DNA of 64,000 nucleotides from Longimicrobiales bacterium. GTDB taxonomy: Bacteria; Gemmatimonadota; Gemmatimonadetes; Longimicrobiales; Gaopeijiaceae. Made by a program: the position numbers and the translations under genes. Positions 1 through 64,000 of this stretch are shown here, in pieces (position 1 is the first letter of the stretch; each line of letters begins with the position of its first letter). The stretch covers positions 199,998 to 263,997 of the forward strand of contig CBDDEN010000007.1 in the NCBI GenBank assembly GCA_965226925.1. Reading direction: 5' to 3'. The notes under the pieces are model-generated. The model saw only the letters and a list, made by a program, of their open reading frames with translations. It did no database searches and was not told the DNA's origin.

Positions 1-1067
1 GCTCTGTCACCCGTGACCGCCCGATGCGCCTCTCGCACGGCGGTCGCGACCCCTGCGTCGGGATCGGTCCGACAGGCCTCGAAGCGTCCGCCCCACCACT
101 CGACCACCGGTGGGTTGGTACGGAGAAAGGGGTCTTCCTCAGCGGCCCCGGCCACGGCGGCCTCCAAGGCGGAGCGTGCCTGCTCCGGATTCTCGCCGGG
201 GCGCACGCCGTACCGGCCCTCGAACACGACCTCCTCCGCGACCGAGGACGCCCACTCACCCCCCGACACGGTGCCTACGGAGATCGGGAATGGAAGATCT
301 CCCGGAATGCTCGGATCGCCATGGGCATTCCTCTCCCGCTCGAGTCCGTCCAGCGCCGCGAGAACACGATGTGACTTGTGGATGGCGCTCACACCCTCCG
401 ATCGAAGGGCGCCGTGGGCGGCCTTGCCCGGCACCCGCACGCGGAAGTTGAAGCAACCCGCCCCGGTGGTCGCGACCTCGAGGTTGGTGGGTTCCATCAC
501 GATCGCCCCATCGGCGCGGTACCCCCGGACGATGGTGGCCAACGTCCCCACGCCCCCGTCCTCCTCACCGATGACGCTCTCGATGTAGAGTCGTCCGGAG
601 AGCCGCGACCCCGCGTCCCGGATGGCCTTGGCGGCGAAGATGGCGGCGCACAGCCCCGCCTTCATGTCCACCGATCCCCTACCGTAGATCCGGTCGCCTT
701 CTCGGCGTGCGACAAAGGGAGAGCCGGACCATCGCTCGTGGCTCCCCGGAGGAACCACGTCCACATGGCCGTTGAGAATCAGACTGGCCCCACCGGACCC
801 GTCTCCCATGCCACCGACGACGCCGAGTCCGCGATCACGATGGCATTCGACGGCATGGGCCGGGTGTCGAGCAAGAGCCTCGAAGTCGAGGTCCCACACG
901 TCGACGTCGAGCCCGACCCGATCCATCAGCTGGGACACCCATTCCTGGGCCGGGGTCTCGTGCCCACCGAGGCTCGGAATGGACACGAGCGCACAGATCG
1001 AATCCAGGAGCCCGTCGTGATCCAGGGCCTCGAGGACGCGTCCTTCCTGTGGCGTGAGTTCTTCCAT
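1..1067 (-). CDS. M20-family metallopeptidase (ArgE/DapE/acetylornithine deacetylase-like); C-terminus runs off the window
   Basis: I translated the minus strand by hand from the ATG at 1067. It reads MEELTPQEGRVLEALDHDGLLDSI..LILNGHVDVVPPG..WSGSPF..GDRIYGRGSVDMKAG..ESVIGEEDGG.GT. These are the typical M20 metal-binding motifs (HVDVVP, GRGS.DMK, EEDGG). The ORF is absent from the track because it is open at position 1. Confidence 0.8.
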   Translation of the reverse strand, partial: MEELTPQEGRVLEALDHDGLLDSICALVSIPSLGGHETPAQEWVSQLMDRVGLDVDVWDLDFEALARHPAHAVECHRDRGLGVVGGMGDGSGGASLILNGHVDVVPPGSHERWSGSPFVARREGDRIYGRGSVDMKAGLCAAIFAAKAIRDAGSRLSGRLYIESVIGEEDGGVGTLATIVRGYRADGAIVMEPTNLEVATTGAGCFNFRVRVPGKAAHGALRSEGVSAIHKSHRVLAALDGLERERNAHGDPSIPGDLPFPISVGTVSGGEWASSVAEEVVFEGRYGVRPGENPEQARSALEAAVAGAAEEDPFLRTNPPVVEWWGGRFEACRTDPDAGVATAVREAHRAVTGDR

Positions 1068-1252
1068 GGCGGAGACGATCGGCGATGGCTCTCCGCACCG
1101 CAACGGGGAAAAGGAACAACCCGGGCCGTAAGGACCGGGCTCCCCGCCTTCGCAACCCTTGTAGCTCCGACCGGGCTGGCTCCGGTGTGGTGTGCTAGGG
1201 CCGACGCCCACGCCTCTTTCGACACGGCGCGTATCGGAAGGGCTTCGAGGGC

Positions 1253-1630
1253 CTAGGAGCCCCGCGCGGTGCGGATGAGCGCTTCGAGGTGGGCGAGGTA
1301 GTCCTCGAACCGGTCTCGCCCGTGATCCGTGAGTGAGTACTCGGATCGCGGGACGCGGTCCACGAATGACTTCGAGCACGCCACGTAGCCGGCTTCCTCC
1401 AGCTTCCTTGCGTGCGCGCTCAGATTCCCGTCGGTCGCCCCGAGTGCCTCCTTGAGCTCGTTGAAGGTCAAGCTGTCGTCCACGGCAAGGGCGCTGACGA
1501 TTCCGAGGCGAAGCCGCTCATGGATGACCCGGTCCAGGGCCAGCGGACTCCCCGGACCCCCGCCCGAAACGCTTGTCAACGTTGGCTCCCTCGCCTCTCC
1601 GCCCTCAGACCTCCGATTGGGCTTAGCCAC
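1253..1630 (-). CDS. Winged-helix transcriptional regulator (ArsR/HTH_34-like)
   Basis: 125-aa ORF. The segment LDRVIHERLRLGIVSALAV..LTFNELKEALGATDGNLSAHARKLEEAGYV..R.EYSLTDHGRDRF matches the wHTH pattern. Its start overlaps the stop of the upstream membrane ORF by 8 nt, consistent with an operon. Confidence 0.75.
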   Translation of the reverse strand: MAKPNRRSEGGEAREPTLTSVSGGGPGSPLALDRVIHERLRLGIVSALAVDDSLTFNELKEALGATDGNLSAHARKLEEAGYVACSKSFVDRVPRSEYSLTDHGRDRFEDYLAHLEALIRTARGS

Positions 1631-2273
1631 CGTACCTCCTCGCGATCAGCACACCGAACAGGACGTGAACCCCCCCGAAACCGACGGCCAGAAAGTCGTC
1701 ACCGAAGGCGGGCGGAGCGAAGAGCGCGCCTGCCCCAACCACCATGAACGAGGCGCCCATGAGGGGAATTATGCGGACCGAGAACGTGCCGGCCGTGAGG
1801 ACGGCCGCTCCGTACAGAAGGAGCCAGCAGCCGGGCATCAGATGAAAGAGCTCCGCACAGAAGAGAGCCAACGTCAGGAGGACTCCCGTCGCCATGCCGG
1901 GCACGAAGCCAAGGACGAACCGCCGCCCCTGTCCGCTCAACAGCTCTACTCCAGCCCTCTTGGTCTTCCACAGCACCGCAGACCCACCCAACGGAACCGC
2001 AATGGTGGCGGCCATGAGCCAGGTAAGGAGCCAACCCTCATTGGTGGGTTGCGCGGCGGCGATAGGTGCGGCGGCCAGCCCCACCACCCCGAGCAGGATG
2101 GACCCCAGGCCCGAGAGGGTGGTGAACCGTCCCGAACTCTCCATGGTGCCTCGGATGAACTTGAGGTTGTCCATGGCGCGCGCATGGAGGTCTACAGACA
2201 GGGCAGCCGGTTCCGGGGCATGGCCGGACTCTACTGTAGGGTCGGATTCGCGAAAGCGCTCGCCGGGGCACAT
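1623..2273 (-). CDS. Integral membrane protein, function unknown
   Basis: Several hydrophobic helices (LGSILLGVVGLAAAPIAAA, WLMAATIAVPLGG, FVLGFVPGMATGVLLTLALF). I chose the internal ATG at 2273 as the start because the longer ORF would overlap the cytochrome c gene. Confidence 0.55.
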   Translation of the reverse strand: MCPGERFRESDPTVESGHAPEPAALSVDLHARAMDNLKFIRGTMESSGRFTTLSGLGSILLGVVGLAAAPIAAAQPTNEGWLLTWLMAATIAVPLGGSAVLWKTKRAGVELLSGQGRRFVLGFVPGMATGVLLTLALFCAELFHLMPGCWLLLYGAAVLTAGTFSVRIIPLMGASFMVVGAGALFAPPAFGDDFLAVGFGGVHVLFGVLIARRYGG

Positions 2274-2401
2274 GGTCGGAATGCTAGGTATGGACCCTGG
2301 CGTTGACAAGTACTCTGTGCAACAAAGCGGCGGCCCCAAAAGCGGAAAACCAGCCGGACGCGAGGTCCGGCGGGCTCTCCCACCTCGAAGTGCTGGGTCG
2401 G

Positions 2402-2782
2402 TCAGCCGTGGCTGAGCGTCCAAACGTAAGCGGCGACCGCCTTCACCTGGTCGTCGGTGATCGCCGAACCACCCTTGGGAGGCATGATCGCACCCATGGA
2501 GTTCTTGATCTCAGCAGCCGACACACCCTTGGTGATCTGGGAGACCAGCTCGGGATAGGTTCCTCCGCCCGTCAGCCACTCGCCATCGGTCAGGCTCGGA
2601 CCCACAGCTCCGGAGCCGTCCATCCCGTGGCAAGCGGCGCACAGTCCGGCACCCATGTAGACCGTCCGGCCCTCCGCTACCATTACTGCCGTAACGCCGT
2701 CGGGCATCGACTGGGCCTGAAGGCCGGATGCGCTCACAAGGGCCACGGCGAGTCCTGCAATTATCAAGGAAATCCGCTTCAT
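2402..2782 (-). CDS. Class I c-type cytochrome, secreted
   Basis: Signal peptide MKRISLIIAGLAVALVSASG, haem motif CAACH, and a distal Met context (AIMPPKG). Confidence 0.85.
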   Translation of the reverse strand: MKRISLIIAGLAVALVSASGLQAQSMPDGVTAVMVAEGRTVYMGAGLCAACHGMDGSGAVGPSLTDGEWLTGGGTYPELVSQITKGVSAAEIKNSMGAIMPPKGGSAITDDQVKAVAAYVWTLSHG

Positions 2783-2938
2783 TTCCGTCCCCTACTCTGG
2801 TGTACGCTGTGACGACCGACGGGAGTCGTCCCGGACACTCGCCGTCAGATGAATCCACGAAGATAAAATCGCGATGGCCCGTTCCCAAGACCCCGTTGCC
2901 AACTCGCCAACCTCCCCGCGATTTCCGGCGGGCAGGTT

Positions 2939-5335
2939 CTAGAACACGGGACTCCTCGCCGGCCGGAGGATGAACAGCCCCTCCTGTGAACTGGTGACGA
3001 TGACCGTACCGCTCTCGAAATAGGGGAACGCGCTGAACGCCCCACCCATAGTCGGCGGATTTCCCTCGTACGGCGTCGTATCGAAGTAACCGATCTCCTT
3101 GGGATTCTCCCGATCGCTGATGTCCACGACCCGGAACCCGGCCTGATAGTTGGCCTGGTACATCCTGTCGCCCTTGATGTACAGGTTGTGATCGGTCGCC
3201 CTCGTCGGTCCGAAGTACTCGTTCACCAGAACGGGGTCGTCCAACTCGGCCACGTCCCACACCAGCGTCCGGGTGGTCGGGGCCAACCCGGTGAGTTCGT
3301 CCAGTTCGTCGTTCATGTAGTAGTAGCGCTGATCTTCCGTCAGCCACCCCTGATGGATGTACGCCATGCCCGGATAGGTCGCCGCCGCGAGGGGCGTGGG
3401 GGCGTCCTTGTCGGTGACGTCGACGATGCGAAGAGCGGTCTCGTTTGAGGCGAAGCAGATCTGGCGCCCCCGGAAGTCTTCGTCCGGCCCGGTGTACTGG
3501 ACGCACTGGCCGTCGTGTGTCCGGCCCTGCCAGATGAGTCCCTCCGTATCGGTATAACATCCCGCGAACGACGGATTCACGGGCTCCCTGATGTCGATCA
3601 TGTGAAGGCCTCCACCACACGTGTCGCCGCCACCGGTCGCTCCCACGGGATAGGCGAAGCCGCTCTCGGTGTCGATCACGAGGTTGTGGGCCGCCGCGAT
3701 CCCATCGTAGCGGGCATCGATCTCCCAAGTGACCGGTGGATTCGACACGACACGGAGCCTGGTGAGGTCGAACACGGCCATGCCCGTATTCCCGCTGCCG
3801 ATGAAGAAGGCGTGATCGGCATATACCTTGATGTCCTGGGCCGAGCCACCCTCAGCCAACACCAGCCCCAGATACCTGGGAGAACTCGGGTTCGTGATGT
3901 CGACGATGCCGGCGCCGCCTCGGCGTCCGACCAATGCGTACTCGCGTCGCGTCTCGGGGTCGGTCCAGCCCCATACGTCGGACACGCCACCGAGGGGACC
4001 CCCCGGGCCGGGCCGCAGGCCCAACTCGTCGAGGGGCAGGAACGCGAGAAGGTCGACGTTGCTGCACTCGAACCGCTCGGCGCGCCCTTCGGAACACGGT
4101 ACCTCCTCTCCCGCGATCAGCGTCAGGTCCGTCGTGAGGCTGAGCCACTGTGGTTGGCTCCATTCGCCGTCGGCCGCTCGGGAGTAGACCGCTGCCTGTC
4201 CTCTCCCGAACAGAGCGCCGGGCGCGCCGGCAACGGCGACGTCTCCGCTGAAGGCAACGGCCGTTCCCAGGCCGAAGCCCGCGGCCGCTCCGGACGTCGG
4301 GAGCTCGCCCGCCGGCATCCAGGGGCCGTCGGCAGAATCCCGCTGGAAGCGGTATACCGATCCCCTGCCTTCCTGAGCACCCGGCGCTCCGATCAAGACC
4401 TCGTTCCCACCGATCGCCAGTGTGGCCCCGAACAGGTCACCGACCTAGGGGTCGGGGGACGACCGCCCACCCTCATGCGTCCATACGCCACTGCCGGCAT
4501 CCCGAGCATAGGCTTGCACGCGGCCCTGCGTTTCGGCAGTCCCGGGAATGCCGACCACCGCAGAGCTTCCATCGAAGGACACCATGGCCCCGAATCGGCT
4601 CTCGGCGGCTACGTCAACGTCCGACAGGATCGCCTCCTGGCGCCAGACACCGGACTGGGAATCACGTACGAATACATAGACGGCTCCGGAAGCGCCGTGT
4701 TCCGGGGCGCCCACAAGAGCGACGTCGCCGGAGACCGCCAAAGAGGCGCCGAACCGGTCGTTCCCCTCGATGTCGGTACGCTCGAGACGAGCTCTCTCGA
4801 CCCAGGCGTCCGTTCCGCTCTCGCGCTCGAAGACACGTACACCGGTCATCCTTCTCGGTCCCCCCACCACCGCGACCAAGGCGCGATCACCGTCCGTAGC
4901 CACCGCCCGCGCGGGAGGCTGCATGATTTGCATGAGCGCGGCGACGTTCCACTCGCCCGCACCGGGCTCACCCTCGATGAGGGCGACACTCTCGGCCCGA
5001 GCCCAGGCCGTTGAGGCACCCCGGCGGAAGACACGTGCACCCCACCGCCCTTCCGCGTCGGCGGCACCGACCAGGAGGAGCTCGTCGGAGAGCGTCATCG
5101 ACGGGCTGAAGCCCTCGCCGGTCGACGCTCCGTCCGCGGAGGTCAAACGGTCCGCCAACTCCCACGTCCCGTTCGCGGCGGGCCGATAGACGTACACGGA
5201 GGCGGGGCCCTGGCCGAAGTCGGCCTTCATGACGAGCACGTCGCCCTCCACGACCCCCACGGAGCCGGCGTAGCCATCCTGTGCGACGAGTGTGTTGGCG
5301 CCTGCGAGTAGCAGGCACGTGAGCAACGACGACAT
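2939..5335 (-). pseudogene. Secreted FG-GAP-like repeat protein fused to a choice-of-anchor B (LVIVD-type) domain, interrupted by an in-frame TAG at 4445-4447
   Basis: ORFs 4445..5413 and 2939..4396 share codon phase. Translating across the stop gives ..WTHEGGRSSPDP*VGDLFGATLAIGGNEVLIGAPGAQEGRGSVYRF, which continues the repeat pattern seen upstream (RFGASLAVSGDVALVGAP). The C-terminal half has choice-of-anchor B signatures (GWTDPETRREYALVG, DIKVY, AHNLVID, HDGQCVQYTGPD, YIHQGWLTED, DHNLYIKG..YQANY). A signal peptide starts at the ATG at 5335. Confidence 0.7.
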
Positions 5336-5638
5336 GCGGCATCGGGAAGCCATGCGATCCATCCGGCAAGAAGACGCGAAAAGGTCGAACACCGGTAGGA
5401 TGGGCTCACGCATCCGTCCGGGCCAGAGGGAGGGTGCTTCAGAAGCGCCTCACCGGCGCTCCACCGTCCGCACCCGGTGACACACGTGTCCCGTCCACGG
5501 GTCACTGAAGTGCCTCGAGAAGCCAGGAAACGCCCGGTTCCAACTGGATCCGACGGTCGGCATGCATCTTGCCCTTCGGGCGTGCAGTGGGGCGGACCTC
5601 GAGGGGCACTACCTGGTCGGTCGAGTCGCCCGGATGTA

Positions 5639-6445
5639 ATGTCGAACGTTGGGTCAGCGCGCGGAGGTGGTAACGTGGACGGTCACTGCAAACGGCTCGC
5701 GAGGGGAGTCCTCCTGGCTGCGGTCGCTGCCGTGCTCTCGGTGCTTGCGGTTCCGATGACGGCCTCGGCGCAGGCGGGCGGCCCTGGCTTTCTCTTCCGC
5801 AGGCCGACGCTCTCTTTCGGCATCAAGGGCGGCTACGCCCTTCCCCAGGCCGGGAGCGAGATCTTCGACTTCGCCCGCGACGAGTTGACCCTGGAGACGG
5901 GCGACTTCGCCTCTTCCGCGTGGGGAGCTGAGATCGCGGTAAGAGCCACCGAGCGTCTGGACATCGCCGTCGGAGTGGGAGTGACCCACACCAGCAAGAG
6001 GTCCGAGTTCCGTGACTGGGTGGACCTCGACGACCTCCCGATCGAACAGACCACCACGTTCACCCGGGTGCCCACGACTCTGAGCGTAAAGTGGTACATG
6101 TGGGACCGAGGCACTTCGGTGAGCAGGTTCGTGTGGGTCCCCGAGCGCTGGTCGCCTTATTTGGGTGTGGGTGGCGGAGCGGTCTGGTATCGTTTCGAGC
6201 AAGAGGGTGACTTCGTGGACTTCGAAACCCTCGACGTCTTCTCGGCCATACTCGAGTCCGATGGCACGACCGGGACCGTACATATGTTGGGCGGGGTAGA
6301 TCTGTCTCTCGGCTCGAAGGTCGTGTTGACGGGAGAAGGCCGCTACTCCTGGGGCAGCATGGAAATGGGACGCGATTTCGTGGACTTCGACAACATCGAT
6401 CTCGGTGGCTTCCAAGCTACAGTGGGATTGTCGTTTCGCTTCTAA
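5639..6445 (+). CDS. Outer-membrane beta-barrel protein (OmpA-beta/OmpW-like fold)
   Basis: Signal peptide ..AVLSVLAVPMTASAQA, alternating beta-strand pattern, and C-terminal ..GLSFRF. The ATG at 5639 was chosen inside the longer ORF. Confidence 0.65.
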   Translation: MSNVGSARGGGNVDGHCKRLARGVLLAAVAAVLSVLAVPMTASAQAGGPGFLFRRPTLSFGIKGGYALPQAGSEIFDFARDELTLETGDFASSAWGAEIAVRATERLDIAVGVGVTHTSKRSEFRDWVDLDDLPIEQTTTFTRVPTTLSVKWYMWDRGTSVSRFVWVPERWSPYLGVGGGAVWYRFEQEGDFVDFETLDVFSAILESDGTTGTVHMLGGVDLSLGSKVVLTGEGRYSWGSMEMGRDFVDFDNIDLGGFQATVGLSFRF

Positions 6446-6464
6446 GCGGAGAGGGACATTGACT

Positions 6465-7736
6465 ATGCACGCGCATCGAGAGATCAGAACGGTGTTCACG
6501 AGAGGACTTCTCGCAGGCGCGGTCGTGATGGCGATAGCACAACCGGCGGCGACCCAGGATCGGGCCTACGATGCCCGTTGGCTTCCCTGGCTCGGATGCT
6601 GGGAGCCGGTGGCCGGCTCGGCCGCCGACGACGCACCCATGATGTGTCTGCGCCCGGTGCGCGGTGGCGAGGGCGTAGAAATGCTGACCGTGGCCGGCGG
6701 CGAGATCGTCGCCCAGGAGACCATCCGCGCGGACGGCATCAACCGGCGGACCAGTCGGGAGGGGTGTGACGGACGGGAACAAACCGCCTTCTCCGAAGAC
6801 GGACATCGCGTCTATCTGAGTGCGGAGTTCGTGTGCGAGGGGGGAGTGGAACGGACGTCGGCAGGGCTCATGTCGATGGTATCTCCGTATGAGTGGCTCG
6901 ACGTCCGGACCGTGGCTGTGGCGGGCGAGAGCGTCCCCTGGGTGCTTCGATATCAGTTGGCCGCCCGCGAAGCGGTGGAGGCCGTCGGCCTCGAGGGTAT
7001 CGCTGCCGATCGGATGATGGCCCAACAGGCGGCCCGTATCGCCGCCTCGGCGGACCTGACCGTCGAAGACATCGTCGACGCCTCGACCCGGATGGACGCG
7101 AAGGCGGTCGAGGCCTGGGTCGTCGAGCGCGGCGACCAGTTCGATTTGGATGCTGACGAGTTGCTCGTGATGGCGGAAGCGGGGGTGCCCGAAAGCGTCA
7201 TCGACATGATGGTGGCCGTGTCCTATCCCGAGCACTTCGTGGTAGACGGTGGCATGGAGGGCAGCGCCGATCTGGCCGAGTCCGACTACGCTCGTGACAG
7301 ACGATACGGCCGGGCGGGGCGCGCCGGTTATGGATACGGGCGCTACTATGACCCGTTCCACTACGATCCGTTCTTCCTGAGCCCCTTTTACTCCCCGTAC
7401 GCGGGGTACGGGTACTACTCGCCCTCCCGCTACGGATTCGGGTATGGGCTCGGCTACGGGGGGTATGGCTTCGGATACGGCGCGTACGGGACGTACCGCC
7501 CAACCATCGTGGTGGTCGGACGTCGCCAAGACGAAGGACGTTCGTCGCCACGGGCGGTCAGGGGTCGAGGGTACACCCGCGGATCGGGCGGCGGCTCCTC
7601 GAGTTCGGACGGGGCTCGTTCCCGAGGGGGTTCCTCGGGGGGCGCCTCGGCGTCGCCGGCGCGCTCCAGCTCGCCTTCGTCAGGGTCCAAAGCCTCGGGC
7701 CGCAAGGCCAGACCGAGCGGTGGTCGGACTCTCTGA
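6465..7736 (+). CDS. Secreted protein with a Gly/Tyr-rich and Ser/Arg/Gly-rich low-complexity C-terminus
   Basis: ATG at 6465 preceded by GGAGAGGGA. The signal-like N-terminus is LLAGAVVMAIAQPAATQ. The tail reads ..GYGYGRYYDPFHYDPFFLSPFYSPYAGYGYYSPSRYGFGYGLGYGGYGFGYGAYG.. followed by an RG/SG-rich stretch. Confidence 0.6.
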   Translation: MHAHREIRTVFTRGLLAGAVVMAIAQPAATQDRAYDARWLPWLGCWEPVAGSAADDAPMMCLRPVRGGEGVEMLTVAGGEIVAQETIRADGINRRTSREGCDGREQTAFSEDGHRVYLSAEFVCEGGVERTSAGLMSMVSPYEWLDVRTVAVAGESVPWVLRYQLAAREAVEAVGLEGIAADRMMAQQAARIAASADLTVEDIVDASTRMDAKAVEAWVVERGDQFDLDADELLVMAEAGVPESVIDMMVAVSYPEHFVVDGGMEGSADLAESDYARDRRYGRAGRAGYGYGRYYDPFHYDPFFLSPFYSPYAGYGYYSPSRYGFGYGLGYGGYGFGYGAYGTYRPTIVVVGRRQDEGRSSPRAVRGRGYTRGSGGGSSSSDGARSRGGSSGGASASPARSSSPSSGSKASGRKARPSGGRTL

Positions 7737-7821
7737 CCGGGCTCCGCGACGCGGGACCGTCCCGGGCCGTTGTGACGCCGGAGGGCTCAGCCCTCCGGCG
7801 TTTCTTCTGAAACCCATTGAC

Positions 7822-7872
7822 CCGATATATCGTTAAGTGTATCGGTCTGACATGTCTAGCCGATATATCGGC
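7822..7872. promoter_or_regulatory. Two copies of the palindromic box CCGATATATCG(G) upstream of padR; candidate operator/promoter
   Basis: CCGATATATCG lies at 7822-7832. The perfect 14-bp palindrome GCCGATATATCGGC lies at 7859-7872. Both sit in an AT-richer intergenic stretch 35-85 nt upstream of the PadR start. Confidence 0.4.
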
Positions 7873-7905
7873 ATAAACCCGAGTTCCAGGTGGAGGTTTG
7901 GGAAA

Positions 7906-8577
7906 ATGTTCTGCGCATCCGATTACAGTTTCGACTTCGACGCCTTCATGTTCGGTCCCAGGCGCCGCCGCGGCCGCCGGCACGCCAAGTGGAAGATCTT
8001 CGAACGTGGTGACCTGAAGTTCGTCATCCTTCGCCTCGTCTCCGAACAGCCGATGCACGGGTACGAGGTCATGAAGGCCCTCGAAAAGGAATCGGGAGGC
8101 TATTACCGCCCCAGTCCCGGATCCGTCTACCCAACGCTCCAACTCCTGGAGGACGAAGGCTACGTCACGGTCGTGGAGAAGGACGGCAAGAAGACCTACA
8201 CCATTACCGACGACGGACAGGCCTACCTAGACGAGAACGAGGACGTCATCGACGATGTCTTCGAGCGCGTGGAGCATTTCACGGACCGCTTCTTCGGTCG
8301 GGACATGAAGGACCTCTCGAGGTCGTTCTCGCGACTCGCCCAACTCACGTTCGACCAAGCCCTACAGTGGGGCGCGGAACCCGCAGACCTTGCCCGGATG
8401 AACGAGATACTGGAAAAGGCCGTCCACGACATGAAGGAAGCCCGAAAGGAAACGCGGGATCGGCGACGTGGTTCCGGGCGTGAGAAAGCGCGGAAGAGTC
8501 GCCGAGGCCGCGCCGGGCGAGAGGCCAAAGACACGGACGTGGAGGTGGAAATCGAGGTCGACCGGGACGAGGAGTAG
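7906..8577 (+). CDS. PadR-family transcriptional regulator with an acidic/basic C-terminal tail
   Basis: The segment GDLKFVILRLVSEQPMHGYEVMKALEKESGGYYRPSPGSVYPTLQLLEDEGYV is the canonical PadR wHTH. The ATG at 7906 lies 9 nt after GGAGG. Confidence 0.85.
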   Translation: MFCASDYSFDFDAFMFGPRRRRGRRHAKWKIFERGDLKFVILRLVSEQPMHGYEVMKALEKESGGYYRPSPGSVYPTLQLLEDEGYVTVVEKDGKKTYTITDDGQAYLDENEDVIDDVFERVEHFTDRFFGRDMKDLSRSFSRLAQLTFDQALQWGAEPADLARMNEILEKAVHDMKEARKETRDRRRGSGREKARKSRRGRAGREAKDTDVEVEIEVDRDEE

Positions 8578-8612
8578 GCCCGGTCAGACGGCCCCACCTC
8601 CCCGGCAGAGCT

Positions 8613-9524
8613 TCAGCCCTTCCTGCGGGAATCCAGCCCCTCCTCGAGCTCATCGAGGGTCTTCGGCCAATCCTCCCGCAACAAGCGGGACAGGGCCCGA
8701 TCCTTGAGGAGCTTCCCACCCGTCTGGCAGGGTGCGCAGTAATTGGTCTCTTTCTCGCCGTAGACGATCCGCTGGATGGGCGCTCCGCACCGAGGGCACG
8801 GCTCACCGAACTTTCCGTGTGCGCCCATGGCTGGATGGAAGGCCGTGATCTTCTCCGGAAAACGCTCGCCGAACTCCTCACGGAGGCGGGCCACCCATTC
8901 GGTGAGGGACCGGCCGGTGGCCTCGAACAGTCGCGCGATCTCCTCGGTACTCAACTGGCGTGTACGCTTCACCGGGGAAAGACCGGCCTCGAGCAGGATC
9001 TCGTCCGAGTGCGCGTTGCCGATCCCGCTGAGAATGCGTGGGTCCGTGAGGGCCCTTTTTAGGGTGCGGTTCTCATTCAGCAACGCCTCGCGGAACTCGT
9101 CCAGCCCCACCTCCAACGGCTCGACGCCGCCCGGGTCCAGAGCCGTCAGGCCCTCTTCGCCGCGAACCACATGGAGGGAGGCGCGTTTGCGGGAACTGGC
9201 CTCCGTGAGGAGGAGCGTCCCGTTGGCGAAATCCAGCGCCGCGTGAGCCCGCTTCTTGGGGATTGGAGCCCCCGACTCCTTCCATTGGAAGCGGCCGGAG
9301 ATCATGAGGTGGATCACGGCGAAGAGATCGTCCTCCAGTTCCAACACGATTCTCTTTCCGATCCTGCGAAGGCCCGTCACCTTCTTCCCCTCCAACTCCG
9401 AGACCCTGGGTGCGTACGTTCGGAGCAGTGACGGAGTGCGGATCCGGACCTTTTCGAGTACCCGTCCGATGAGGCGGCTCTCGAGGGCGTCGAGATAGGC
9501 GACGATTTCGGGAAGTTCAGGCAC
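8613..9524 (-). CDS. Formamidopyrimidine-DNA glycosylase / endonuclease VIII family (Fpg/Nei)
   Basis: N-terminal MPELPE, the H2TH region, and a C-terminal zinc finger CPRCG..NYCAPCQ. Confidence 0.9.
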   Translation of the reverse strand: MPELPEIVAYLDALESRLIGRVLEKVRIRTPSLLRTYAPRVSELEGKKVTGLRRIGKRIVLELEDDLFAVIHLMISGRFQWKESGAPIPKKRAHAALDFANGTLLLTEASSRKRASLHVVRGEEGLTALDPGGVEPLEVGLDEFREALLNENRTLKRALTDPRILSGIGNAHSDEILLEAGLSPVKRTRQLSTEEIARLFEATGRSLTEWVARLREEFGERFPEKITAFHPAMGAHGKFGEPCPRCGAPIQRIVYGEKETNYCAPCQTGGKLLKDRALSRLLREDWPKTLDELEEGLDSRRKG

Positions 9525-9645
9525 CGTTCCCGCGTTCCTTGAGTGCGAGGCGAAAGAACCGATCTTCTAGATCATGGCAAAAGGACCCACGTTCCGCATC
9601 CGCTACACGAGAATCACGGGCGGCGTCCCGCTTGACCAAGATCTT

Positions 9646-9738
9646 GGATGCCTTGCGCTTCTCGGCCGCCGCCTCGGCGCCGTCCAGGCTCGAAACGCTC
9701 ACCATCCAGCTTCATCGCCACCTGCCAGGCGACGTCGC
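9646..9738 (-). mobile_element. Remnant of an IS5-family transposase gene
   Basis: Positions 9646-9684 (39 nt) are identical to 17499-17537. Positions 9708-9738 (31 nt) are identical to 17563-17593, inside the intact IS5 transposase. These blocks encode DGAEAAAEKRKAS and CDVAWQVAMK. The 23-nt centre differs from the 25 nt found in the intact copy. Confidence 0.65.
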
Positions 9739-10022
9739 AGCCCGGCCGAGAACCCGAGGTACTCGTGTTTCGGCCGCGCATAGCAGTACACACACCCGTG
9801 CTCACACCCGCGGTACGGGTTGACGCTCGCGTCGAATCCGACGTCAGGACTCGAGTTCGTCGCAATGACGCTGCGCGACGAATCCAAGAGGAACTCGGTG
9901 CCGGGGTCAGGGTCTTCCGCGAGACTCCACTCGTCTCTCTCCACCGAAAGACGCTCGAAACGGTTGGGGGGGTTGGGCGTGACGCCCCTGCCCCGCAGGG
10001 TCGGCAGTTGTCTCACGGCCAT
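9737..10022 (-). pseudogene. N-terminal fragment (about 95 aa) of a PA0069-type radical SAM protein, truncated at the IS5 remnant
   Basis: The fragment reads [65 protein letters not shown]. It then switches to IS-derived sequence, and the rest of the roughly 350-aa protein is absent. Confidence 0.7.
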
Positions 10023-10090
10023 TTTGTTCGGGTTTTATTCGGTATTATACCCACCTGGCTCACGAGACCGAAAGGGGTCATCTTCCCGCG

Positions 10091-10711
10091 ATGAAGCCGA
10101 CCGCAGCGGAACTGAGGGAGCTGGCGCGTAGAGACCCCGCGTTGGGTCGGGCCATGAGAGGCCTTCCCCCATTTCCGGGCTTTCCGCGGGGGATCCTGAG
10201 GGGGCCGCACTTCCACGCGCTGGCCCGCTCCATTGTCTATCAACAGTTGGCCACCGGGGCAGCCACGACCATCTACGGCCGTGTCCGCGACCTGACGCCC
10301 CGGAAGGGCTTCCCCACGGCGGAGCAGATGTTAGCGTTGTCGGATGCCGAGCTTCGGGGGGCGGGTCTCTCCAGGAACAAGACCCGCGCCATGAAGGACC
10401 TGGCCATGAAGACCGTAGACGGAGACCTCGGGCTGGAGACCATCGGACGCCAACCCGACGAGGGAGTCGTTCGGAGACTCACCGCCGTATGGGGAGTGGG
10501 GGAGTGGACCGCACACATGTTCCTCATCTTCAAGTTGGGGCGTCTCGACGTGATGCCGGCCGGTGACCTCGGGGTTCAAGAGGGCCTCAGGATCTTGGAT
10601 GGGATGACCGACCGTCCCGGACCGGAGCAACTGCTGGAGCGGGCAGAGGTTTGGCGGCCTCTACGAAGCGTCGCCGCGTGGTTCCTCTGGCGCCTGACCG
10701 ACGGCCGATGA
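10091..10711 (+). CDS. DNA-3-methyladenine glycosylase II-like (HhH-GPD, AlkA family)
   Basis: HhH motif AELRGAGLSRNKTRAMKDLA, then WGVGEWTAHMFLIF..GRLDVMPAGDLGV containing the catalytic Asp. Confidence 0.85.
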   Translation: MKPTAAELRELARRDPALGRAMRGLPPFPGFPRGILRGPHFHALARSIVYQQLATGAATTIYGRVRDLTPRKGFPTAEQMLALSDAELRGAGLSRNKTRAMKDLAMKTVDGDLGLETIGRQPDEGVVRRLTAVWGVGEWTAHMFLIFKLGRLDVMPAGDLGVQEGLRILDGMTDRPGPEQLLERAEVWRPLRSVAAWFLWRLTDGR

Positions 10712-11250
10712 CTCGAGGCGGCGGCATGATTCGGCACGGGACCACAATGCGACGCGCGTGGATTCTGGTCTTGATGGGCGCCGGCCTGGGTACTTCCTGG
10801 ACGCCTCGCGGGGCGGCAGGGCAGGATCTGTCGACGATAGGAGGAGCGGCGGCCGGGGCGGGTACGGGTGTGTGGCTCAGCGTGGCCTACATCACGGCCC
10901 AGGCGCGTCGGGGAGACTTCCTGGATTCGGATGAGGAGGCCTTCGGCATGGCCGCGATACCACTCTTTGCGGGACTCACCTCTGGTCTGGCGCTGGGCGT
11001 CTTCGCCGAGGAGCGCATGGGTGAGACCTTGGCGTGGGGAGCCGTCGGCTGGGCGTCCGGGTTGGGGGTCGGAGCGCTCATCGGCGACCAAATCTGGGAC
11101 GACCCACAACGCAGGTGGGCGGGCGCGGTCATCGGAGGAGCCGTCGGGCTGATCGTGGGTGGTGTCGCGGGCTTCGTCTCGTCCGACGGGGACGGCGAGA
11201 AGAGCGGGAGTTCCGATGGTCTCCCCCTGCTCGTGAGGCTCCCGTTCTGA
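10708..11250 (+). CDS. Gly-rich membrane/secreted protein (glycine-zipper-like), function unknown
   Basis: The ATG overlaps the alkA-like stop (ATGA). There is a signal peptide, then GxxxG-rich hydrophobic stretches (GAVIGGAVGLIVGGVAGF). Confidence 0.55.
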   Translation: MTRGGGMIRHGTTMRRAWILVLMGAGLGTSWTPRGAAGQDLSTIGGAAAGAGTGVWLSVAYITAQARRGDFLDSDEEAFGMAAIPLFAGLTSGLALGVFAEERMGETLAWGAVGWASGLGVGALIGDQIWDDPQRRWAGAVIGGAVGLIVGGVAGFVSSDGDGEKSGSSDGLPLLVRLPF

Positions 11251-12491
11251 GTACGTCCATACGACTCGTTCGGCCGCCGGCACCGCGCCAACCCGGCCCC
11301 CGGCGGAGAAGCCCGCGATCCGGCCTGCTGGTCACGATCTCTTTGGCCGCGGGCTGCGCGTACGGTGCGCCCCCGCCGCCGGTTGGAGCACCTATGGCCG
11401 ACCCACGCCCCGACAGCGTCGAGGCGGTGGTCTTCCTCGTGGGTGACGCGGGGGGAGCCGACGGCGTGGGCAACCCCGTGCTCGAGAAGCTCACGTGGGA
11501 GGTGGAACACTGGTCGCAATCCCTGGCCCGCGAATCCGCCGTCACCGTAATCTTCCTGGGGGACAACGTCTATCCCAGCGGATACCACGATGTCTCCGAC
11601 GACGACCACCCGCGGGATTCGGTGCGATTGGGAAACCAGTTGGCGGTTGTGTCCGGCCCGCAGGCGAAGACCTACGGAACGCGGGGGATCTTCATCCCGG
11701 GGAACCATGGGTGGGCCAACACCTCGGGAGCCGTCGCGATGTCTCGCCTCGATAACCTCCAGGCGAGGATAGACCGAGAGCGAGTGCGAGGACCGGAAGT
11801 CCACGTCATGCCCGCCGCAGGGCTGACGGGCCCCGAGTATGTCGACCTCGGAGAACGCATCAGGATCATACTTCTCGATACGCAGTGGTGGCTGGCTGAA
11901 GGTACAAGAGAGCCTCGACTCGTCGAAGCGAACGAGCGTCTCGCGGACCTCCTTGCCGCATCGGTGAGTCGCGACGTCATCGTCGCCGCCCACCATCCCC
12001 TGGTGACGGGCGGGGAACACGGAGGTGCGCTGGGCTTTTGGCAGACGGTGGGCGTGCGCTGGCTCCTGAACCGCACGGGAGCGGTGAGCCAGGATCTTTC
12101 TTCTCAGACATACCGCGACATGATAAGCGGCTTCCGAGAGGCGTTCTCACGGGGGGGCAAGCCCCTGGTCTACGCGTCCGGCCACGACCACAATCTGCAG
12201 GTCATCGCGGGTACCCAACCTGGCGACCCCGCCTTTACGGTCGTGAGTGGTGCAGGAAGCAAGTTGACCACACGTATCAGGGACGTCCCCGGCATGGACC
12301 TCGGCGTGGCAGCTCCCGGGTACATGCGCCTGGTTTTCGGGCGGGACGGTGGCGTGGACCTCTTCGTGATCGCGGGACCACCGGCATTCACCGCATGTCC
12401 CGAGGCCGCAACGCCCGCTCACGAATGCCTGACAACCTGGCCCAAGGCCTTCCGCCCGATCTACTCTAAGCGCCTAAAGCCGGCCCCTTGA
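11247..12491 (+). CDS. Calcineurin-like metallophosphoesterase, probable lipoprotein; start uncertain
   Basis: Motifs GDAGG, GDNVYPSG, GNHGW, AAHHP and GHDHNLQ. A lipobox-like LAAGC is present. There is no ATG/GTG between the upstream stop and the lipobox, so the start given is approximate. Confidence 0.7.
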   Translation: MSTSIRLVRPPAPRQPGPRRRSPRSGLLVTISLAAGCAYGAPPPPVGAPMADPRPDSVEAVVFLVGDAGGADGVGNPVLEKLTWEVEHWSQSLARESAVTVIFLGDNVYPSGYHDVSDDDHPRDSVRLGNQLAVVSGPQAKTYGTRGIFIPGNHGWANTSGAVAMSRLDNLQARIDRERVRGPEVHVMPAAGLTGPEYVDLGERIRIILLDTQWWLAEGTREPRLVEANERLADLLAASVSRDVIVAAHHPLVTGGEHGGALGFWQTVGVRWLLNRTGAVSQDLSSQTYRDMISGFREAFSRGGKPLVYASGHDHNLQVIAGTQPGDPAFTVVSGAGSKLTTRIRDVPGMDLGVAAPGYMRLVFGRDGGVDLFVIAGPPAFTACPEAATPAHECLTTWPKAFRPIYSKRLKPAP

Positions 12492-12579
12492 CACTCGGGG
12501 CCCCGACCGACCGTAGTGTGAGCAGGCCTGCCGACCAATCGGGTTCGCACGGGCCGGTCATCCAACGAGGAGGTCTCCG

Positions 12580-12762
12580 ATGGCCAAGAGCAGCAGAGGG
12601 CGCGCACCCCGGGACAAAAAGCCTTCGCTCAGGCTCCCCGAGTGGCCCTGCACCCCCAAACCGCCGCGCACGCCTCCGCCTCCGCGTCCTACGCCGCCGG
12701 TAGGTGCGACCCCGGGACCCGACTTCAAGAAGGTGATCAAGAAGCTCGGGAAGAAGCGCTGA
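12580..12762 (+). CDS. Small basic proline-rich protein (60 aa), hypothetical
   Basis: The ATG lies 7 nt after GAGGAGG. The sequence is MAKSSRGRAPRDKKPSLRLPEWPCTPKPPRTPPPPRPTPP..KKVIKKLGKKR. I recognise no family. Confidence 0.3.
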   Translation: MAKSSRGRAPRDKKPSLRLPEWPCTPKPPRTPPPPRPTPPVGATPGPDFKKVIKKLGKKR

Positions 12763-12788
12763 TCGACGCCTGTCCGGTCGCTGATGAC

Positions 12789-13286
12789 CTAGCCGCTATC
12801 CCGGGCCGAGCTCTTGAGAATTTCGTCGAAGAGGAAGAGATCCGTGAGAAGCGCCCGGAAGTGGATCGACGCGTTCAGGTTGTCGATGAGTTGCGAGCTG
12901 ATGGCGGACTGAGCCATCACGAGCCGGACTGCGGATCGTGTATCCCCCGCGTCCCGCTCGATCACCTTGCCCGCGTCCCGGTACGCGTCGGCCGGCTCCA
13001 GCCCGTCCACGACGCCACCCATGTCTCGGATGAGAGCGGCGAGGGCCTCGTCGGTCCGCGTCAGGTATTCGCGCAACTCTCCACCCGAAGTGCTGCCACC
13101 ATCGCCGGTCAGGCCTTGAGCCGCATAAGCGAGGAAGAACTCGTAGCTCTCTTCGATGGTGTCGATGTGCCTTCTGAGATCGTCGACCGTCACTTCAGGA
13201 AGACGCTCCTGAATCGAACGTAGCACCGGCGCCGCCCGCGTCGGCTTCGGCCGCTCCGGCCGATACCAACTCGGGCTCGTCCGCAC
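12789..13286 (-). CDS. Hypothetical protein, last gene of the molybdoenzyme/cytochrome b operon; start uncertain
   Basis: 165-aa ORF directly downstream of the cytochrome b gene, overlapping it if the longest start is used. I recognise no motifs. Confidence 0.4.
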   Translation of the reverse strand: MRTSPSWYRPERPKPTRAAPVLRSIQERLPEVTVDDLRRHIDTIEESYEFFLAYAAQGLTGDGGSTSGGELREYLTRTDEALAALIRDMGGVVDGLEPADAYRDAGKVIERDAGDTRSAVRLVMAQSAISSQLIDNLNASIHFRALLTDLFLFDEILKSSARDSG

Positions 13287-14088
13287 CCTCGACGACCCAT
13301 CGCTTCGGATCGTGGTTCCCGAGGTACTCGCTCCTGGGGATCCACCCGTAGATCATCGATTTGGTGATCCACCACTTGTCGGGGCGTATGGCGAAGTAGA
13401 TGTGGGTGATGGTCAGCGTGATCAACCCTACTCCGGACAGTCCGTGCAGCACGTAGACGACGCCCCAGGAACTGTCGGAGAGCATGTAGGGATTGGCGGT
13501 CCAGAATGGCGTCTCCAACCGCAGCATCATGAGCAAGCCGGTGGCGATGGCCACCAGCCCCGTCACGGCGGCACCATGATGGAAGAGGATGTGGTCGATG
13601 GGGTATTTGCCGGCCTTGGGAGCCCCTTCTCCATCCTTTCCCATGATGTTCCTCAGCTCCGCCACTCCGGCCTTGATGTCGGCCTTGTCAATCCACATCA
13701 CCCAGAAATCCTGCCAGAACGTCGCGCGAATGACGTGATACACGATCAGCGCGCTCAGAATCACACCCGCCACCCAGTGGATGGTTACCCAGGCGAACTG
13801 TAGACCCAACACCGGGAAGAACGCCGTGACGAGGAGCACGAGCATCGCCACGGCCATGAGCCAGTGGAAGACCCGCTCCGACCTGGCATGACGAAGAATG
13901 CGGCTGGGGAGGCCTGAACTCGGATCATCGGTCGAAGCAGTTTCGGCCGGCGCCAAGAAACGCGCCCACACCGCATGCAACACCACGAAGCCCGCCCCCG
14001 CGATAATGGCGGCCCACATCAGATCCCAGGACACCCCGATCAAGACTTCCTGATTCCACGGATTGATCGCCCGCCGCCAGAGCTCCAT
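13195..14088 (-). CDS. Membrane b-type cytochrome (FdnI / Ni-Fe-hydrogenase cytochrome b family)
   Basis: The pattern RHARSERVFHWLMAVAMLVLLVTAF, additional His-containing helices (IHWVAG, LFHHGAA, VLHGLSG) and multiple TM helices. Confidence 0.8.
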   Translation of the reverse strand: MELWRRAINPWNQEVLIGVSWDLMWAAIIAGAGFVVLHAVWARFLAPAETASTDDPSSGLPSRILRHARSERVFHWLMAVAMLVLLVTAFFPVLGLQFAWVTIHWVAGVILSALIVYHVIRATFWQDFWVMWIDKADIKAGVAELRNIMGKDGEGAPKAGKYPIDHILFHHGAAVTGLVAIATGLLMMLRLETPFWTANPYMLSDSSWGVVYVLHGLSGVGLITLTITHIYFAIRPDKWWITKSMIYGWIPRSEYLGNHDPKRWVVEGADEPELVSAGAAEADAGGAGATFDSGASS

Positions 14089-14091
14089 TCC

Positions 14092-15093
14092 CTAAGCCTC
14101 CGCTCCGCGCACGGCCCTACGGACCAGGTTGCGCATCATGGGGACCTTGAAGTCGTTGTGCCTGAGCGGCTTGGCCTTCTGGACAGCCAACAGTCCGGCC
14201 TGAGCTCCCAGGGCGTCCGACGGTATTTGTCCCTGAATCAGCGACTCGGCGGAAGTCAGTCGCACCGGGTAAGGGGCGACCCCGTTCACGGCCAGACGCG
14301 CCTCCGCGATGACGTCGCCGTTCATGCGCATGGCCGAGGCCACCGTCATGAGGGCGAAGTCCCAAGCCTTGCGATCCTCGACCTTCTCGTAGTAGAAGCG
14401 GGCCCCGGCCCAACGCGCGGGCAGTCGGATCGAGGTCAGCAGCTCCCCGGGCTTCAGGACCGTCATGCGCTCGATGTCGACACTGGGCCGCATGAAGAAG
14501 TTCTCCGCCTTGACCACGCGCTCTCCGCGAGGGCCTCGGATGACGAACTGGGCATCGAGGGCGATGAGCGCGGAAGCCGTGTCGGAAGGGTTCACGGCGA
14601 CGCAACGACTCGAGCCCAGAATGCAGTGCTCCCGGTTCATCGCCGTGGGAGCGGCCGCGTAACAAGTGTTGCCTCCGGCCCGGTAACAGGGCCAGCCTCC
14701 CCGGTAGTACCAGCAGCGCGTGTCCTGCGACAGGTTGCCGCCCAAGGTACCTCGATTTCGGATCTGCGGTGTGGCCACTCCGGACGCGGCGTCGGTGAGG
14801 ACGTTGTAATTCGATATAAGCTCCGGATTGTTCGCCACTTCCGTGATCGTGGTCAGAGCCCCGATCACCACGCCGTCGCCCGTGGACTGAACTCCGCGGA
14901 GCTCGTTCAGATTGACCAGGTCGACCACCGCCGCCGGTCGCTTGATACGGTCCTTGAACCAGTCGAAGCTGTCCAAGCCGCCCGACAACGCCCATCCATC
15001 CTCACCGTACCGATCCAACAGGTCGATGGCATCCTCGACGCGCGCCGGCTGGAAGAGCTCGAACGCCGGGATCATGTCTCTGATGACCGCCAT
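14092..15093 (-). CDS. FAD-binding subunit of a xanthine dehydrogenase/aldehyde oxidase-family enzyme (CoxM/PaoB-like)
   Basis: The segments FELFQPARVEDAIDLL..ALSGGLDSFDWFKDR, GTLGGNL and CYRAGGNTC are typical of FAD_binding_5 plus the CO dehydrogenase flavoprotein C-terminal domain. Confidence 0.9.
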   Translation of the reverse strand: MAVIRDMIPAFELFQPARVEDAIDLLDRYGEDGWALSGGLDSFDWFKDRIKRPAAVVDLVNLNELRGVQSTGDGVVIGALTTITEVANNPELISNYNVLTDAASGVATPQIRNRGTLGGNLSQDTRCWYYRGGWPCYRAGGNTCYAAAPTAMNREHCILGSSRCVAVNPSDTASALIALDAQFVIRGPRGERVVKAENFFMRPSVDIERMTVLKPGELLTSIRLPARWAGARFYYEKVEDRKAWDFALMTVASAMRMNGDVIAEARLAVNGVAPYPVRLTSAESLIQGQIPSDALGAQAGLLAVQKAKPLRHNDFKVPMMRNLVRRAVRGAEA

Positions 15094-17161
15094 GATTCGT
15101 TTCTCCCTTTAGACGTGGAGGTCGAGGGGGCCGTACGCCGGCGGGCGTCCCTCGATCTCGGCAAGAAGGACGTCCGCCGTCAGTGGCGTACGACACAAGC
15201 ACTGACCGCCCAACGCATCGGCGATAGCCGACGTCAGGGCGGCGGAGCCGGCCCCCACACACGGCTCACCGATTCCCTTGGCACCCACCGGGGTCTGGGG
15301 ATCGGGAATCTCTACGGCCGCCCACTCCATATCGATGGGCACGTCTAGGATCCCGGGTGGGCGGGCCGTATAGAGGCGTTTGGCGAAGGACACTCCCCAG
15401 ACGGGGTCGAAGACCCACTTCTGGCTCATCGCGATACCCATTCCCTGGATGGAGCCACCCAGTATCTGACCACCGAGGCTGCGTGGGTGGAGCACGGTGC
15501 CGCAGTCGGCAACTGCAGTATAGTTCACGATGTCCACCCGGCCGGTCTCGACGTCCAACTCTACCTCCGCGAAGCCGACGACCCAGGATTGGACTCCGCC
15601 CTCGCGTGGGTAGTTGTCCTTCGCGGCGGCCACCAGCCCCTGGCCGGCCAATCCCGCTGCGGCGGCCTTGGTCATGTCGTTGAGGTCGTCGTCGACCTCC
15701 TCACCGCCGTAACGACCGCCCAACTCCATGGCGCGGGTCGCAGCTCGAGCGAAACTCATCCCCGTGGACGGGCTCGAGCGGCGGAAGACGCGGCCGTCGG
15801 CCGTATCGTAATCCCCCGCGGATCCTCCCAGGTCGCGCGCCGCGATCTCCTGCAGGAGGCGCTCCGCTGCCGTCCCCACGGCGTGGTTCGCCCTCGTGTG
15901 GGCGAAGGTGGTTTGGCTCCCGGCCTGAACGGAACTCCAAGGCAGGTTGCGGCTCGTGTCCCCCCAGACGACCTCTACGTCGTCCCAGCCCACGCCCAGA
16001 ACGTCGGCCGCCGCCCTCGCCGTGTCGGCGACGGAGTGCGTTCCCAGATTCCCGATTCCCTGATGGATGTACACCTTACCGTCGGGGCGAATCACGAGCA
16101 GCCCGTCGAAACCCGAGCTGCCTGCGGTATAGGGGCTGACTCCGACCCCGATGCCGGTGACCTTGGAGCCGTTCCGCTGCCCGCTCCTGGCCATCCTCTC
16201 CTCCCAGCCGAACATCTCCGCGCCCTTGTCGATGGCTTCCTTGACGAAGACGCTGGTGAGGGTGCTCCCGCGGGGCCCGAACGCCACGTCGGCACCCGGC
16301 GCGTTGATGCGCCTGAGCTCCAAACGATCGATCCCGAGCTCACGGGCGGCTTTGTCCATAAGCGGCTCGAGCATCCCGATGATCTGGGCGCCGCCGGGGC
16401 CTCGTTGGGCCGCCTTCGGCGGCGTGTTGGTGTAGACCGAGACGCCGCGGTGCCGCTGGTTGAGCGGAGTATACGTCAGCGACGCGGTAGAGCCCGCGGA
16501 CATGTTGTCGCCGGAGCCGCCGTACGGGCCCCCGTCGCCGAGGATGTACATGTCAATGGCCGTGATTCGGCCGTCGACCCGGAACCCGATCTTCACCTGG
16601 GCCTGGAAGCCCGGACGCGCCCGGCCGATGTAGGTCTCCTCGTACCGGTTGATCCGCATCATGACCGGGCGGTTGATCTTCTGGGAGAAGACCGCGGGAA
16701 ATCAGCATGTGCACGCTGCCCGTGATCTTGCTGCCGAAGCCGCCTCCGCAGTAGTCGCCCACCAGCACCACGTCTTCCATATCCATGGAGAGCATGCAGG
16801 CGACGGCCGCCCTCGTCCTCGCGAGACTCTGCGTGGACGTGTGCATGTACAGCTTACCGTTCTGCCAGTACGCCAACGTCGTGCGAGGCTCCAGCGGATG
16901 GTGCGTGAGCGACTGGTGGGTCATCGTCTCGTCAATGATCAAGTCGGCTTCGGCGAAGCCGGCCTCGACGTCCCCGACGCTCCACTCCGCGCCTGCCTCC
17001 CCAAGGGGAAGGGTGCCCTCAGGTACGGCGGCGAAGTCCTCTTCCGTCCACTTGATGGTGACGAGATCCCGTCCGACCCTGGTATTCCCGTCGAGACGGG
17101 CGTTGGGGCCATTCGGCCTCAGGCTGTCCAAGGGATTCAACACGAACGGCAAGGGCTCTAA

Positions 17162-18360
17162 GGAGGGTCTGAACAACCCCCATCTTGGGAGGAACGCGAT
17201 CGGTTGCGGTTCGAAGATCCGGTTCGAAGACCTATCGGAGCGATGAAGTGCTGGCTGGCGCGCCGGAGAAACGGTCCGAACCGTCAGGAAGTCGCTTCGA
17301 TGTGTCCGGCTCCCGCCCTCGGGCGGTCCATGGGCCGCGCGTTATCCGGTCGCGTAGCGGCCAGCGATGAGCAGATTCGAGAACCCGAGCAGCAACGCGA
17401 TGCGCTGCGTGTTCTTCGCCAGTCCCCGGTAGCGCACCTTACCGTACCCGAAGCGCCGCTTCACATACAAGAACGGATGCTCCACCTTCGCCCGCACCGA
17501 TGCCTTGCGCTTCTCGGCCGCCGCCTCGGCGCCGTCCCGATCGAGCAGGCGACGCTTGCCCGGCTTCATCGCCACCTGCCAGGCGACGTCGCAACCCCTG
17601 TTCTCCGGGCGCTTGTCCACACCCTGGTAGCCCGCGTCGCCCCATGCCTCCGTCTCGTCACCATGCAGCAGCACGCACGCCTGCGTCACGTCCGCCGCGT
17701 TGGCGGCCGTCGTCGCCAAGCTGTGCGCCAGACCCGATTCGGCGTCCACCCCGATATGCGCCTTCATCCCGAAGTACCACTGGTTTCCCTTCTTCGTCTG
17801 GTGCATCTCCGGATCCCGTTCTCCCCTGCGGTTCTTCGTCGACGACGGCGCGTCAATGATGCTCGCATCCACGATCGTCCCCGTCTTCAACCGATGCCCG
17901 AGAGACGCCAGATGCGTATTGATCTCCTCGAACAACCCCATCCCCAAGCCCTGCGTCTCCAGCAGGTGACGGAAGTTCAGGATCGTCGTCTCGTCCGGCA
18001 AAGAACCGCTCAGGCGCAGACCCGCAAAGCGGCGCACTGACTCCACCTCGTAGAGCAGATCCTCCATGCCCGGATCGCTCACGTTGTAGAACAGCTGCAC
18101 ACAATGAACCCGCAGCATCACCCCAAGCGGATAGGGGCGGCGGCCACGGCCAGCCTTCGGATAGAACGGCTCGATCCGATCCTCCAGCTGTTGCCAGGGA
18201 ATCAGCCCCTCCATCTTCTCCAGGAAAATCTCCCGGCGCGTCCGCCGCTTCTTCGAATCGTACTCCAGCTCCGCGAAAGTCATCTGAAGCTCCATGGCCC
18301 GCTCACAACTCCCCGGTCGTTTCATACCATGAAACTACACCCGTCTTGTTCAGAGTTTCC
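17162..18360 (-). mobile_element. IS5-family insertion sequence, 1199 bp, flanked by a 4-bp target duplication
   Basis: CTAA is directly repeated at 17158-17161 and 18361-18364 (TTAG on the gene strand, fitting the IS5 YTAR preference). The terminal inverted repeats are GGAGGGTCTGAACAA and GGAAACTCTGAACAA (12/15 identical). There is a single DDE transposase ORF. Confidence 0.9.
17342..18325 (-). CDS. IS5-family DDE transposase
   Basis: 327 aa. The sequence includes ..RRPYPLGVMLRVHCVQLFYN.SD..ED.L.. , IVDASIIDAPSSTKN, KKGNQWYFGMKAHIGVD, GDAGYQG and VRAKVEHPF..VKR.FGY.KVRYRGLAKN. Confidence 0.9.
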   Translation of the reverse strand: MKRPGSCERAMELQMTFAELEYDSKKRRTRREIFLEKMEGLIPWQQLEDRIEPFYPKAGRGRRPYPLGVMLRVHCVQLFYNVSDPGMEDLLYEVESVRRFAGLRLSGSLPDETTILNFRHLLETQGLGMGLFEEINTHLASLGHRLKTGTIVDASIIDAPSSTKNRRGERDPEMHQTKKGNQWYFGMKAHIGVDAESGLAHSLATTAANAADVTQACVLLHGDETEAWGDAGYQGVDKRPENRGCDVAWQVAMKPGKRRLLDRDGAEAAAEKRKASVRAKVEHPFLYVKRRFGYGKVRYRGLAKNTQRIALLLGFSNLLIAGRYATG

Positions 18361-18721
18361 CTAAGTCGACCTTGATCGCTTCGATGGCATTCGCGGCCGT
18401 CGTCTCGTCCACCGCCGCCACCGCGAGGATGGGTTCACCTTCGTAGTGCGGCTCCATGGTCAGACACGCCTCATCGGGTGCGTCTACCGCGGGTACGTCT
18501 TCGGCGGTGAGGATGCCCATGACACCTTCCAGGGCGAGCGCGGAACTGGCGTCGATGCGCCGAACCCGGCAATGGGGCATGGGGCTCAACAGGAGCTTGG
18601 CGAATACCATGCCGTCGACCCTGAAGTCCTCCGCATACTTGGCTCGGCCCGTGATCTTCGCACGAAGATCGGGAGGGGCGATGTCCTGTCCTACCAGTTT
18701 CTCGGCCATGATGCGCTCCTC

Positions 18722-19357
18722 CTAAGCGCGCTGCCGAGAGTACTCGGCAGCCCGCATGGCAGAAGTCAGGATCTTGTTGTAATCGGCGCAGCGGCAGAGG
18801 TTGCCGGAGAGCGCATGAGCCGCTTCTTCTTTGGTCGGGTTCGGGTTCGCCTCTACCATTGCCACCATGCTCATGATGAAGCCCGGAGCGCAGAAGGCGC
18901 ACTGGAAGCCGCCTTCGTCCAGGACGGCCTGCTGGACCGGATGGAGCGTTCCGTCCGCGCTCTCCAGACCTTCGATGGTCGTGATCTCCTTCGCGAGCAC
19001 CGTGTGCGTCAGCACCGAGCAGGAGTAACTCGGCACGCCGTCGATAAGCACCGTGCACGCCCCACATTCGGCTCGATCGCATCCGAGTTTGGTGCCCGTC
19101 AGCCCGAGCTTGTAGCGCAGCGTCATGGCCAACGTCTCCTGCTTCAGCACGTCCACGCGACGTTGCTGGCCGTTCACGTTGAGGGTGACCAGCCGTTCCA
19201 CCGAACCTTGAACCGGCATGGCTCCCAGAAGCGGTGTCGATCCTCTGAACAGATAGCCCACCGACGAGGTCGTCGCCCCCGTGGCGATCACACCCATGAT
19301 GAACGTTCTTCTGGAGACCCTACGCTCCGGAGTTCCGATGATCTCGACCTCGCTCAT
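18722..19357 (-). CDS. [2Fe-2S]-binding small subunit (PaoA/CoxS-like) with a Tat signal
   Basis: Twin-arginine motif SRRTFIMG, then cluster motifs CDRAECGACTV and CAFCAPG..CRCADY. The ATG at 19357 was chosen because of the AAGGGGG upstream. Confidence 0.9.
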   Translation of the reverse strand: MSEVEIIGTPERRVSRRTFIMGVIATGATTSSVGYLFRGSTPLLGAMPVQGSVERLVTLNVNGQQRRVDVLKQETLAMTLRYKLGLTGTKLGCDRAECGACTVLIDGVPSYSCSVLTHTVLAKEITTIEGLESADGTLHPVQQAVLDEGGFQCAFCAPGFIMSMVAMVEANPNPTKEEAAHALSGNLCRCADYNKILTSAMRAAEYSRQRA

Positions 19358-19554
19358 GGAGCTACCCCCTTGCATGAATCCAACAGAAGAAGAACCGGCG
19401 GCCCTCCGCCCGCCAACCGAGCAAGGTACGCGGGTAGCCCCCCGTGGGCGAGTGCTCGGCGACTCCCTAAACCTTTCGGTCGGGTCAAGGCGTATTAGAA
19501 TCACGGTGGCGCTCGCAACCCCTGGAACACGGGCGGCGTCGAACAGTACGTAGA

Positions 19555-19956
19555 GTGGCTGGTGGAGCCCGCAGGGTGGTGGACGAGATGCTCACTTGGT
19601 TGCCGACATTGATTCTCGCCGTGGTGCTCGGAGGCGTCAGCCTCCGGAGGGCTTGGGTGAGCCACAAACAGAGGGTGATCGCCGCCCAACTCGTGGTGGA
19701 GCGCCCGAACTCCTACTACGCGTCGAAATGCGTTCGCGACCAAGAGGATGAGGAGTGGTGGCGCCGCATCAGGCTCGACCGCCTGCATGAGGTGAACCGC
19801 GAGTACGTCGAAGGTCTACTCCGCCAGATAGACGGAGCCGGCTTCGACACCCTCTCTCGGGACGAGCGGGCCTTCATGGAACGGATGTCCAATCTCGAGG
19901 CGCCTCCGCGTAAAGGCGTTCGTCCCGAACGCAACCCCTGGCCCTCCCCGGCCTGA
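19555..19956 (+). CDS. Hypothetical single-pass membrane protein
   Basis: N-terminal TM helix LPTLILAVVLGGVSL, then a charged helical region. I recognise no family. Confidence 0.4.
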   Translation: MAGGARRVVDEMLTWLPTLILAVVLGGVSLRRAWVSHKQRVIAAQLVVERPNSYYASKCVRDQEDEEWWRRIRLDRLHEVNREYVEGLLRQIDGAGFDTLSRDERAFMERMSNLEAPPRKGVRPERNPWPSPA

Positions 19957-20023
19957 CGCTCTCCGGCCCCGGCCGGGTTGACGCTCCAGTCACGACGGAA
20001 CCGGATCGCCCGCCCCGGTTTGG

Positions 20024-23000
20024 ATGGCACAGGGGCCCACGCCCAGGTACTTTCGGAGCGTGAATCAGCCGCAACTGCCCCAACGTCCTAGTCTCACCAA
20101 GGTGCAGGCGCTCGACCTTCTCGGGTCCCACTTCGGACTCGTCGGAGACGTAGATTCGCTCCCTAGCTGGCGCGATCAGAACTTCCGGGTGGTCACCGAC
20201 GGGGGCGACCGGTTCGTCCTCAAGATCGCGAACGCCGACGAACCGATGGCCCTGCTGGATCTCCAGACCGACGCCCTGGCGTTCCTGGCCGACCGGGATA
20301 TCGGCATCGATCTCCCGAAGACGGTACCGACCATGGCGGGAGATCGGGGTGTCGCGGCTCCCGGTCGGAACGGCGCGACGCACTGGGTGCGACTCCTCAC
20401 GTATGTGCACGGAGAGGTCCTCGGAGGGATCCGCCCCCGCACGCCGGCTCTGCTGGAGTCCTTCGGTGAGGCGATCGGTCGACTCGACACCGAGCTCGCG
20501 ACCTTCGACCACCAGGCGGCCGTACGCCCGGACTTCCTATGGGATCTGACCCGCGCCCGCGAAGTCATGGCCGAAGGCCTGTCCTCAGTGGTCGGGAAGG
20601 AGCGGCGGGCCCGGGTCGAGGCGGTGGCCCGTGAGTTCGAGTCGGTTGTGGCACCGCTCCTGCCCAAAGTGCCGAGGAGCGTCATCCACAACGACGCCAA
20701 CGACTACAACGTGCTGGTCGGCCCTCCAACACCGGGGGGGCGCAGGGTCGTCGGGCTCCTCGATTTCGGAGACGTGTTGAAGGGCCCGACGGTCTGTGAC
20801 CTCGCCATCGCCGCCGCCTACGCCCTGATGGGTGCGCCCGACCCGATCTCCGCGATGATCTCAGTGGTGCGGAGGTACGATCGCCACCGTCCGCTCACGG
20901 AGGAGGAGATCGAGATTCTCTTTCCCCTCGTCCAGGCCCGGCTGGGTGTGAGCGTCAGCATCTCGGCGAAGGGAAGCGAGGGGGACTCGGAGGACGGGTA
21001 CTTCACCATCAGCGAGGCCCCGGCCTGGGAGGCGCTTACTTCTCTGGCGTCCGTCCATCCACGAGTGGCCCGCAACCTCTTCAGGGACGCGTGCGGATTG
21101 GAGCCGTGCCCTCGGCACCAGGCAGTGACCGGGTGGATCGCGTCTCACCGAGAGCACCTGGGCCCCGTGGTCAGGGAGGCTTTGGACGATGCGCTCGTCT
21201 TCGATCTCAGCGCGAGCAGTTCCGAGATCGAGGACCTGGACCGGGTCCTCGATCCCGCGACGTTCAACGTGCAACTCGTGCGGCGTCTGGAAGATCAGGG
21301 CTCCAAGGTGGGCGTCGGTCGATACGGCGAGCCCCGTGTTTGGCACGCGTCGGACAGCTACGGCCAGGCTGCGGGAGAGTTCCCCGAGAGGCGGACGGTC
21401 CATACAGCCATCGACGTCTTCCTTCCCGCTGGAAGCGACGTCCTGGCACCCCTTTCCGGGTGCGTCCACAGTCTGAAGAACAATTCGGAGAGGCTGGACT
21501 ACGGACCCACGATCATCCTCGAACACGCGCCGGAGGACGGGCCCACGTTCTGGACCCTGTACGGGCATTTGGCCGCAGAGTCCTTGGAGGGCCTGGAGGT
21601 GGGGCTTTCAGTAGCCGGGGGGCAGGAGATCGCACGCCTCGGAGACTTCCCGGAGAACGGGGACTGGCCGCCGCACCTTCACTTCCAGTTGATCACCGAC
21701 CTGTTGGATTCGGAAGGGAATTTCCCGGGAGTGGCTCTGCCCAGCCAGCAGAACGTGTGGCTGAGCATGTCCCCCGACCCCGGCGTCATGCTCGCTCTGC
21801 CCGAGGGCTCGGCATACGCCCCGCCCCAGCCGGTCGAGGCGGTCAGAGATCTCCGCCGAGCACATGTGTCGGCGTCCCTGAGCCTCTCCTACGCAGAACC
21901 GCTCCACATCGTCCGAGGGTGGAAGCAACACCTCATCGATGCGCAGGGACAGGCCTACCTCGACTGTGTCAACAACGTCTGTCACGTGGGCCATTGTCAC
22001 CCCCGCGTAGTCGAGGCCGCCGAGAGGCAGATGGGCGTCCTCAACACGAACACCCGGTACCTCCACGAGTTGATCGGGCTCTACTGCGCGCGCCTGACGG
22101 CCACCCTGCCCGACCCGCTCTCCGTCTGCTTCCTGGTGAACTCCGGAAGCGAGGCCAACGAACTAGCGCTTCGACTCGCCCGCGCGCACACCAAACGGGA
22201 CGACTTCATCGTCGTGGGGGGAGCCTACCATGGAAATACAGGAGCGACGGTGGCGGTAAGCCCCTACAAGTTCGAGGGGCCGGGCGGGGAAGGCGCCGCC
22301 CCCCACATCCACTCGGTCGCTATGCCCGACGACTACCGCGGACGCTTCCGTCGGCCCGATCCCGACCGCGGCAAACGGTACGCCGAACTGTTGGTGGAAG
22401 CGGCGGCAGAAGCGCACCGCAGGTCCTTCGGCCCGGCGGCGTTCATCTGCGAGAGCCTGTTGAGCTGTGGAGGGCAGATCGAGTTGCCTCCGGGCTACCT
22501 GGAGGTGGCCTACTCCCTGGTGCGTGAGGACGGCGGAGTCTGCATCTGTGACGAGGTGCAGGTGGGTTTCGGCCGTGTGGGGAGCCACTTCTGGGGCTTC
22601 GAGACACAGGGCGTCGTTCCCGACATAGTGACCATGGGTAAACCGATCGGGAACGGGCATCCTCTGGGCGCCGTCGTCACCACGCCCGAGATCGCCAAGA
22701 GCTTCGCGAACGGCATGGAGTACTTCAACACGTTTGGAGGTAACCCCGTATCGTGCGCCGTCGGTCTGGCGGTACTCGACGTGATCGAGCAGGAAGGACT
22801 CCAGGAGCGTGCCCACCGCGTAGGCAGCCACCTGAGCCACGGCCTTCGCACGCTGATGGAACGGCATCCGGCCGTGGGAGACGTGCGCGGCCTCGGCCTA
22901 TTACTGGGGATCGAAATCGTATCCGACAGAGCCGGCCCGACGCCGCACGCCGGTGTCGCCACCTACGTCGTGGAGAGAATGAAGGATCACGGAGTCCTCC

Positions 23001-23140
23001 TGAGTACGGACGGACCCGATCACAACGTGATCAAGATCAAGCCACCGCTGGTGTTCGCCGAAGGCGATGCGGACCGAGTTGTCGAGGTCCTGGACCGGGT
23101 ACTATCGGAGGACTACGTAAGGGCAACCTGCGGCGAGTGA
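20024..23140 (+). CDS. Tri-domain fusion: APH-type phosphotransferase + M23 peptidase-like domain + class III PLP aminotransferase-fold domain
   Basis: Kinase motifs [20 protein letters not shown] and LLDFGD. M23 motifs [20 protein letters not shown] and PPHLHFQL. Aminotransferase III motifs [25 protein letters not shown] and [15 protein letters not shown]. It is a single uninterrupted 1038-aa ORF. Confidence 0.85.
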
Positions 23141-23169
23141 CGCGCGGACGATCGACAACACGCGAGTGA

Positions 23170-23529
23170 TCACTTCTCCCCCTTGTCGTCATTCAGAAGT
23201 ACCGACAGCAGCATCGAGATAATCGAGATGACCACGCTTCCGATGACCGCCGGCCAAATCCCCGCGACCGCGAAGTTGTCCACCAACTCGGCCGTGAGGA
23301 GCAGCATCGCACCGTTGATGACCAGGTAGAACAGTCCCAGGGTGAAGAAGAGGAACGGTAGCGAGAAGAAGAAGACGATCGGCTTGACGAGGGCGTTCAC
23401 GAGCCCGAACACGAGGGCCACGAACAGCACATCCCAGTACCCGCCCGCCAAGTCTATACCGTCGACGAAGTAGGCGGCCCCCGTCAGGGCGAACGCATTG
23501 ATGATGAGACGGATCGCGAAGTTTCTCAC
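23170..23529 (-). CDS. Phage holin family IV-like small membrane protein (PF04020-type)
   Basis: 119 aa with four TM helices. The pattern is RLIINAFALTGAAYFV.GI..GG....LFVALVFGLVNALVKPI..FFSLPF.FFTLGLFYLVINGAMLLLT. Confidence 0.7.
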   Translation of the reverse strand: MRNFAIRLIINAFALTGAAYFVDGIDLAGGYWDVLFVALVFGLVNALVKPIVFFFSLPFLFFTLGLFYLVINGAMLLLTAELVDNFAVAGIWPAVIGSVVISIISMLLSVLLNDDKGEK

Positions 23530-23696
23530 GGTTGCTCCAGCGCAATCTGCGGGTCCCGATCACCTGCACGTTAGCGGGGCCCGTAAGTGACATCGACGAC
23601 GGCCGACGAACCCTCCACGACGGGAATCAGACGAATCCGGTTTCGGAAGGGCCTGTCGAGGCGTCGCCCAGACTCGACCGTCGCGGATGAAACCGC

Positions 23697-24182
23697 TCAA
23701 CGCTTGGCGTAGACGGCTGTCTGCCCGTTGTCGTCGAACGCGATGACGTCGTACGGCTGGGCCGGCTGGCCCGGAACTTCCATCCCGGGACTGCCGACAA
23801 CCATGCCCGGCACAGACAAGCCGGTGATCTCCGGCTTCTCGTCCAGCATCTTCCTGACCAAGTCCGCGGGTACATGGCCCTCCACTACGTAACCGTCCAC
23901 CAAGGCCGTGTGGCAGGAGCCGAGTTGGGGTGACACCCCATTCTGCGTCTTGATCGTCTGCAGATCGTTGACGTCGCGCACGTCGAGCTCGAAACCGGCC
24001 GCGCGCATGTGCTCCACCCAGTCGCCGCAGCAACCGCAGGACGGGTTCTTGTAGACGGTCACGATACCGGCCGTTTCCGTGGCCGTTGTATACCACGAGA
24101 GAAGTCCGGCAATGATCAGCGCGAATGCGCCCCCTCCGGCCAGCGCCGTGATTCTCTTCTTCATCATGAGATCTCTCCTCAC
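23697..24182 (-). CDS. DUF411 metal-binding protein (copper-resistance associated)
   Basis: The sequence contains NPSCGCCGDW, SCHTALVDGYVVEGHVPA and VPGMVVGSPGME. Confidence 0.8.
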   Translation of the reverse strand: MRRDLMMKKRITALAGGGAFALIIAGLLSWYTTATETAGIVTVYKNPSCGCCGDWVEHMRAAGFELDVRDVNDLQTIKTQNGVSPQLGSCHTALVDGYVVEGHVPADLVRKMLDEKPEITGLSVPGMVVGSPGMEVPGQPAQPYDVIAFDDNGQTAVYAKR

Positions 24183-24475
24183 CAGTAACCGCTCGACTAC
24201 CGTCTATACGATGGCCTCATCCGATGTTCCCGGGCTGTCGGAGATGGACCGCAGCTAACGTAGGGCATTTCCCGACCGTCCGGGATGCCGCTCATCCTAC
24301 GCCGTCGCCGTCGCCTGGTTCTTGCGAGACGCGCGGCAGCGGGCCGAAGCCGAGGATTTCACGTGATTTTCTAGGCCGCGCCGGCCGCTGCATTATCTGC
24401 ATCATTGCCTCAGACGTATCGACGTGGGCACATTCCGCTTCGATCGCACCCCCCAGTCCCGACCCACCGTGCGTC

Positions 24476-25743
24476 ATGAGCGATTCAGAAGCACAGACTC
24501 AACTCCAATCCGAGCTTTCGCCCGATTTCCAGATCGTGCGTCTTCTCGGGGACGGCTCCATGGCGAATGTGTATCTCGCCAGGGAGACGGCCCTGTCACG
24601 CATGGTGGCCATCAAGGTGATGAAGCCCCAACTGGCGGGTGACGAGACGGCGCGGAAACGCTTCGAGAGGGAGGCCCGCTCCGCCGCCAAGATCCACCAT
24701 CAAAACGTGGCCACGGTGCACGGGTCGGTTCTCTGAAGGACGAAACCCCCTTCATCGTCATGGAGCACATCGAGGGACGAAATCTCGATGACGCCCTTCA
24801 GGCCGAGGGAGCGATGGGAATCGAGCAGGCGTGCAAGGTCCTGACCCAAGTGGCGTCCGCACTGGCCGCGGCACATGAAAAGGGCATCGTACACCGGGAC
24901 GTGAGACCCGCAAACGTGGTGCGGGAGAGGGACTCCAACCGCGTCGTCCTCGCCGACTTCGGTATCGCAGGCATCCTCGATACCGACGCAGGCAGCGTCA
25001 CCCGGATCACGCAGCAGGGACAACTCCTCGGGAACCCGCGCTACATGAGCCCCGAACAACTCCTGGGTGAACCCCTCACCGACGCGTCGGACGTGTACAG
25101 CCTGGGCATTCTCGCGTATGAGGTCCTGACACTCAAGCACGCTTACGGCGCGACGTCGAAGGTGCAGGTCGCCACGGCACACCTGGAGAAAGACCCCATC
25201 GCTCTGCGCCAACTTCGTCCCGACGCCGACCCACGGCTGGAGGAGCTACTGCGGCGCTGTCTGGCGAAGAAGCCCAACCATCGTCCCCGGGCCACGGAGG
25301 TGGCGAAGGCCCTGCAACAGATAACCGAAAAGCCCAAGACCGGGGGCCGGGGCGGATCGACGCGCGAGGTGCTTCCCGCGGCCGTTCAGAACATCCCGGC
25401 CCTTCAGAGCTTTCTGGGCGAGCTCAGGCGGCGCCACGTTTACAACGTGGCGGTGTTCTACATCCTGGTGGCAGGCGGCATCCTGACCACGGCCGACCTG
25501 ACGATCGAGTCGCTACCCGTGCCGGAGAACACCCAGAAGGTCTTGGTCGCCCTGGCGCTCGGAGGTTTCCCGCTGGCGCTGGTGATCGCGTGGATGTTCG
25601 ACATCACCAGCAAGGGACTGCGTCGCACCCAGGCCGTCTCGCCCAAGGGGGCGAGGGCCAAGATGCTGGCGCTTCAGTTCACCTTCCTGGGATCGGCGCT
25701 GGTCCTTGCGGCCCTTATCGCATGGTGGGTGCTGCGGGGGTAG
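24476..25743 (+). pseudogene. Membrane-anchored Ser/Thr protein kinase with a 1-nt frameshift in subdomain IV/V
   Basis: The N-terminal part (LLGDGSMANVYLA..VAIKVMK) ends at the TGA at 24734. The kinase continues in another frame (VGSLKDETPFIVMEHIEG..HRDVRPANV..ADFGIA..YMSPEQ). A missing G in the GGG run at 24722-24724 would rejoin the two parts. TM helices lie at the C-terminus. Confidence 0.75.
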
Positions 25744-26431
25744 CGAAAGCCACAACCAGGAGTAGCACGACCAAGCCCAGTTCGTCGGCAGGCAACATGG
25801 GCACGACCCGCGGGTCAGCCGCTTCCATCACCATCGTGGCGAGTAGCAGCGCCATGCCGGTAGCCACCGGAAGGGCCGACGCGGGCTCTTCGCCCTCGGA
25901 GAATCCCCACCAGGCGAAGGCGCAGACCCCGTAGAGCACGAAAGTCAGCAGCTCCACAACGTGTGACCAGGTGGACGGGATGGCGACCGCCTGGACGATA
26001 ACCTCGCCCCACGGAAGCAGGACGCCCTGCACTTCGATGACCCCGGTGAACAGCAGCGTCTGCGGGGAAAGAGCGTTCCAGGCGACGACGATCGCCGAAG
26101 CGCCGGTCGCCGTCCAAAGGAGCCAACCCGGCACCACGCGCGTGCGCAGAGCCGAGAGCCAGACGAGTCCCAGATACGCCAACGGCGCGAACATGACATG
26201 GACGCGAACCGCGGCCACGTAGTCGTCGATCGCAACCGATCGGTAGACGCCCAGGGCCGCGTACGCATATGCGGCGATCATCATGGCGGCGGCGGCGAAA
26301 GCCGCATGGATCCGATCGCGTGAGGCCCTGAAGTCCAAGAGCAAGTACTTCAGCGAAAGCACGATGCCCACCGCGCTGGAACCGGTCAGGGCCCACCGCA
26401 GAAGTGGGTAGTGGTACAGAAACTGTACCAC
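25715..26431 (-). CDS. Polytopic membrane protein, function unknown
   Basis: 238 aa with at least 6 hydrophobic helices. I recognise no family. Confidence 0.5.
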   Translation of the reverse strand: MVQFLYHYPLLRWALTGSSAVGIVLSLKYLLLDFRASRDRIHAAFAAAAMMIAAYAYAALGVYRSVAIDDYVAAVRVHVMFAPLAYLGLVWLSALRTRVVPGWLLWTATGASAIVVAWNALSPQTLLFTGVIEVQGVLLPWGEVIVQAVAIPSTWSHVVELLTFVLYGVCAFAWWGFSEGEEPASALPVATGMALLLATMVMEAADPRVVPMLPADELGLVVLLLVVAFATPAAPTMR

Positions 26432-26584
26432 TACCCAGAAGTGAGGTCATGTGACTCGTCTGGCGCCAATGAGTAGACTTGGGGTAGTGTCGATCTCGGG
26501 CCTCCCCACAAGGGAGTGAACACCGCGTGCAACACACTAGCGCCCCGCCGCTGGAGCCGAAACGACAACAGAACAGGGAGTCCA

Positions 26585-26791
26585 ATGACCAAGACACTCG
26601 CGATCACCGGAATGTCCTGCGGACATTGCGTGAGCCATGTGAAGTCGGCGCTGGAGGGCCTCGAGGGGGTGATCGAAGCCAACGTATCACTCGAAGAGAA
26701 CCGGGCCGACGTGGCCGTGTCGACGGAGGTCTCCGACGCCGATCTCGTCGCCGCCGTCGAGGCCGCCGGTTATCAAGCCGAGGCCCTATAG
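26585..26791 (+). CDS. copZ: Heavy-metal-associated (HMA) copper chaperone
   Basis: The sequence MTKTLAITGMSCGHCVSHVKSALEGLEGV.. carries the MxCxxC motif. The ATG at 26585 follows GGGAG. Confidence 0.85.
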   Translation: MTKTLAITGMSCGHCVSHVKSALEGLEGVIEANVSLEENRADVAVSTEVSDADLVAAVEAAGYQAEAL

Positions 26792-26889
26792 TGTTCAGCC
26801 GCCGCGGCGCGACGGCAGGAGGCAGCAGGTGGTGCTGGTGGATCTGGACACACGGCCCCGGCATCGGCAGATCGTGGTGAACCTACTCG

Positions 26890-29370
26890 GTGACTGAACG
26901 ATCGGCGTCGACGGTCCGGGCGGTCGTGAACGCCGCCCTGCTCGCGGTCGTACTGTACGTCGGAGCCCGAGGCTCGGGGCCCATTCCCGCTCTCGGCCCG
27001 TTTCTCGATCCCGTCAGTGGCATCTGGTCCAGCGCCCGGAGCGCGACCCTTCCCGCGACGGTCACCCATGCCGTGCCAGGGCTCTCCGGTGAGGTCCGGG
27101 TAGTGTACGACGAGCGGCACGTCCCTCACATCTTCGCCGAAAGGGTGGCGGACGCGATGCGTGGCCTCGGCTACGCGGTGGCCCGCGATCGTCTGTTCCA
27201 GATGGAGCTGCAGACCCGCGCCACCGCGGGCACCTTGACCGAGCTCGTCGGCGAAGCGGCTCTGGGAGCCGATCAGCGGTCGAGGCGGCTCGCCCTCGCG
27301 TGGTCGGCGGAGCGGGACTACTCGAGAATGGAGCCCGGGTCTGAGCTGGTCACCTATCTCGAGGCGTACGCGCAAGGCGTCAACGCTTGGATGACCGAGA
27401 TGTCCCCGGCGGAGGTTCCGCTGGAGTATCGGCTCTTGGGCGGCACGCCGATGGCCTGGCAGCCCCAGCACTCGCTCTACCTGCTCAAACGCATGGGATG
27501 GACCCTCTCGATGGTCAATACCGAGCGTCGCAAGGAGGCGGCAGCGGCGATGGTGGGTCGTGAGGCGGCCGACGGGCTGTTCCCCATAAACGCCCCCATC
27601 CAGGAGCCCATCCAGCCGAACGGTCTGCGGGAGGCCCGCTTCGACCCGGTCTCGCTGCCGCCGCCGGGCGAGCCCGCTCCGGAGATAGTCGCACAGTTGG
27701 CGGCGCTGCGAGGCTTCTTGGGTCCGTCGGATACCGCCGTGAACGATGAGCGTGAGGCCGTGCTGGGGTCCAACAACTGGGCCATCGGACCGTCACGCTC
27801 GACCAGCGGACACGCGATCCTCGCCGGCGATCCGCATCTCGACTTCACTTTACCGAGCATCTGGTACGAGGCCCATCTCGTGGTTCCGGGCCATCTGGAC
27901 GTCTACGGGGTGACGATCCCCGGGACGCCCACAATCACGATCGGCTTCAACCGCGACGTTGCCTGGACCTTTACGAACACCGGGTCCGACGTGATGGACT
28001 TTTACCGCGAGACCGTCGACGACGACGAACGCCCGGAGAGCTACCGACTGGACGGTAAGTGGCGTCCGTTCGAGCGTCGTATCGAGACGTATCGAGCGCC
28101 GGACGGCGCCGTGTTGGCCGTGGACACGATCCTGCACACGCACCGGGGTCCCGTGAGCCGTGTTTTGGACCGGTACGTTTCCCTGCGCTGGACCGTGCTG
28201 GAGGACCAGGGCGAGCTCTCGGCTCTTCTCGGGGTCAACCGTGCCCGCTCGGTCGACGAGTGGATGACGGCCATGGAGACGTGGGTAGCGCCCACACAAA
28301 ACGGCCTGGTGGCAGACCGTCAGGGCAACATCGGCATCCGGTCCACCGGTCGATACCCGATTCGTCCCCCGGGGACCAGCGGCGACTGGGCCTACGACGG
28401 CACGACGTCCAGCAGCGATTGGCAGGGCTGGTACCCGGTGTCCAGCTACCCGAGCTCGGTCAACCCGGCCCAGGGTTACCTCACGTCGAGCAACCAACAG
28501 CCCGTGGACCCCAGGTACGATGACCGATACCTGGGAGCGGACTGGCCCTCGCCCTGGCGGGCCATGCGGATCAACCAACTGCTACGGGCCGACTCCGTGT
28601 TCACGGCGACCGATCTGTCCCGCTTCCAGACCGACCCTGGAAGCCCCCGGGCCGACGTGTTCGTGTATGCCTTTCTCGAGGCGGCAGGGGGTGACGGGCA
28701 CGGAATGTCCGAGGCCGGGCTGCTCTTGGCGGAGTGGGATCGCCGGTACACGACCGAAAACACCCATGCCGCCCTGTTCGAGCTGGCCATGGACGAGCTC
28801 GCGGACCGCACCTGGGACGAACTGGTCGGCTCCGACGGCGAACGGGTCGCGACGCCCAGGACCTCAGTTCTCGCCGCGCTCCTCACCGACCCGGCGAACG
28901 CCTGGTGGGACGACCGCGCCACCGCGGGCGTCGAGGAGCGCGACGACATCCTCAACGCTTCCCTGGACGCCGCACTTCTGACGGCGCGCGATGTCTACGG
29001 CCCCGAAACGGAGGGCGGCTGGACATGGAGCCGGGTGGCCAACGCCAACGTCGTACACTTCCTGGGGATGTCGCCCTTCTCGGCTCTGAACCTCCCCGTT
29101 CGCGGAGGCCCCGAGACGTTGAATCCCAACTCGGGGAACGGCAGGAACGGCGCGAGTTGGCGCATGGTCGTGGAGCTCGGTGACGAGGTCGTGGGGAAAG
29201 GCACGTATCCCGGGGGTCAGTCCGGTCACCCGCTGAGTCCCGCCTATCTGGACCGGATCGACGACTGGGTCGCGGGGGCACTCCAACCTCTCCGTTTTCC
29301 TCGGACCGCCGAGGAGCTCGCAGGCTTTGCGCGCACCGAGGCGACGCTTTTGCCGGGGAGCGGACGATGA
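26890..29370 (+). CDS. Penicillin acylase-family Ntn hydrolase (possible acyl-homoserine-lactone/beta-lactam acylase)
   Basis: 826 aa. The beta-subunit N-terminal nucleophile context is GSNNWAIGPSRSTSGHAILAGDPHL, and the overall family pattern fits. Confidence 0.9.
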   Translation: MTERSASTVRAVVNAALLAVVLYVGARGSGPIPALGPFLDPVSGIWSSARSATLPATVTHAVPGLSGEVRVVYDERHVPHIFAERVADAMRGLGYAVARDRLFQMELQTRATAGTLTELVGEAALGADQRSRRLALAWSAERDYSRMEPGSELVTYLEAYAQGVNAWMTEMSPAEVPLEYRLLGGTPMAWQPQHSLYLLKRMGWTLSMVNTERRKEAAAAMVGREAADGLFPINAPIQEPIQPNGLREARFDPVSLPPPGEPAPEIVAQLAALRGFLGPSDTAVNDEREAVLGSNNWAIGPSRSTSGHAILAGDPHLDFTLPSIWYEAHLVVPGHLDVYGVTIPGTPTITIGFNRDVAWTFTNTGSDVMDFYRETVDDDERPESYRLDGKWRPFERRIETYRAPDGAVLAVDTILHTHRGPVSRVLDRYVSLRWTVLEDQGELSALLGVNRARSVDEWMTAMETWVAPTQNGLVADRQGNIGIRSTGRYPIRPPGTSGDWAYDGTTSSSDWQGWYPVSSYPSSVNPAQGYLTSSNQQPVDPRYDDRYLGADWPSPWRAMRINQLLRADSVFTATDLSRFQTDPGSPRADVFVYAFLEAAGGDGHGMSEAGLLLAEWDRRYTTENTHAALFELAMDELADRTWDELVGSDGERVATPRTSVLAALLTDPANAWWDDRATAGVEERDDILNASLDAALLTARDVYGPETEGGWTWSRVANANVVHFLGMSPFSALNLPVRGGPETLNPNSGNGRNGASWRMVVELGDEVVGKGTYPGGQSGHPLSPAYLDRIDDWVAGALQPLRFPRTAEELAGFARTEATLLPGSGR

Positions 29371-29690
29371 CCCTGTCGTTACTCTCTGGCTCCATGGCGC
29401 TGGGTACGGCAGTGCTGGGATGGTGGGCGGTGCCAGCTTTGGCGCTGGTCTACGGGGCATGGCGCGGAGCGGATCGCGGTGCCGCCGCCGTGGCGGGGAT
29501 CGGTGCGCTCCTGGCATGGAGCGCCCTCATGGCGTGGAATTGGTACGAGGGGCCCGTGGTCGAGCTCGCGCAGTCCCTCGGTGCCGTCATGGGATTGCCG
29601 GGGCGGGCGCTACTGCTCGCCACGCTTCTGTTCCCCGCCGCGCTGGCTTGGACCGCCGCAACGGTCGGAACGGCTATCCGGAGGCCTTAG
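29367..29690 (+). CDS. Small membrane protein, function unknown
   Basis: The ATGA overlaps the acylase stop. Three hydrophobic helices. Confidence 0.5.
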   Translation: MTLSLLSGSMALGTAVLGWWAVPALALVYGAWRGADRGAAAVAGIGALLAWSALMAWNWYEGPVVELAQSLGAVMGLPGRALLLATLLFPAALAWTAATVGTAIRRP

Positions 29691-29924
29691 GCCCCGCTAT
29701 ACCTGCCGTCCGACGGGATTCGTGCAAGGTCGCAGTGGGTCAGATCTTCTTGAGAATCCAGCTCAGCACCACACGAGCGATCCTCCTCAGAATGGTCATC
29801 ATGCCGTCGTTCGGCTCCGATCAGGGTTTTCCGTGTCTCGCGTTCCCCCTACGCTGGTAACGCTCGAGGGGTTTCCCTTCGCACAGTTTGACCATCCGAG
29901 CGCGGGAAAAGTTGCTGCCGGCCG

Positions 29925-30626
29925 TCAGGCCCCCACACGCTCGGCACAGAAATACCCCGCGGCCCGGGGGCCTCGGGCACCGCTGTTCCACGATCCGCTG
30001 AACCCGTCGTCACTGATCTCGTGGAGCTCCAGCACCGTGAAACCCCCATCGAAGCGAAGGACATCTCGGCGGTTGGCGTCCGAGCCAAAACGAATGAGGA
30101 TGCTGGGTCCTTGCGCGGTCACGCTCTCGATGACCAAGACCCCCGGGGCGGCAGGATCGGCACTCGAGAGATCCCCCACACGGAGGGCTCCCACGACTTC
30201 GACGCCCACGTCGGTGGTTCCGTAGAGAGGAGACGCAACCCCGGGAATCGAATTCCAGGAGCTCCCCGCGAACCGCCGCAGATTCTCCCTCTGCTCGTGC
30301 AGAGAGAGGACTCCTTGCGTGGACGCCGGATTGGCTCCCTCCGCCCCTCCCACCATGGTCAGCGTGTACTCTCCGGCCCAGCCGGTCAGCGACGCATCGG
30401 GTCCGAGCGAACCGCTCGACTCGACGCACGTCGCGGCGGCGACCACCTCCGCCGGGGCCTCGGGGGCATCCTCCCGCCCGGGCGTCGAGTCACCGCCAGA
30501 CCGCGCACACGAAGCGAGGATGGAAAGTGCCAGTACGGTGGGCACCACGATGCCCTTCAGGAGGGCACCGGACCGGACCACGGCCCGCCCACGGCCAACG
30601 ACCAGCGCCTCGCCCAGGGCGCTCAT
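29925..30626 (-). CDS. Lipoprotein, function unknown
   Basis: Lipobox LSILASC. The start overlaps the protease stop (ATGA). Confidence 0.55.
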   Translation of the reverse strand: MSALGEALVVGRGRAVVRSGALLKGIVVPTVLALSILASCARSGGDSTPGREDAPEAPAEVVAAATCVESSGSLGPDASLTGWAGEYTLTMVGGAEGANPASTQGVLSLHEQRENLRRFAGSSWNSIPGVASPLYGTTDVGVEVVGALRVGDLSSADPAAPGVLVIESVTAQGPSILIRFGSDANRRDVLRFDGGFTVLELHEISDDGFSGSWNSGARGPRAAGYFCAERVGA

Positions 30627-33600
30627 CGAACGATCTCCCGAATCACGCGGCCTTGTTCGTCCACCACCTTGATGGGCGTCTTCAGGAGGTCATCGGAAAG
30701 ATCGATCATGCGTGCTCCGGGAGCGGGAGCCCTGGGCGGACTCGTAAAGACCCTGCTGTAGGGCCCGGCCTGAGTGACGTCCACGGTGTACCCCAAATCG
30801 GCCACAGACTGGATCGAGATGGCGCTGAGCGGGTTCACCGATCCGGCAGTGAACGAGGGCGTCATCAGCTCGTGGGCGAGCGGATCCTCCCGCCAGTGCG
30901 AATCCCCCGAGCCCTCTCCGAGCATATTCTCCACGGGCACCTTACCTCCGCCCGTATAGCCGGTCCCACCGGCCGCATCGAACGCTGCGATCGCCAACGG
31001 ACCGGTGAAGTGGGTGTCTGCACCCGTCGTGCCGCCATTCTCCGCGAGCGACGGATTCTGGATGAGTCCCGCCAGATGCCAGAGCACGCCGACCCCGAGC
31101 ACGTGGCCCATCTCGTGGATCGCCACTTCCAGCAAGTCACCGTCTGCCTCCATCTGGGCGAGGTCCGCCTCATCGAACTCCATCGACCCCACGGCGGGGA
31201 GGAGCGAACCGGTGCGGACGATACAGGGGCCCGCCTGGCCAACCGTGTTGAAGAGCCCGTCGATGGGCCCGATGCTCACGAAGATGGTGACGTCGTCTAC
31301 CTCTCCGCTGAGAGCGGGTGAACCTTCGGAGCATTGGTCCGCCGTGAGGTTGACCGTGATGTTCGGAACGTCGCTCGTGATAACAGACATCCACCGGTTC
31401 GCCGCGTTCTGGAACGCCGCATCCTGCGAGGCCGTGCCGTTGTTGATGAAGACGAGATCGATGTTGAAGGCGCCCTCCACCGGACCCTCCGACGTAGCGC
31501 CGAGCAGGCTCACACCCGAGAAGTCGCTGAAGCCCTGGATCATGATATGGTACGTGCCGGGCGCCGGGTTGTTGAACACGCACGACTCGGCGCTCGCCGC
31601 ACCCTGGGAGGCACAATCCCAATCGGTCGGCTGCGTCGTGGTGCTACCGCGGGTGCCATGGCTCACGTAGAGATCCGGATCCCCCGTGCCCCCCGAGAGC
31701 GTAATCTCGAGCTGGGTGATCGCGGCCGCCGCCGCATATCCGGCAGCCTCACCATCGAAGTCGACCGCGCGGAGTGGAGCCGTGGTCGACCTGAATTTCT
31801 GGATACCCACGCCGGCTTGGATGGAGCTCGCGACCGGACCCCACGCCGGAGCCGATGCCGCCGCCGGTACCTCGATGGTGAAGAACGTCGCGCTGCCGGC
31901 GGCGCCGGACAGGCCATCCACCGCGGTGCCGGCAACGAGCGGCGTTGCATCGACCGCCGTTACCTGGGTCTGCGTGGAGTTGTTCGCCTCGTTCGACTCG
32001 TCTACCACGTCATCGGGGTCGACAACGACGGTGAAGGTATGATCGCCCTCGGCGAGCGGCCCCGCGGTGAACGACACATTCGCGGTGCCCCCGCCGGAAA
32101 GGGCGCCGACGTTCGTGCTGGCCACGTCGATGCCGTCCACCATGAGTCGCGTGTCGAAGCCCACGACCGTAGGTCCATCACCGGCGTTGGAGACGACGGC
32201 GTCCACCTCTACCGTCTGGGACAGCGTGAGGCCCGGGAAGTCACGTCAACGTGAGGCCCGGGAAGGCACTGAACGCCTGGATGCCGATGTGATAGACACC
32301 GGGCACGGGATCCATCAGGGTGCAGGTCTCCTCATTAGTGAAGGTCAGCGAGAAGCAGTCCCAATCGCCCAGGGCGTCGGGGCGGCTGCCGAAATTGACG
32401 TACAGGTCCGCGTCGCCGGTGCCGCCCGTCAGGGTCACGTCCAACTGACTCACGGTACCGGCCACGGCGCTCGCAGAAGACGACTCTGCCGGACCGGCGT
32501 TGACCCTTCTGATGTCTCCGACCGCGGGCCCGGGCTTCTGCGGACCCTCACCCACCTGGATGTAGCTGGCGACGGGGCCCTCTCCAGGTGCGGCGGTCGG
32601 ACCCGGAACCTCGATCGTGAAGAACGTGATCGAGCCCGTGGCTCCCGACAGGCCCGTCACGGGGGTTCCAGCCGTCAGAGCCGCGCCCGCCTGCGAGCTG
32701 ACCGTTGTCGCCGCCGAGTTGTTGGTGTCGTCCGCCTCCGGCACGTTCCCGTTCGGATCGGCTTCGACGGTCAGCGTGTGGGTGCCCTCGGGCAACGCGC
32801 CGACGGGGATGCTCACCGTGAACTCGGCTCCTGCCCCGAGAGACGCCACCGTGACGCTGGCCTGCTCGACGGCGTCCACGAGCACCCTGACCGGGAATGC
32901 GATGACGGTCGGGCCATCACCCCCGTTGGTGATCGTCGCGGTCGCCGTAATGGCGTCCGCAGGTGTCGGGAACGCGGGACTCGTGGTGATCGCCCCGACC
33001 GTTAGATCGGCGACCCCGACGGAGGTGGCGTTAAAGGTCACGGGATCGAAACCGGCGGCGGTGGCCGTCATGGCGTTCGCGCCCTGTGTGGGCCCCATGG
33101 TCCACGAAGCGGCGGCGAGACCGTCGGCGCCCGTCGTCACGGCTGCAGGGTCGACCGAGCCCCCTCCCCCGGTTACGGCGAACGTGACGGAGGTACCTTC
33201 GACGCCGTTCCCGAACTCGTCAGCCGACTTCACCACGGCCGACGCGGCGAGCGGGAAGCCTCGCGGACCCGACTGGTTGTTCCGGATTCCACGACGAAAG
33301 CGGTCGGCGGACCCGCCGCGGCTTCTGCGGTGAACTTGGCGACCCCACCGGTCACGCCCACGACGGATACCGTGACTTCCTGGGTCCCGGATTCGGTGCC
33401 CAACGTCCACGTAGACGATCCCCGTCCGTCCGCACCGGTCGTGACCGAAGTCGCCGAGAGGCTTCCGCTTCCCATCGTGACGGTGAGGGACAATCCGACA
33501 CTGCCCACCGCGGCACCACCGGCATCGCTACTCTGCGCGACCAACGGGCTCGCGAGAGCCGTCCCTACGACTCCGGCCTGAGCGTCTCCGGAGACGATGG

Positions 33601-34048
33601 TCACTCGAGTGGCGACCTGCTGCACGGCTACCGCCACGACGGCAGAGGCCGATCCGGCCGACGCGTTGACGGTCGTCGTGCCGTTCCCCACCGCCGTCAC
33701 GTCACCGCTGGCCGACACGGTCGCCACGGACGGGTCGGCGGCCGACCAGGTCACGGACGTGTTGAAGGCCTGCCCGTTCTGATCCCGCACGGCCGCGGCC
33801 AGGCGGGTCACCTCACCCAGGAAGGTGAGGGCGAGCGTGGACGGGGAGACGGTCATGCTCGTAGCCCTGGGAGGATCGGGCTGGACGCCACCGCCGCCAC
33901 CGTCCCCACCTCCACCTCCGCAACCCGTCATTCCGAGGGATAGCGCGAGAGTCAGCGGCAGGAGCTTCCGAAGACTGCTCGTCCCGAGCTGCTTCGAAGG
34001 GAAAGGCGGGAGATGGGGCTGATGCTGGCCGGTTTTCCGCACGCTCAT
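30623..34048 (-). pseudogene. Giant secreted zinc metalloprotease (lipoprotein signal, Ig-like repeats, 2x [CARDB-like + pre-peptidase C-terminal-like] modules, HEMGH catalytic domain), broken twice
   Basis: The gene is three ORFs: 33230..34048, 32241..33410 and 30623..32206. Break 1 is a 1-nt loss in the AA run at 33280-33281 (..FVVESG/NNQSGPRGFPLAAS..). Break 2 is a 25-nt tandem duplication whose removal restores the frame (..AFSAFPGLTLSQTVEVDAVVSNAGDG..). The catalytic motif is AIHEMGHVLG, and GTGD(A/P)DLYV modules are present. Confidence 0.75.
32225..32265. repeat. 25-nt tandem duplication inside the protease gene
   Basis: CGTGAGGCCCGGGAAG occurs at 32225-32240 and again at 32250-32265, a period of 25 nt. 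It creates a stop and a frameshift. Confidence 0.8.
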
Positions 34049-34210
34049 TCCTCAGTCGGAAAGTTCGTAGAGTGGAGGTATCCCGCGGGGGAGGGCGTCA
34101 GGGCGTCTACCATCTAACTTGCTCCACCCGGAGCGTCAAAGCGAGAATAAAGGTTGAGGACCTGGACTCGGCGCTAGGCAGTTCCGATTCGGCCCACTAC
34201 AATAACCGCC

Positions 34211-34930
34211 ATGCTCTTTCTGACCCTTCAGGGCTCCGGCCTGTCCGAGAGCCTCTCGCAGAGTCCCCTCCTCGCCCTGGTCACCCTGTTCGGAGCTGGG
34301 GTCCTGACCAGCCTGACACCGTGTATCTACCCGATGATCCCGATCACGGCGTCCGTTCTGGCGGGCACGACGGACCGGGAGGCACCGAGGTCGAGGGTGA
34401 TCGGTCTTACGCTCACCTACGTCCTTGGCCTGGCGCTTCTGTACGCCACCGTGGGACTCATCGCCGGCATGACGGGCACGTTGTTCGGCACGGTGAGCGC
34501 AAGCCCCTGGGCGCGTTTCGCGATCGCGAACGTGCTCCTGATCTTCGGGCTGGCGATGCTCGACGTGTTTCCCCTGTCGGCGCCGAAGCGACTTCTGGCG
34601 TGGGCGGGCGGCCTGGGAGGCGGCTCGTACCCGGCCGTGTTCGCCCTGGGAGCGACATCGGGGATCGTGGCGGCACCGTGCGGTGCGCCCGCTTTCGCCG
34701 TGGTCCTCACGTGGGTGGCGGCGACGCAGGCGGGACCCATGGGGTTCTTGTACCTGTTCGTTTTCTCGCTGGGAATGACGGCTTTGCTGGTAGGGGTAGG
34801 CCTGTTCTCGGGGTTCGGAGCGGCGTTGCCCGTTTCGGGCTCGTGGATGGTCGGGATCAAAAGAGCCGCCGCGGTGATTATGCTGGGGATGGCCGAGTAC
34901 TACTTCATACAAGTGGGTATGGTACTGTGA
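34211..34930 (+). CDS. ccdA: Cytochrome c biogenesis / thiol-disulfide electron transporter CcdA (DsbD transmembrane-domain family)
   Basis: The segments LTPCIYPMIP and APCGAPAF carry the two conserved Cys, across six TM helices. Confidence 0.85.
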   Translation: MLFLTLQGSGLSESLSQSPLLALVTLFGAGVLTSLTPCIYPMIPITASVLAGTTDREAPRSRVIGLTLTYVLGLALLYATVGLIAGMTGTLFGTVSASPWARFAIANVLLIFGLAMLDVFPLSAPKRLLAWAGGLGGGSYPAVFALGATSGIVAAPCGAPAFAVVLTWVAATQAGPMGFLYLFVFSLGMTALLVGVGLFSGFGAALPVSGSWMVGIKRAAAVIMLGMAEYYFIQVGMVL

Positions 34931-35490
34931 AGACGATCGATCCCCGTAGACCGTGGCGTCCCTCGACGGGTGCGCTGACCACGCTGGGCGTCACCCTGGC
35001 TCTCACGATTCTCGTGATTCCCCCTCGGAGTGCGTCCGCCCAGAAGCGCGGCGAGGTGGGTATCGCGCTGGGCGAGCGTCCGGAGCTGGTCACGATCGAG
35101 GACCTCGATGGGAACCCGCTCGAGCTCTCGGACTACGTCGGGGAGAGGCCGCTCTTGATCGAGTTCTATGCCCGGTGGTGTGAGAACTGCGAGGCGCTCC
35201 TGCCACAGATGATGGACGTCTACGCGCGCTACCGGGACCGTATCGAGTTCCTGGCCATCAGCGTGGCCGTGTCCCAGTCTCCTCGATCGGTGAAGCGAGC
35301 GCTCGCGGACCATCCGATCGACTACGCCACGGTCTGGGACGAGGGCGGGAGGGCCGTACGGGCCTTCCTCGCCCCCGCCACCTCGTACATCGTTGTCCTA
35401 GACAGGCAGGGTGTGGTGACCTACACGGGCATCGGCCCGGAGCAGAACATCGAGGCGGCGGTCATGACGGCACTGAACGGGTCGGACTAG
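34927..35490 (+). CDS. TlpA/ResA-like periplasmic thiol-disulfide oxidoreductase (thioredoxin fold)
   Basis: The GTG start overlaps the ccdA stop (GTGA). There is a signal anchor, then PLLIEFYARWCENCEALLP with the WCxxC motif. Confidence 0.8.
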   Translation: MKTIDPRRPWRPSTGALTTLGVTLALTILVIPPRSASAQKRGEVGIALGERPELVTIEDLDGNPLELSDYVGERPLLIEFYARWCENCEALLPQMMDVYARYRDRIEFLAISVAVSQSPRSVKRALADHPIDYATVWDEGGRAVRAFLAPATSYIVVLDRQGVVTYTGIGPEQNIEAAVMTALNGSD

Positions 35491-36080
35491 ATCCCGGGGT
35501 CCTCGTCCAGTGAAGGAGCCACACGCTCTACCTCGGCGCCCAGTTCCTCATAGGCGGTCGGGTCGATCTCGCGGAACCGTTCGGTCACCCACGCGATCTT
35601 GCCGTTCGGCCCGACCACGATGACCGATCGTGATGCGATGTTCCCGCTCGTGCGGAGCCCCAGACCATAGGCCTCGGCGACGTCATGACCCTCGTCCTGT
35701 GCGAACAAAAAGGGGAAATCGGCGTCGGCGGCCCATGAGGCGAGCTCTTCAGCCGAGTCGTCGCTGATGCCGATGACGGTTACGCCTCGGCCACCCCGAA
35801 AAACGCTTGCGTACTGATCACGGTACGCTTCCATTTGAATCGTTCAGCCACGGGTTCGCGCCCTGAAAAAGAACGCCAATACCACCACCTCTCCCCTCAA
35901 ATCCGATAGACGGACCGGGTCCTGGAGGACTCCGTAGCGGGTCGCGCCGGGAAGGGAGAAATCCGGCGCCATCTCACCCACGGCGATGAGGGTGGATTTT
36001 TCGTTTTGAGCTTCAGCGGGTTGGGCCAACACGAACCCCAAGGCAAGGGCGAAGACGAAGGCAGTATAGCGCAGTCGCAT
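35487..36080 (-). CDS. Secreted peroxiredoxin (AhpC/TSA-BCP type) with an in-frame TGA at the peroxidatic Cys position; candidate selenoprotein (197 aa, U79)
   Basis: ORFs 35844..36080 and 35487..35834 are in the same phase. Read-through gives ..DLRGEVVVLAFFFRARTRG[TGA]TIQMEAYRDQYASVF..GNIASRSVIVVGPNGKIAWV.., which carries the T-x-x-(C/U) motif and the conserved Arg. The signal peptide is MRLRYTAFVFALALGFVLAQPAEA. Confidence 0.6.
35809..35828 (-). promoter_or_regulatory. Candidate bacterial SECIS hairpin downstream of the in-frame UGA
   Basis: The mRNA reads UGA-ACGAUUCAAAUGGAA-GCGUAC-CGUGAUCA-GUACGC. This is a perfect 6-bp stem starting 15 nt after the UGA, with GU in the loop. Confidence 0.4.
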
Positions 36081-36145
36081 CGGGAGCCCTCCTTCTCGTC
36101 GGTGCGAGGAACCTATGGTAGGCCATCAGTATAGGTTGACGGACC

Positions 36146-36556
36146 ATGACGCGCATTACTTTCCTGATCCTGGCCGCGGTAGGGGGCCTTTCCGCGGTGC
36201 GACCCCACCCCGCACCGCCTTCGACGCGCAGCTCGGCAGAGGTTTCCCTCACGCCCCCCTTCGCCGACAATCCCGTCGCGGGATTTGAGACTCCGTACCA
36301 CCGGTTCGGCGCGATCGAGGGAGCGATCGTGGAAGAGCACAATCTCGCTCGTCAGGCTCCCAAGGCCTATGTCGGCCACCTCGCGATCCTCGGTTCAACC
36401 CCGAGTTCCGGTTCATCGGCGTCGCGTGTGGCGCTCACTTCACCTTTCGCACCATGTGCGCGATCGACTACGCCGGAGGCTTCACCGAGAACTCGTCGAG
36501 AGACGGTGCACGGCCAACGGAACTGCAGGTCGGCGAAGAGGAAGGCGGAATCCTGA
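36146..36556 (+). other. ORF with a signal peptide and a CAP/SCP-like N-terminal motif; probably a degenerate gene
   Basis: The sequence MTRITFLILAAVGGLSA.. and ..AIVEEHNLARQAPKA.. resembles the start of a CAP domain. A different frame further on reads ..FRFIGVACGAHF..AIDYAGGF, resembling a CAP-domain end. The middle part is missing, and the ORF's 3' end lies only 10 nt from the convergent SnoaL-like gene. Confidence 0.25.
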
Positions 36557-36566
36557 TCCTGGGGCC

Positions 36567-37022
36567 TCACCGACCTTCGGGTGCCTCCATCTCGGAGAAG
36601 TGGTACTGGACGACCTTCCAGGTACCTGCCTCGAGAACTCGCGCGTCCGAGTAGCGCCACGTGCCTTCGACGGTGCTTCCACCGGGCAAGGTGAGCGCCC
36701 CCTGGAGCAAAGCGGTGGTCAGCGCCACGTCGCCACGGAGCCGAACACTGACCTCTCCCAGATCGAGATCGGCACGGAATCCGGTGTTGTACGCCGCCTC
36801 GAGAGCCGCCACGTTGAAGCCCTCGAGAAGCCCTCCGCCGTCCAGGAAGAACCCACGCGTTTCTGTGTGGTAGAAGGTCGCGAAGCGCCCGAAGTCGCCC
36901 GATCGCCACGCGGCGAGCGTCTCGGTCACGGCTTGGCGAACCTCGGCCTCTTGGCTCAGCGCGGGTCGAGCAGCCCATGACGACACGAGGAAGAGGACCA
37001 GAATGACTGTGCGAACTCTCAC
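36567..37022 (-). CDS. SnoaL-like / DUF4440 (NTF2-fold) secreted protein
   Basis: Signal peptide, then EAEVRQAVTETLAAWRSGDFGRFATFYH..G.W.YSD.R.LE.GTWKVVQYHFS. Confidence 0.7.
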   Translation of the reverse strand: MRVRTVILVLFLVSSWAARPALSQEAEVRQAVTETLAAWRSGDFGRFATFYHTETRGFFLDGGGLLEGFNVAALEAAYNTGFRADLDLGEVSVRLRGDVALTTALLQGALTLPGGSTVEGTWRYSDARVLEAGTWKVVQYHFSEMEAPEGR

Positions 37023-37039
37023 GTGAGCGCCTCCTCGTT

Positions 37040-39247
37040 TTGGGGGCGACCCGTCCGACGATGCGGGTCTCCGTGCCCCTCACGGCGATTCATCGTCTCA
37101 TATTCACCCCCTTCGACCGCCTTCGCACGCTGATGTTCCGTCGCGCTTGGACGCACGGGGCGGCGCCCTGGGCCTCGGTGACCGTCATGGCCGTGGGGCT
37201 GGTGGCCGTGGGAGTCTGGGTAGACCTGTCGCCGAAGGTGGAGAGTGATTTCTTCTTCTCCGCGGACGATCCCCAGCTTCAGGCGTCGGCCGAGCTCGAG
37301 CGGCGTTACCCCTCCCCCCCTCGAGTGGTGATTCGGGCGGAGGATCGTGGCGACGATCCGTCGGGCTACCGTGACCGGGTGCGCGCACTCACCGACGCTC
37401 TGGCCGAAGTGGACGGCGCGTTGAACGTACTCTCGATCACGACGGACAACCCGGCCCGGAGCCCCTTGTTCGGGCGGATTCTGCTGACCCCCGACGAGCA
37501 CGCGACGAACCTCATCCTCCAGACGGACGGAACCGACCCCGAAATCCTGCTGCCCCGGCTGGAGGCCGTGGTCCAGGCGCATGAAACCCCGGACTTCGAT
37601 CTGGTCATGTCGGGCGTCCCGGTCATCGTCGAACAGATTCGGCGCAACCTCTTTCGAGATCTGGTGGTCTTCAGTCTCGCAGCGCTCCTGCTGTACGGCC
37701 TGCTCACCGGCATCGTCTACCGCGACGTCGCGATCGTCGTCGGTGCCCTCACGACGTGCGTCACGGCGTGCGCCGGCACGCTGCTCATCACCCAGGCCTT
37801 GGGGATACAGATCGGGCTCCTCACCGCCAATCTCATCACGATTGTCTTCGTGCTCACCCTGTCCCACATCGTCTTCCTAACCGCGAACTGGAGGCGGATC
37901 CGAAGTCGTGCGCTCACGGACGCCGAAGTGGTGGGCCAGGCCGTGTCCCAGACGGTCGAGGCGTCCTTCTGGTCGATGGCCACGACGCTGATGGGCTTCC
38001 TGAGCCTCTTGGTGGCGTCGGCCAGGCCGTTGAGGGAGTTGGGGATTGCCGGAGCCATAGGTGCGGCGACGGCGATGTGCGTGGCCTACGCGATCTACCC
38101 GGCGTTCTTGAGTCGCGGGATGGTTCCCGAAGGTGCATCCGAGGCGTTGTCCTCGGAAGCGTTCGGCGATGGGTTGAAGGCCCGACCCGGCATGCTTGCC
38201 GGGATCGTCTTGGTCGTCATCGTGCTGGGGTCGGGTTTACCCAAGCTGGACACGGATCCCGGCCTGCTCACTTATTTCACCCCGGGTTCGAGCCTGCGTG
38301 AGGGACTCGAGCGTGTCGATCTGGACGGAGGTAGCAGCACACTCAACATCGCCGTCCGGGACGCCGCCGGAGGGCGCGTCGACAACGAAGCCGTCAACGA
38401 GAGAATGTGGGCCTTCCAGGACGCCCTGGAGGCCGATTCGGCCGTCGGCGTGGTCGTGTCTCCCCCGGTGCTACTGGCTCACGCTCGCTCGCAGCCCCTC
38501 GCCCGCTTCATGAGCCTCAGGACCCTTCTGGACATCGCCGAGAGCCCGGTGCTCGACGAAGTCGCACTCAGCTTCGTCACGAGAGAACGCGACGAAGGGC
38601 TCTTTTTTCTGCGCATGCGAGAGTCGGCGCGTGAGTCCTCGAGAAGGGAGGTAATCGAGCGGCTTACCGATCACGCCCGAAGCGCGGGATTGGAGCCCGT
38701 CCTCGTGGGAGGCCTCTATGACCTCCAGGCACAGCTCGGCCGCCTGATCGCGTCGAGCCTCAGGATCGGGCTGGGGGGCCTCCTCATCCTGTTCGTGGGC
38801 GTAGCCCTTGTCGTCTCTCGCTCCCCGCGGTACTCGGCCATGATGGTGGCCTGTCTGATCGCGATCCCCCTGGTGGTTCTCGGCACCTTCGGGCACCTCG
38901 GGGTCGCCGTCGACATCGTCACGTCTCCCGCGGCCAACGTGGCGCTGGCCATGGGTGTCGACTCGATGATCCACCTGGTCGTACGCGTGCGCCACCTGCA
39001 GGACAGCGGCTTAACCAGTGGCCGGAGTTGGGCTACCGCCAGGAGTCAGATCCTGCGACCCGTACTCGCGGCCACACTCCTCATCTGTGCGGGTTTCGGC
39101 ATCTTCGCCCTCTCCACATTCCCGCCGACCCGGCGCTTTGGTGTTGCAGTCATCCTGGGAACGCTGACCGCCGCCACCGTGGCGCTGGTGGCCCTCCCGG
39201 GTGCCGCGGCGCTCCTACGTCGAAACCCTGCGGAGTCGACTGCGTAG
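37040..39247 (+). CDS. MMPL/RND-superfamily transporter (HpnN-like architecture)
   Basis: 735 aa with two 5-6 TM bundles separated by periplasmic domains. The segments include ..MSGVPVIVEQIRRNLFRDL.. and ..TSPAANVALAMGVDSMIHLV... Confidence 0.85.
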   Translation: MGATRPTMRVSVPLTAIHRLIFTPFDRLRTLMFRRAWTHGAAPWASVTVMAVGLVAVGVWVDLSPKVESDFFFSADDPQLQASAELERRYPSPPRVVIRAEDRGDDPSGYRDRVRALTDALAEVDGALNVLSITTDNPARSPLFGRILLTPDEHATNLILQTDGTDPEILLPRLEAVVQAHETPDFDLVMSGVPVIVEQIRRNLFRDLVVFSLAALLLYGLLTGIVYRDVAIVVGALTTCVTACAGTLLITQALGIQIGLLTANLITIVFVLTLSHIVFLTANWRRIRSRALTDAEVVGQAVSQTVEASFWSMATTLMGFLSLLVASARPLRELGIAGAIGAATAMCVAYAIYPAFLSRGMVPEGASEALSSEAFGDGLKARPGMLAGIVLVVIVLGSGLPKLDTDPGLLTYFTPGSSLREGLERVDLDGGSSTLNIAVRDAAGGRVDNEAVNERMWAFQDALEADSAVGVVVSPPVLLAHARSQPLARFMSLRTLLDIAESPVLDEVALSFVTRERDEGLFFLRMRESARESSRREVIERLTDHARSAGLEPVLVGGLYDLQAQLGRLIASSLRIGLGGLLILFVGVALVVSRSPRYSAMMVACLIAIPLVVLGTFGHLGVAVDIVTSPAANVALAMGVDSMIHLVVRVRHLQDSGLTSGRSWATARSQILRPVLAATLLICAGFGIFALSTFPPTRRFGVAVILGTLTAATVALVALPGAAALLRRNPAESTA

Positions 39248-39313
39248 GGGGTTGCATAAGGCAACGACGAGACGCCCCCTCGGGTCGGTCAGTTCGTGGG
39301 GAGATACGGCAAG

Positions 39314-39345
39314 GCTCCTCCCCGGAACGAGAACCGGGGAGGAGC
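39314..39345. terminator. Perfect 12-bp stem hairpin between convergent genes (probable bidirectional terminator)
   Basis: GCTCCTCCCCGG-AACGAGAA-CCGGGGAGGAGC. There is no U-tract on either side. Confidence 0.5.
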
Positions 39346-39368
39346 CCGCCGCGTCCACTTTCAGCGAA

Positions 39369-40013
39369 TCAGATCCCGACGAAACAGTAGAAGAGACCAT
39401 CTCCGCCGGTGCCCTGTAGGTTTTCCTGACTGCAGCCCCGCGAGGCATGCGCGGAATTCCAGGATGTGGGGTTCACTCCGCCGCCTTGACGGTCGTGATG
39501 ACCGACCAAGGCGCTCCCCTCGCCCCGACTGGTCCAATTCGAGCAGGTGGTATCGTCCTCGCCCGGAGCGGCTGTGCCGTCGAGTTGAGATCCTGTAAGA
39601 ATGTCGTGGCGGTTGGGGCTGTCGCCTCGACCGTTGATCATCTCGCCCTTCTCGGAGAGCTGCGACTCCTTGGTGAGGTTGTTCGAGTCGCTGTGCAGGT
39701 TCGCCACGTCGGCGGCGACGCGGACGCCCCGGGCATTGTACCAAGGACCTGATCCGATCCGGTCACGCGCGTCGACCCCGTTCGGCCCGGTGGTGCTGAG
39801 GTACGCCCGCCAAGTGCGATCGTCGTTCGCATTCACCGTCCTGGCCAGCATCAGGCAATACCGGTCGGCGCCCTCCAGCCCACCCAGGTCGGCCCCGTTT
39901 CCGGGTCCCGCACCCGTGAGAAAGAAGCTCATTGCGGGCTCTTGTGGGGGAGCGGGGCTCCAACCCAGCAGCACGAGCGGAACGGCGGCAAAAATCAAAC
40001 GAATGTGGCGCAT
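39369..40013 (-). CDS. Conserved secreted protein, function unknown
   Basis: Signal peptide, then the pattern SFFLTGAGPGNGADLGGLEGADRYC..RTWRAYLST.. and a Cys-containing C-terminus. I recall this as a recurring uncharacterised family. Confidence 0.55.
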   Translation of the reverse strand: MRHIRLIFAAVPLVLLGWSPAPPQEPAMSFFLTGAGPGNGADLGGLEGADRYCLMLARTVNANDDRTWRAYLSTTGPNGVDARDRIGSGPWYNARGVRVAADVANLHSDSNNLTKESQLSEKGEMINGRGDSPNRHDILTGSQLDGTAAPGEDDTTCSNWTSRGEGSALVGHHDRQGGGVNPTSWNSAHASRGCSQENLQGTGGDGLFYCFVGI

Positions 40014-40077
40014 GTTGGCTCCTTCGCTTTGGAAGCGTCCGTCAAACCCGACCTCGGGAATCCGTCCGCCTCGGTTT

Positions 40078-40572
40078 TCAATTCTCGATGCGGATACTGC
40101 CCAACACCTCTCTCTGCTCGTCGAGCGCGACCGGTCCCGGGGGGAGGCCGTTCATCTGGAAGATGTACGAGAGGACCGCGACGTACTGGCCCGGCTCCAG
40201 GGAGCCCGGCTGATCCTCGGGCATGAGCGCGCTCACCAGGTCGAACAGGTCGCCGACCGTGGCACCGGCCCAAGCCTGGATGAACGTATCACCGAATTGA
40301 GACGGTTCATGACAGGCGGCGCACGCCGTCTCGAACGTCTCTTCTCCACTCTTGGCCTGCGCCTCGGAAAAGACGCCATCCTGCGTCGACTTGAGTGAGC
40401 TCGACTGGGCCTCCGCATCGTTGAGACCGAGCGTGCAGACCAAGACGATCGCGATCGACGCCGCCGTCCCCAGGCGACGGACCACGGCCCCCGGCACAGT
40501 GGTTCCAAGGTCGGACGGCGAATACACGTGGGTCGTTTCCTGAAGTGAGAGATGAAGCCAGTAAGGTGCCAA
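40078..40572 (-). CDS. Membrane-anchored c-type cytochrome
   Basis: Haem motif CAACHEP and a distal Met context (LMPEDQPG). The real start is probably the GTG at 40485, ahead of the signal anchor. Confidence 0.75.
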   Translation of the reverse strand: MAPYWLHLSLQETTHVYSPSDLGTTVPGAVVRRLGTAASIAIVLVCTLGLNDAEAQSSSLKSTQDGVFSEAQAKSGEETFETACAACHEPSQFGDTFIQAWAGATVGDLFDLVSALMPEDQPGSLEPGQYVAVLSYIFQMNGLPPGPVALDEQREVLGSIRIEN

Positions 40573-40956
40573 CCGCGGTGGCGTGGAGCAAGGTGATCGT
40601 TCCCTCTACTCCCTCCTCGAATCGCCCGTTCCACCGAGGGGCCGAAACGTCCCGGCCCAAAGCAAACGCCTCCGGGGTCGGCACGCCGAACCTCACGACC
40701 GGCCGCATGCGTCCGAACCCTAGAAGGCTGTTGAAGAAGTACAGTGGGTCGCGCACAGGGTGCCCAACAGACGAGTTGATATGAGCATACGTGTACCGGT
40801 AGGAGCGCCGATCCTCATCGCCATGGCGGAAGCGCTGATGGAGTAACACGCGCAACCTAGGTTCAATCGGGATAGGGGAGGACCGGCGATCCCGGTCCTT
40901 CCCCTCCCACACCACCAGGCATGCGGGTCCGCACCTGGCGGTTCGGTGAGTTGAGG

Positions 40957-42367
40957 TCAGTACGGCGTGAGCCGGGGCACACCCAGCTCGTCGAAGTACG
41001 CCCCTGGCAAGGCCGTGTGCAGGGCGTGGTGCGCGGCCACGTGCCACCAGCTTCGCGCGAACCGAGCAGCTCGCCAGGCGAGGTTCTCGCTCACACCGCG
41101 AGCCCTCAACTCCCGGTACGCTGTCCTTCCCCGTTTCCACTGGCGTAATTGCAACGTACGCAGCCGGCGGTGGATCCATTGGTCCAGGTCTCGGAAAACC
41201 CCCGGTGTATCCGCTAAGCCGAAGTCCTTGAACTTCGTCAGGGCCTTGCCTTCCATCCGCTAAGCCGAAGTATGCCTTCCACCCCAGCACGTAGCGCCGT
41301 AGCTCTTCCGCCACCTGTTGCAGGCTCCGCCCGCCACTCCGGCTTGTAATCTGCCGGACTCGCTCCTTGAACTTCGTCAGGGCCTTCTTGCTGACCCGGC
41401 GCTTCACGACCTTCCCTGCCGCTACCCAGAAGCTGTAGCCCAGGAACTGTCGATCCCACACTCGCGCCACCGCGCTCTTTTCCTCGTTGACCTGAAGCCG
41501 AAGTTTCCCGTACAAGTGCCTCAGCGCCTGCATCACACGTTGTCCTGCCCGCCTCGACCGCACGTATACATTGCAGTCATCGGCGTACCGGACAAACGCG
41601 TGTCCGCGTAGCTCCAACTCCTTGTCCACTTCGTCCAGGAGCACGTTCGCCAGCAACGGCGACAACGGTCCGCCCTGAGGCGTCCCCATGTGCCGCTCCA
41701 TCACCACCCCGTTCGCCATGACTCCGGCTTCCAGGTAGCGACGGAGGATCCGCAGCATCGCCTTATCCTCGATCCGCTTTGCCAGCCGCCCCATCAGCAC
41801 GTCGTGGTTCACCCGGTCGAAAAACTTCTCCAGGTCCACATCCACCACCCATCGTCTCCCTTCCTGGATGTATTGCTGCGCTTCGCGCACCGCATCGTGT
41901 GCTCGGCGCCCAGGCCGGAAGCCGTGGCTGTGCCGACTGAACGTCGGGTCGAACCTCGGTTGCAGCACCTGCAGGATGGCTTGTTGGATGAACCGGTCCA
42001 GCACGGTCGGAATCCCCAACTCCCGGACCCCTCCCCCACTCTTCGGTATCTCCTGCCTTCGTACCGGCTTCGGTTGGTAGGTCCCCGCCAGCAACCGCTG
42101 TCGGATCTCCCCCCAGTGCCTGCGCAAGTACTCTGGCAGCTCCTCCACGCTCATCCCGTCGATGCCCGGACTGCCCTTATTCTGCCGCACGCGTTTCAAC
42201 GCTCCTACGAGGTTGGCACGCCCGACCACCTCCTCCATCAGGAGATGCTCGCTTCCTGAGCGCTCGTCTCCATGGGCCACCGTTCCGGCTTCGCCACTCC
42301 CCTCTACCTTCGGGGCTTCACCCCTATCCTCCAGCGGGAGCTCCAGTTGCCTGGACTCCTGGCGCAT
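40957..42367 (-). pseudogene. Group II intron reverse transcriptase/maturase (no endonuclease domain), frameshifted by a 46-nt insertion
   Basis: RT motifs GIDGMS, RRQEIPKSGGGVRELGIPTVLDRFIQQA, HGFRPGRRAHDA, VDVDLEKFFD, GTPQGGPLSPLLANV and RYADDCNVYV. The maturase X domain continues in ORF 40957..41256 (..YFGLADTPGVFRDLDQWIHRRLR..). The phases differ by 1, which equals 46 mod 3. Confidence 0.8.
41209..41271. repeat. Direct repeat bounding a 46-nt insertion in the intron ORF
   Basis: ATCCGCTAAGCCGAAGT occurs at 41209-41225 and at 41255-41271. The 29 nt between the copies contain CCTTGAACTTCGTCAGGGCCTT, which is a copy of sequence found about 140 nt away (around 41364-41386). Confidence 0.75.
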
Positions 42368-42818
42368 GGCCTTCTCGAGATCCACGGTCGTCACACTCTC
42401 CTCTCCGTTCGGCCCTTCGTCCGACAAAGCTGGGTCCAAGCGCATCATGCACTTCGTCGGCCTACTATGGCCTCTGCTGACTTCTCGCTCCGCCGGCAGG
42501 CCCAACAGCGCAATGCCGGCGTCGCCCTTTCAGGCGTCAGGCGAGACCTCCCCGGGTAAGAACGATGACCTTCCCCGCACAATCGCCGGATCTACGCCGC
42601 TTCCCCTTGGTCGCAGGAGCTTCGCGGTCAGTGGTCCGCTCGCCCCGGTCCGCAGCGCCTCGTATCCGGTTCCTGTTCGTCGACTCACGGGTTCGTTGCA
42701 CGCTTCGTTCAGCGTACGCCTCACGACGAACGCCTTGCGCTTCCCTTCGGTCCCTGCGACCAGGTTCCGGGAGGACTTTCACCTCCAAGTCATCGCCCAT
42801 GCCGGGCCCACCACCAAC

Positions 42819-42851
42819 AAAAGGGGCGTCCCGGGTCTCCCGGGGCGCCCC
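42819..42851 (-). terminator. Rho-independent-type terminator hairpin + T4 immediately 5' of the intron insertion site
   Basis: On the minus strand: GGGGCG-C-CCCGGG-AGA-CCCGGG-A-CGCCCC, then TTTT, then GTTGGTG, then the intron 5' end. This is the known target context of IIC introns. Confidence 0.65.
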
Positions 42852-42876
42852 TCGGTGCTTCGTAGCTCAGCGCTCC

Positions 42877-43987
42877 TAGTGGACTGTAACATATAAATGA
42901 TTAGTGGTAGATTGAATGGTATGAAAACTGATCCGATCAGATTGACCGAGCGGGAACGTGCCGAGCTCGGGCGGCGTGCGAAGAGTCGGGCAGGGCGTGC
43001 CGATGATGCTCGGATCGCTCGGGTGCTGCTCTTGCTGGCTGACGGGGTGACGTACCGAGAGATCGCGAGTCGGGTCGATTGCTCGGAGCCGTTCATCAGC
43101 AAGTGGAAGAAGCGGTTCCTGGCCGAGCGGCTGGCCGGACTCTACGTCCGGCACGAGGGACGGCCCGTGACGGTGCTGACACCCAAGGTGGAGGCGCGGA
43201 TCCTGAACTGGACGCGCACGAAGCCGACCGACGGGTCGACGCATTGGAGCACGCGGCGCCTGGCCAAGAAGCTCGGCGTCCACCACATGATGGTGGCTCG
43301 GACCTGGAAGAAGCACGGGGTTCAGCCTCATCGGATGGAGCGCTACATGGCGTCCAACGACCCCGAGTTCGAGGAGAAGGCCGCCGATGTGATCGGGCTC
43401 TATCTCAATCCCCCGCAACATGCCGTCGTGCTTTGCGTGGACGAGAAGACGGCTATTCAAGCGCTGGACCGCAAAGATCCGGTTCTGCCCCTGTCGCCCG
43501 GCAGGGCCGAGCGGCACGGGTTCGAGTACGTCCGCCACGGCACCCTCTCGCTCTACGCCGCGCTCGACACTCAGACCGGCGAGGTTGTGGGCAAGACCAC
43601 GGCCCGCCATACGAGCCAGGAGTTCGTGGCTTTCCTGACCGATATCGTGGTCAGGCAGCCCGAGGATCGGGAAATCCACATCATCCTCGACAACCTCTCG
43701 GCTCACAAGACGCAGCGCGTTCAAGCCTTCCTCGACGCTCACCCCAACGTCACGTTGCACTTTACCCCTACCTACTCCTCTTGGCTCAACCAAGTCGAGC
43801 TGTGGTTCTCCAAGATCGAGCGCGATCTCATCCACCGCGGCGTCTTCACCTCCGTGAACGACCTCGCCCGACGCATCATGACCTACATCCGTCGCTACAA
43901 CGACGATCCAAGAACCGTGAAGTGGCAGTATGATGACCCCTCGCGACGCATCCACGTCGCTTAACGTTCACGTGTTACAGTCCACTA
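42877..43987 (+). mobile_element. IS630-family insertion sequence (1107 bp core) with TA duplication in a CTAG target
   Basis: A perfect 17-bp inverted repeat CCTAGTGGACTGTAACA (42875-42891) pairs with TGTTACAGTCCACTAGG (43973-43989). TA flanks both ends. The reconstructed empty site is CCTAGG. Confidence 0.9.
42897..43964 (+). CDS. IS630-family (Tc1/mariner-like DDE) transposase
   Basis: 355 aa. It has an N-terminal HTH (VTYREIASRV..SEPFISKWKKRF), then DEKTAIQAL, LDNLSAHK and YSSWLNQVELWFS. Confidence 0.9.
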   Translation: MISGRLNGMKTDPIRLTERERAELGRRAKSRAGRADDARIARVLLLLADGVTYREIASRVDCSEPFISKWKKRFLAERLAGLYVRHEGRPVTVLTPKVEARILNWTRTKPTDGSTHWSTRRLAKKLGVHHMMVARTWKKHGVQPHRMERYMASNDPEFEEKAADVIGLYLNPPQHAVVLCVDEKTAIQALDRKDPVLPLSPGRAERHGFEYVRHGTLSLYAALDTQTGEVVGKTTARHTSQEFVAFLTDIVVRQPEDREIHIILDNLSAHKTQRVQAFLDAHPNVTLHFTPTYSSWLNQVELWFSKIERDLIHRGVFTSVNDLARRIMTYIRRYNDDPRTVKWQYDDPSRRIHVA

Positions 43988-44888
43988 GGCGGCGAAGACC
44001 GGAGCTGGGTGGCCGGGAACTGTGGCCGAGTGATCCACGGCGCCGCGGTGCTGAATCTGCAGGGATCCACGAGGGACGGTGAACCTCGTGCGACCAACGT
44101 GGAGGGCACGCGCAAACGTGCTCGCGCTGTGCCGCGAGGCCCGCATCCGCGAACTCCACCACGTCTCGACGGCATACGTCTGCGGGAGCCGTCAGGGCCG
44201 GATTTTCGAGTCCGAGCTGGACGAAGGTCAGGACTGCCGAAACGAATACGAGGCGAGCAAGCTCGAGGCGGAGCGGTTGGTCCGGGGGCCCGACGGCCTC
44301 GAGAGCGTTACGGTCTATCGCCCCGCGGTCATTTCGGGTGATTCGAAGACAGGGTACACCAGCACCTACCACGGCCTCTATCTCTACCTGCGACTGATGG
44401 CCATGGCCGTCCCGATGCAACCCGCGGGCGAGGACGGTATACGCGGGACGCCGATCAGGCTCCCAATGTCCGGCGACGAGCCTCGCAACGTCGTGCCGGT
44501 GGACTGGGTGGCGGACGTCATCACGCACCTGCTGGCTACGCCCGAGGCGCACGGCGGGACTTATCATCTGGCTCCCGATCGCCCGTTGACGCCTCGCGAC
44601 ATCATCGACGCGTGCTGCAGGTACTTCAACTCGACCGGCGTCGAGTACGTCGGTCCGGGCTACCGGCACGACCCGTCGGACATGTCCGACTTCGAGCGTC
44701 TGCTGCTCGAGAACATCACCATTTATGACGACTATTCTTCCACGGATCCCCTATTCGACACGTCGAATCTCAAGCGGTTCGCGGGTCATCTGCCCTGCCC
44801 GGCCATCGACGCGGCCATGCTGCAGCGATATCTGGAGTTCGCGGAAGAAGATCGGTGGGGACGAAGGCGCGCACACACGCAGCAGTGA
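43988..44888 (+). pseudogene. Thioester-reductase/NAD_binding_4-type SDR, lacking its N-terminal Rossmann motif and frameshifted
   Basis: The sequence ..GRVIHGAAVLNL....NVEGTR shifts frame to NVLALCREARIRELHHVSTAYVCG..YEASKLEAERLV..VTVYRPAVISGDS... An extra A in the AAA run at 44114-44116 accounts for the shift. No GxxGxxG segment is found upstream, where IS630 and the intron lie. Confidence 0.65.
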
Positions 44889-45005
44889 AGAAACCGTTTG
44901 TCTACGCCAGAGTCGTCGGTCTATATTCGTGCTCATGCCCCGTCCCACGTCCCAACCCTACACGCACCGGCGAACCTCTACGCCGATAGACCCCCCGGAG
45001 ACAAG

Positions 45006-46569
45006 ATGAAGAAGCGGTTGATGCTGGTCATGCGGGTGTCCATGGTGTGCCTCCTCGTAGGCGGAGTCGCCTACTGTGGTGGCGGGGATGACGGCCCTAC
45101 CGTCGTCCAGCCTCCCCCACCCCCTCCTCCTCCGCCGCCGCCGCCACCGCCTCCCCCCCCCCCGCCGCCGCCGCCGGATGTCGCGACGCCAGCGGGTGGC
45201 ACGGTGACACTGAATGAGGGTGCTGTCACCGTGAGCGTGCCTGCCGGCGCAGTGACCGCCAACATCACGCTGACCGCGGCCGCGGCCACGACGGCTCCTG
45301 CCAGCGCGCTTGCCGTAACGGGTGGGGCGTTCGATCTGGGTCCGGAAGGGACCACCTTCGCGGTACCGGTAACGATCAACCTCGGCTATGCGGACGCCGA
45401 CCTTCCAGCCGGGGTCGACGAGAGTGAGGTCCGGATGTTCAAGGCGGTGGACGACGCTTGGGAGCTTCTGGAAGCCACATCGGTCAACACGACGACCAAC
45501 AAAGTCTCCGGGGAGACCTCGAGCTTCTCCATCTATGGTATGCTCGGCCTCGAAGTGGACGGCATCACCGTAACGCCGGGCACGGCGGACGTATCGCTCG
45601 GGTCGACCGTTCAGCTCACAGGCGTGGCGCTGAGTGGAACCACCGAGCTACCGAACCGACCGGTCACCTGGGAGTCGGATGATCCGACCGTAGCCACGGT
45701 CGACGCCATGGGCCTGGTCACGGGCGTCATGGCCGGCACGGCCATGATCACCGCGACGCATACGTTCGGCGTGAGCACCTTTAGCGTCACCGCCATGGTC
45801 ACTGTGACCATACCGGTCACCACCGTCACCGTAACGCCGGCGACGTCGGACATTCTGGTTGACGCGACCGTACAGCTCACGGGCATGACGCTCGGTCCCG
45901 CGAACGAGGATCTGGGGAGGACCATCATGTGGTCTTCGTCCGACGAGGCGGTGGCCACCGTCGATGCGAACGTCCTGGTGACCGGTGTGGGTGTGGGTAC
46001 GGCGACGATCACCGGGACGAGTGACGGAGTCATGGGGATGGCTACCGTCAATGTGACCGATCCGGTCGTGACGGTGACAGTCGTAGCGGAGGGAGCCGCT
46101 CCCGAGGACGATTCGCCCGTCCTTGCGGTAGCCGAGACCGTTCAACTCGAGGCGACGGCCACGAGGGCGTCGGGCGCGGACGCCAGCGGCGAGCCCACGA
46201 CCTGGATGTCCAGCGACGAGGCGGTTGCCACGGTGGACGCCAACGGCCTGGTGACGGCTGTAGGAGCGGGCAGCGCCACCATAACCGCTACCGTCGGAGG
46301 CGTGGAGGGTTCGGAGACGGTGACGGTGAACATCGACGTTACCACCCTGGTCGGCACGTATACCGGCTCATGGGTCGACAACACCTTCACCACCACCGGG
46401 ACGGCTTCGCTCACCGTCACGTTCGATTCGGGGACGAACGTGTTCACGGTAATGTCCGACCTGAATGGTATGGTCTACGGCCAGCAGGACTTCCCCGAGG
46501 AGACGTGGACGGCAGACTATGTGCCCGCATCGACCGTATTCACCGAGAACTCGGCCACCTTCGGTGAGG
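45006..46569 (+). pseudogene. Lipoprotein with a 22-proline linker and multiple Big_2 (bacterial Ig-like) domains; 3' end replaced by the IS3 end
   Basis: The sequence begins MKKRLMLVMRVSMVCLLVGGVAYCGGG, followed by P22. Repeats follow of the form VTPGTADVSLGSTVQLTG..V.W.S.D..VATVDA.GLVTGV..GTA.ITAT. The last 24 codons of the ORF lie inside the IS3 inverted repeat. Confidence 0.7.
45111..45176 (+). repeat. Poly-proline coding tract (22 x CCN)
   Basis: The stretch cctcccccaccccctcctcctccgccg...ccgccg translates to P22. Confidence 0.9.
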
Positions 46570-46593
46570 TGCCCCCAGTTGCGGTACCACTTC

Positions 46594-47490
46594 CTATGTT
46601 AGACCCCGAGCCATCGGTGGTCCCTGGAGTTGGGGCATCCTGAGGAACCAGGGCGATGGTTTTATCGTCTCTGGGGCGGGGGGTAGTCCGCCGTGGGCAC
46701 GATGGGGTCGGACGGTATTGTACAGCCGCCTCCACTGCTCGACGAGTACCGTCGCCTCGGGCAGTGTGTAGAAGATCTCTCCGTTCAAGAACTCGTCTCT
46801 CAGTTTGCCGTTGAAGCTCTCGTTGTAGCCGTTCTCCCACGGACTGCCCGGCGCGATGTAGAGGGTCTGGACCCGCAGCCTGGCCAGCCATCTCCGCACC
46901 AGTTTCGCCGTGAACTCTGGCCCGTTGTCCGAGCGCAGATGCTCGGGCGGACCGTGCCGAGCGAAGAGATCGGTGAGCACCTCGAGAACGTCGTGAGCTC
47001 GAGTCTTTCGACCGACCTTGATCGCCAGACACTGCCGCGTGTACTCGTCGAGCACGGTCAGAAGCTTCAGCGCACGGCCGTCATGGGTCCTCGTGCTTAC
47101 GAAGTCGTAGGACCACACGTGATTCTTGTGCAGTGGCCTGAGCCGGATGCACGAGCCATCGTTGAGCCACAACCGACCCCGTTTCGGTTGCCGTCTGGGC
47201 ACTTTCAGCCCCTCCTGCCTCCAGATACGCTCCACACGCTTGTGGTTCACCTCCCAGCCCTCGATACGCAGCAGGTTCGTGATCTGGCGATACCCGTACC
47301 TGCCGAACCGGCTCGCCAACCGTATCACGTCCGTGCGTAGCGCCTCCTCGTCGCCAGGTAGCTTCTTCACCCGGCGCTGCGTCGAGCGCGGCTGACCCAG
47401 TACGTGACACGCGTGACGTTCACTCGCCCCGAGTCGCTGACGTACATGCATCACGCACCTGCGTCGGCGCTCGGGGCTCAGAAGTTTCCC
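46594..47490 (-). CDS. IS3-family transposase OrfB (DDE integrase core), expressed as an OrfAB fusion by -1 frameshifting
   Basis: The sequence contains ..[25 protein letters not shown].. , [51 protein letters not shown] and YNTVRPH. Confidence 0.85.
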
Positions 47491-47756
47491 TTGGTCGCTT
47501 CCTCCAGGATCAGCTTGTCCACCGTCAGGTTCGCCACCGCTCGCTTTAGCCGTGCGTTCTCCTTCTCCAGCTCCTTGAAGCGTCGAGCTTGATCCACCTT
47601 CATCCCCCCGAACTCCTGCCTCCACCGGTAGTACGTCTGCTCGCTGATCCCCAACTCCCGGCTCACCATCGCCACCGTTTTGCCGTTCGCCAGACCCACC
47701 TCCGCCTCTCTCAATGCCGTGATGATCTGCTCCGGCGTGTGTCGTCTCCTACTCAT
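47478..47756 (-). CDS. IS3-family transposase OrfA (HTH)
   Basis: The sequence is [64 protein letters not shown], an HTH followed by a leucine zipper. Confidence 0.85.
47484..47490 (-). promoter_or_regulatory. Programmed -1 ribosomal frameshift slippery heptamer G_GGA_AAC
   Basis: The orfA zero frame reads ..ACC AAG GGA AAC TTC TGA. A slip to GGG AAA C gives ..[12 protein letters not shown].., the OrfB reading frame. Confidence 0.6.
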
Positions 47757-47836
47757 TCTGACCTCCTCCCTGATAGCTGCGACCAAAGCCGCATCCTAAC
47801 ATCAACTTCGGTCTCGTTTCAGGGGGTCACGTCAGC

Positions 47837-50098
47837 ATGGCCTTGGTCTTTCTCGCCGAGGACCTGAAGCATCATCGGAAGGTCGCCATCAAGGTCCTCC
47901 GCCCCGAGCTGTCCGCCGCAATGGGTCCGGAGCGCTTTCTGCGTGAGATCGAGATCGCGGCCAAGTTGAACCACCCCAACATCCTCGGGCTTCACGACTC
48001 CGGCGAGGTGGACGGTCTGCTCGACTTCGTGATGCCTCTCGTGGAGGGGGAGTCTCTTCGTGATCGAATCGACCGCGAGGGGAAGTTGTCCCTCGAGGAT
48101 GCGGTACGGATCACTCGCGAGGTTGGAGACGCCCTCGGTTACGCACACGAGCAGGGGCTCACACATCGGGACATCAAGCCCGAGAACATCCTCTTCCAGG
48201 CGGGTCACGCGTTGGTCTGTGACTTTGGGATCGCGAAGGCGGCGAGTGATGCACACGGGCGACTGACCCAGACCGGGTTCGCGGTCGGCACCCTCACCTA
48301 CATGAGCCCGGAGCAGGCGGGGGGAGAGGAGCGGGTCGACTCTCGGACCGACCTCTACGCCCTCGGCTGCATTCTCCACGAGATGCTCTCGGGTCAACCT
48401 CCCTTCGTCGCCCCCACGTCACAGGCCATGCTCGCCAAGAAGCTCATGGGCTCGGTGAGGGATCTTTCCACCATCCGGCCGGATGTGCCGCCGACCGTCG
48501 GAGAAGTCGTCTCGCGTGCTCTGGCGGTGGCCCGGGAGGACCGCTTCGACACTGCGGCAGATTTCTCCAACGCCTTGGTGCACGCGACCACCGAGGTAGC
48601 CATAGCGGAGGAGCGGCGGCGGCGGCGCCATGCCCGTCTGTGGAGAACCGCCGCACTGCTCGCCGGAGTCGCGGCCGTCAGTCTCGGGGGCTGGTGGTTG
48701 AATGAGATTGTGGGGGGGCCGCCGATCGCGCGAATTGCTCTACTTCCGCTCACGGGCCCTCAGCGAGACTCAACACCGGACTTCTTCCTGCAGGGCGTGC
48801 ACGAGGATCTGGTGAAAGAGTTCACCTACGCGGGAATCCGCGCCATCAATACCAACTCCGTGAAGGGCTTTGCCGGGACGGACATGCGTATCCGCGATAT
48901 CGCCGCCGAGTTGAATGTGGACGCAGTCATCCTGGGCTCGGCGTCGTTGAAGGGAGACCGCGTCGAGCTCGAGTTGTCGCTGGTTGACGGCGTCAGTGAG
49001 GAGTCCCGCTGGATCCGATCCTTCGAGGCGGACGTCAGCGAAATAGAGGCTCTCTATCGAAATGTGACCCGGGCGATCGCCAACGAGATCGAGACGGAAC
49101 TTAGCCCGGACGCTCTGGCGCGCCTCGCCGAGTCTGCTCCGGTAGACCCACAGGTCTTCGAGGCGCTACTGCAGGCACGGTTCCACTGGCAGAAACTGAC
49201 CGAAGAGGGCATCAACACGGCGCTCGACTACTACGAACTGGCGCTCGCGCGTGACTCTACCTCGGTCGAGGCCTGGCTAGGAGTTGCGGGCGTCTGGGGC
49301 CTCCGAGCACAGCAGGGGCTCGTGTCCGGGGAGGAGGCTTCCCGACGGGGCGAGGCCGCGATCGCACGGGCCGCGCTCTTGGACCCGACCGCGTCGCGGG
49401 ATCCGAGGAGTCGTGCGACGCGGAGAACGTGGCTCGAGTGGAACTGGGTCGGGGGTGAGGAGGCCTTTCTGAGCGCCATCGAGACGGATCCGACCGACTC
49501 CTATGTCAGGGCCTACTACTCGCAGCTGCTGTTCTACCTCCGACGCGTCGATGAGGCAGTCGCACAAATCGAGCTGGCGGTCGAGATGGACCCCTTCAAC
49601 GCGCTGGTCCAGAGCCTCTATGCGCAGGACCTCATCTTTTTGCGGCGATACGAGGACGCCGAGGCGGTGCTCGTCCGGACCCTGGAGAGGGAGCCCGGTG
49701 CGCCCTATCCGCTGTCGACTCTTCGCACGGCCTACCACTTGCTGGAGCGTCATGACCAGGCGATCGAGGCGTGGGGGCGGTCGTACCGCTCTTTAGGGGA
49801 CGTCGAGGCGGCCGACGAGCTCGAGCGCGGTTACCGGGAGGGCGGATATGATGCCGCCCTGGTCTCCGTCGCCGAGCTGTTCGTAGGGCGGCTGGCGACC
49901 AGGGAGGCGCCTCCCTGGCAGATTGCGACGCTGTACACCCGCGCCGGCAGGGCGGAGGAAGCGTTGCAGTACCTCGAGCTGGCCTATGCGGAGCAGGAAC
50001 CCAACATGCCTTCCATCAGCGTGGATCCCATCTTCGACTTCCGGAGAGACGAGCCTCGCTTCCGGGCTTTGGTCGACGGCCTGGGGTTGCCCAGGTAG
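47837..50098 (+). pseudogene. Ser/Thr protein kinase with a TM segment and C-terminal TPR-like region, 5'-truncated by the IS3 element
   Basis: The sequence starts inside the Gly-loop/subdomain I-II (..SMALVFLAEDLKHHRKVAIKVL). It then has HRDIKPENIL, DFGIAK and TLTYMSPEQ. The native N-terminus is absent. A shortened protein might still be made from the ATG at 47837. Confidence 0.7.
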
Positions 50099-50163
50099 GC
50101 CCTATCGGTACCCCCGTGGCGAGTGATCGCACCTATCTCATCGGCCTCTGTACTCGCTGACGA

Positions 50164-50841
50164 TCACTCCGGCTTGCGCGCGACCCAGATGACGTGCCTC
50201 GAGCCCTTCCCGCGGTGTGCCCGCATGGCGACCTCCTCGGTCTCGAACCCGACTCGTCGCAGGCGCTTGGTGAACGCCTTATCCGAGTGGGCCGACCAGA
50301 CCGTTAGCACCCCGTTGGGCCGCAGCGCTTGGTAGGAGGCGCGGAGGCCCGCCCCCGAGTAGAGCCAATCATTGTCGTCCTTGGTCAATCCCTCGGGGCC
50401 GTTGTCCACGTCCAGCATGATGGCGTCGAAGGATCCGGACTCACCCCTCAGCAGGACGCAAACGTCCATCTCCCGAACCGTCACGCGCTCATCGCGAAGA
50501 GGATTTCCGGCGCGCTCCCCGGCGAGACCTCGGTTCCACTCGACCACCGCGGGTACCAACTCGGCGACGACGACTTCGGCGTCGTTGCCGAGTTGTCGGA
50601 GTGCCGAAGCCAGGGTGAACCCCATGCCCAGGCCGCCGATCAGCACCCGCGCCTGGGTGCGGTCCGCGACTTCGGCGCACGCGATCTCGGCCAGCGCGTC
50701 CGCGGATCCGTGGGTGCGGGTACTCATCAAGTCCTGACCGCCCGCGACCTTGATGATGTAGTCCTCGCCGTGCCGGTAGAGGCTGATCTCCCCGCCGTCA
50801 CCCGGGACCTGGGCGGTATCCAGAAGGACCAAGCGCTTCAT
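50164..50841 (-). CDS. Spermidine synthase-like class I methyltransferase-fold protein
   Basis: The sequence contains ..RVLIGGLGMGFTLASAL.. , VVVAELVPAVVEW and FDAIMLDVDNGP. The start overlaps the Smr stop (ATGA). Confidence 0.7.
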   Translation of the reverse strand: MKRLVLLDTAQVPGDGGEISLYRHGEDYIIKVAGGQDLMSTRTHGSADALAEIACAEVADRTQARVLIGGLGMGFTLASALRQLGNDAEVVVAELVPAVVEWNRGLAGERAGNPLRDERVTVREMDVCVLLRGESGSFDAIMLDVDNGPEGLTKDDNDWLYSGAGLRASYQALRPNGVLTVWSAHSDKAFTKRLRRVGFETEEVAMRAHRGKGSRHVIWVARKPE

Positions 50842-51185
50842 CGGACCCGCACCACCCACCCACCGCCGCCCATCATTCCGGCGTACTCCTCCACGTGTTC
50901 GGCCATCTCCCCGGTCAGCATCTCTCTGACGAGCCCGTGTAGTACGGGGGCCCCATCAGACCGGACGCCCTTGCCGGTGATGATGTGCACGACACGTCCC
51001 GACGACGTTCGGGAGTGCGACGTGAGCAGGTTTCTCACCTGCGATCGAGCCTGCTCTCCGGTCAGGTGGTGCAGGTCCAGGCTCGCGACCGCCATCTCAC
51101 TCAGGAGCTTGACGACACCGATCAGTGCGGGAGACTCGGCTGCGGGCTCGGCCGCCTTCTCCCCTCGCTTGCGGCGCTTGCTCAC
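50838..51185 (-). CDS. Smr-domain protein
   Basis: The segment LDLHHLTGEQARSQV......GRVVHIITGKGVRSDGAPVLHGLVREML matches the Smr pattern. Confidence 0.8.
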   Translation of the reverse strand: MSKRRKRGEKAAEPAAESPALIGVVKLLSEMAVASLDLHHLTGEQARSQVRNLLTSHSRTSSGRVVHIITGKGVRSDGAPVLHGLVREMLTGEMAEHVEEYAGMMGGGGWVVRVR

Positions 51186-51218
51186 GTCGTTCGAGGCTTC
51201 TGGAAGCGGATCACGTGT

Positions 51219-51895
51219 CTACGTTCCCCCCATCCGCGCCAGCTCGGCCTCGGCCGCGATGAATCCGAACACAGCCCACTGGCGGGCCCGGCCCGCCAGT
51301 GGGCGCCTGTAGGTGGCCCTGGCTTCGTCTTCCCGGCCGTTGGACTGGTGCCAGTACCCCACTCCGTACCCCGCCGTGGTGCTGCCAAGGGTGGCTTCCG
51401 CTGCTGCGGGCCCCAGGATGTCTTCCTCGGTGCGCCTTCCCCGGAAGAGCAGGAGCAGGTCCAGGCATCCGCCGCTCTCGATCAAGTCCATGTCCTCGCT
51501 TACCGACTCCAACACCCTCTGGGCCTCGTCGGTTCTGCCGAGTCGGTCCAGCGTCATGTACCGCCAGTATGCGGTGGCCACCTTGCTGTCGTCGTGCTCC
51601 GAAACGCGGGCACACTGCTCGTACGCCTCGGCCGCCTCCTCGAACTCGCCCTTCAGGTAGTGGGCCAGTCCCAGGTGGTACCAGATGTTGAACTGGAGCG
51701 TGCTGGTCGGGATACCTCTCGCGTTCGGCAGCCCGTCGGGCTCCACCTGATCGGGCAGCCCGTCGGTCAGCTCCGCGGCCCGACGGAAGTCCGCGATGGC
51801 GTTGTCCAACTCTCGGACGCTCACGTAGCGATGACCCCTGTGCCGATACAGGCGTGCTTCGTCCGGATGGAGGGTGATGGCCCGCGTGTAGATGT
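51219..51895 (-). pseudogene. TPR-repeat protein, 5'-truncated at the left end of the IS1595-family transposon
   Basis: The frame is open upstream of the annotated GTG and reads ..IYTRAITLHPDEARLYRHRGHRYVSVRELDNAIADFRRAAEL.., which is TPR-like. It runs into the transposon inverted repeat at 51896 with no plausible start. Confidence 0.6.
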
Positions 51896-51960
51896 CGATT
51901 GGCGGTTGTATATCTCTTGCACGGCTGTCCCTATCGCAGTATATTGATTGTATGGCATCG

Positions 51961-52122
51961 TTACTCGGTTTTCGGCTCTTTCGGCTCGCTTTCCTGAGCC
52001 ACGCGTTTCAACTCCTTCACGACGCGTTTGCTGAACACCTTCTGCATGATCTCGTCTCCCGTGAGTTTGCTCACGTCCTTGGGGAGCCGGTCCTTCTCTC
52101 TGCGCTTGGTGGAATCAACCAT
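51961..52122 (-). CDS. Possible small charged protein (53 aa) inside the transposon, divergent from the transposase
   Basis: The sequence is MVDSTKRREKDRLPKDVSKLTGDEIMQKVFSKRVVKELKRVAQESEPKEPKTE. I recognise no family, and it may be spurious. Confidence 0.2.
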   Translation of the reverse strand: MVDSTKRREKDRLPKDVSKLTGDEIMQKVFSKRVVKELKRVAQESEPKEPKTE

Positions 52123-53032
52123 GTCGAGCACCGCCAATATCAATCTGATGTCGTTGATGGATCGCTTCGGAACCGAAGAGACCTGCCGGGAATACCTCGA
52201 AAAGCTGCGCTGGCCGTCTGGTGTCGCCTGCCCGCGTTGCGGTGACATGTCCGTATCCGAGATCACCACTCGGGACCAGTTCGATTGCAACGGATGCCGC
52301 TACCGCTTCTCTGTGACCTCGGGGACGATCTTCGACAACACCAAGCTTCCTCTGCGGAAGTGGTTCGTGGCCATGTACCTGATGATCGAGTCTAAGAAGG
52401 GGATCAGCGCGAACCAGATGAAGCGCACCCTCGGAGTCTCCTACAAGACCGCTTGGCACCTCTGTCACCGCATCCGTGAGGCCATGACTACCGACCGCTT
52501 CGAGGGACCGACGCTGTTCGGGATCATCGAAGTGGACGAGACGTTTGTCGGTGGTCGCCAGCGAGGCAAGGGCAGAGGACCCTACTCGACGACCAACAAG
52601 TCCATCGTCGTGGGTGCCGTGCAGCGTGACGGGCGCGTCCGCCTGGAGCGCATCCCGAACACGAAACGGGCCACCTTGGACGACTTCATCAAGCGCACCG
52701 TCACCGATGAAGCCCTCGCCATCTACACCGACGAGTTTCCGGCCTACCGTGGCCTCGGGGACCGTATGGGCATCGAGCATGACACCGTGCAGCACAACCT
52801 CGACGAATGGGTCGTGGGCGATGTCCACACGAACAGCGTCGAAGGCATGTGGAGCCTGTTCAAGCGTTCCGTCATGGGTGCCTTCCACAAGATCAGCGTG
52901 AAGCATATGGACCGTTACCTCGAAGAGCTTGAATGGCGCTTCAACAACAGGGATAACCCGCTCATTTTCCGGGATCTTCTTCTTCGGATTCTTGACGGGA
53001 AGGCTCTTCGCTATCGAAGCTTGACGGCATAG
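52121..53032 (+). CDS. IS1595-family (ISXO2-like) transposase
   Basis: Zinc-ribbon N-terminus F.TEETCREYLEKLRWPSGVACPRCG..C..C, then the DDE region IIEVDETFVGG, IYTDEFPAYRGL and TNSVEGMWSLFKR. The start could instead be the ATG at 52148. Confidence 0.85.
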   Translation: MSSTANINLMSLMDRFGTEETCREYLEKLRWPSGVACPRCGDMSVSEITTRDQFDCNGCRYRFSVTSGTIFDNTKLPLRKWFVAMYLMIESKKGISANQMKRTLGVSYKTAWHLCHRIREAMTTDRFEGPTLFGIIEVDETFVGGRQRGKGRGPYSTTNKSIVVGAVQRDGRVRLERIPNTKRATLDDFIKRTVTDEALAIYTDEFPAYRGLGDRMGIEHDTVQHNLDEWVVGDVHTNSVEGMWSLFKRSVMGAFHKISVKHMDRYLEELEWRFNNRDNPLIFRDLLLRILDGKALRYRSLTA

Positions 53033-54440
53033 CCAGCCGCTTCAATGACTCCTGAATAAGCTCAAAGTCCTTCACGTAGCCCGGACCGCTTGCGTTATAC
53101 GCTCGGCTCTTCTCCAAGAGCGTATCTTTGGCCTCATCCACTTTGGCACGACTAGCACCCCCCATCTCCACCTCCGCAACGACATCGACGAAGTGATCGC
53201 GGGCTCGCTTCAACTGCTCCGCCGGTGGGTAGACAGAGAGGTCGCCCAACTCAAGCGCCTTCAGGGACTCTTCGTACTCGCCGCCCGATTTCCCGAGGAC
53301 GGCCCCAAGATCAACCCCCAATTGCTTCGCAGCCCGCTTGATATCGCGTCGCAAGAGGCCGCGCATGTGTCCATGGGAACCCACAGCAATCAGGTCAACG
53401 GGGCCGTACTTCTTCTCGACCGCCTCTATCGTTTCCTCGCTCAGGAAGGGCTTCATCTCAGGGTAGTGTTCCCCGTACATGAAGCTCAGTCGCTTCATGA
53501 GCAGACCAGCGTCTACGGGGTTCAGTGGTGCCTTCACGGCCCCCCACCAGGCCCTTAGCCGCTCCTCACGGTCTACCAGGCCCATCTCGCGGATGTCGCC
53601 CGGAACGGGGATTAAGACAACACCCCGGTTGGGGGCGTCAGGAATAGAATCGGGATCGACTTCAATCCCATGGTCGTTCTTCAGGTGGCGGACCAGTAGA
53701 CTCTTGTCGAGGTTCTTGAACGGGCATTGCCCGCACTCGTAGTTGGGATACTGATTCCAACGGGAAACCCTGTAGGGTGCCGTCTCGGGATGAACTGTTG
53801 TTGACGCCTTCTCAGATGCAAGCGGCGAGGCGAGACTCGGTAGAGGCGGTAGCCGAGTCCGCGCATACCAAGGGGTGCGCCATTCTTCCCACCGCCATCC
53901 CGCGTGATATCGGCGATGGTGGCAGGAGAAAAAGAAAGTGCGCTGGACGGCACGTATGTTCTCGCCCGTAACCCGTAGCGTAATGAGGGTTATGCCCCCC
54001 TCCCAGATTTTGTGAGGGCCGAGGCGGGCCACCGGATGCGGGAAGTCAGCGCACACCACTTCGATCCCTGGGTCGTCATCAGCGACAATATCGAGTAGAT
54101 CGCCGCCCGTGTCTTGCCAGTGCAGGCGGATTGTTGGGATATCGGAGCGGCGGTGGACACCACCTGGCCTAATCTCACGAACGGACACAACACGCACGGC
54201 ACATTTCTTTGCAGCCACCCGACCCTTGTTGTGGATCTTTACGCGAGCCCGGAAACCCTGGCTTGCATCGTAGCGTGGCTTGGGGCGCACGATGGGCCGA
54301 TATGCACGAAGCGACTCCGCGATTCCCAAAGCGCCGCCCACGAGAAGGGTTGCCCCAAGGATGCCAAAACCAGCTATCACGGCAGCTCCGGCGGCGCACA
54401 CGGCGCTCCAGAGAGTGATATGCCCGGTCTTGTCTTCCAT
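52962..54440 (-). CDS. Passenger protein of the IS1595-family transposon: 492 aa, N-terminal TM anchor, classical-spacing C2H2 zinc-finger motif, acidic tail; function unknown
   Basis: The TM helix is ITLWSAVCAAGAAVIAGFGILGATLLVGGALGI. The motif YECGQCPFKNLDKSLLVRHLKNDH has spacing C-X2-C-X12-H-X4-H. The ORF lies entirely between the transposon inverted repeats and overlaps the convergent transposase 3' end by 71 nt. Confidence 0.6.
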   Translation of the reverse strand: MEDKTGHITLWSAVCAAGAAVIAGFGILGATLLVGGALGIAESLRAYRPIVRPKPRYDASQGFRARVKIHNKGRVAAKKCAVRVVSVREIRPGGVHRRSDIPTIRLHWQDTGGDLLDIVADDDPGIEVVCADFPHPVARLGPHKIWEGGITLITLRVTGENIRAVQRTFFFSCHHRRYHAGWRWEEWRTPWYARTRLPPLPSLASPLASEKASTTVHPETAPYRVSRWNQYPNYECGQCPFKNLDKSLLVRHLKNDHGIEVDPDSIPDAPNRGVVLIPVPGDIREMGLVDREERLRAWWGAVKAPLNPVDAGLLMKRLSFMYGEHYPEMKPFLSEETIEAVEKKYGPVDLIAVGSHGHMRGLLRRDIKRAAKQLGVDLGAVLGKSGGEYEESLKALELGDLSVYPPAEQLKRARDHFVDVVAEVEMGGASRAKVDEAKDTLLEKSRAYNASGPGYVKDFELIQESLKRLAMPSSFDSEEPSRQESEEEDPGK

Positions 54441-54533
54441 GCACCGGAAGCTAACTGATGCGCAGTATCCCGTGCAACAGGGTTACAATCACCAATCGTT
54501 TTTCTTCCGTGCTCGGTGCTCGTTCAAGATCCT

Positions 54534-56213
54534 CTAGGGTGCGAGCCTCTTGTACTTGATGCGGTGAGGCTGATCGGCCTCCGCTCCGAGGCGCCGACGT
54601 CGGTCCTCCTCGTATTCCTCGTAGTTGCCCTGGAACCAGACCGCCTTGCTCTCGCCCTCGAAGGCCAGAATGTGCGTCGCGATCCGGTCCAGGAACCAGC
54701 GATCGTGAGAGATCACCATGACGGACCCCGCGAACGAGAGCAGTGCCTCTTCGAGTGCGCGTAATGTGTCCACGTCCAGATCGTTGGTGGGCTCATCCAG
54801 CAGAATGAGGTTTCCACCCTCCTTCAGGAGCTTGGCGAGGTGCAGACGATTGCGCTCGCCCCCCGACAGCACCCCTACTTTCCTCTGCTGATCCGCGCCT
54901 CGGAAGTTGAACCAAGAGAGGTATGCCCGCGGATTCACCTCGACCCTCCCGAAGTGGAGGATCTCCTGGCCCTGCGCCACCTCCTCGAATACGGTCTTCT
55001 CGGGGTCGAGGTCCATCCTGGACTGGTCGACGTAGGCCACCTGCACGGTCTGACCTAGCCGCACGACGCCTTCGTCCGCCGCCTCCTGACCGGTGATCAT
55101 GCGGAGAAGGGTCGTCTTGCCGGCCCCGTTGGGGCCGATGATACCCACGATCGCCCCCGGCGGGAGCGAAAAGGAGAGGTCCTCCAGCAACAAGACGTCT
55201 TCGTAACCTTTTCTTACACCCTCACAGAGAACGACGTCGTTGCCCAGGCGAGGGCCTTTGGGGATGAGGATCTCTGCCGTCTTGACCAGCTCGCGCTCGT
55301 CCTGGGCGAGCAGGTCCTCATACGCACCGAGACGCGCCTTCCCCTTGGCGTGACGGGCCCGGGGGGCCATGCGGATCCACTCCAGCTCGCGCTCGAGTGT
55401 ACTCTGTCGGGTCGACGCCTGCTTCTCCTCGACGCGTAGTCTCTCCTGCTTCTGCTCGAGCCACGACGAGTAGTTGCCTTTCCAGGGGATTCCCTCGCCG
55501 CGGTCGAGCTCGAGGATCCACTCGGCGACGTTGTCGAGGAAGTACCGGTCGTGCGTGATGGCGACGATGGTTCCCGCAAAGTCCGTCAGGTATCGCTCGA
55601 GCCACGCGACCGACTCGGCGTCCAGGTGGTTCGTAGGTTCGTCCAGCAGGAGCATGTCGGGCGCCTCGAGAAGCACACGGCAAAGGGCCACGCGCCTCCG
55701 TTCACCGCCGGAAAGTGTCGTGACGTCCGCGTCGGGGGGAGGCAGCCGGAGGGCATCCATCGCGATCTCCACCCGTCGATCCAGGTCCCATGCGTTCGAG
55801 GCGTCGATGCGATCCTGAAGGCGCGACTGCTTCTCAATGAGGGCCTCCATTTCCTCGGCGCTCATCGGTTCGGCGAACTTCATGCTGACCTCCTCGAACT
55901 GGGTGAGGAGTTCACGGGTCTCACGGACACCTTCTTCGACGTTGCCTCGAACGTCGAGGCCGGGATCCAGCTCAGGCTCTTGGGCCAAGTAGCTCACGCG
56001 CGTGCCCTTGGCGGCCCAGGCCTCTCCCAAGAAGTCGTCGTCGAGCCCTGCCATGATGCGCAGTAGCGTGCTCTTGCCGGACCCGTTGGGTCCTACGACC
56101 CCGATCTTCGCCCCGTGGAAGAACGACAACCAGATGCCCCTGAGGATCTCGCGTTTTGGGGGAACCAGCTTGCGCAGGTCCTTCATGACATAGATGAACT
56201 GCTCGTTGCTCAT
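54534..56213 (-). CDS. ettA: Energy-dependent translational throttle protein EttA (ABC-F ATPase)
   Basis: The N-terminus is [56 protein letters not shown]. There are two ABC cassettes, and the C-terminus is ..[10 protein letters not shown]. At 559 aa it matches the length and signature of EttA. Confidence 0.9.
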
Positions 56214-56415
56214 CGTAGGGAATCCACTTCACGCAGGGTTGCCGACCTGTGGGGGGCACAATCTAAGCACACGGACTCACTCTTGGAATCGAAGGATCGA
56301 CTCATTCCCGATCCCGACGTTGTTGATAGTTCCGATCAACGAAGTAGACTCTCACGGGTCGTTTAATGACGCGCGGCGCGTTTCCGAGAGTCTTCCAGAG
56401 CAGCCTCGACACCGA

Positions 56416-57690
56416 ATGGGGGTCAGGACCCAGTTGATAGGAATCGTCGGCGGAGGTATCTCGGGCCTCGTGCTCGGTCACGAGCTCGTCAGCCTTGGAG
56501 CGGATGTCGTGCTCTGGGAGGCGTCCGAGCGGCCTGGTGGGGTGCTCTGGTCCCAGGACTGCGGGGGGGTGCAGGTCGAGTTGGGGCCACAGAGGGCTCG
56601 ACTCACGGATGGGTTTCGAGATCTAGTAGAGGCAGTGGGTCTAACCGACGAGTTGGTTACGGCTCCGGTGGATCTGCCGTTGTTCGTCTATGCTCGAGGG
56701 AAACTCCGAACGGCCCCTCTTTCCGTTGGACAGGCCCTGTTCACGGACCTGCTCCCGCTGTCGAGCAAGGTCCGCATACTGACCGAGCCGTTCCGCTCGG
56801 GACCTCGGGCTCAAGAGACGGCCGGCGGCTTCCTACGCCGAAAGTTCGGAGTCGTGGCCTACCGCGACCTGCTCGGACCCCTTTACGGTGGGCTCTACGG
56901 GTCCGACCCCGACCACATGCCTGCCCGGCACGGCCTTGCGCGAACGCTGAAGAACATGGGTGTAGGCCGAAGCATCCTGTGGAGGATGATCAGCGCCGGT
57001 GGCCGGGCCGACGAAGCACCACCTTGCTCGTTTCGTGACGGGCTGGCCGCCTTACCCCGGGCTCTTCGAGCTCACTTGGGGGACCGAGTACGCTTGGGTA
57101 ACCCGGTGCGCTCGCTTCGAGCGGGCGGCGATGGATGGGCGGTCGTACTCGACGGCGATGAGCGGGTGGAGGTCTCGCAGGTCGTGCTCGCCTGTCCCGC
57201 GGACCAGGCGGCAAGCATCGTCGAGGGTGTTTCCCCCGCTGGAGCCGGCATCCTCGCCGCGATCAGATACAACCCGCTGGCCGTGGTACATATGACGTCC
57301 GAGGCCGACCTCTACGGTCTCGGGTATCAACTCGCGTTCGGCGAACCGTTCGAGACGCGAGGCGTAACGTGGAACCACAGCCTCTTCAAGCGCTCGGGAC
57401 TCTATACGGCGTATCTGGGTGGCATGAAGAACCCCGATATGGTCCAACGCCCCGACGAAGAGATCGGCCGGATCGCTTGCCGGGAATTCGAAGCCGTTAC
57501 GGGATACGCCGCCGAGCCACTCATGGTGTCGCGCACCCGGATGCCGGCGTGGGACGAGAGCTGGAACGCGCTGCCGGAGTTGGATCTGCCCGCGGGACTG
57601 CACCTCTGCTCCAACTACTCGGCCAGGCCCGGCATCGAGGGCCGCATGGTCGAAGCGCGGCGGCTGGCCCGTCGACTCACCGCCGCCTAG
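56416..57690 (+). CDS. hemY: HemY-type FAD-dependent protoporphyrinogen/coproporphyrinogen oxidase
   Basis: The dinucleotide-binding motif is IGIVGGGISGLVLGHEL. The amine-oxidase-fold length fits, and the gene is convergent with hemH. Confidence 0.75.
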   Translation: MGVRTQLIGIVGGGISGLVLGHELVSLGADVVLWEASERPGGVLWSQDCGGVQVELGPQRARLTDGFRDLVEAVGLTDELVTAPVDLPLFVYARGKLRTAPLSVGQALFTDLLPLSSKVRILTEPFRSGPRAQETAGGFLRRKFGVVAYRDLLGPLYGGLYGSDPDHMPARHGLARTLKNMGVGRSILWRMISAGGRADEAPPCSFRDGLAALPRALRAHLGDRVRLGNPVRSLRAGGDGWAVVLDGDERVEVSQVVLACPADQAASIVEGVSPAGAGILAAIRYNPLAVVHMTSEADLYGLGYQLAFGEPFETRGVTWNHSLFKRSGLYTAYLGGMKNPDMVQRPDEEIGRIACREFEAVTGYAAEPLMVSRTRMPAWDESWNALPELDLPAGLHLCSNYSARPGIEGRMVEARRLARRLTAA

Positions 57691-57707
57691 AAGGGGGACT
57701 TGCTTCC

Positions 57708-58745
57708 TCAGTCCGCCGCGTTGAGGCAGAAGGTCGTCGGCGTCGCGCTGCACAGACAGCGGCGCAGGCCGAGCTCGCCCATGATCGGCTCGGGTCGCAG
57801 GGCGTCTTCCACCAGATCGGCGAGCAGAGCCCCGAAGCGGGGGTCCGCGTGCGGGACGGGGACTCGGTGGAAGTCGAGCCCCGCAGCCTCGGCGACCTCC
57901 CGGAGTTCCACGTCGAGCTCGGACAGCGTCTCGGACTGTTCATGCATGAAGCTGAGCGGCTCCACGACCACCCGGGCAGCCTCGAGGCCCTTCACGACCT
58001 CGTCGACCTCCGGCTCGGTCCACTTCACTCCGCGGTTGGCGTGGTTCTGGTATCCGAGAACGTAGTCGGTCGTGCCCAACTCGCGCGCAATCATCCTGCA
58101 GGCTTCTTCCACGTAGGCCACGTATCGGGGTCCCCCTGACGCGTACTTCATGGGTGTTCCGTGCGCGGAGAACACGAGCTTGGTATCCGCGGCATGCAGA
58201 TCGACGCGCTCCCGCTTGACGAAGGCGAGAATGTTGTCGGCCCTGAGACGTAGGTAGTCGGGGTGGCGGTGCCAACCCGTGATCTCCCGCATGGGGACCT
58301 TCCATTCGAGTTCATTCAGGGCCGCCTGGACGTCCTCGAGGGCTGCCACCGTGGTCGACATGCCGCAGAGGGGGTAGATCGGAAGGGCGATCAGCTTTCC
58401 CACCCCGTCGTCATGGGCCTGCCCGACCGCCGTGGCGATGGACGGGTCCGTGAACTGCATGCCCGAGTAGCACTTCAGGTCGAACCCTCGCCGCTTGAGC
58501 GCGAGCTGGACCATCCGGACCTCACCCCGGACCTGCGTGTTCAGCGGTGAACCGCCGATCCCCTTGTATTCGTCGATCAATCCGGGTGCCCGGGCCTCGG
58601 CGAGTTGTCGCGCTCTCTGGGCTCCGCCCCTCTTCGACTCCAGGGACGCGTTCCGAAGGAATATCCGTTCCAGATAGGGGACCACCTCCTCGAGGGTAGC
58701 GTGCTCGGGTTCCCCGAAGTTGAGGATCAGGACACCGATCTTCAT
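57708..58745 (-). CDS. hemH: Ferrochelatase
   Basis: The N-terminus is MKIGVLILNFGEPEHATLEEVVPYLERIF. Also present are GGSPLN, SAHGTP and YQNH. The Cys-rich C-terminus (CLCSATPTTFC) suggests a [2Fe-2S] type. Confidence 0.9.
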   Translation of the reverse strand: MKIGVLILNFGEPEHATLEEVVPYLERIFLRNASLESKRGGAQRARQLAEARAPGLIDEYKGIGGSPLNTQVRGEVRMVQLALKRRGFDLKCYSGMQFTDPSIATAVGQAHDDGVGKLIALPIYPLCGMSTTVAALEDVQAALNELEWKVPMREITGWHRHPDYLRLRADNILAFVKRERVDLHAADTKLVFSAHGTPMKYASGGPRYVAYVEEACRMIARELGTTDYVLGYQNHANRGVKWTEPEVDEVVKGLEAARVVVEPLSFMHEQSETLSELDVELREVAEAAGLDFHRVPVPHADPRFGALLADLVEDALRPEPIMGELGLRRCLCSATPTTFCLNAAD

Positions 58746-58803
58746 GAATGGATCACTTGTGGTTGTCGGTGTCTCACGGAGATCGCTGGTGCGTGAACGC
58801 CGC

Positions 58804-58839
58804 TGACGAACGTGACGTCATTTGACGAACGTGACGTCA
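58804..58839. repeat. Tandem 17-nt repeat (period 19), each copy containing the palindrome TGACGTCA, in the hemH upstream region
   Basis: TGACGAACGTGACGTCA occurs at 58804-58820 and at 58823-58839, separated by TT. The second copy contains the stop codon of the upstream gene. Confidence 0.8.
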
Positions 58840-61800
58840 GTTTCCGGCCTTCCGAGACAGAGCCCGATAATACTCGTCCACGAGCTTGCGGAAGCCCGTC
58901 GGGACTTCGTCGGAACCCGAGACGAAGACCCGATCACGATGGTCGCCCTCCAACTCTCGCCGGAGCCCGAACTCCAGCTGCTTGAGTCCCTCCAGAATTT
59001 GCGCCTGGAGTCGTTCAACTTCGGCCAAGTCCGAGTACACGCGCTCGCTGTCCAATTCCCTAAGGGCCGAAACGACCTCGTCTAGTCGACGTCCGTCGAG
59101 GGCCTCGAGATCCTCCTGCGCCAGAAGGCGCTGCAGCTCCTGGGTTTCTTGAACCCGTTCCCGGATCTCTCGGCGGAACTGACGGACGTCGCCGGGCGAG
59201 ACGCTGCCGGGTCGACGACCTCCTCCACCTCCGTCGGGTGTGCCGAACCCGCCCTGGTTTCCGCCGCCCTGGCCTTGCCCTTGTTGGCCGTCTTGTCCCT
59301 GCCCTTGCCCTTGCCCTTGCCCTTGCCCTTGCCCTTCTCCCTGCCCTTCTCCCTGCCCTTGCCCCTGGCCCTGGCCCTGTCCTTCACCTTGGCCTTCGCC
59401 TTGCCCTTGCCCCTGGCCTTCGCCTTGCCCCTGGCCTTCCTGGCCCTGACCCTCACCTTGTCCTTGTGGTTGCTCTCCCTGGGACTCTCCCTGCTGCCCC
59501 TGGCCCTGCCGGTCTCGGTCGCCCCGCTCCCCCAGGCGTCGTGACATCGACTCCATGCCGCGGACCAGGTCCCGGGCCCGATCCAGAGCCTCCGTCCGCT
59601 TGTCTTCCTCCACATCTCCAACGGCCCCCACGGCACGCTCGAGGCGTTCCTGGAGTTCGTCGAGCCCCCGCTGAGTCTCGGACTCGAACTGCCGTGTATA
59701 GTCCTGGTCTCCCGTTCCGATGAGCCCACGAGAGTACCGCACTCGCTCCTTGAGCTTGTTGTCACGGATGGAGTTGGCGGCGTCGCCCAGTCGCTCGGCG
59801 GCCTCTCGCTGGTTTGCGCGCGCGTCGGCACTCAGTCGATCGATCTGCCCTTCGAGATCTCCGAGTTCCTGGGTCATGGCTTCCTTGCGCTCGAACAGAC
59901 GCCTCGCCGACTCCTGCAGTGCCGCTCCCTCCTGGTCGTTCAGCCGGTCCAACTGCTGCTGTATCTCGCGCTGCTCATCGGCCAGCGCTTGTGCACGCCT
60001 CGACGCGTCCTCGGCGTCTTCACGCAGCCGGTCGACACGGTCGCGTTCCAATCGACGGCGGGCGTCCTCGAGCCGGTCGAGAGAGGACGTAGCGTCTGCC
60101 GCGCCCGCGTTGCCGGTCGAGGCTGCCGAACGGCGCATCTCGTCTGCGGCCTTCTGAAGCTCCCGTGAGGCCTCCATCAGCCGCGCATCGTCGGTCTCTC
60201 GAGCCAGCCGCTCCAGCTGCCGAGCGGCTCGCTCCGTCTCATCCGCGAGTTCGCGCTGACCCCGCGAGTCGGCTCCTCCCGACCCACCCTGCTGGGTCGC
60301 GGCGCGACGCTGACGCTCTGCCTGCTGTTGCTGCCTCCTGGCCAGTTCCTTGAGCTTCTCGAGGGTCTCGTCGACCTGCTCGGCCGCCTGCTGGCGCTCG
60401 CCCCGCTCCAGGGTCTCGTACTGGGTCTTGAGCTTGTCTAGCTCGAGCTCGAAGAGGTCGGCGAGGTCTTCAGCCGAGGCACAGCCACCCCCGCCCCCAC
60501 CGCCCCCTTGCTGTCCACCCTGCTGCACGACCGCCTCATAGGTCTCCTCCGCCTTCTGCAGGTGGAGAAGGGCCTTTTGCTCGGGCGAGATGGCTTCCTT
60601 CGGCTCACCGTCACCCAGAATTCTCTCGGCGTTCTCCATTTCCCCGAGCGCCTGGGGGAGGAGCTCCGCGATGCGCTGGAACTGGGGGTCCGCCCCCATT
60701 CCACGGGCGAGGAGCCGCTCCAAGAGACCCGCGACCTGTCCGCGGACCCGAGCCTGGGCGAGTCGCACGCTAACCACGTTTTCGTCGAACTCGCTCTCCG
60801 GGATCTCTCCCTTGTCCCGGACGAGGTTGAAGGTCGCCGCCACGATCTGGCGCTGGAGGTCCGAGAGGCCCTCTTCTTCCATGCCACCGCCACCTCCGCC
60901 CCCGGCCTGCTCACCTTGGCGGGAATCGATGCGGAAGGGACGGATCTGCACGAAGTAGATATCACTGGTGACCGTGCGGACCCCCGTGGACCGGTTGTTG
61001 TCCGTCGCCTGGGCGTAGTACGAAACCAGATCGCCGGGCTCGAGCTCCAGCTCCTCCAGGTACACGGTGTGTGCCGCCGTCACCTCGGGCGCGGGGCGAC
61101 TGTCGTAAAGGGCGATGGTGTCCTCGGGCTCCCCGTTGGCCGAGTAGATCAGAAGCAACTGCGAGATACCGTAGTCGTCGTCGGCCTTGGCCTCGAGGAA
61201 CAACTCCTCGACGGGGCTCGCCCTGGTATCACGTCCGGGCTTCGAGAACGAAACCGACGGCGGCTGGTCGGTCAGCACGTCTATGGTGTACTTGGGCGAA
61301 GCCGGGACCAGATCGCCGTCGGCTCGGGCCAGCTCGACCTCATAATACCCTTCCCGTTCCACCTCGAGGGTGCCGAGCCACGTTCCGTCTCCCGCGTCGG
61401 TGAGTTGTGCGGCCTCACCGTTCACGAGAAGACGCCCACCCGATGTGAGCATGGTGGGGAAGACCTTCACCCTCACCTCGGTCCCCTCGAGTGCCGCGAT
61501 GTCGCCGCCACCCTCCACCGTGCGCACGGCGAGCCCCGTGTACACCGGGAAGTGATACTCCAGCTCGAGGCGGTCCACATAAGGAAGATCGGCCACCTCG
61601 ATGCGATGGGTAGCCGAGCGGATGCCCGCAGACTCCACGAAGTACTCGGTGTTCTCGTTTAGGCCGAGCAGGAGGAGCTCGAACCCTTCGGTTCCGGCGG
61701 GGAGCATCGAGAGTTCGTCGAACACCTGCGGGAGCATCGAGAGTTGGTCGAAAGCGTCGGACGATTCGGACTTGAAGAAGATACGAACCTCGTCACTGTC

Positions 61801-62469
61801 GAACCCGGCGAGTTGGACAGCCACAAGCTGATCCGACCCCCGAGCTATGGTCACGTCGCCCGGCTCCACGTTGATCGAATACGGGTTCACGGTGCCGGCG
61901 TCGCGGGTCGGGAAGAGAAGCGCCGACGCACCGTGGCGGAGTTGTGCCGGTCCGAAGAGCATGAGGATCAGCGTGGCCAGGGCCGCCGCAGCCAGAGCGC
62001 CCGACGCTCGATAGAGCCCCTTCTGCTCGATTCTCCGCCCGTAGTCCACCTTCCGGACTCGATCCAGGGCATTGTCAACCAGGCCACGCTCGAGGGCATC
62101 GGACGTTCCGACGCCGCCCTTGCCGGCTTCCAAGGCGCTCAAGACGGCCGCCTCGAGGGAGGGCTCGTTCTCCTCCAGGTAGAGGGCCGCCTGTTCGTCG
62201 GAAACCCGACGTGCGAGTGGCCAAGCGAGAAAGCGGGCAACGAGGCCGATGACGGCTAGCCAGAGGAGGATGCGAAGCGACACCACCGCCGGGGCGCTGA
62301 ATCGGAAGAGCTCGAGACCGTAGACCGAGATGAGGAAAGCCGCCAGGCTCGCCCCCAAGACGACGGCCATGCCTCGCATCGCGACGCGCGTGCGCCAGCG
62401 TCGCCGAATCCGGTCGATTACACGAAGGATCTCTGCGTGGCGAGAAGCCTTGTGTCTACCCTTGTGCAT
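58837..62469 (-). CDS. Large membrane-anchored coiled-coil protein with a GQ/GE low-complexity region (DUF4175-like, BatA-operon associated)
   Basis: The ATG at 62469 follows GGGAGGGAG. There are two N-terminal TM helices, long Q/E/R-rich helical regions, and a (GQ)n/(GE)n tract. Confidence 0.7.
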   Translation of the reverse strand: MHKGRHKASRHAEILRVIDRIRRRWRTRVAMRGMAVVLGASLAAFLISVYGLELFRFSAPAVVSLRILLWLAVIGLVARFLAWPLARRVSDEQAALYLEENEPSLEAAVLSALEAGKGGVGTSDALERGLVDNALDRVRKVDYGRRIEQKGLYRASGALAAAALATLILMLFGPAQLRHGASALLFPTRDAGTVNPYSINVEPGDVTIARGSDQLVAVQLAGFDSDEVRIFFKSESSDAFDQLSMLPQVFDELSMLPAGTEGFELLLLGLNENTEYFVESAGIRSATHRIEVADLPYVDRLELEYHFPVYTGLAVRTVEGGGDIAALEGTEVRVKVFPTMLTSGGRLLVNGEAAQLTDAGDGTWLGTLEVEREGYYEVELARADGDLVPASPKYTIDVLTDQPPSVSFSKPGRDTRASPVEELFLEAKADDDYGISQLLLIYSANGEPEDTIALYDSRPAPEVTAAHTVYLEELELEPGDLVSYYAQATDNNRSTGVRTVTSDIYFVQIRPFRIDSRQGEQAGGGGGGGMEEEGLSDLQRQIVAATFNLVRDKGEIPESEFDENVVSVRLAQARVRGQVAGLLERLLARGMGADPQFQRIAELLPQALGEMENAERILGDGEPKEAISPEQKALLHLQKAEETYEAVVQQGGQQGGGGGGGGCASAEDLADLFELELDKLKTQYETLERGERQQAAEQVDETLEKLKELARRQQQQAERQRRAATQQGGSGGADSRGQRELADETERAARQLERLARETDDARLMEASRELQKAADEMRRSAASTGNAGAADATSSLDRLEDARRRLERDRVDRLREDAEDASRRAQALADEQREIQQQLDRLNDQEGAALQESARRLFERKEAMTQELGDLEGQIDRLSADARANQREAAERLGDAANSIRDNKLKERVRYSRGLIGTGDQDYTRQFESETQRGLDELQERLERAVGAVGDVEEDKRTEALDRARDLVRGMESMSRRLGERGDRDRQGQGQQGESQGEQPQGQGEGQGQEGQGQGEGQGQGQGEGQGEGQGQGQGQGQGEGQGEGQGQGQGQGQGQGQDGQQGQGQGGGNQGGFGTPDGGGGGRRPGSVSPGDVRQFRREIRERVQETQELQRLLAQEDLEALDGRRLDEVVSALRELDSERVYSDLAEVERLQAQILEGLKQLEFGLRRELEGDHRDRVFVSGSDEVPTGFRKLVDEYYRALSRKAGN
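59240..59470 (-). repeat. Hexanucleotide-type coding microsatellite (GCCCTT/GCCCTG units) encoding GQGQGEGQ repeats
   Basis: The plus strand reads ccttgcccttgcccttgcccttgccc...ggccctggccctg. The translation is ..QGQGEGQGQEGQGQGEGQGQGQGEGQGEGQGQGQGQGQGEGQGEGQGQGQGQGQGQGQ.. Confidence 0.8.
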
Positions 62470-64000
62470 ACTCCCTCCCCTCCTCGAATCTCTTCGTCGC
62501 ACCGCGAGAAAGCCAGTTCGACACGGCGGTCTCGGTCAACAACAGGATCAGCGCCCCGATCAGTAGCAATCGCCAGAGCGACTGTCGACGTTCCTGATCC
62601 TGTGCCCTGACCTCGGCGGGCAGCAGGCCCGCGACGGCCGCGTCGGCGTCGGCCTCCCTCGGCGCTACCGACCCCGCCAACTCACTCGGATCCATCGAAT
62701 CCAGTTCAGATTCGGACACGTCTACGTTCACGGCGACGGTGAACGGCCGCGTCGGGTCCGAGCCGGGCTCCCGGACCTGATAGAAGCCCTGCTCCTCGAG
62801 CACCAGGAATCGCGCCTCCTCTCCCGGGGGCATCGAAACGTTACCACCTCTCGGCGTGAGCGCGATTTGCTCCACGTCCGGTGACAGCTCCCCTTCCAGC
62901 CCCGTAGCGAACGCCGCGCCCTCGGGATTCGTAAGGTCAAGCACCTGACCCGCCGAGAACCACGGTACACGTTCCCGGTGCCCCCCGAGGTACCTGACGA
63001 GCTGATGCATGAAGGGTAGGAAGACCGGCTGTACGGACAGATCGTTCCAAAACGCATCCAGCGTACTGGCCCATACCAAGACACGGCCCCGGCCTATCCT
63101 GCGTTCGACCAGGGCCACCGACCCGTCGTCGAATCGTGCCAGAACCTGATCCTCAGACGGGGTGCGTGTAGTCCAGGAATCCGAGACGGGCGACGCGCAC
63201 GTGGTCGGTCGCCGCTCCGAACCTACCCGGCAGCAGATCCTCCATGCCCGCTTGCCAGGCGCTCCGCTCTCCGAGCACGAACAGCACACCTCCGCCCTCC
63301 TCCACGAACCGTCTCAGCCGCTCCGAGACCGTCCCTTGTGGGAGAAGAACGTCGTTGAATATCACGACGGCCGTCGCGTCCAGATCTGCGGTGCCGACGT
63401 TCGTTGAGCGGCGCACGTCGACCTGAAACGCCGCCTCCTCGCTGATCTCCAGGGCACGCTGCATGTAGAGGCTGGCCTCGGAGCGGGCGCCGGTGCCCTC
63501 CAGGACAACGGTGCGCAGGGCGCTGCCTGGAGAGAGCACGAAGTGAAGCACGTTGTCTTGCGGCAGCTCGTCGGGGCCGAGGCGGACCGTACCGCGCGTA
63601 TAGGATTCCGCGAGGGTGAACGCGTCGAACGCCACCGTGGCCGACCCGGTCGGGTCCAGGCGGACGCTCCGGGATTGCACCTCCTGGCCGTCGATTTCGA
63701 GTACGACCGGTACGTCGACGGGCTCGTCGCCCCCGCGACGCGTGACGGACGCCACGGTCGCGTTGGGGGTCTCTTCGTCGGAAATCTCGTGTGTGTTCAC
63801 GACCGTCCCACGAGGAAACCTCACCCCTTCGTCTCCGGACCAGCCAGCGCGCTGGAAGTCGCTGATGATGGCGACCTCCAGGTTCGCGAAGTCGGACTCT
63901 TCCAAGATCGTTTGAGCGAGCTTGAGTCCGGGCCCGAACCGGGTGCCATACGCGCTGACACCGGCGGTGTCCAAGGCGGCGATCAGTCGCTGGTGATCCG
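62456..64000 (-). pseudogene. BatA-like / VWA-associated membrane protein (aerotolerance-operon type), N-terminus outside the window, 1-nt frameshift
   Basis: ORFs 63153..63974 (open to the window end) and 62456..63289 belong together. The junction ..ARLGFLDYTHP(V*) becomes ..THPSEDQVLARFDDGSVALVERRIGRGRVLVWAS.. if one C is removed from the CCCC run (plus-strand gggg at 63158-63161). A C-terminal TM helix is present. Confidence 0.6.

Follow-up and report, generated by a model that had tools for sequence, protein, structure and literature searches.

A phylum-wide gene of Gemmatimonadota, recorded as two fragments, encodes a probable exported peroxiredoxin with selenocysteine at the peroxidatic position

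A minus-strand gene of the window, by which is meant the whole 64-kb stretch of Longimicrobiales DNA that was analysed, is very probably one functional gene encoding an exported peroxiredoxin of the BCP/PrxQ type whose peroxidatic residue is selenocysteine (Sec). The residue specified by its in-frame TGA is almost certainly Sec, to judge from the comparison of homologous loci. We judge it to be a real selenoprotein gene that has been misannotated, and to represent a new subfamily within a known class: as the original prediction had stated, Sec-peroxiredoxins are already on record, PrxU of Eubacterium acidaminophilum being listed as a Prx of family PF00578 with the motif TxxU (PMC13188914). The features discussed below are located in Table 1.

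Table 1. Positions in the window of the peroxiredoxin gene, its recoding signals and its redox neighbours
Feature	Position	Strand	Remarks
BCP/PrxQ-type peroxiredoxin gene, 197-residue precursor	35487..36080	-	in-frame TGA is codon 79; stop TAG
Shine-Dalgarno-like AAGGAGG	36088..36094	-	7 nt 5' of the ATG; putative function, from sequence
Predicted Sec-type signal peptide MRLRYTAFVFALALGFVLAQPAEA	36009..36080	-	predicted cleavage after AEA, from the translation
Phe72 codon TTC, canonical Pro position of PxxxTxxC	35865..35867	-	aligned to the Pro of 2ywn (..FYPAAFTQVC..)
Thr76 codon, conserved Thr of TxxC/TxxU	35853..35855	-	translation and alignments
CGT GGC, two codons before the UGA	35847..35852	-	synonymously constrained in Sec forms
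Predicted selenocysteine codon TGA (U79), peroxidatic position	35844..35846	-	Cys column in homologues and BCP structures
Predicted SECIS hairpin GCGUAC-CGUGAUCA-GUACGC, 20 nt	35809..35828	-	6-bp stem, 8-nt loop; synonymous invariance, bSECIS fit
Arg151 codon, catalytic Arg of peroxiredoxins	35628..35630	-	invariant; aligned to the Arg of 2ywn (..AKRAV..)
tlpA/resA-like membrane-anchored thioredoxin gene, 187 aa, WCENC	34927..35490	+	Pfam Thioredoxin, Redoxin, AhpC-TSA, Thioredoxin_8
ccdA, DsbD-type transmembrane electron transporter gene, 239 aa, two conserved Cys	34211..34930	+	Pfam DsbD_TM, DsbD_2

On the minus strand, separate ORFs were called at 35844..36080 (78 aa) and 35487..35834 (115 aa). 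Both lie in one phase, because 36080-35834 = 246 = 82 x 3, and the sole break between them is the TGA at 35846..35844, after which come ACG ATT CAA. Translation of the frame from 36140 to 35487, which reads ..MRLRYTAFVFALALGFVLAQPAEAQNEK...VVVLAFFFRARTRG*TIQMEAYRDQYASVF...DEDPGI*, agreed with the earlier description of two in-phase ORFs separated by a TGA and three sense codons. The joined product matched Pfam AhpC-TSA (PF00578) over positions 1-123 of 124 (E 2.5e-26), across both fragments, and tblastn matches in 80 genomes ran colinear through the TGA. That ORF callers would split the gene had also been foreseen; the records of NCBI, ENA and JGI do list it as two separate, unrelated pieces, across well over a hundred genomes and contigs of Gemmatimonadota, and one JGI call renders the TGA as Trp. 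Global reassignment of TGA was ruled out: 9 of the 24 Pfam-supported genes of the window terminate in TGA, so this triplet is otherwise a stop.

Full-length homologues of the form ..ARTRGCTIQM.. carry Cys exactly in the column of the TGA when aligned, and this column was Cys in 104 full-length homologues. In the solved structures 2ywn and 2cx3, both BCP-type peroxiredoxins, the residue aligned to this column is the peroxidatic Cys. The original prediction had placed the TGA at the peroxidatic position of a T-R-G-[TGA] motif and the conserved Arg in ..ASRSVIVV..; both placements held, the U/C column being borne out when the joined sequence was aligned to its Cys homologues and R151 being invariant in the alignments. 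TGA was kept in 80 of the 80 best matches in species-representative genomes and in 78 of the 80 best metagenome matches. In all, 164 TGA-carrying loci were collected, with protein identities of 55-99%. Alignments of complete genes showed conservation at the protein level on both sides of the TGA, and the frame stayed open for 108-146 codons past it in 151/151 complete TGA-containing homologues. Synonymous choice was constrained just upstream as well. In Sec forms GGC made up 97% of the Gly codons directly before the UGA, and CGT 83% of the Arg codons two before it, CGT being a minor choice for Arg in the rest of the gene; where Pro variants occurred within these two codons, the codon was always CCT. 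Cys forms used GGC, GGT, GGA or GGG at the Gly codon preceding the Cys.

Family membership was assessed by sequence and structure. The joined product matched the PDB BCP chains 2ywn (E 2e-12) and 2cx3 (E 4e-10), and the AF2 model of a close Cys homologue (P0003; pLDDT 88) gave TM values of 0.82-0.84 to BCP-type peroxiredoxins. Against the NCBIfam BCP equivalog NF006960 it scored 61.3 bits, below the cut-off of 140, and it is therefore a BCP relative, not an equivalog. With the NCBIfam PrxU model NF040737 the score was 41.9 bits, short of the cut-off of 270.

The active site departs from that of known peroxiredoxins in one respect. The Pro of PxxxTxxC has been termed absolutely conserved (PMC3322552), and the window protein lacks it, having Phe72 in its place; a sceptic could read the absent Pro as loss of peroxidase function. 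At this position TGA forms had Phe in 143 cases, Tyr in 19 and Pro in none, and Cys forms of the same family had Pro in 102 of 104. The exchanges of Sec for Cys and of Phe or Tyr for Pro were coupled, the two sites having switched together roughly 7-13 times independently. A wider proposition can be framed, on which we are evenly divided: that Sec and the canonical Pro are mutually exclusive, that a selenol peroxiredoxin needs or tolerates another active site, and that Sec decoding is near-universal in Gemmatimonadota. The window protein has no Cys besides the residue-79 column; lacking a resolving Cys, it would therefore be a 1-Sec enzyme. The mature part was Cys-free in 146 of 151 Sec forms. 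A C-terminal Cys (..PDC) present in some close homologues was considered as a resolving residue and rejected: just 5 of the 151 Sec forms have it, and the window protein does not.

Downstream of the UGA lies a hairpin made up of a stem strand GCGTAC (35828..35823), a loop CGTGATCA (35822..35815) and the returning strand GTACGC (35814..35809). The UGA is followed 15 nt later by the stem and 21 nt later by the loop. The bacterial SECIS (bSECIS) model calls for a loop of 3-9 nt, a stem of 4-16 bp, a G in the first two loop positions, a UGA-to-loop distance of 16-37 nt and a minimum free energy of at most -7.5 kcal/mol (PMC13188914). The values found were an 8-nt loop, a 6-bp stem, a G at loop position 2 followed by U, a 21-nt spacing and -8.5 kcal/mol for the RNAalifold consensus, which was the GCGUAC/GUACGC hairpin itself. 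The perfect 6-bp stem with an 8-nt, GU-containing loop that the original prediction had set 15 nt past the UGA, at SECIS distance, thus fits the bSECIS constraints. Segments of 40 nt containing the hairpin had a mean energy of -9.6 kcal/mol, the bare 20-mer only -7.0 kcal/mol.

Taken alone, such a structure carries little information. Folding of 71 nt of the single sequence including the hairpin gave no significance against shuffles (z = -0.36), and 3.8% of all TGA triplets in the window precede a perfect 6-bp hairpin whose spacing and loop obey the SECIS rules. On its own, the hairpin was therefore discarded as evidence, and the signal is comparative. The exact 20-mer was present in 161 of 164 TGA loci, the three exceptions differing in loop bases only, and the 15-nt spacing from the UGA was identical in every locus. 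By contrast, only 1 of 10 Cys-form loci contained it, that is, it was lost in 9 of 10 (Fisher p = 7e-8 for TGA versus Cys loci, unique sequences), and the single Cys locus that retained it was 0.7% divergent from a Sec form. Among 152 unique Sec forms synonymous entropy was about zero at codons +6 to +11 (GCG TAC CGT GAT CAG TAC), as against 1-2 bits at neighbouring conserved residues, and CGT and GAT, both used in the hairpin, are otherwise minor codons in this gene. No compensatory covariation was seen, because the stem is invariant across loci; since it never varies, structural support rests on synonymous-site invariance and on loss in Cys forms. On these comparative grounds the hairpin is very probably a bacterial SECIS.

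Explanations of the TGA other than Sec were weighed against the same data. A Cys-peroxiredoxin broken by a TGC to TGA change, as a pseudogene or through sequencing or assembly error, would leave two dead ORF fragments; gene callers do report two fragments, and the change takes one substitution. We give this practically no credence, for 164 loci, drawn from many species and samples, share the TGA at this codon and, at 55-99% identity, are not copies of a single contaminant, and in the complete genes (151/151) the frame is intact and the protein conserved on both sides. Moreover, an identical 115-aa product was found on 6 independently assembled ENA contigs, and the TGA is therefore not a sequencing error. 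It is also very improbable that two polypeptides are made deliberately, with a stop at the UGA giving a 78-aa exported peptide and re-initiation at Met83 a cytoplasmic 115-aa protein. There is an ATG four codons past the TGA, and gene callers take it as a start; yet Met83 is equally conserved as an internal residue in Cys forms (..GCTIQM..), no Shine-Dalgarno sequence precedes it, the half with Thr and the Sec position would be parted from the catalytic Arg and end in a different compartment, and the loss of the hairpin exactly upon TGA to TGC change is not predicted by such an arrangement.

Other readings accept the intact gene. Hairpins that stimulate read-through of stop codons are known in general, and the UGA could be read with a standard residue (Cys, Trp or Arg) by a near-cognate or suppressor tRNA, without Sec machinery, the hairpin serving to slow termination; Sec machinery was indeed not encountered in the window and related-locus DNA searched. 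This is improbable, as the hairpin follows SelB-type bSECIS geometry and its loop rule, and the recoded site is a redox-active Cys column, the signature of Sec/Cys pairs, where Trp or Arg would kill catalysis. Moreover, TGC is one mutation away and is used by sister lineages, which then lose the hairpin. A slim probability also attaches to the proposal that the invariant 20-mer is kept for another role, whether as a DNA palindrome bound by a protein or as an element that stabilises or regulates the mRNA, with recoding dependent on something else. The element is a near-palindrome with TGATCA, and RNA pairing is not proven by compensatory covariation; against this, it accompanies TGA and is lost with TGC over the roughly 7-13 independent switches, it is fixed at 15 nt from the UGA in every locus, and the three natural variants alter only the loop and keep the stem. 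Reading of the UGA as Sec, directed by a SECIS, is the interpretation carried forward here.

Components of the Sec machinery were sought in the 64-kb window and in roughly 2 Mb of DNA flanking related loci. In tblastn searches of the window and 160 loci, the E. coli proteins SelA, SelB and SelD (from NC_000913.3) gave no match to selA, selB or selD, and Pfam found none of the corresponding domains on 30 window ORFs. ARAGORN found no tRNA-Sec in the window and 60 related loci, and Rfam returned only a group II intron, and no tRNA-Sec, for the window. The roughly 2 Mb of related DNA was also scanned for Sec/Cys pairs, by six-frame translation with TGA read as Cys and blastp against conventional ORFs. 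This recovered the peroxiredoxin family (loci L030 and L144 included), the remainder being shadow-frame noise, and no second selenoprotein gene was found in that DNA. Hairpins with a similar loop after TGA elsewhere gave 18 matches, of which none was in a coding frame.

The 80 best matches in species-representative genomes were all from Gemmatimonadota or evident misbins. Alignments show that the gene family, its UGA and the predicted SECIS are conserved across Gemmatimonadota, and on this evidence the putative Sec-peroxiredoxin gene is phylum-wide and not the rarity of one genome. Gemmatimonadota include aerobic members. A literature search on selenoproteins or sel genes in Gemmatimonadota, Longimicrobiales and Palauibacter returned nothing relevant. 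One report places the phylum among the ten most abundant in soil (PMC8547001).

The N-terminus of the peroxiredoxin shows the n-h-c pattern of a signal peptide, with a positive start, a hydrophobic core and an AxA site, and homologues have equivalent N-termini, suggesting that the protein is exported to the cell envelope. Two genes for thiol redox proteins converge on it. The tlpA-like gene, which matched the NCBIfam ResA/TlpA-like models under their cut-offs, overlaps it at the stop codons in the sequence CTAG; the ccdA product scored 128 bits with an NCBIfam DsbD subfamily model. The original prediction of a three-gene redox cluster with convergent ccdA-tlpA agrees with the Pfam domains and with the conservation of the arrangement, tlpA-like and ccdA genes lying convergent downstream of the Sec gene in 81 of 95 loci with adequate flanks (85%). 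They adjoin Cys forms too. This conserved synteny points to a partnership of the tlpA-like and ccdA products with the peroxiredoxin.

A mechanism can be proposed from these data. In translation, UGA codon 79 would be read as Sec, with the hairpin 15 nt past it acting as a bacterial SECIS that would recruit SelB with Sec-tRNASec. The precursor would be exported through the Sec translocon by virtue of its N-terminal signal peptide. In the envelope, the selenolate may attack H2O2 or organic hydroperoxides, yielding a selenenic acid; as the peroxiredoxin has no other Cys and would act as a 1-Sec enzyme, the nucleophilic Cys of the neighbouring TlpA-like thioredoxin (WCENC) might resolve this selenenic acid directly. 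TlpA would be re-reduced by CcdA with electrons of cytoplasmic thioredoxin.

Known systems resemble the window protein in part. PrxU has the PF00578 fold, a peroxidatic Sec in TxxU and a SECIS in the coding region just past the UGA, yet it belongs to a separate family (41.9 bits versus 270), is cytoplasmic and comes from an anaerobe. Its motif is PxxxTxxU (PMC13188914), whereas the window protein has [F/Y]xxxTxxU, is BCP/PrxQ-like, carries a predicted signal peptide and lacks other Cys. The best sequence and structure matches were to BCP/PrxQ proteins (E. coli BCP, Sulfolobus Bcp1 and Bcp4, Mycobacterium tuberculosis BcpB, and the BCPs of Aeropyrum and S. tokodaii), in which the Thr, the peroxidatic position and the Arg all align. 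However, known BCPs use Cys and retain the Pro, where the window protein would have Sec and has Phe, and many have a resolving Cys five residues past the peroxidatic one, which the window protein does not. Prx-like thiol:disulfide oxidoreductases with UxxC or UxxU are likewise predicted selenoproteins of the PF00578 superfamily and often exported; their thioredoxin-type UxxC and lack of peroxidase function set them apart from the TxxU and catalytic Arg of the window protein.

For the electron supply, the closest parallel is that of Caulobacter crescentus, where a periplasmic BCP/PrxQ pathway from ScsB through TlpA to PprX has been demonstrated (PMC3322552). PprX, compared here from its published description, is an exported BCP/PrxQ-type enzyme, as the window protein is predicted to be, and is reduced through a TlpA that a DsbD-family transporter feeds (PMC3322552), a supply that synteny suggests for the window protein. 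By contrast, PprX relies on Cys, in a PxxxTxxC motif, and also has a resolving Cys (PMC3322552), none of which the window protein has, and the Caulobacter transporter is ScsB where the window has a minimal CcdA. As for the recoding signal, the hairpin shares with the bSECISearch consensus (PMC13188914 Fig. 2A; archetype E. coli fdhF) a coding-region stem-loop just past the UGA. Its sequence is unrelated to the E. coli SECIS and no bulged U is evident in it; compared with known SECIS elements it is unusually invariant phylum-wide, and the two codons preceding the UGA are constrained in addition.

The immediate consequence is an annotation fix applicable to all records, namely a search for TGA followed 15 nt later by GCGTACCGTGATCAGTACGC. 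As a lineage-specific probe, the invariant SECIS could also serve to find further selenoprotein genes in Gemmatimonadota genomes. Sec decoding is implied to be widespread in a major phylum that lives in soil, in the sea and with sponges; if the phylum does have an exported 1-Sec peroxidase whose SECIS is invariant throughout, Sec decoding and selenium supply would be near-universal in Gemmatimonadota. Very few envelope peroxide-reduction pathways are on record, and the enzyme would make a selenium-dependent addition to them, with CcdA-TlpA as a candidate dedicated electron supply. The repeated coupled switches between Sec with Phe or Tyr and Cys with Pro constitute a natural experiment on the reasons for using selenocysteine, and they bear on what the canonical Pro does in peroxiredoxins. 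If the mutual exclusion of Sec and Pro is true, nature would have supplied, in this family, a series of matched pairs of Sec and Cys enzymes.

Translation of the minus-strand frame from the ATG at 36080 gave MRLRYTAFVFALALGFVLAQPAEAQNEK...GEVVVLAFFFRARTRG-TGA-TIQMEAYRDQYASVF...DEDPGI-TAG, ending at 35487. ORF listing divided this frame into two ORFs of common phase, 35844..36080 (78 aa) and 35487..35834 (115 aa), with the TGA (35846..35844) and the codons ACG ATT CAA as the gap between them, exactly the arrangement of same-phase ORFs parted by a TGA and three sense codons that the original prediction had described. When the stop was replaced by Cys, the 197-residue product matched Pfam AhpC-TSA over positions 1–123 of 124 (E 2.5e-26). 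Since this match crosses the TGA and public records uniformly hold the gene as two pieces, the claim that ORF callers split one gene was borne out. TGA is otherwise an ordinary stop codon in this organism, as 9 of the 24 Pfam-supported genes in the window terminate in it. Features of the gene and the window are collected in the table.

Features of the peroxiredoxin gene, its neighbours and other elements in the window
Feature	Position	Strand	Remarks
AAGGAGG motif	7 nt 5' of ATG 36080	-	sequence reading
Hairpin GCGTAC / CGTGATCA / GTACGC	35828..35809	-	starts 15 nt past TGA
tlpA/resA-like thioredoxin	34927..35490	+	convergent; 187 aa, N-terminal membrane anchor, WCENC
ccdA	34211..34930	+	precedes tlpA-like gene; DsbD_TM domain
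Cytochrome b561 gene	13195..14088		follows large subunit, with FAD-binding subunit
FAD-binding subunit	14092..15093		follows large subunit
Xanthine-dehydrogenase-family large subunit, MoCoBD_1/2	15109..16662	-	Pfam match only from profile position 123
DDE_Tnp_1 transposase	17342..18325	-	beside large subunit
1038-aa ORF	20024-23140	+	APH phosphotransferase, Peptidase_M23, class-III aminotransferase
Group II intron	40307-42730	-	ORF 40307..42505 with RVT_1, GIIM (reverse transcriptase, maturase)
IS630-like DDE_3 transposase	42897..43964	+	adjoins group II intron
ISXO2/IS1595-family transposase	52028-53032	+

A search of 5.8 billion proteins was used to identify homologues. Full-length homologues (190–200 aa, at most 62% identity) read ..FFPRARTRGCTIQM.., and alignment of the joined product to them, proposed in the original prediction as a check, placed their Cys precisely in the TGA column. 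The best matches of solved structure were the BCP-type peroxiredoxins 2ywn and 2cx3, whose peroxidatic Cys (..FTQVCTKEM..) aligns to the TGA and whose catalytic Arg aligns to R151 in ..IASRSVIVV.., the residue already put forward as the conserved peroxiredoxin Arg. The nearest Cys homologue, P0003, was modelled with AlphaFold (pLDDT 88.2, pTM 0.82), and the model was closest to BCP structures, at TM 0.82–0.84 (9a4d_B, an E. coli BCP model; Sulfolobus Bcp4/Bcp1; M. tuberculosis BcpB). By NCBIfam models the protein falls near BCP (61 bits, cut-off 140) and far from PrxU, the known Sec-peroxiredoxin (42 bits, cut-off 270), and no model of that collection covers the subfamily to which it belongs. 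Judged from these alignments, this is a single peroxiredoxin gene with TGA at the catalytic position.

The closest database proteins (75–99% identity) were all fragments of 111–128 aa starting at the same Met after ..TIQ, which pointed to a stop codon common to the clade, and searches at the DNA level bore this out. TGA occupied the codon in all of the best 80 loci from species-representative genomes, labelled Gemmatimonadota (Longimicrobiales, Candidatus Palauibacter, Gemmatimonadales) except for three sponge MAGs labelled Gammaproteobacteria. Of the best 80 loci from a metagenome scan for which Cys forms served as seeds, 78 were TGA forms and 2 were Cys forms; with later look-ups included, 164 loci carried TGA and 10 TGC. 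Past the TGA the frame stayed open for 108–146 codons (median 116) in 151 of 151 complete TGA genes. A sequencing error was excluded as the source of the TGA, because six ENA contigs of independent assembly carry the 115-aa product of the window unchanged. Taken as a comparative result, the TGA is conserved rather than accidental, and the family is phylum-wide in Gemmatimonadota, no peculiarity of the genome studied here.

Some individual records deserve comment. Around the UGA, the three sponge-derived MAG contigs (L021, VXMG01000077.1; L022, VXNP01000038.1; L023, JAPPHB010000015.1) share the peptide motif of a Longimicrobiales chromosome (L028), from which their DNA differs at synonymous sites alone, and are one residue from L024/L025; they are probably misbinned or mislabelled Gemmatimonadota. 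At locus L174 (JGI Ga0633609_0330342) a public gene call (P0067) reads the TGA as a Trp codon, so that the predicted 'peroxiredoxin' is full-length and has W in its active site. At locus L175 (ENA NODE_137323, 1.6x coverage; record P0051) the codon is TTA (Leu) and the hairpin is intact; the TTA is probably a read error. Entries of both kinds hide the selenoprotein in protein databases. Final stops of the 151 complete Sec-form genes (L001–L160) were TGA in 30, TAG in 89 and TAA in 32, versus TGA in 9 of 24 supported genes in the window; the scarcer terminal TGA may mean that a second UGA tends to be avoided where the mRNA encodes a selenoprotein.

The position, stem, loop and 15-nt spacing of the hairpin were reproduced as originally described. 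On its own it is unremarkable: the fold gave z = -0.36, and 3.8% of the TGA triplets in the window precede a comparable hairpin. Codons +6 to +11 (GCG TAC CGT GAT CAG TAC) showed practically no synonymous variation (151–152 of 152 unique TGA-form sequences), against a codon entropy of 1–2 bits at other equally conserved residues of the gene; in the rest of the gene, CGT and GAT are minor codons. Of the 164 TGA loci, 161 had the exact 20-mer; the other three differed from it at loop bases only and kept the stem. The 20-mer was lost in nine of the ten Cys-form loci, where the stems had decayed to -0.5 to -4.9 kcal/mol, and its association with TGA was strong (Fisher p = 7e-8, unique sequences). 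The one Cys locus retaining it, L168, is only 0.7% divergent from a Sec form, which indicates that it changed from TGA to TGC very recently.

The RNAalifold consensus was exactly the 6-bp stem with the 8-nt loop. The published bacterial SECIS model specifies a loop of 3–9 nt with a G at one of its first two positions, a stem of 4–16 bp, a UGA-to-loop distance of 16–37 nt and an MFE of at most -7.5 kcal/mol (PMC13188914). The hairpin conforms to this model: the loop has 8 nt and begins CGU, the stem has 6 bp, the UGA-to-loop distance is 21 nt, and the energy is -8.5 kcal/mol for the consensus and -9.6 on average over 40-nt segments. No compensatory covariation was found among the TGA loci, as the stem never varies; support comes instead from synonymous invariance and the strict tie to TGA, by which the hairpin behaves as a SECIS, as originally proposed. 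In Sec forms, the two codons before the UGA (35847-35852, minus strand) were also constrained (Gly as GGC in 97%, Arg as CGT in 83%, Pro always as CCT), whereas those before TGC varied freely in Cys forms, suggesting that upstream context may contribute to recoding. The first codon past the UGA was ACG or ACA in 97% of sequences. Comparison across loci thus shows that the UGA is recoded and that the invariant hairpin is its signal, a SECIS that is invariant across the phylum.

The Pro of PxxxTxxC has been termed absolutely conserved in peroxiredoxins (PMC3322552), and the Sec-peroxiredoxin motif has been given as PxxxTxxU (PMC13188914). Every TGA form had Phe (143) or Tyr (19) at this position and none had Pro, which was present in 102 of 104 Cys forms; 252 of 254 unique sequences paired U with F/Y, or C with P. 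Parsimony on a neighbour-joining tree gave about 13 Sec/Cys and 11 Pro/Phe-Tyr changes, counts that are unreliable as exact figures given the crudeness of the tree, on which a Sec form was the nearest neighbour of seven Cys lineages. It is clear that the two traits switched repeatedly and in coupled fashion; that loss of Pro reflects other active-site needs of a selenol is speculative. The mature protein lacked any Cys in 146 of 151 Sec forms, and the predicted enzyme is of the 1-Sec type, as there is no resolving Cys. The close homologues P0004, P0006, P0009, P0012 and P0026 and five of the 151 Sec loci have a longer acidic C-terminal tail ending in ..PDC, whose lone Cys, absent from the window protein, could be a resolving residue. 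Another Sec form (L061, 5862-6434) reads ..FFFRVRGGG-U-TIQM.., with Gly replacing the otherwise conserved Thr of TxxU, and could represent an assembly error or a variant without the catalytic Thr.

The N-terminus (MRLR, a hydrophobic core, AEA then Q), with equivalents in homologues, looks like a Sec-type signal peptide, from which export is predicted. The stop codons of the peroxiredoxin and tlpA-like genes overlap in a common CTAG. The convergence on ccdA-tlpA noted originally was confirmed for both genes and recurred in 81 of the 95 TGA loci whose flanks reached 2.5 kb or more on both sides; Cys forms were likewise found beside tlpA-like and ccdA genes. In Caulobacter, the exported BCP/PrxQ-type PprX is reduced by TlpA, itself fed by the DsbD-family ScsB (PMC3322552). 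The present cluster follows the same logic, although with CcdA rather than ScsB as the transporter.

In the proposed mechanism, SelB carrying Sec-tRNASec would bind the hairpin and deliver Sec at codon 79, as in established bacterial Sec insertion. Family membership and context suggest that the mature enzyme would work in the cell envelope, its selenolate reducing peroxides and becoming a selenenic acid. As the enzyme lacks a resolving Cys, the CxxC of the TlpA-like protein would attack this acid directly and CcdA would recycle the TlpA-like protein. That the gene is intact and its UGA recoded, as the three readings having this in common hold jointly, is close to certain; the whole scheme, including export and TlpA/CcdA recycling, is very probable. 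Neither selA, selB, selD nor tRNA-Sec was found in the 64-kb window or in about 2 Mb of related-locus flanks, and the window and related-locus DNA yielded no second selenoprotein gene.

The window contains at least four mobile-element genes (the intron, IS630-like, DDE_Tnp_1 and ISXO2/IS1595 elements). Rfam D1–D4 matches at 42412-42730 (113 and 41 bits) mark the group II intron. Related contigs with the identical peroxiredoxin differ at this stretch: one has a CBASS-like set here (CD-NTase_C, Cap15, TIR_2), while different transposases occur in others; the stretch looks like a variable island beside an MMPL gene. The xanthine-dehydrogenase-family large subunit may have been truncated by IS insertion, and the three-way fusion in the 1038-aa ORF is unusual.

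Experiments have established Sec-peroxiredoxins (TxxU, PF00578) as a prokaryotic selenoprotein family, and marine metagenomes have yielded them repeatedly (PMC13188914, PMC2398784), so the class is, as anticipated, not new. Within it, the family described here is a distinct subfamily, BCP/PrxQ-like rather than like PrxU of Eubacterium acidaminophilum, putatively exported, 1-Sec, with an [F/Y]xxxTxxU motif and conserved CcdA and TlpA neighbours. In the literature searched, with partial coverage, neither selenoproteins nor Sec machinery had been described for Gemmatimonadota. The original observation is correct in every detail and describes something real, and it was read essentially rightly. 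The gene is a solid case of a misannotated selenoprotein from a known class and offers a few testable novelties, the most interesting being the mutual exclusivity of Sec and Pro and the implied phylum-wide Sec trait.
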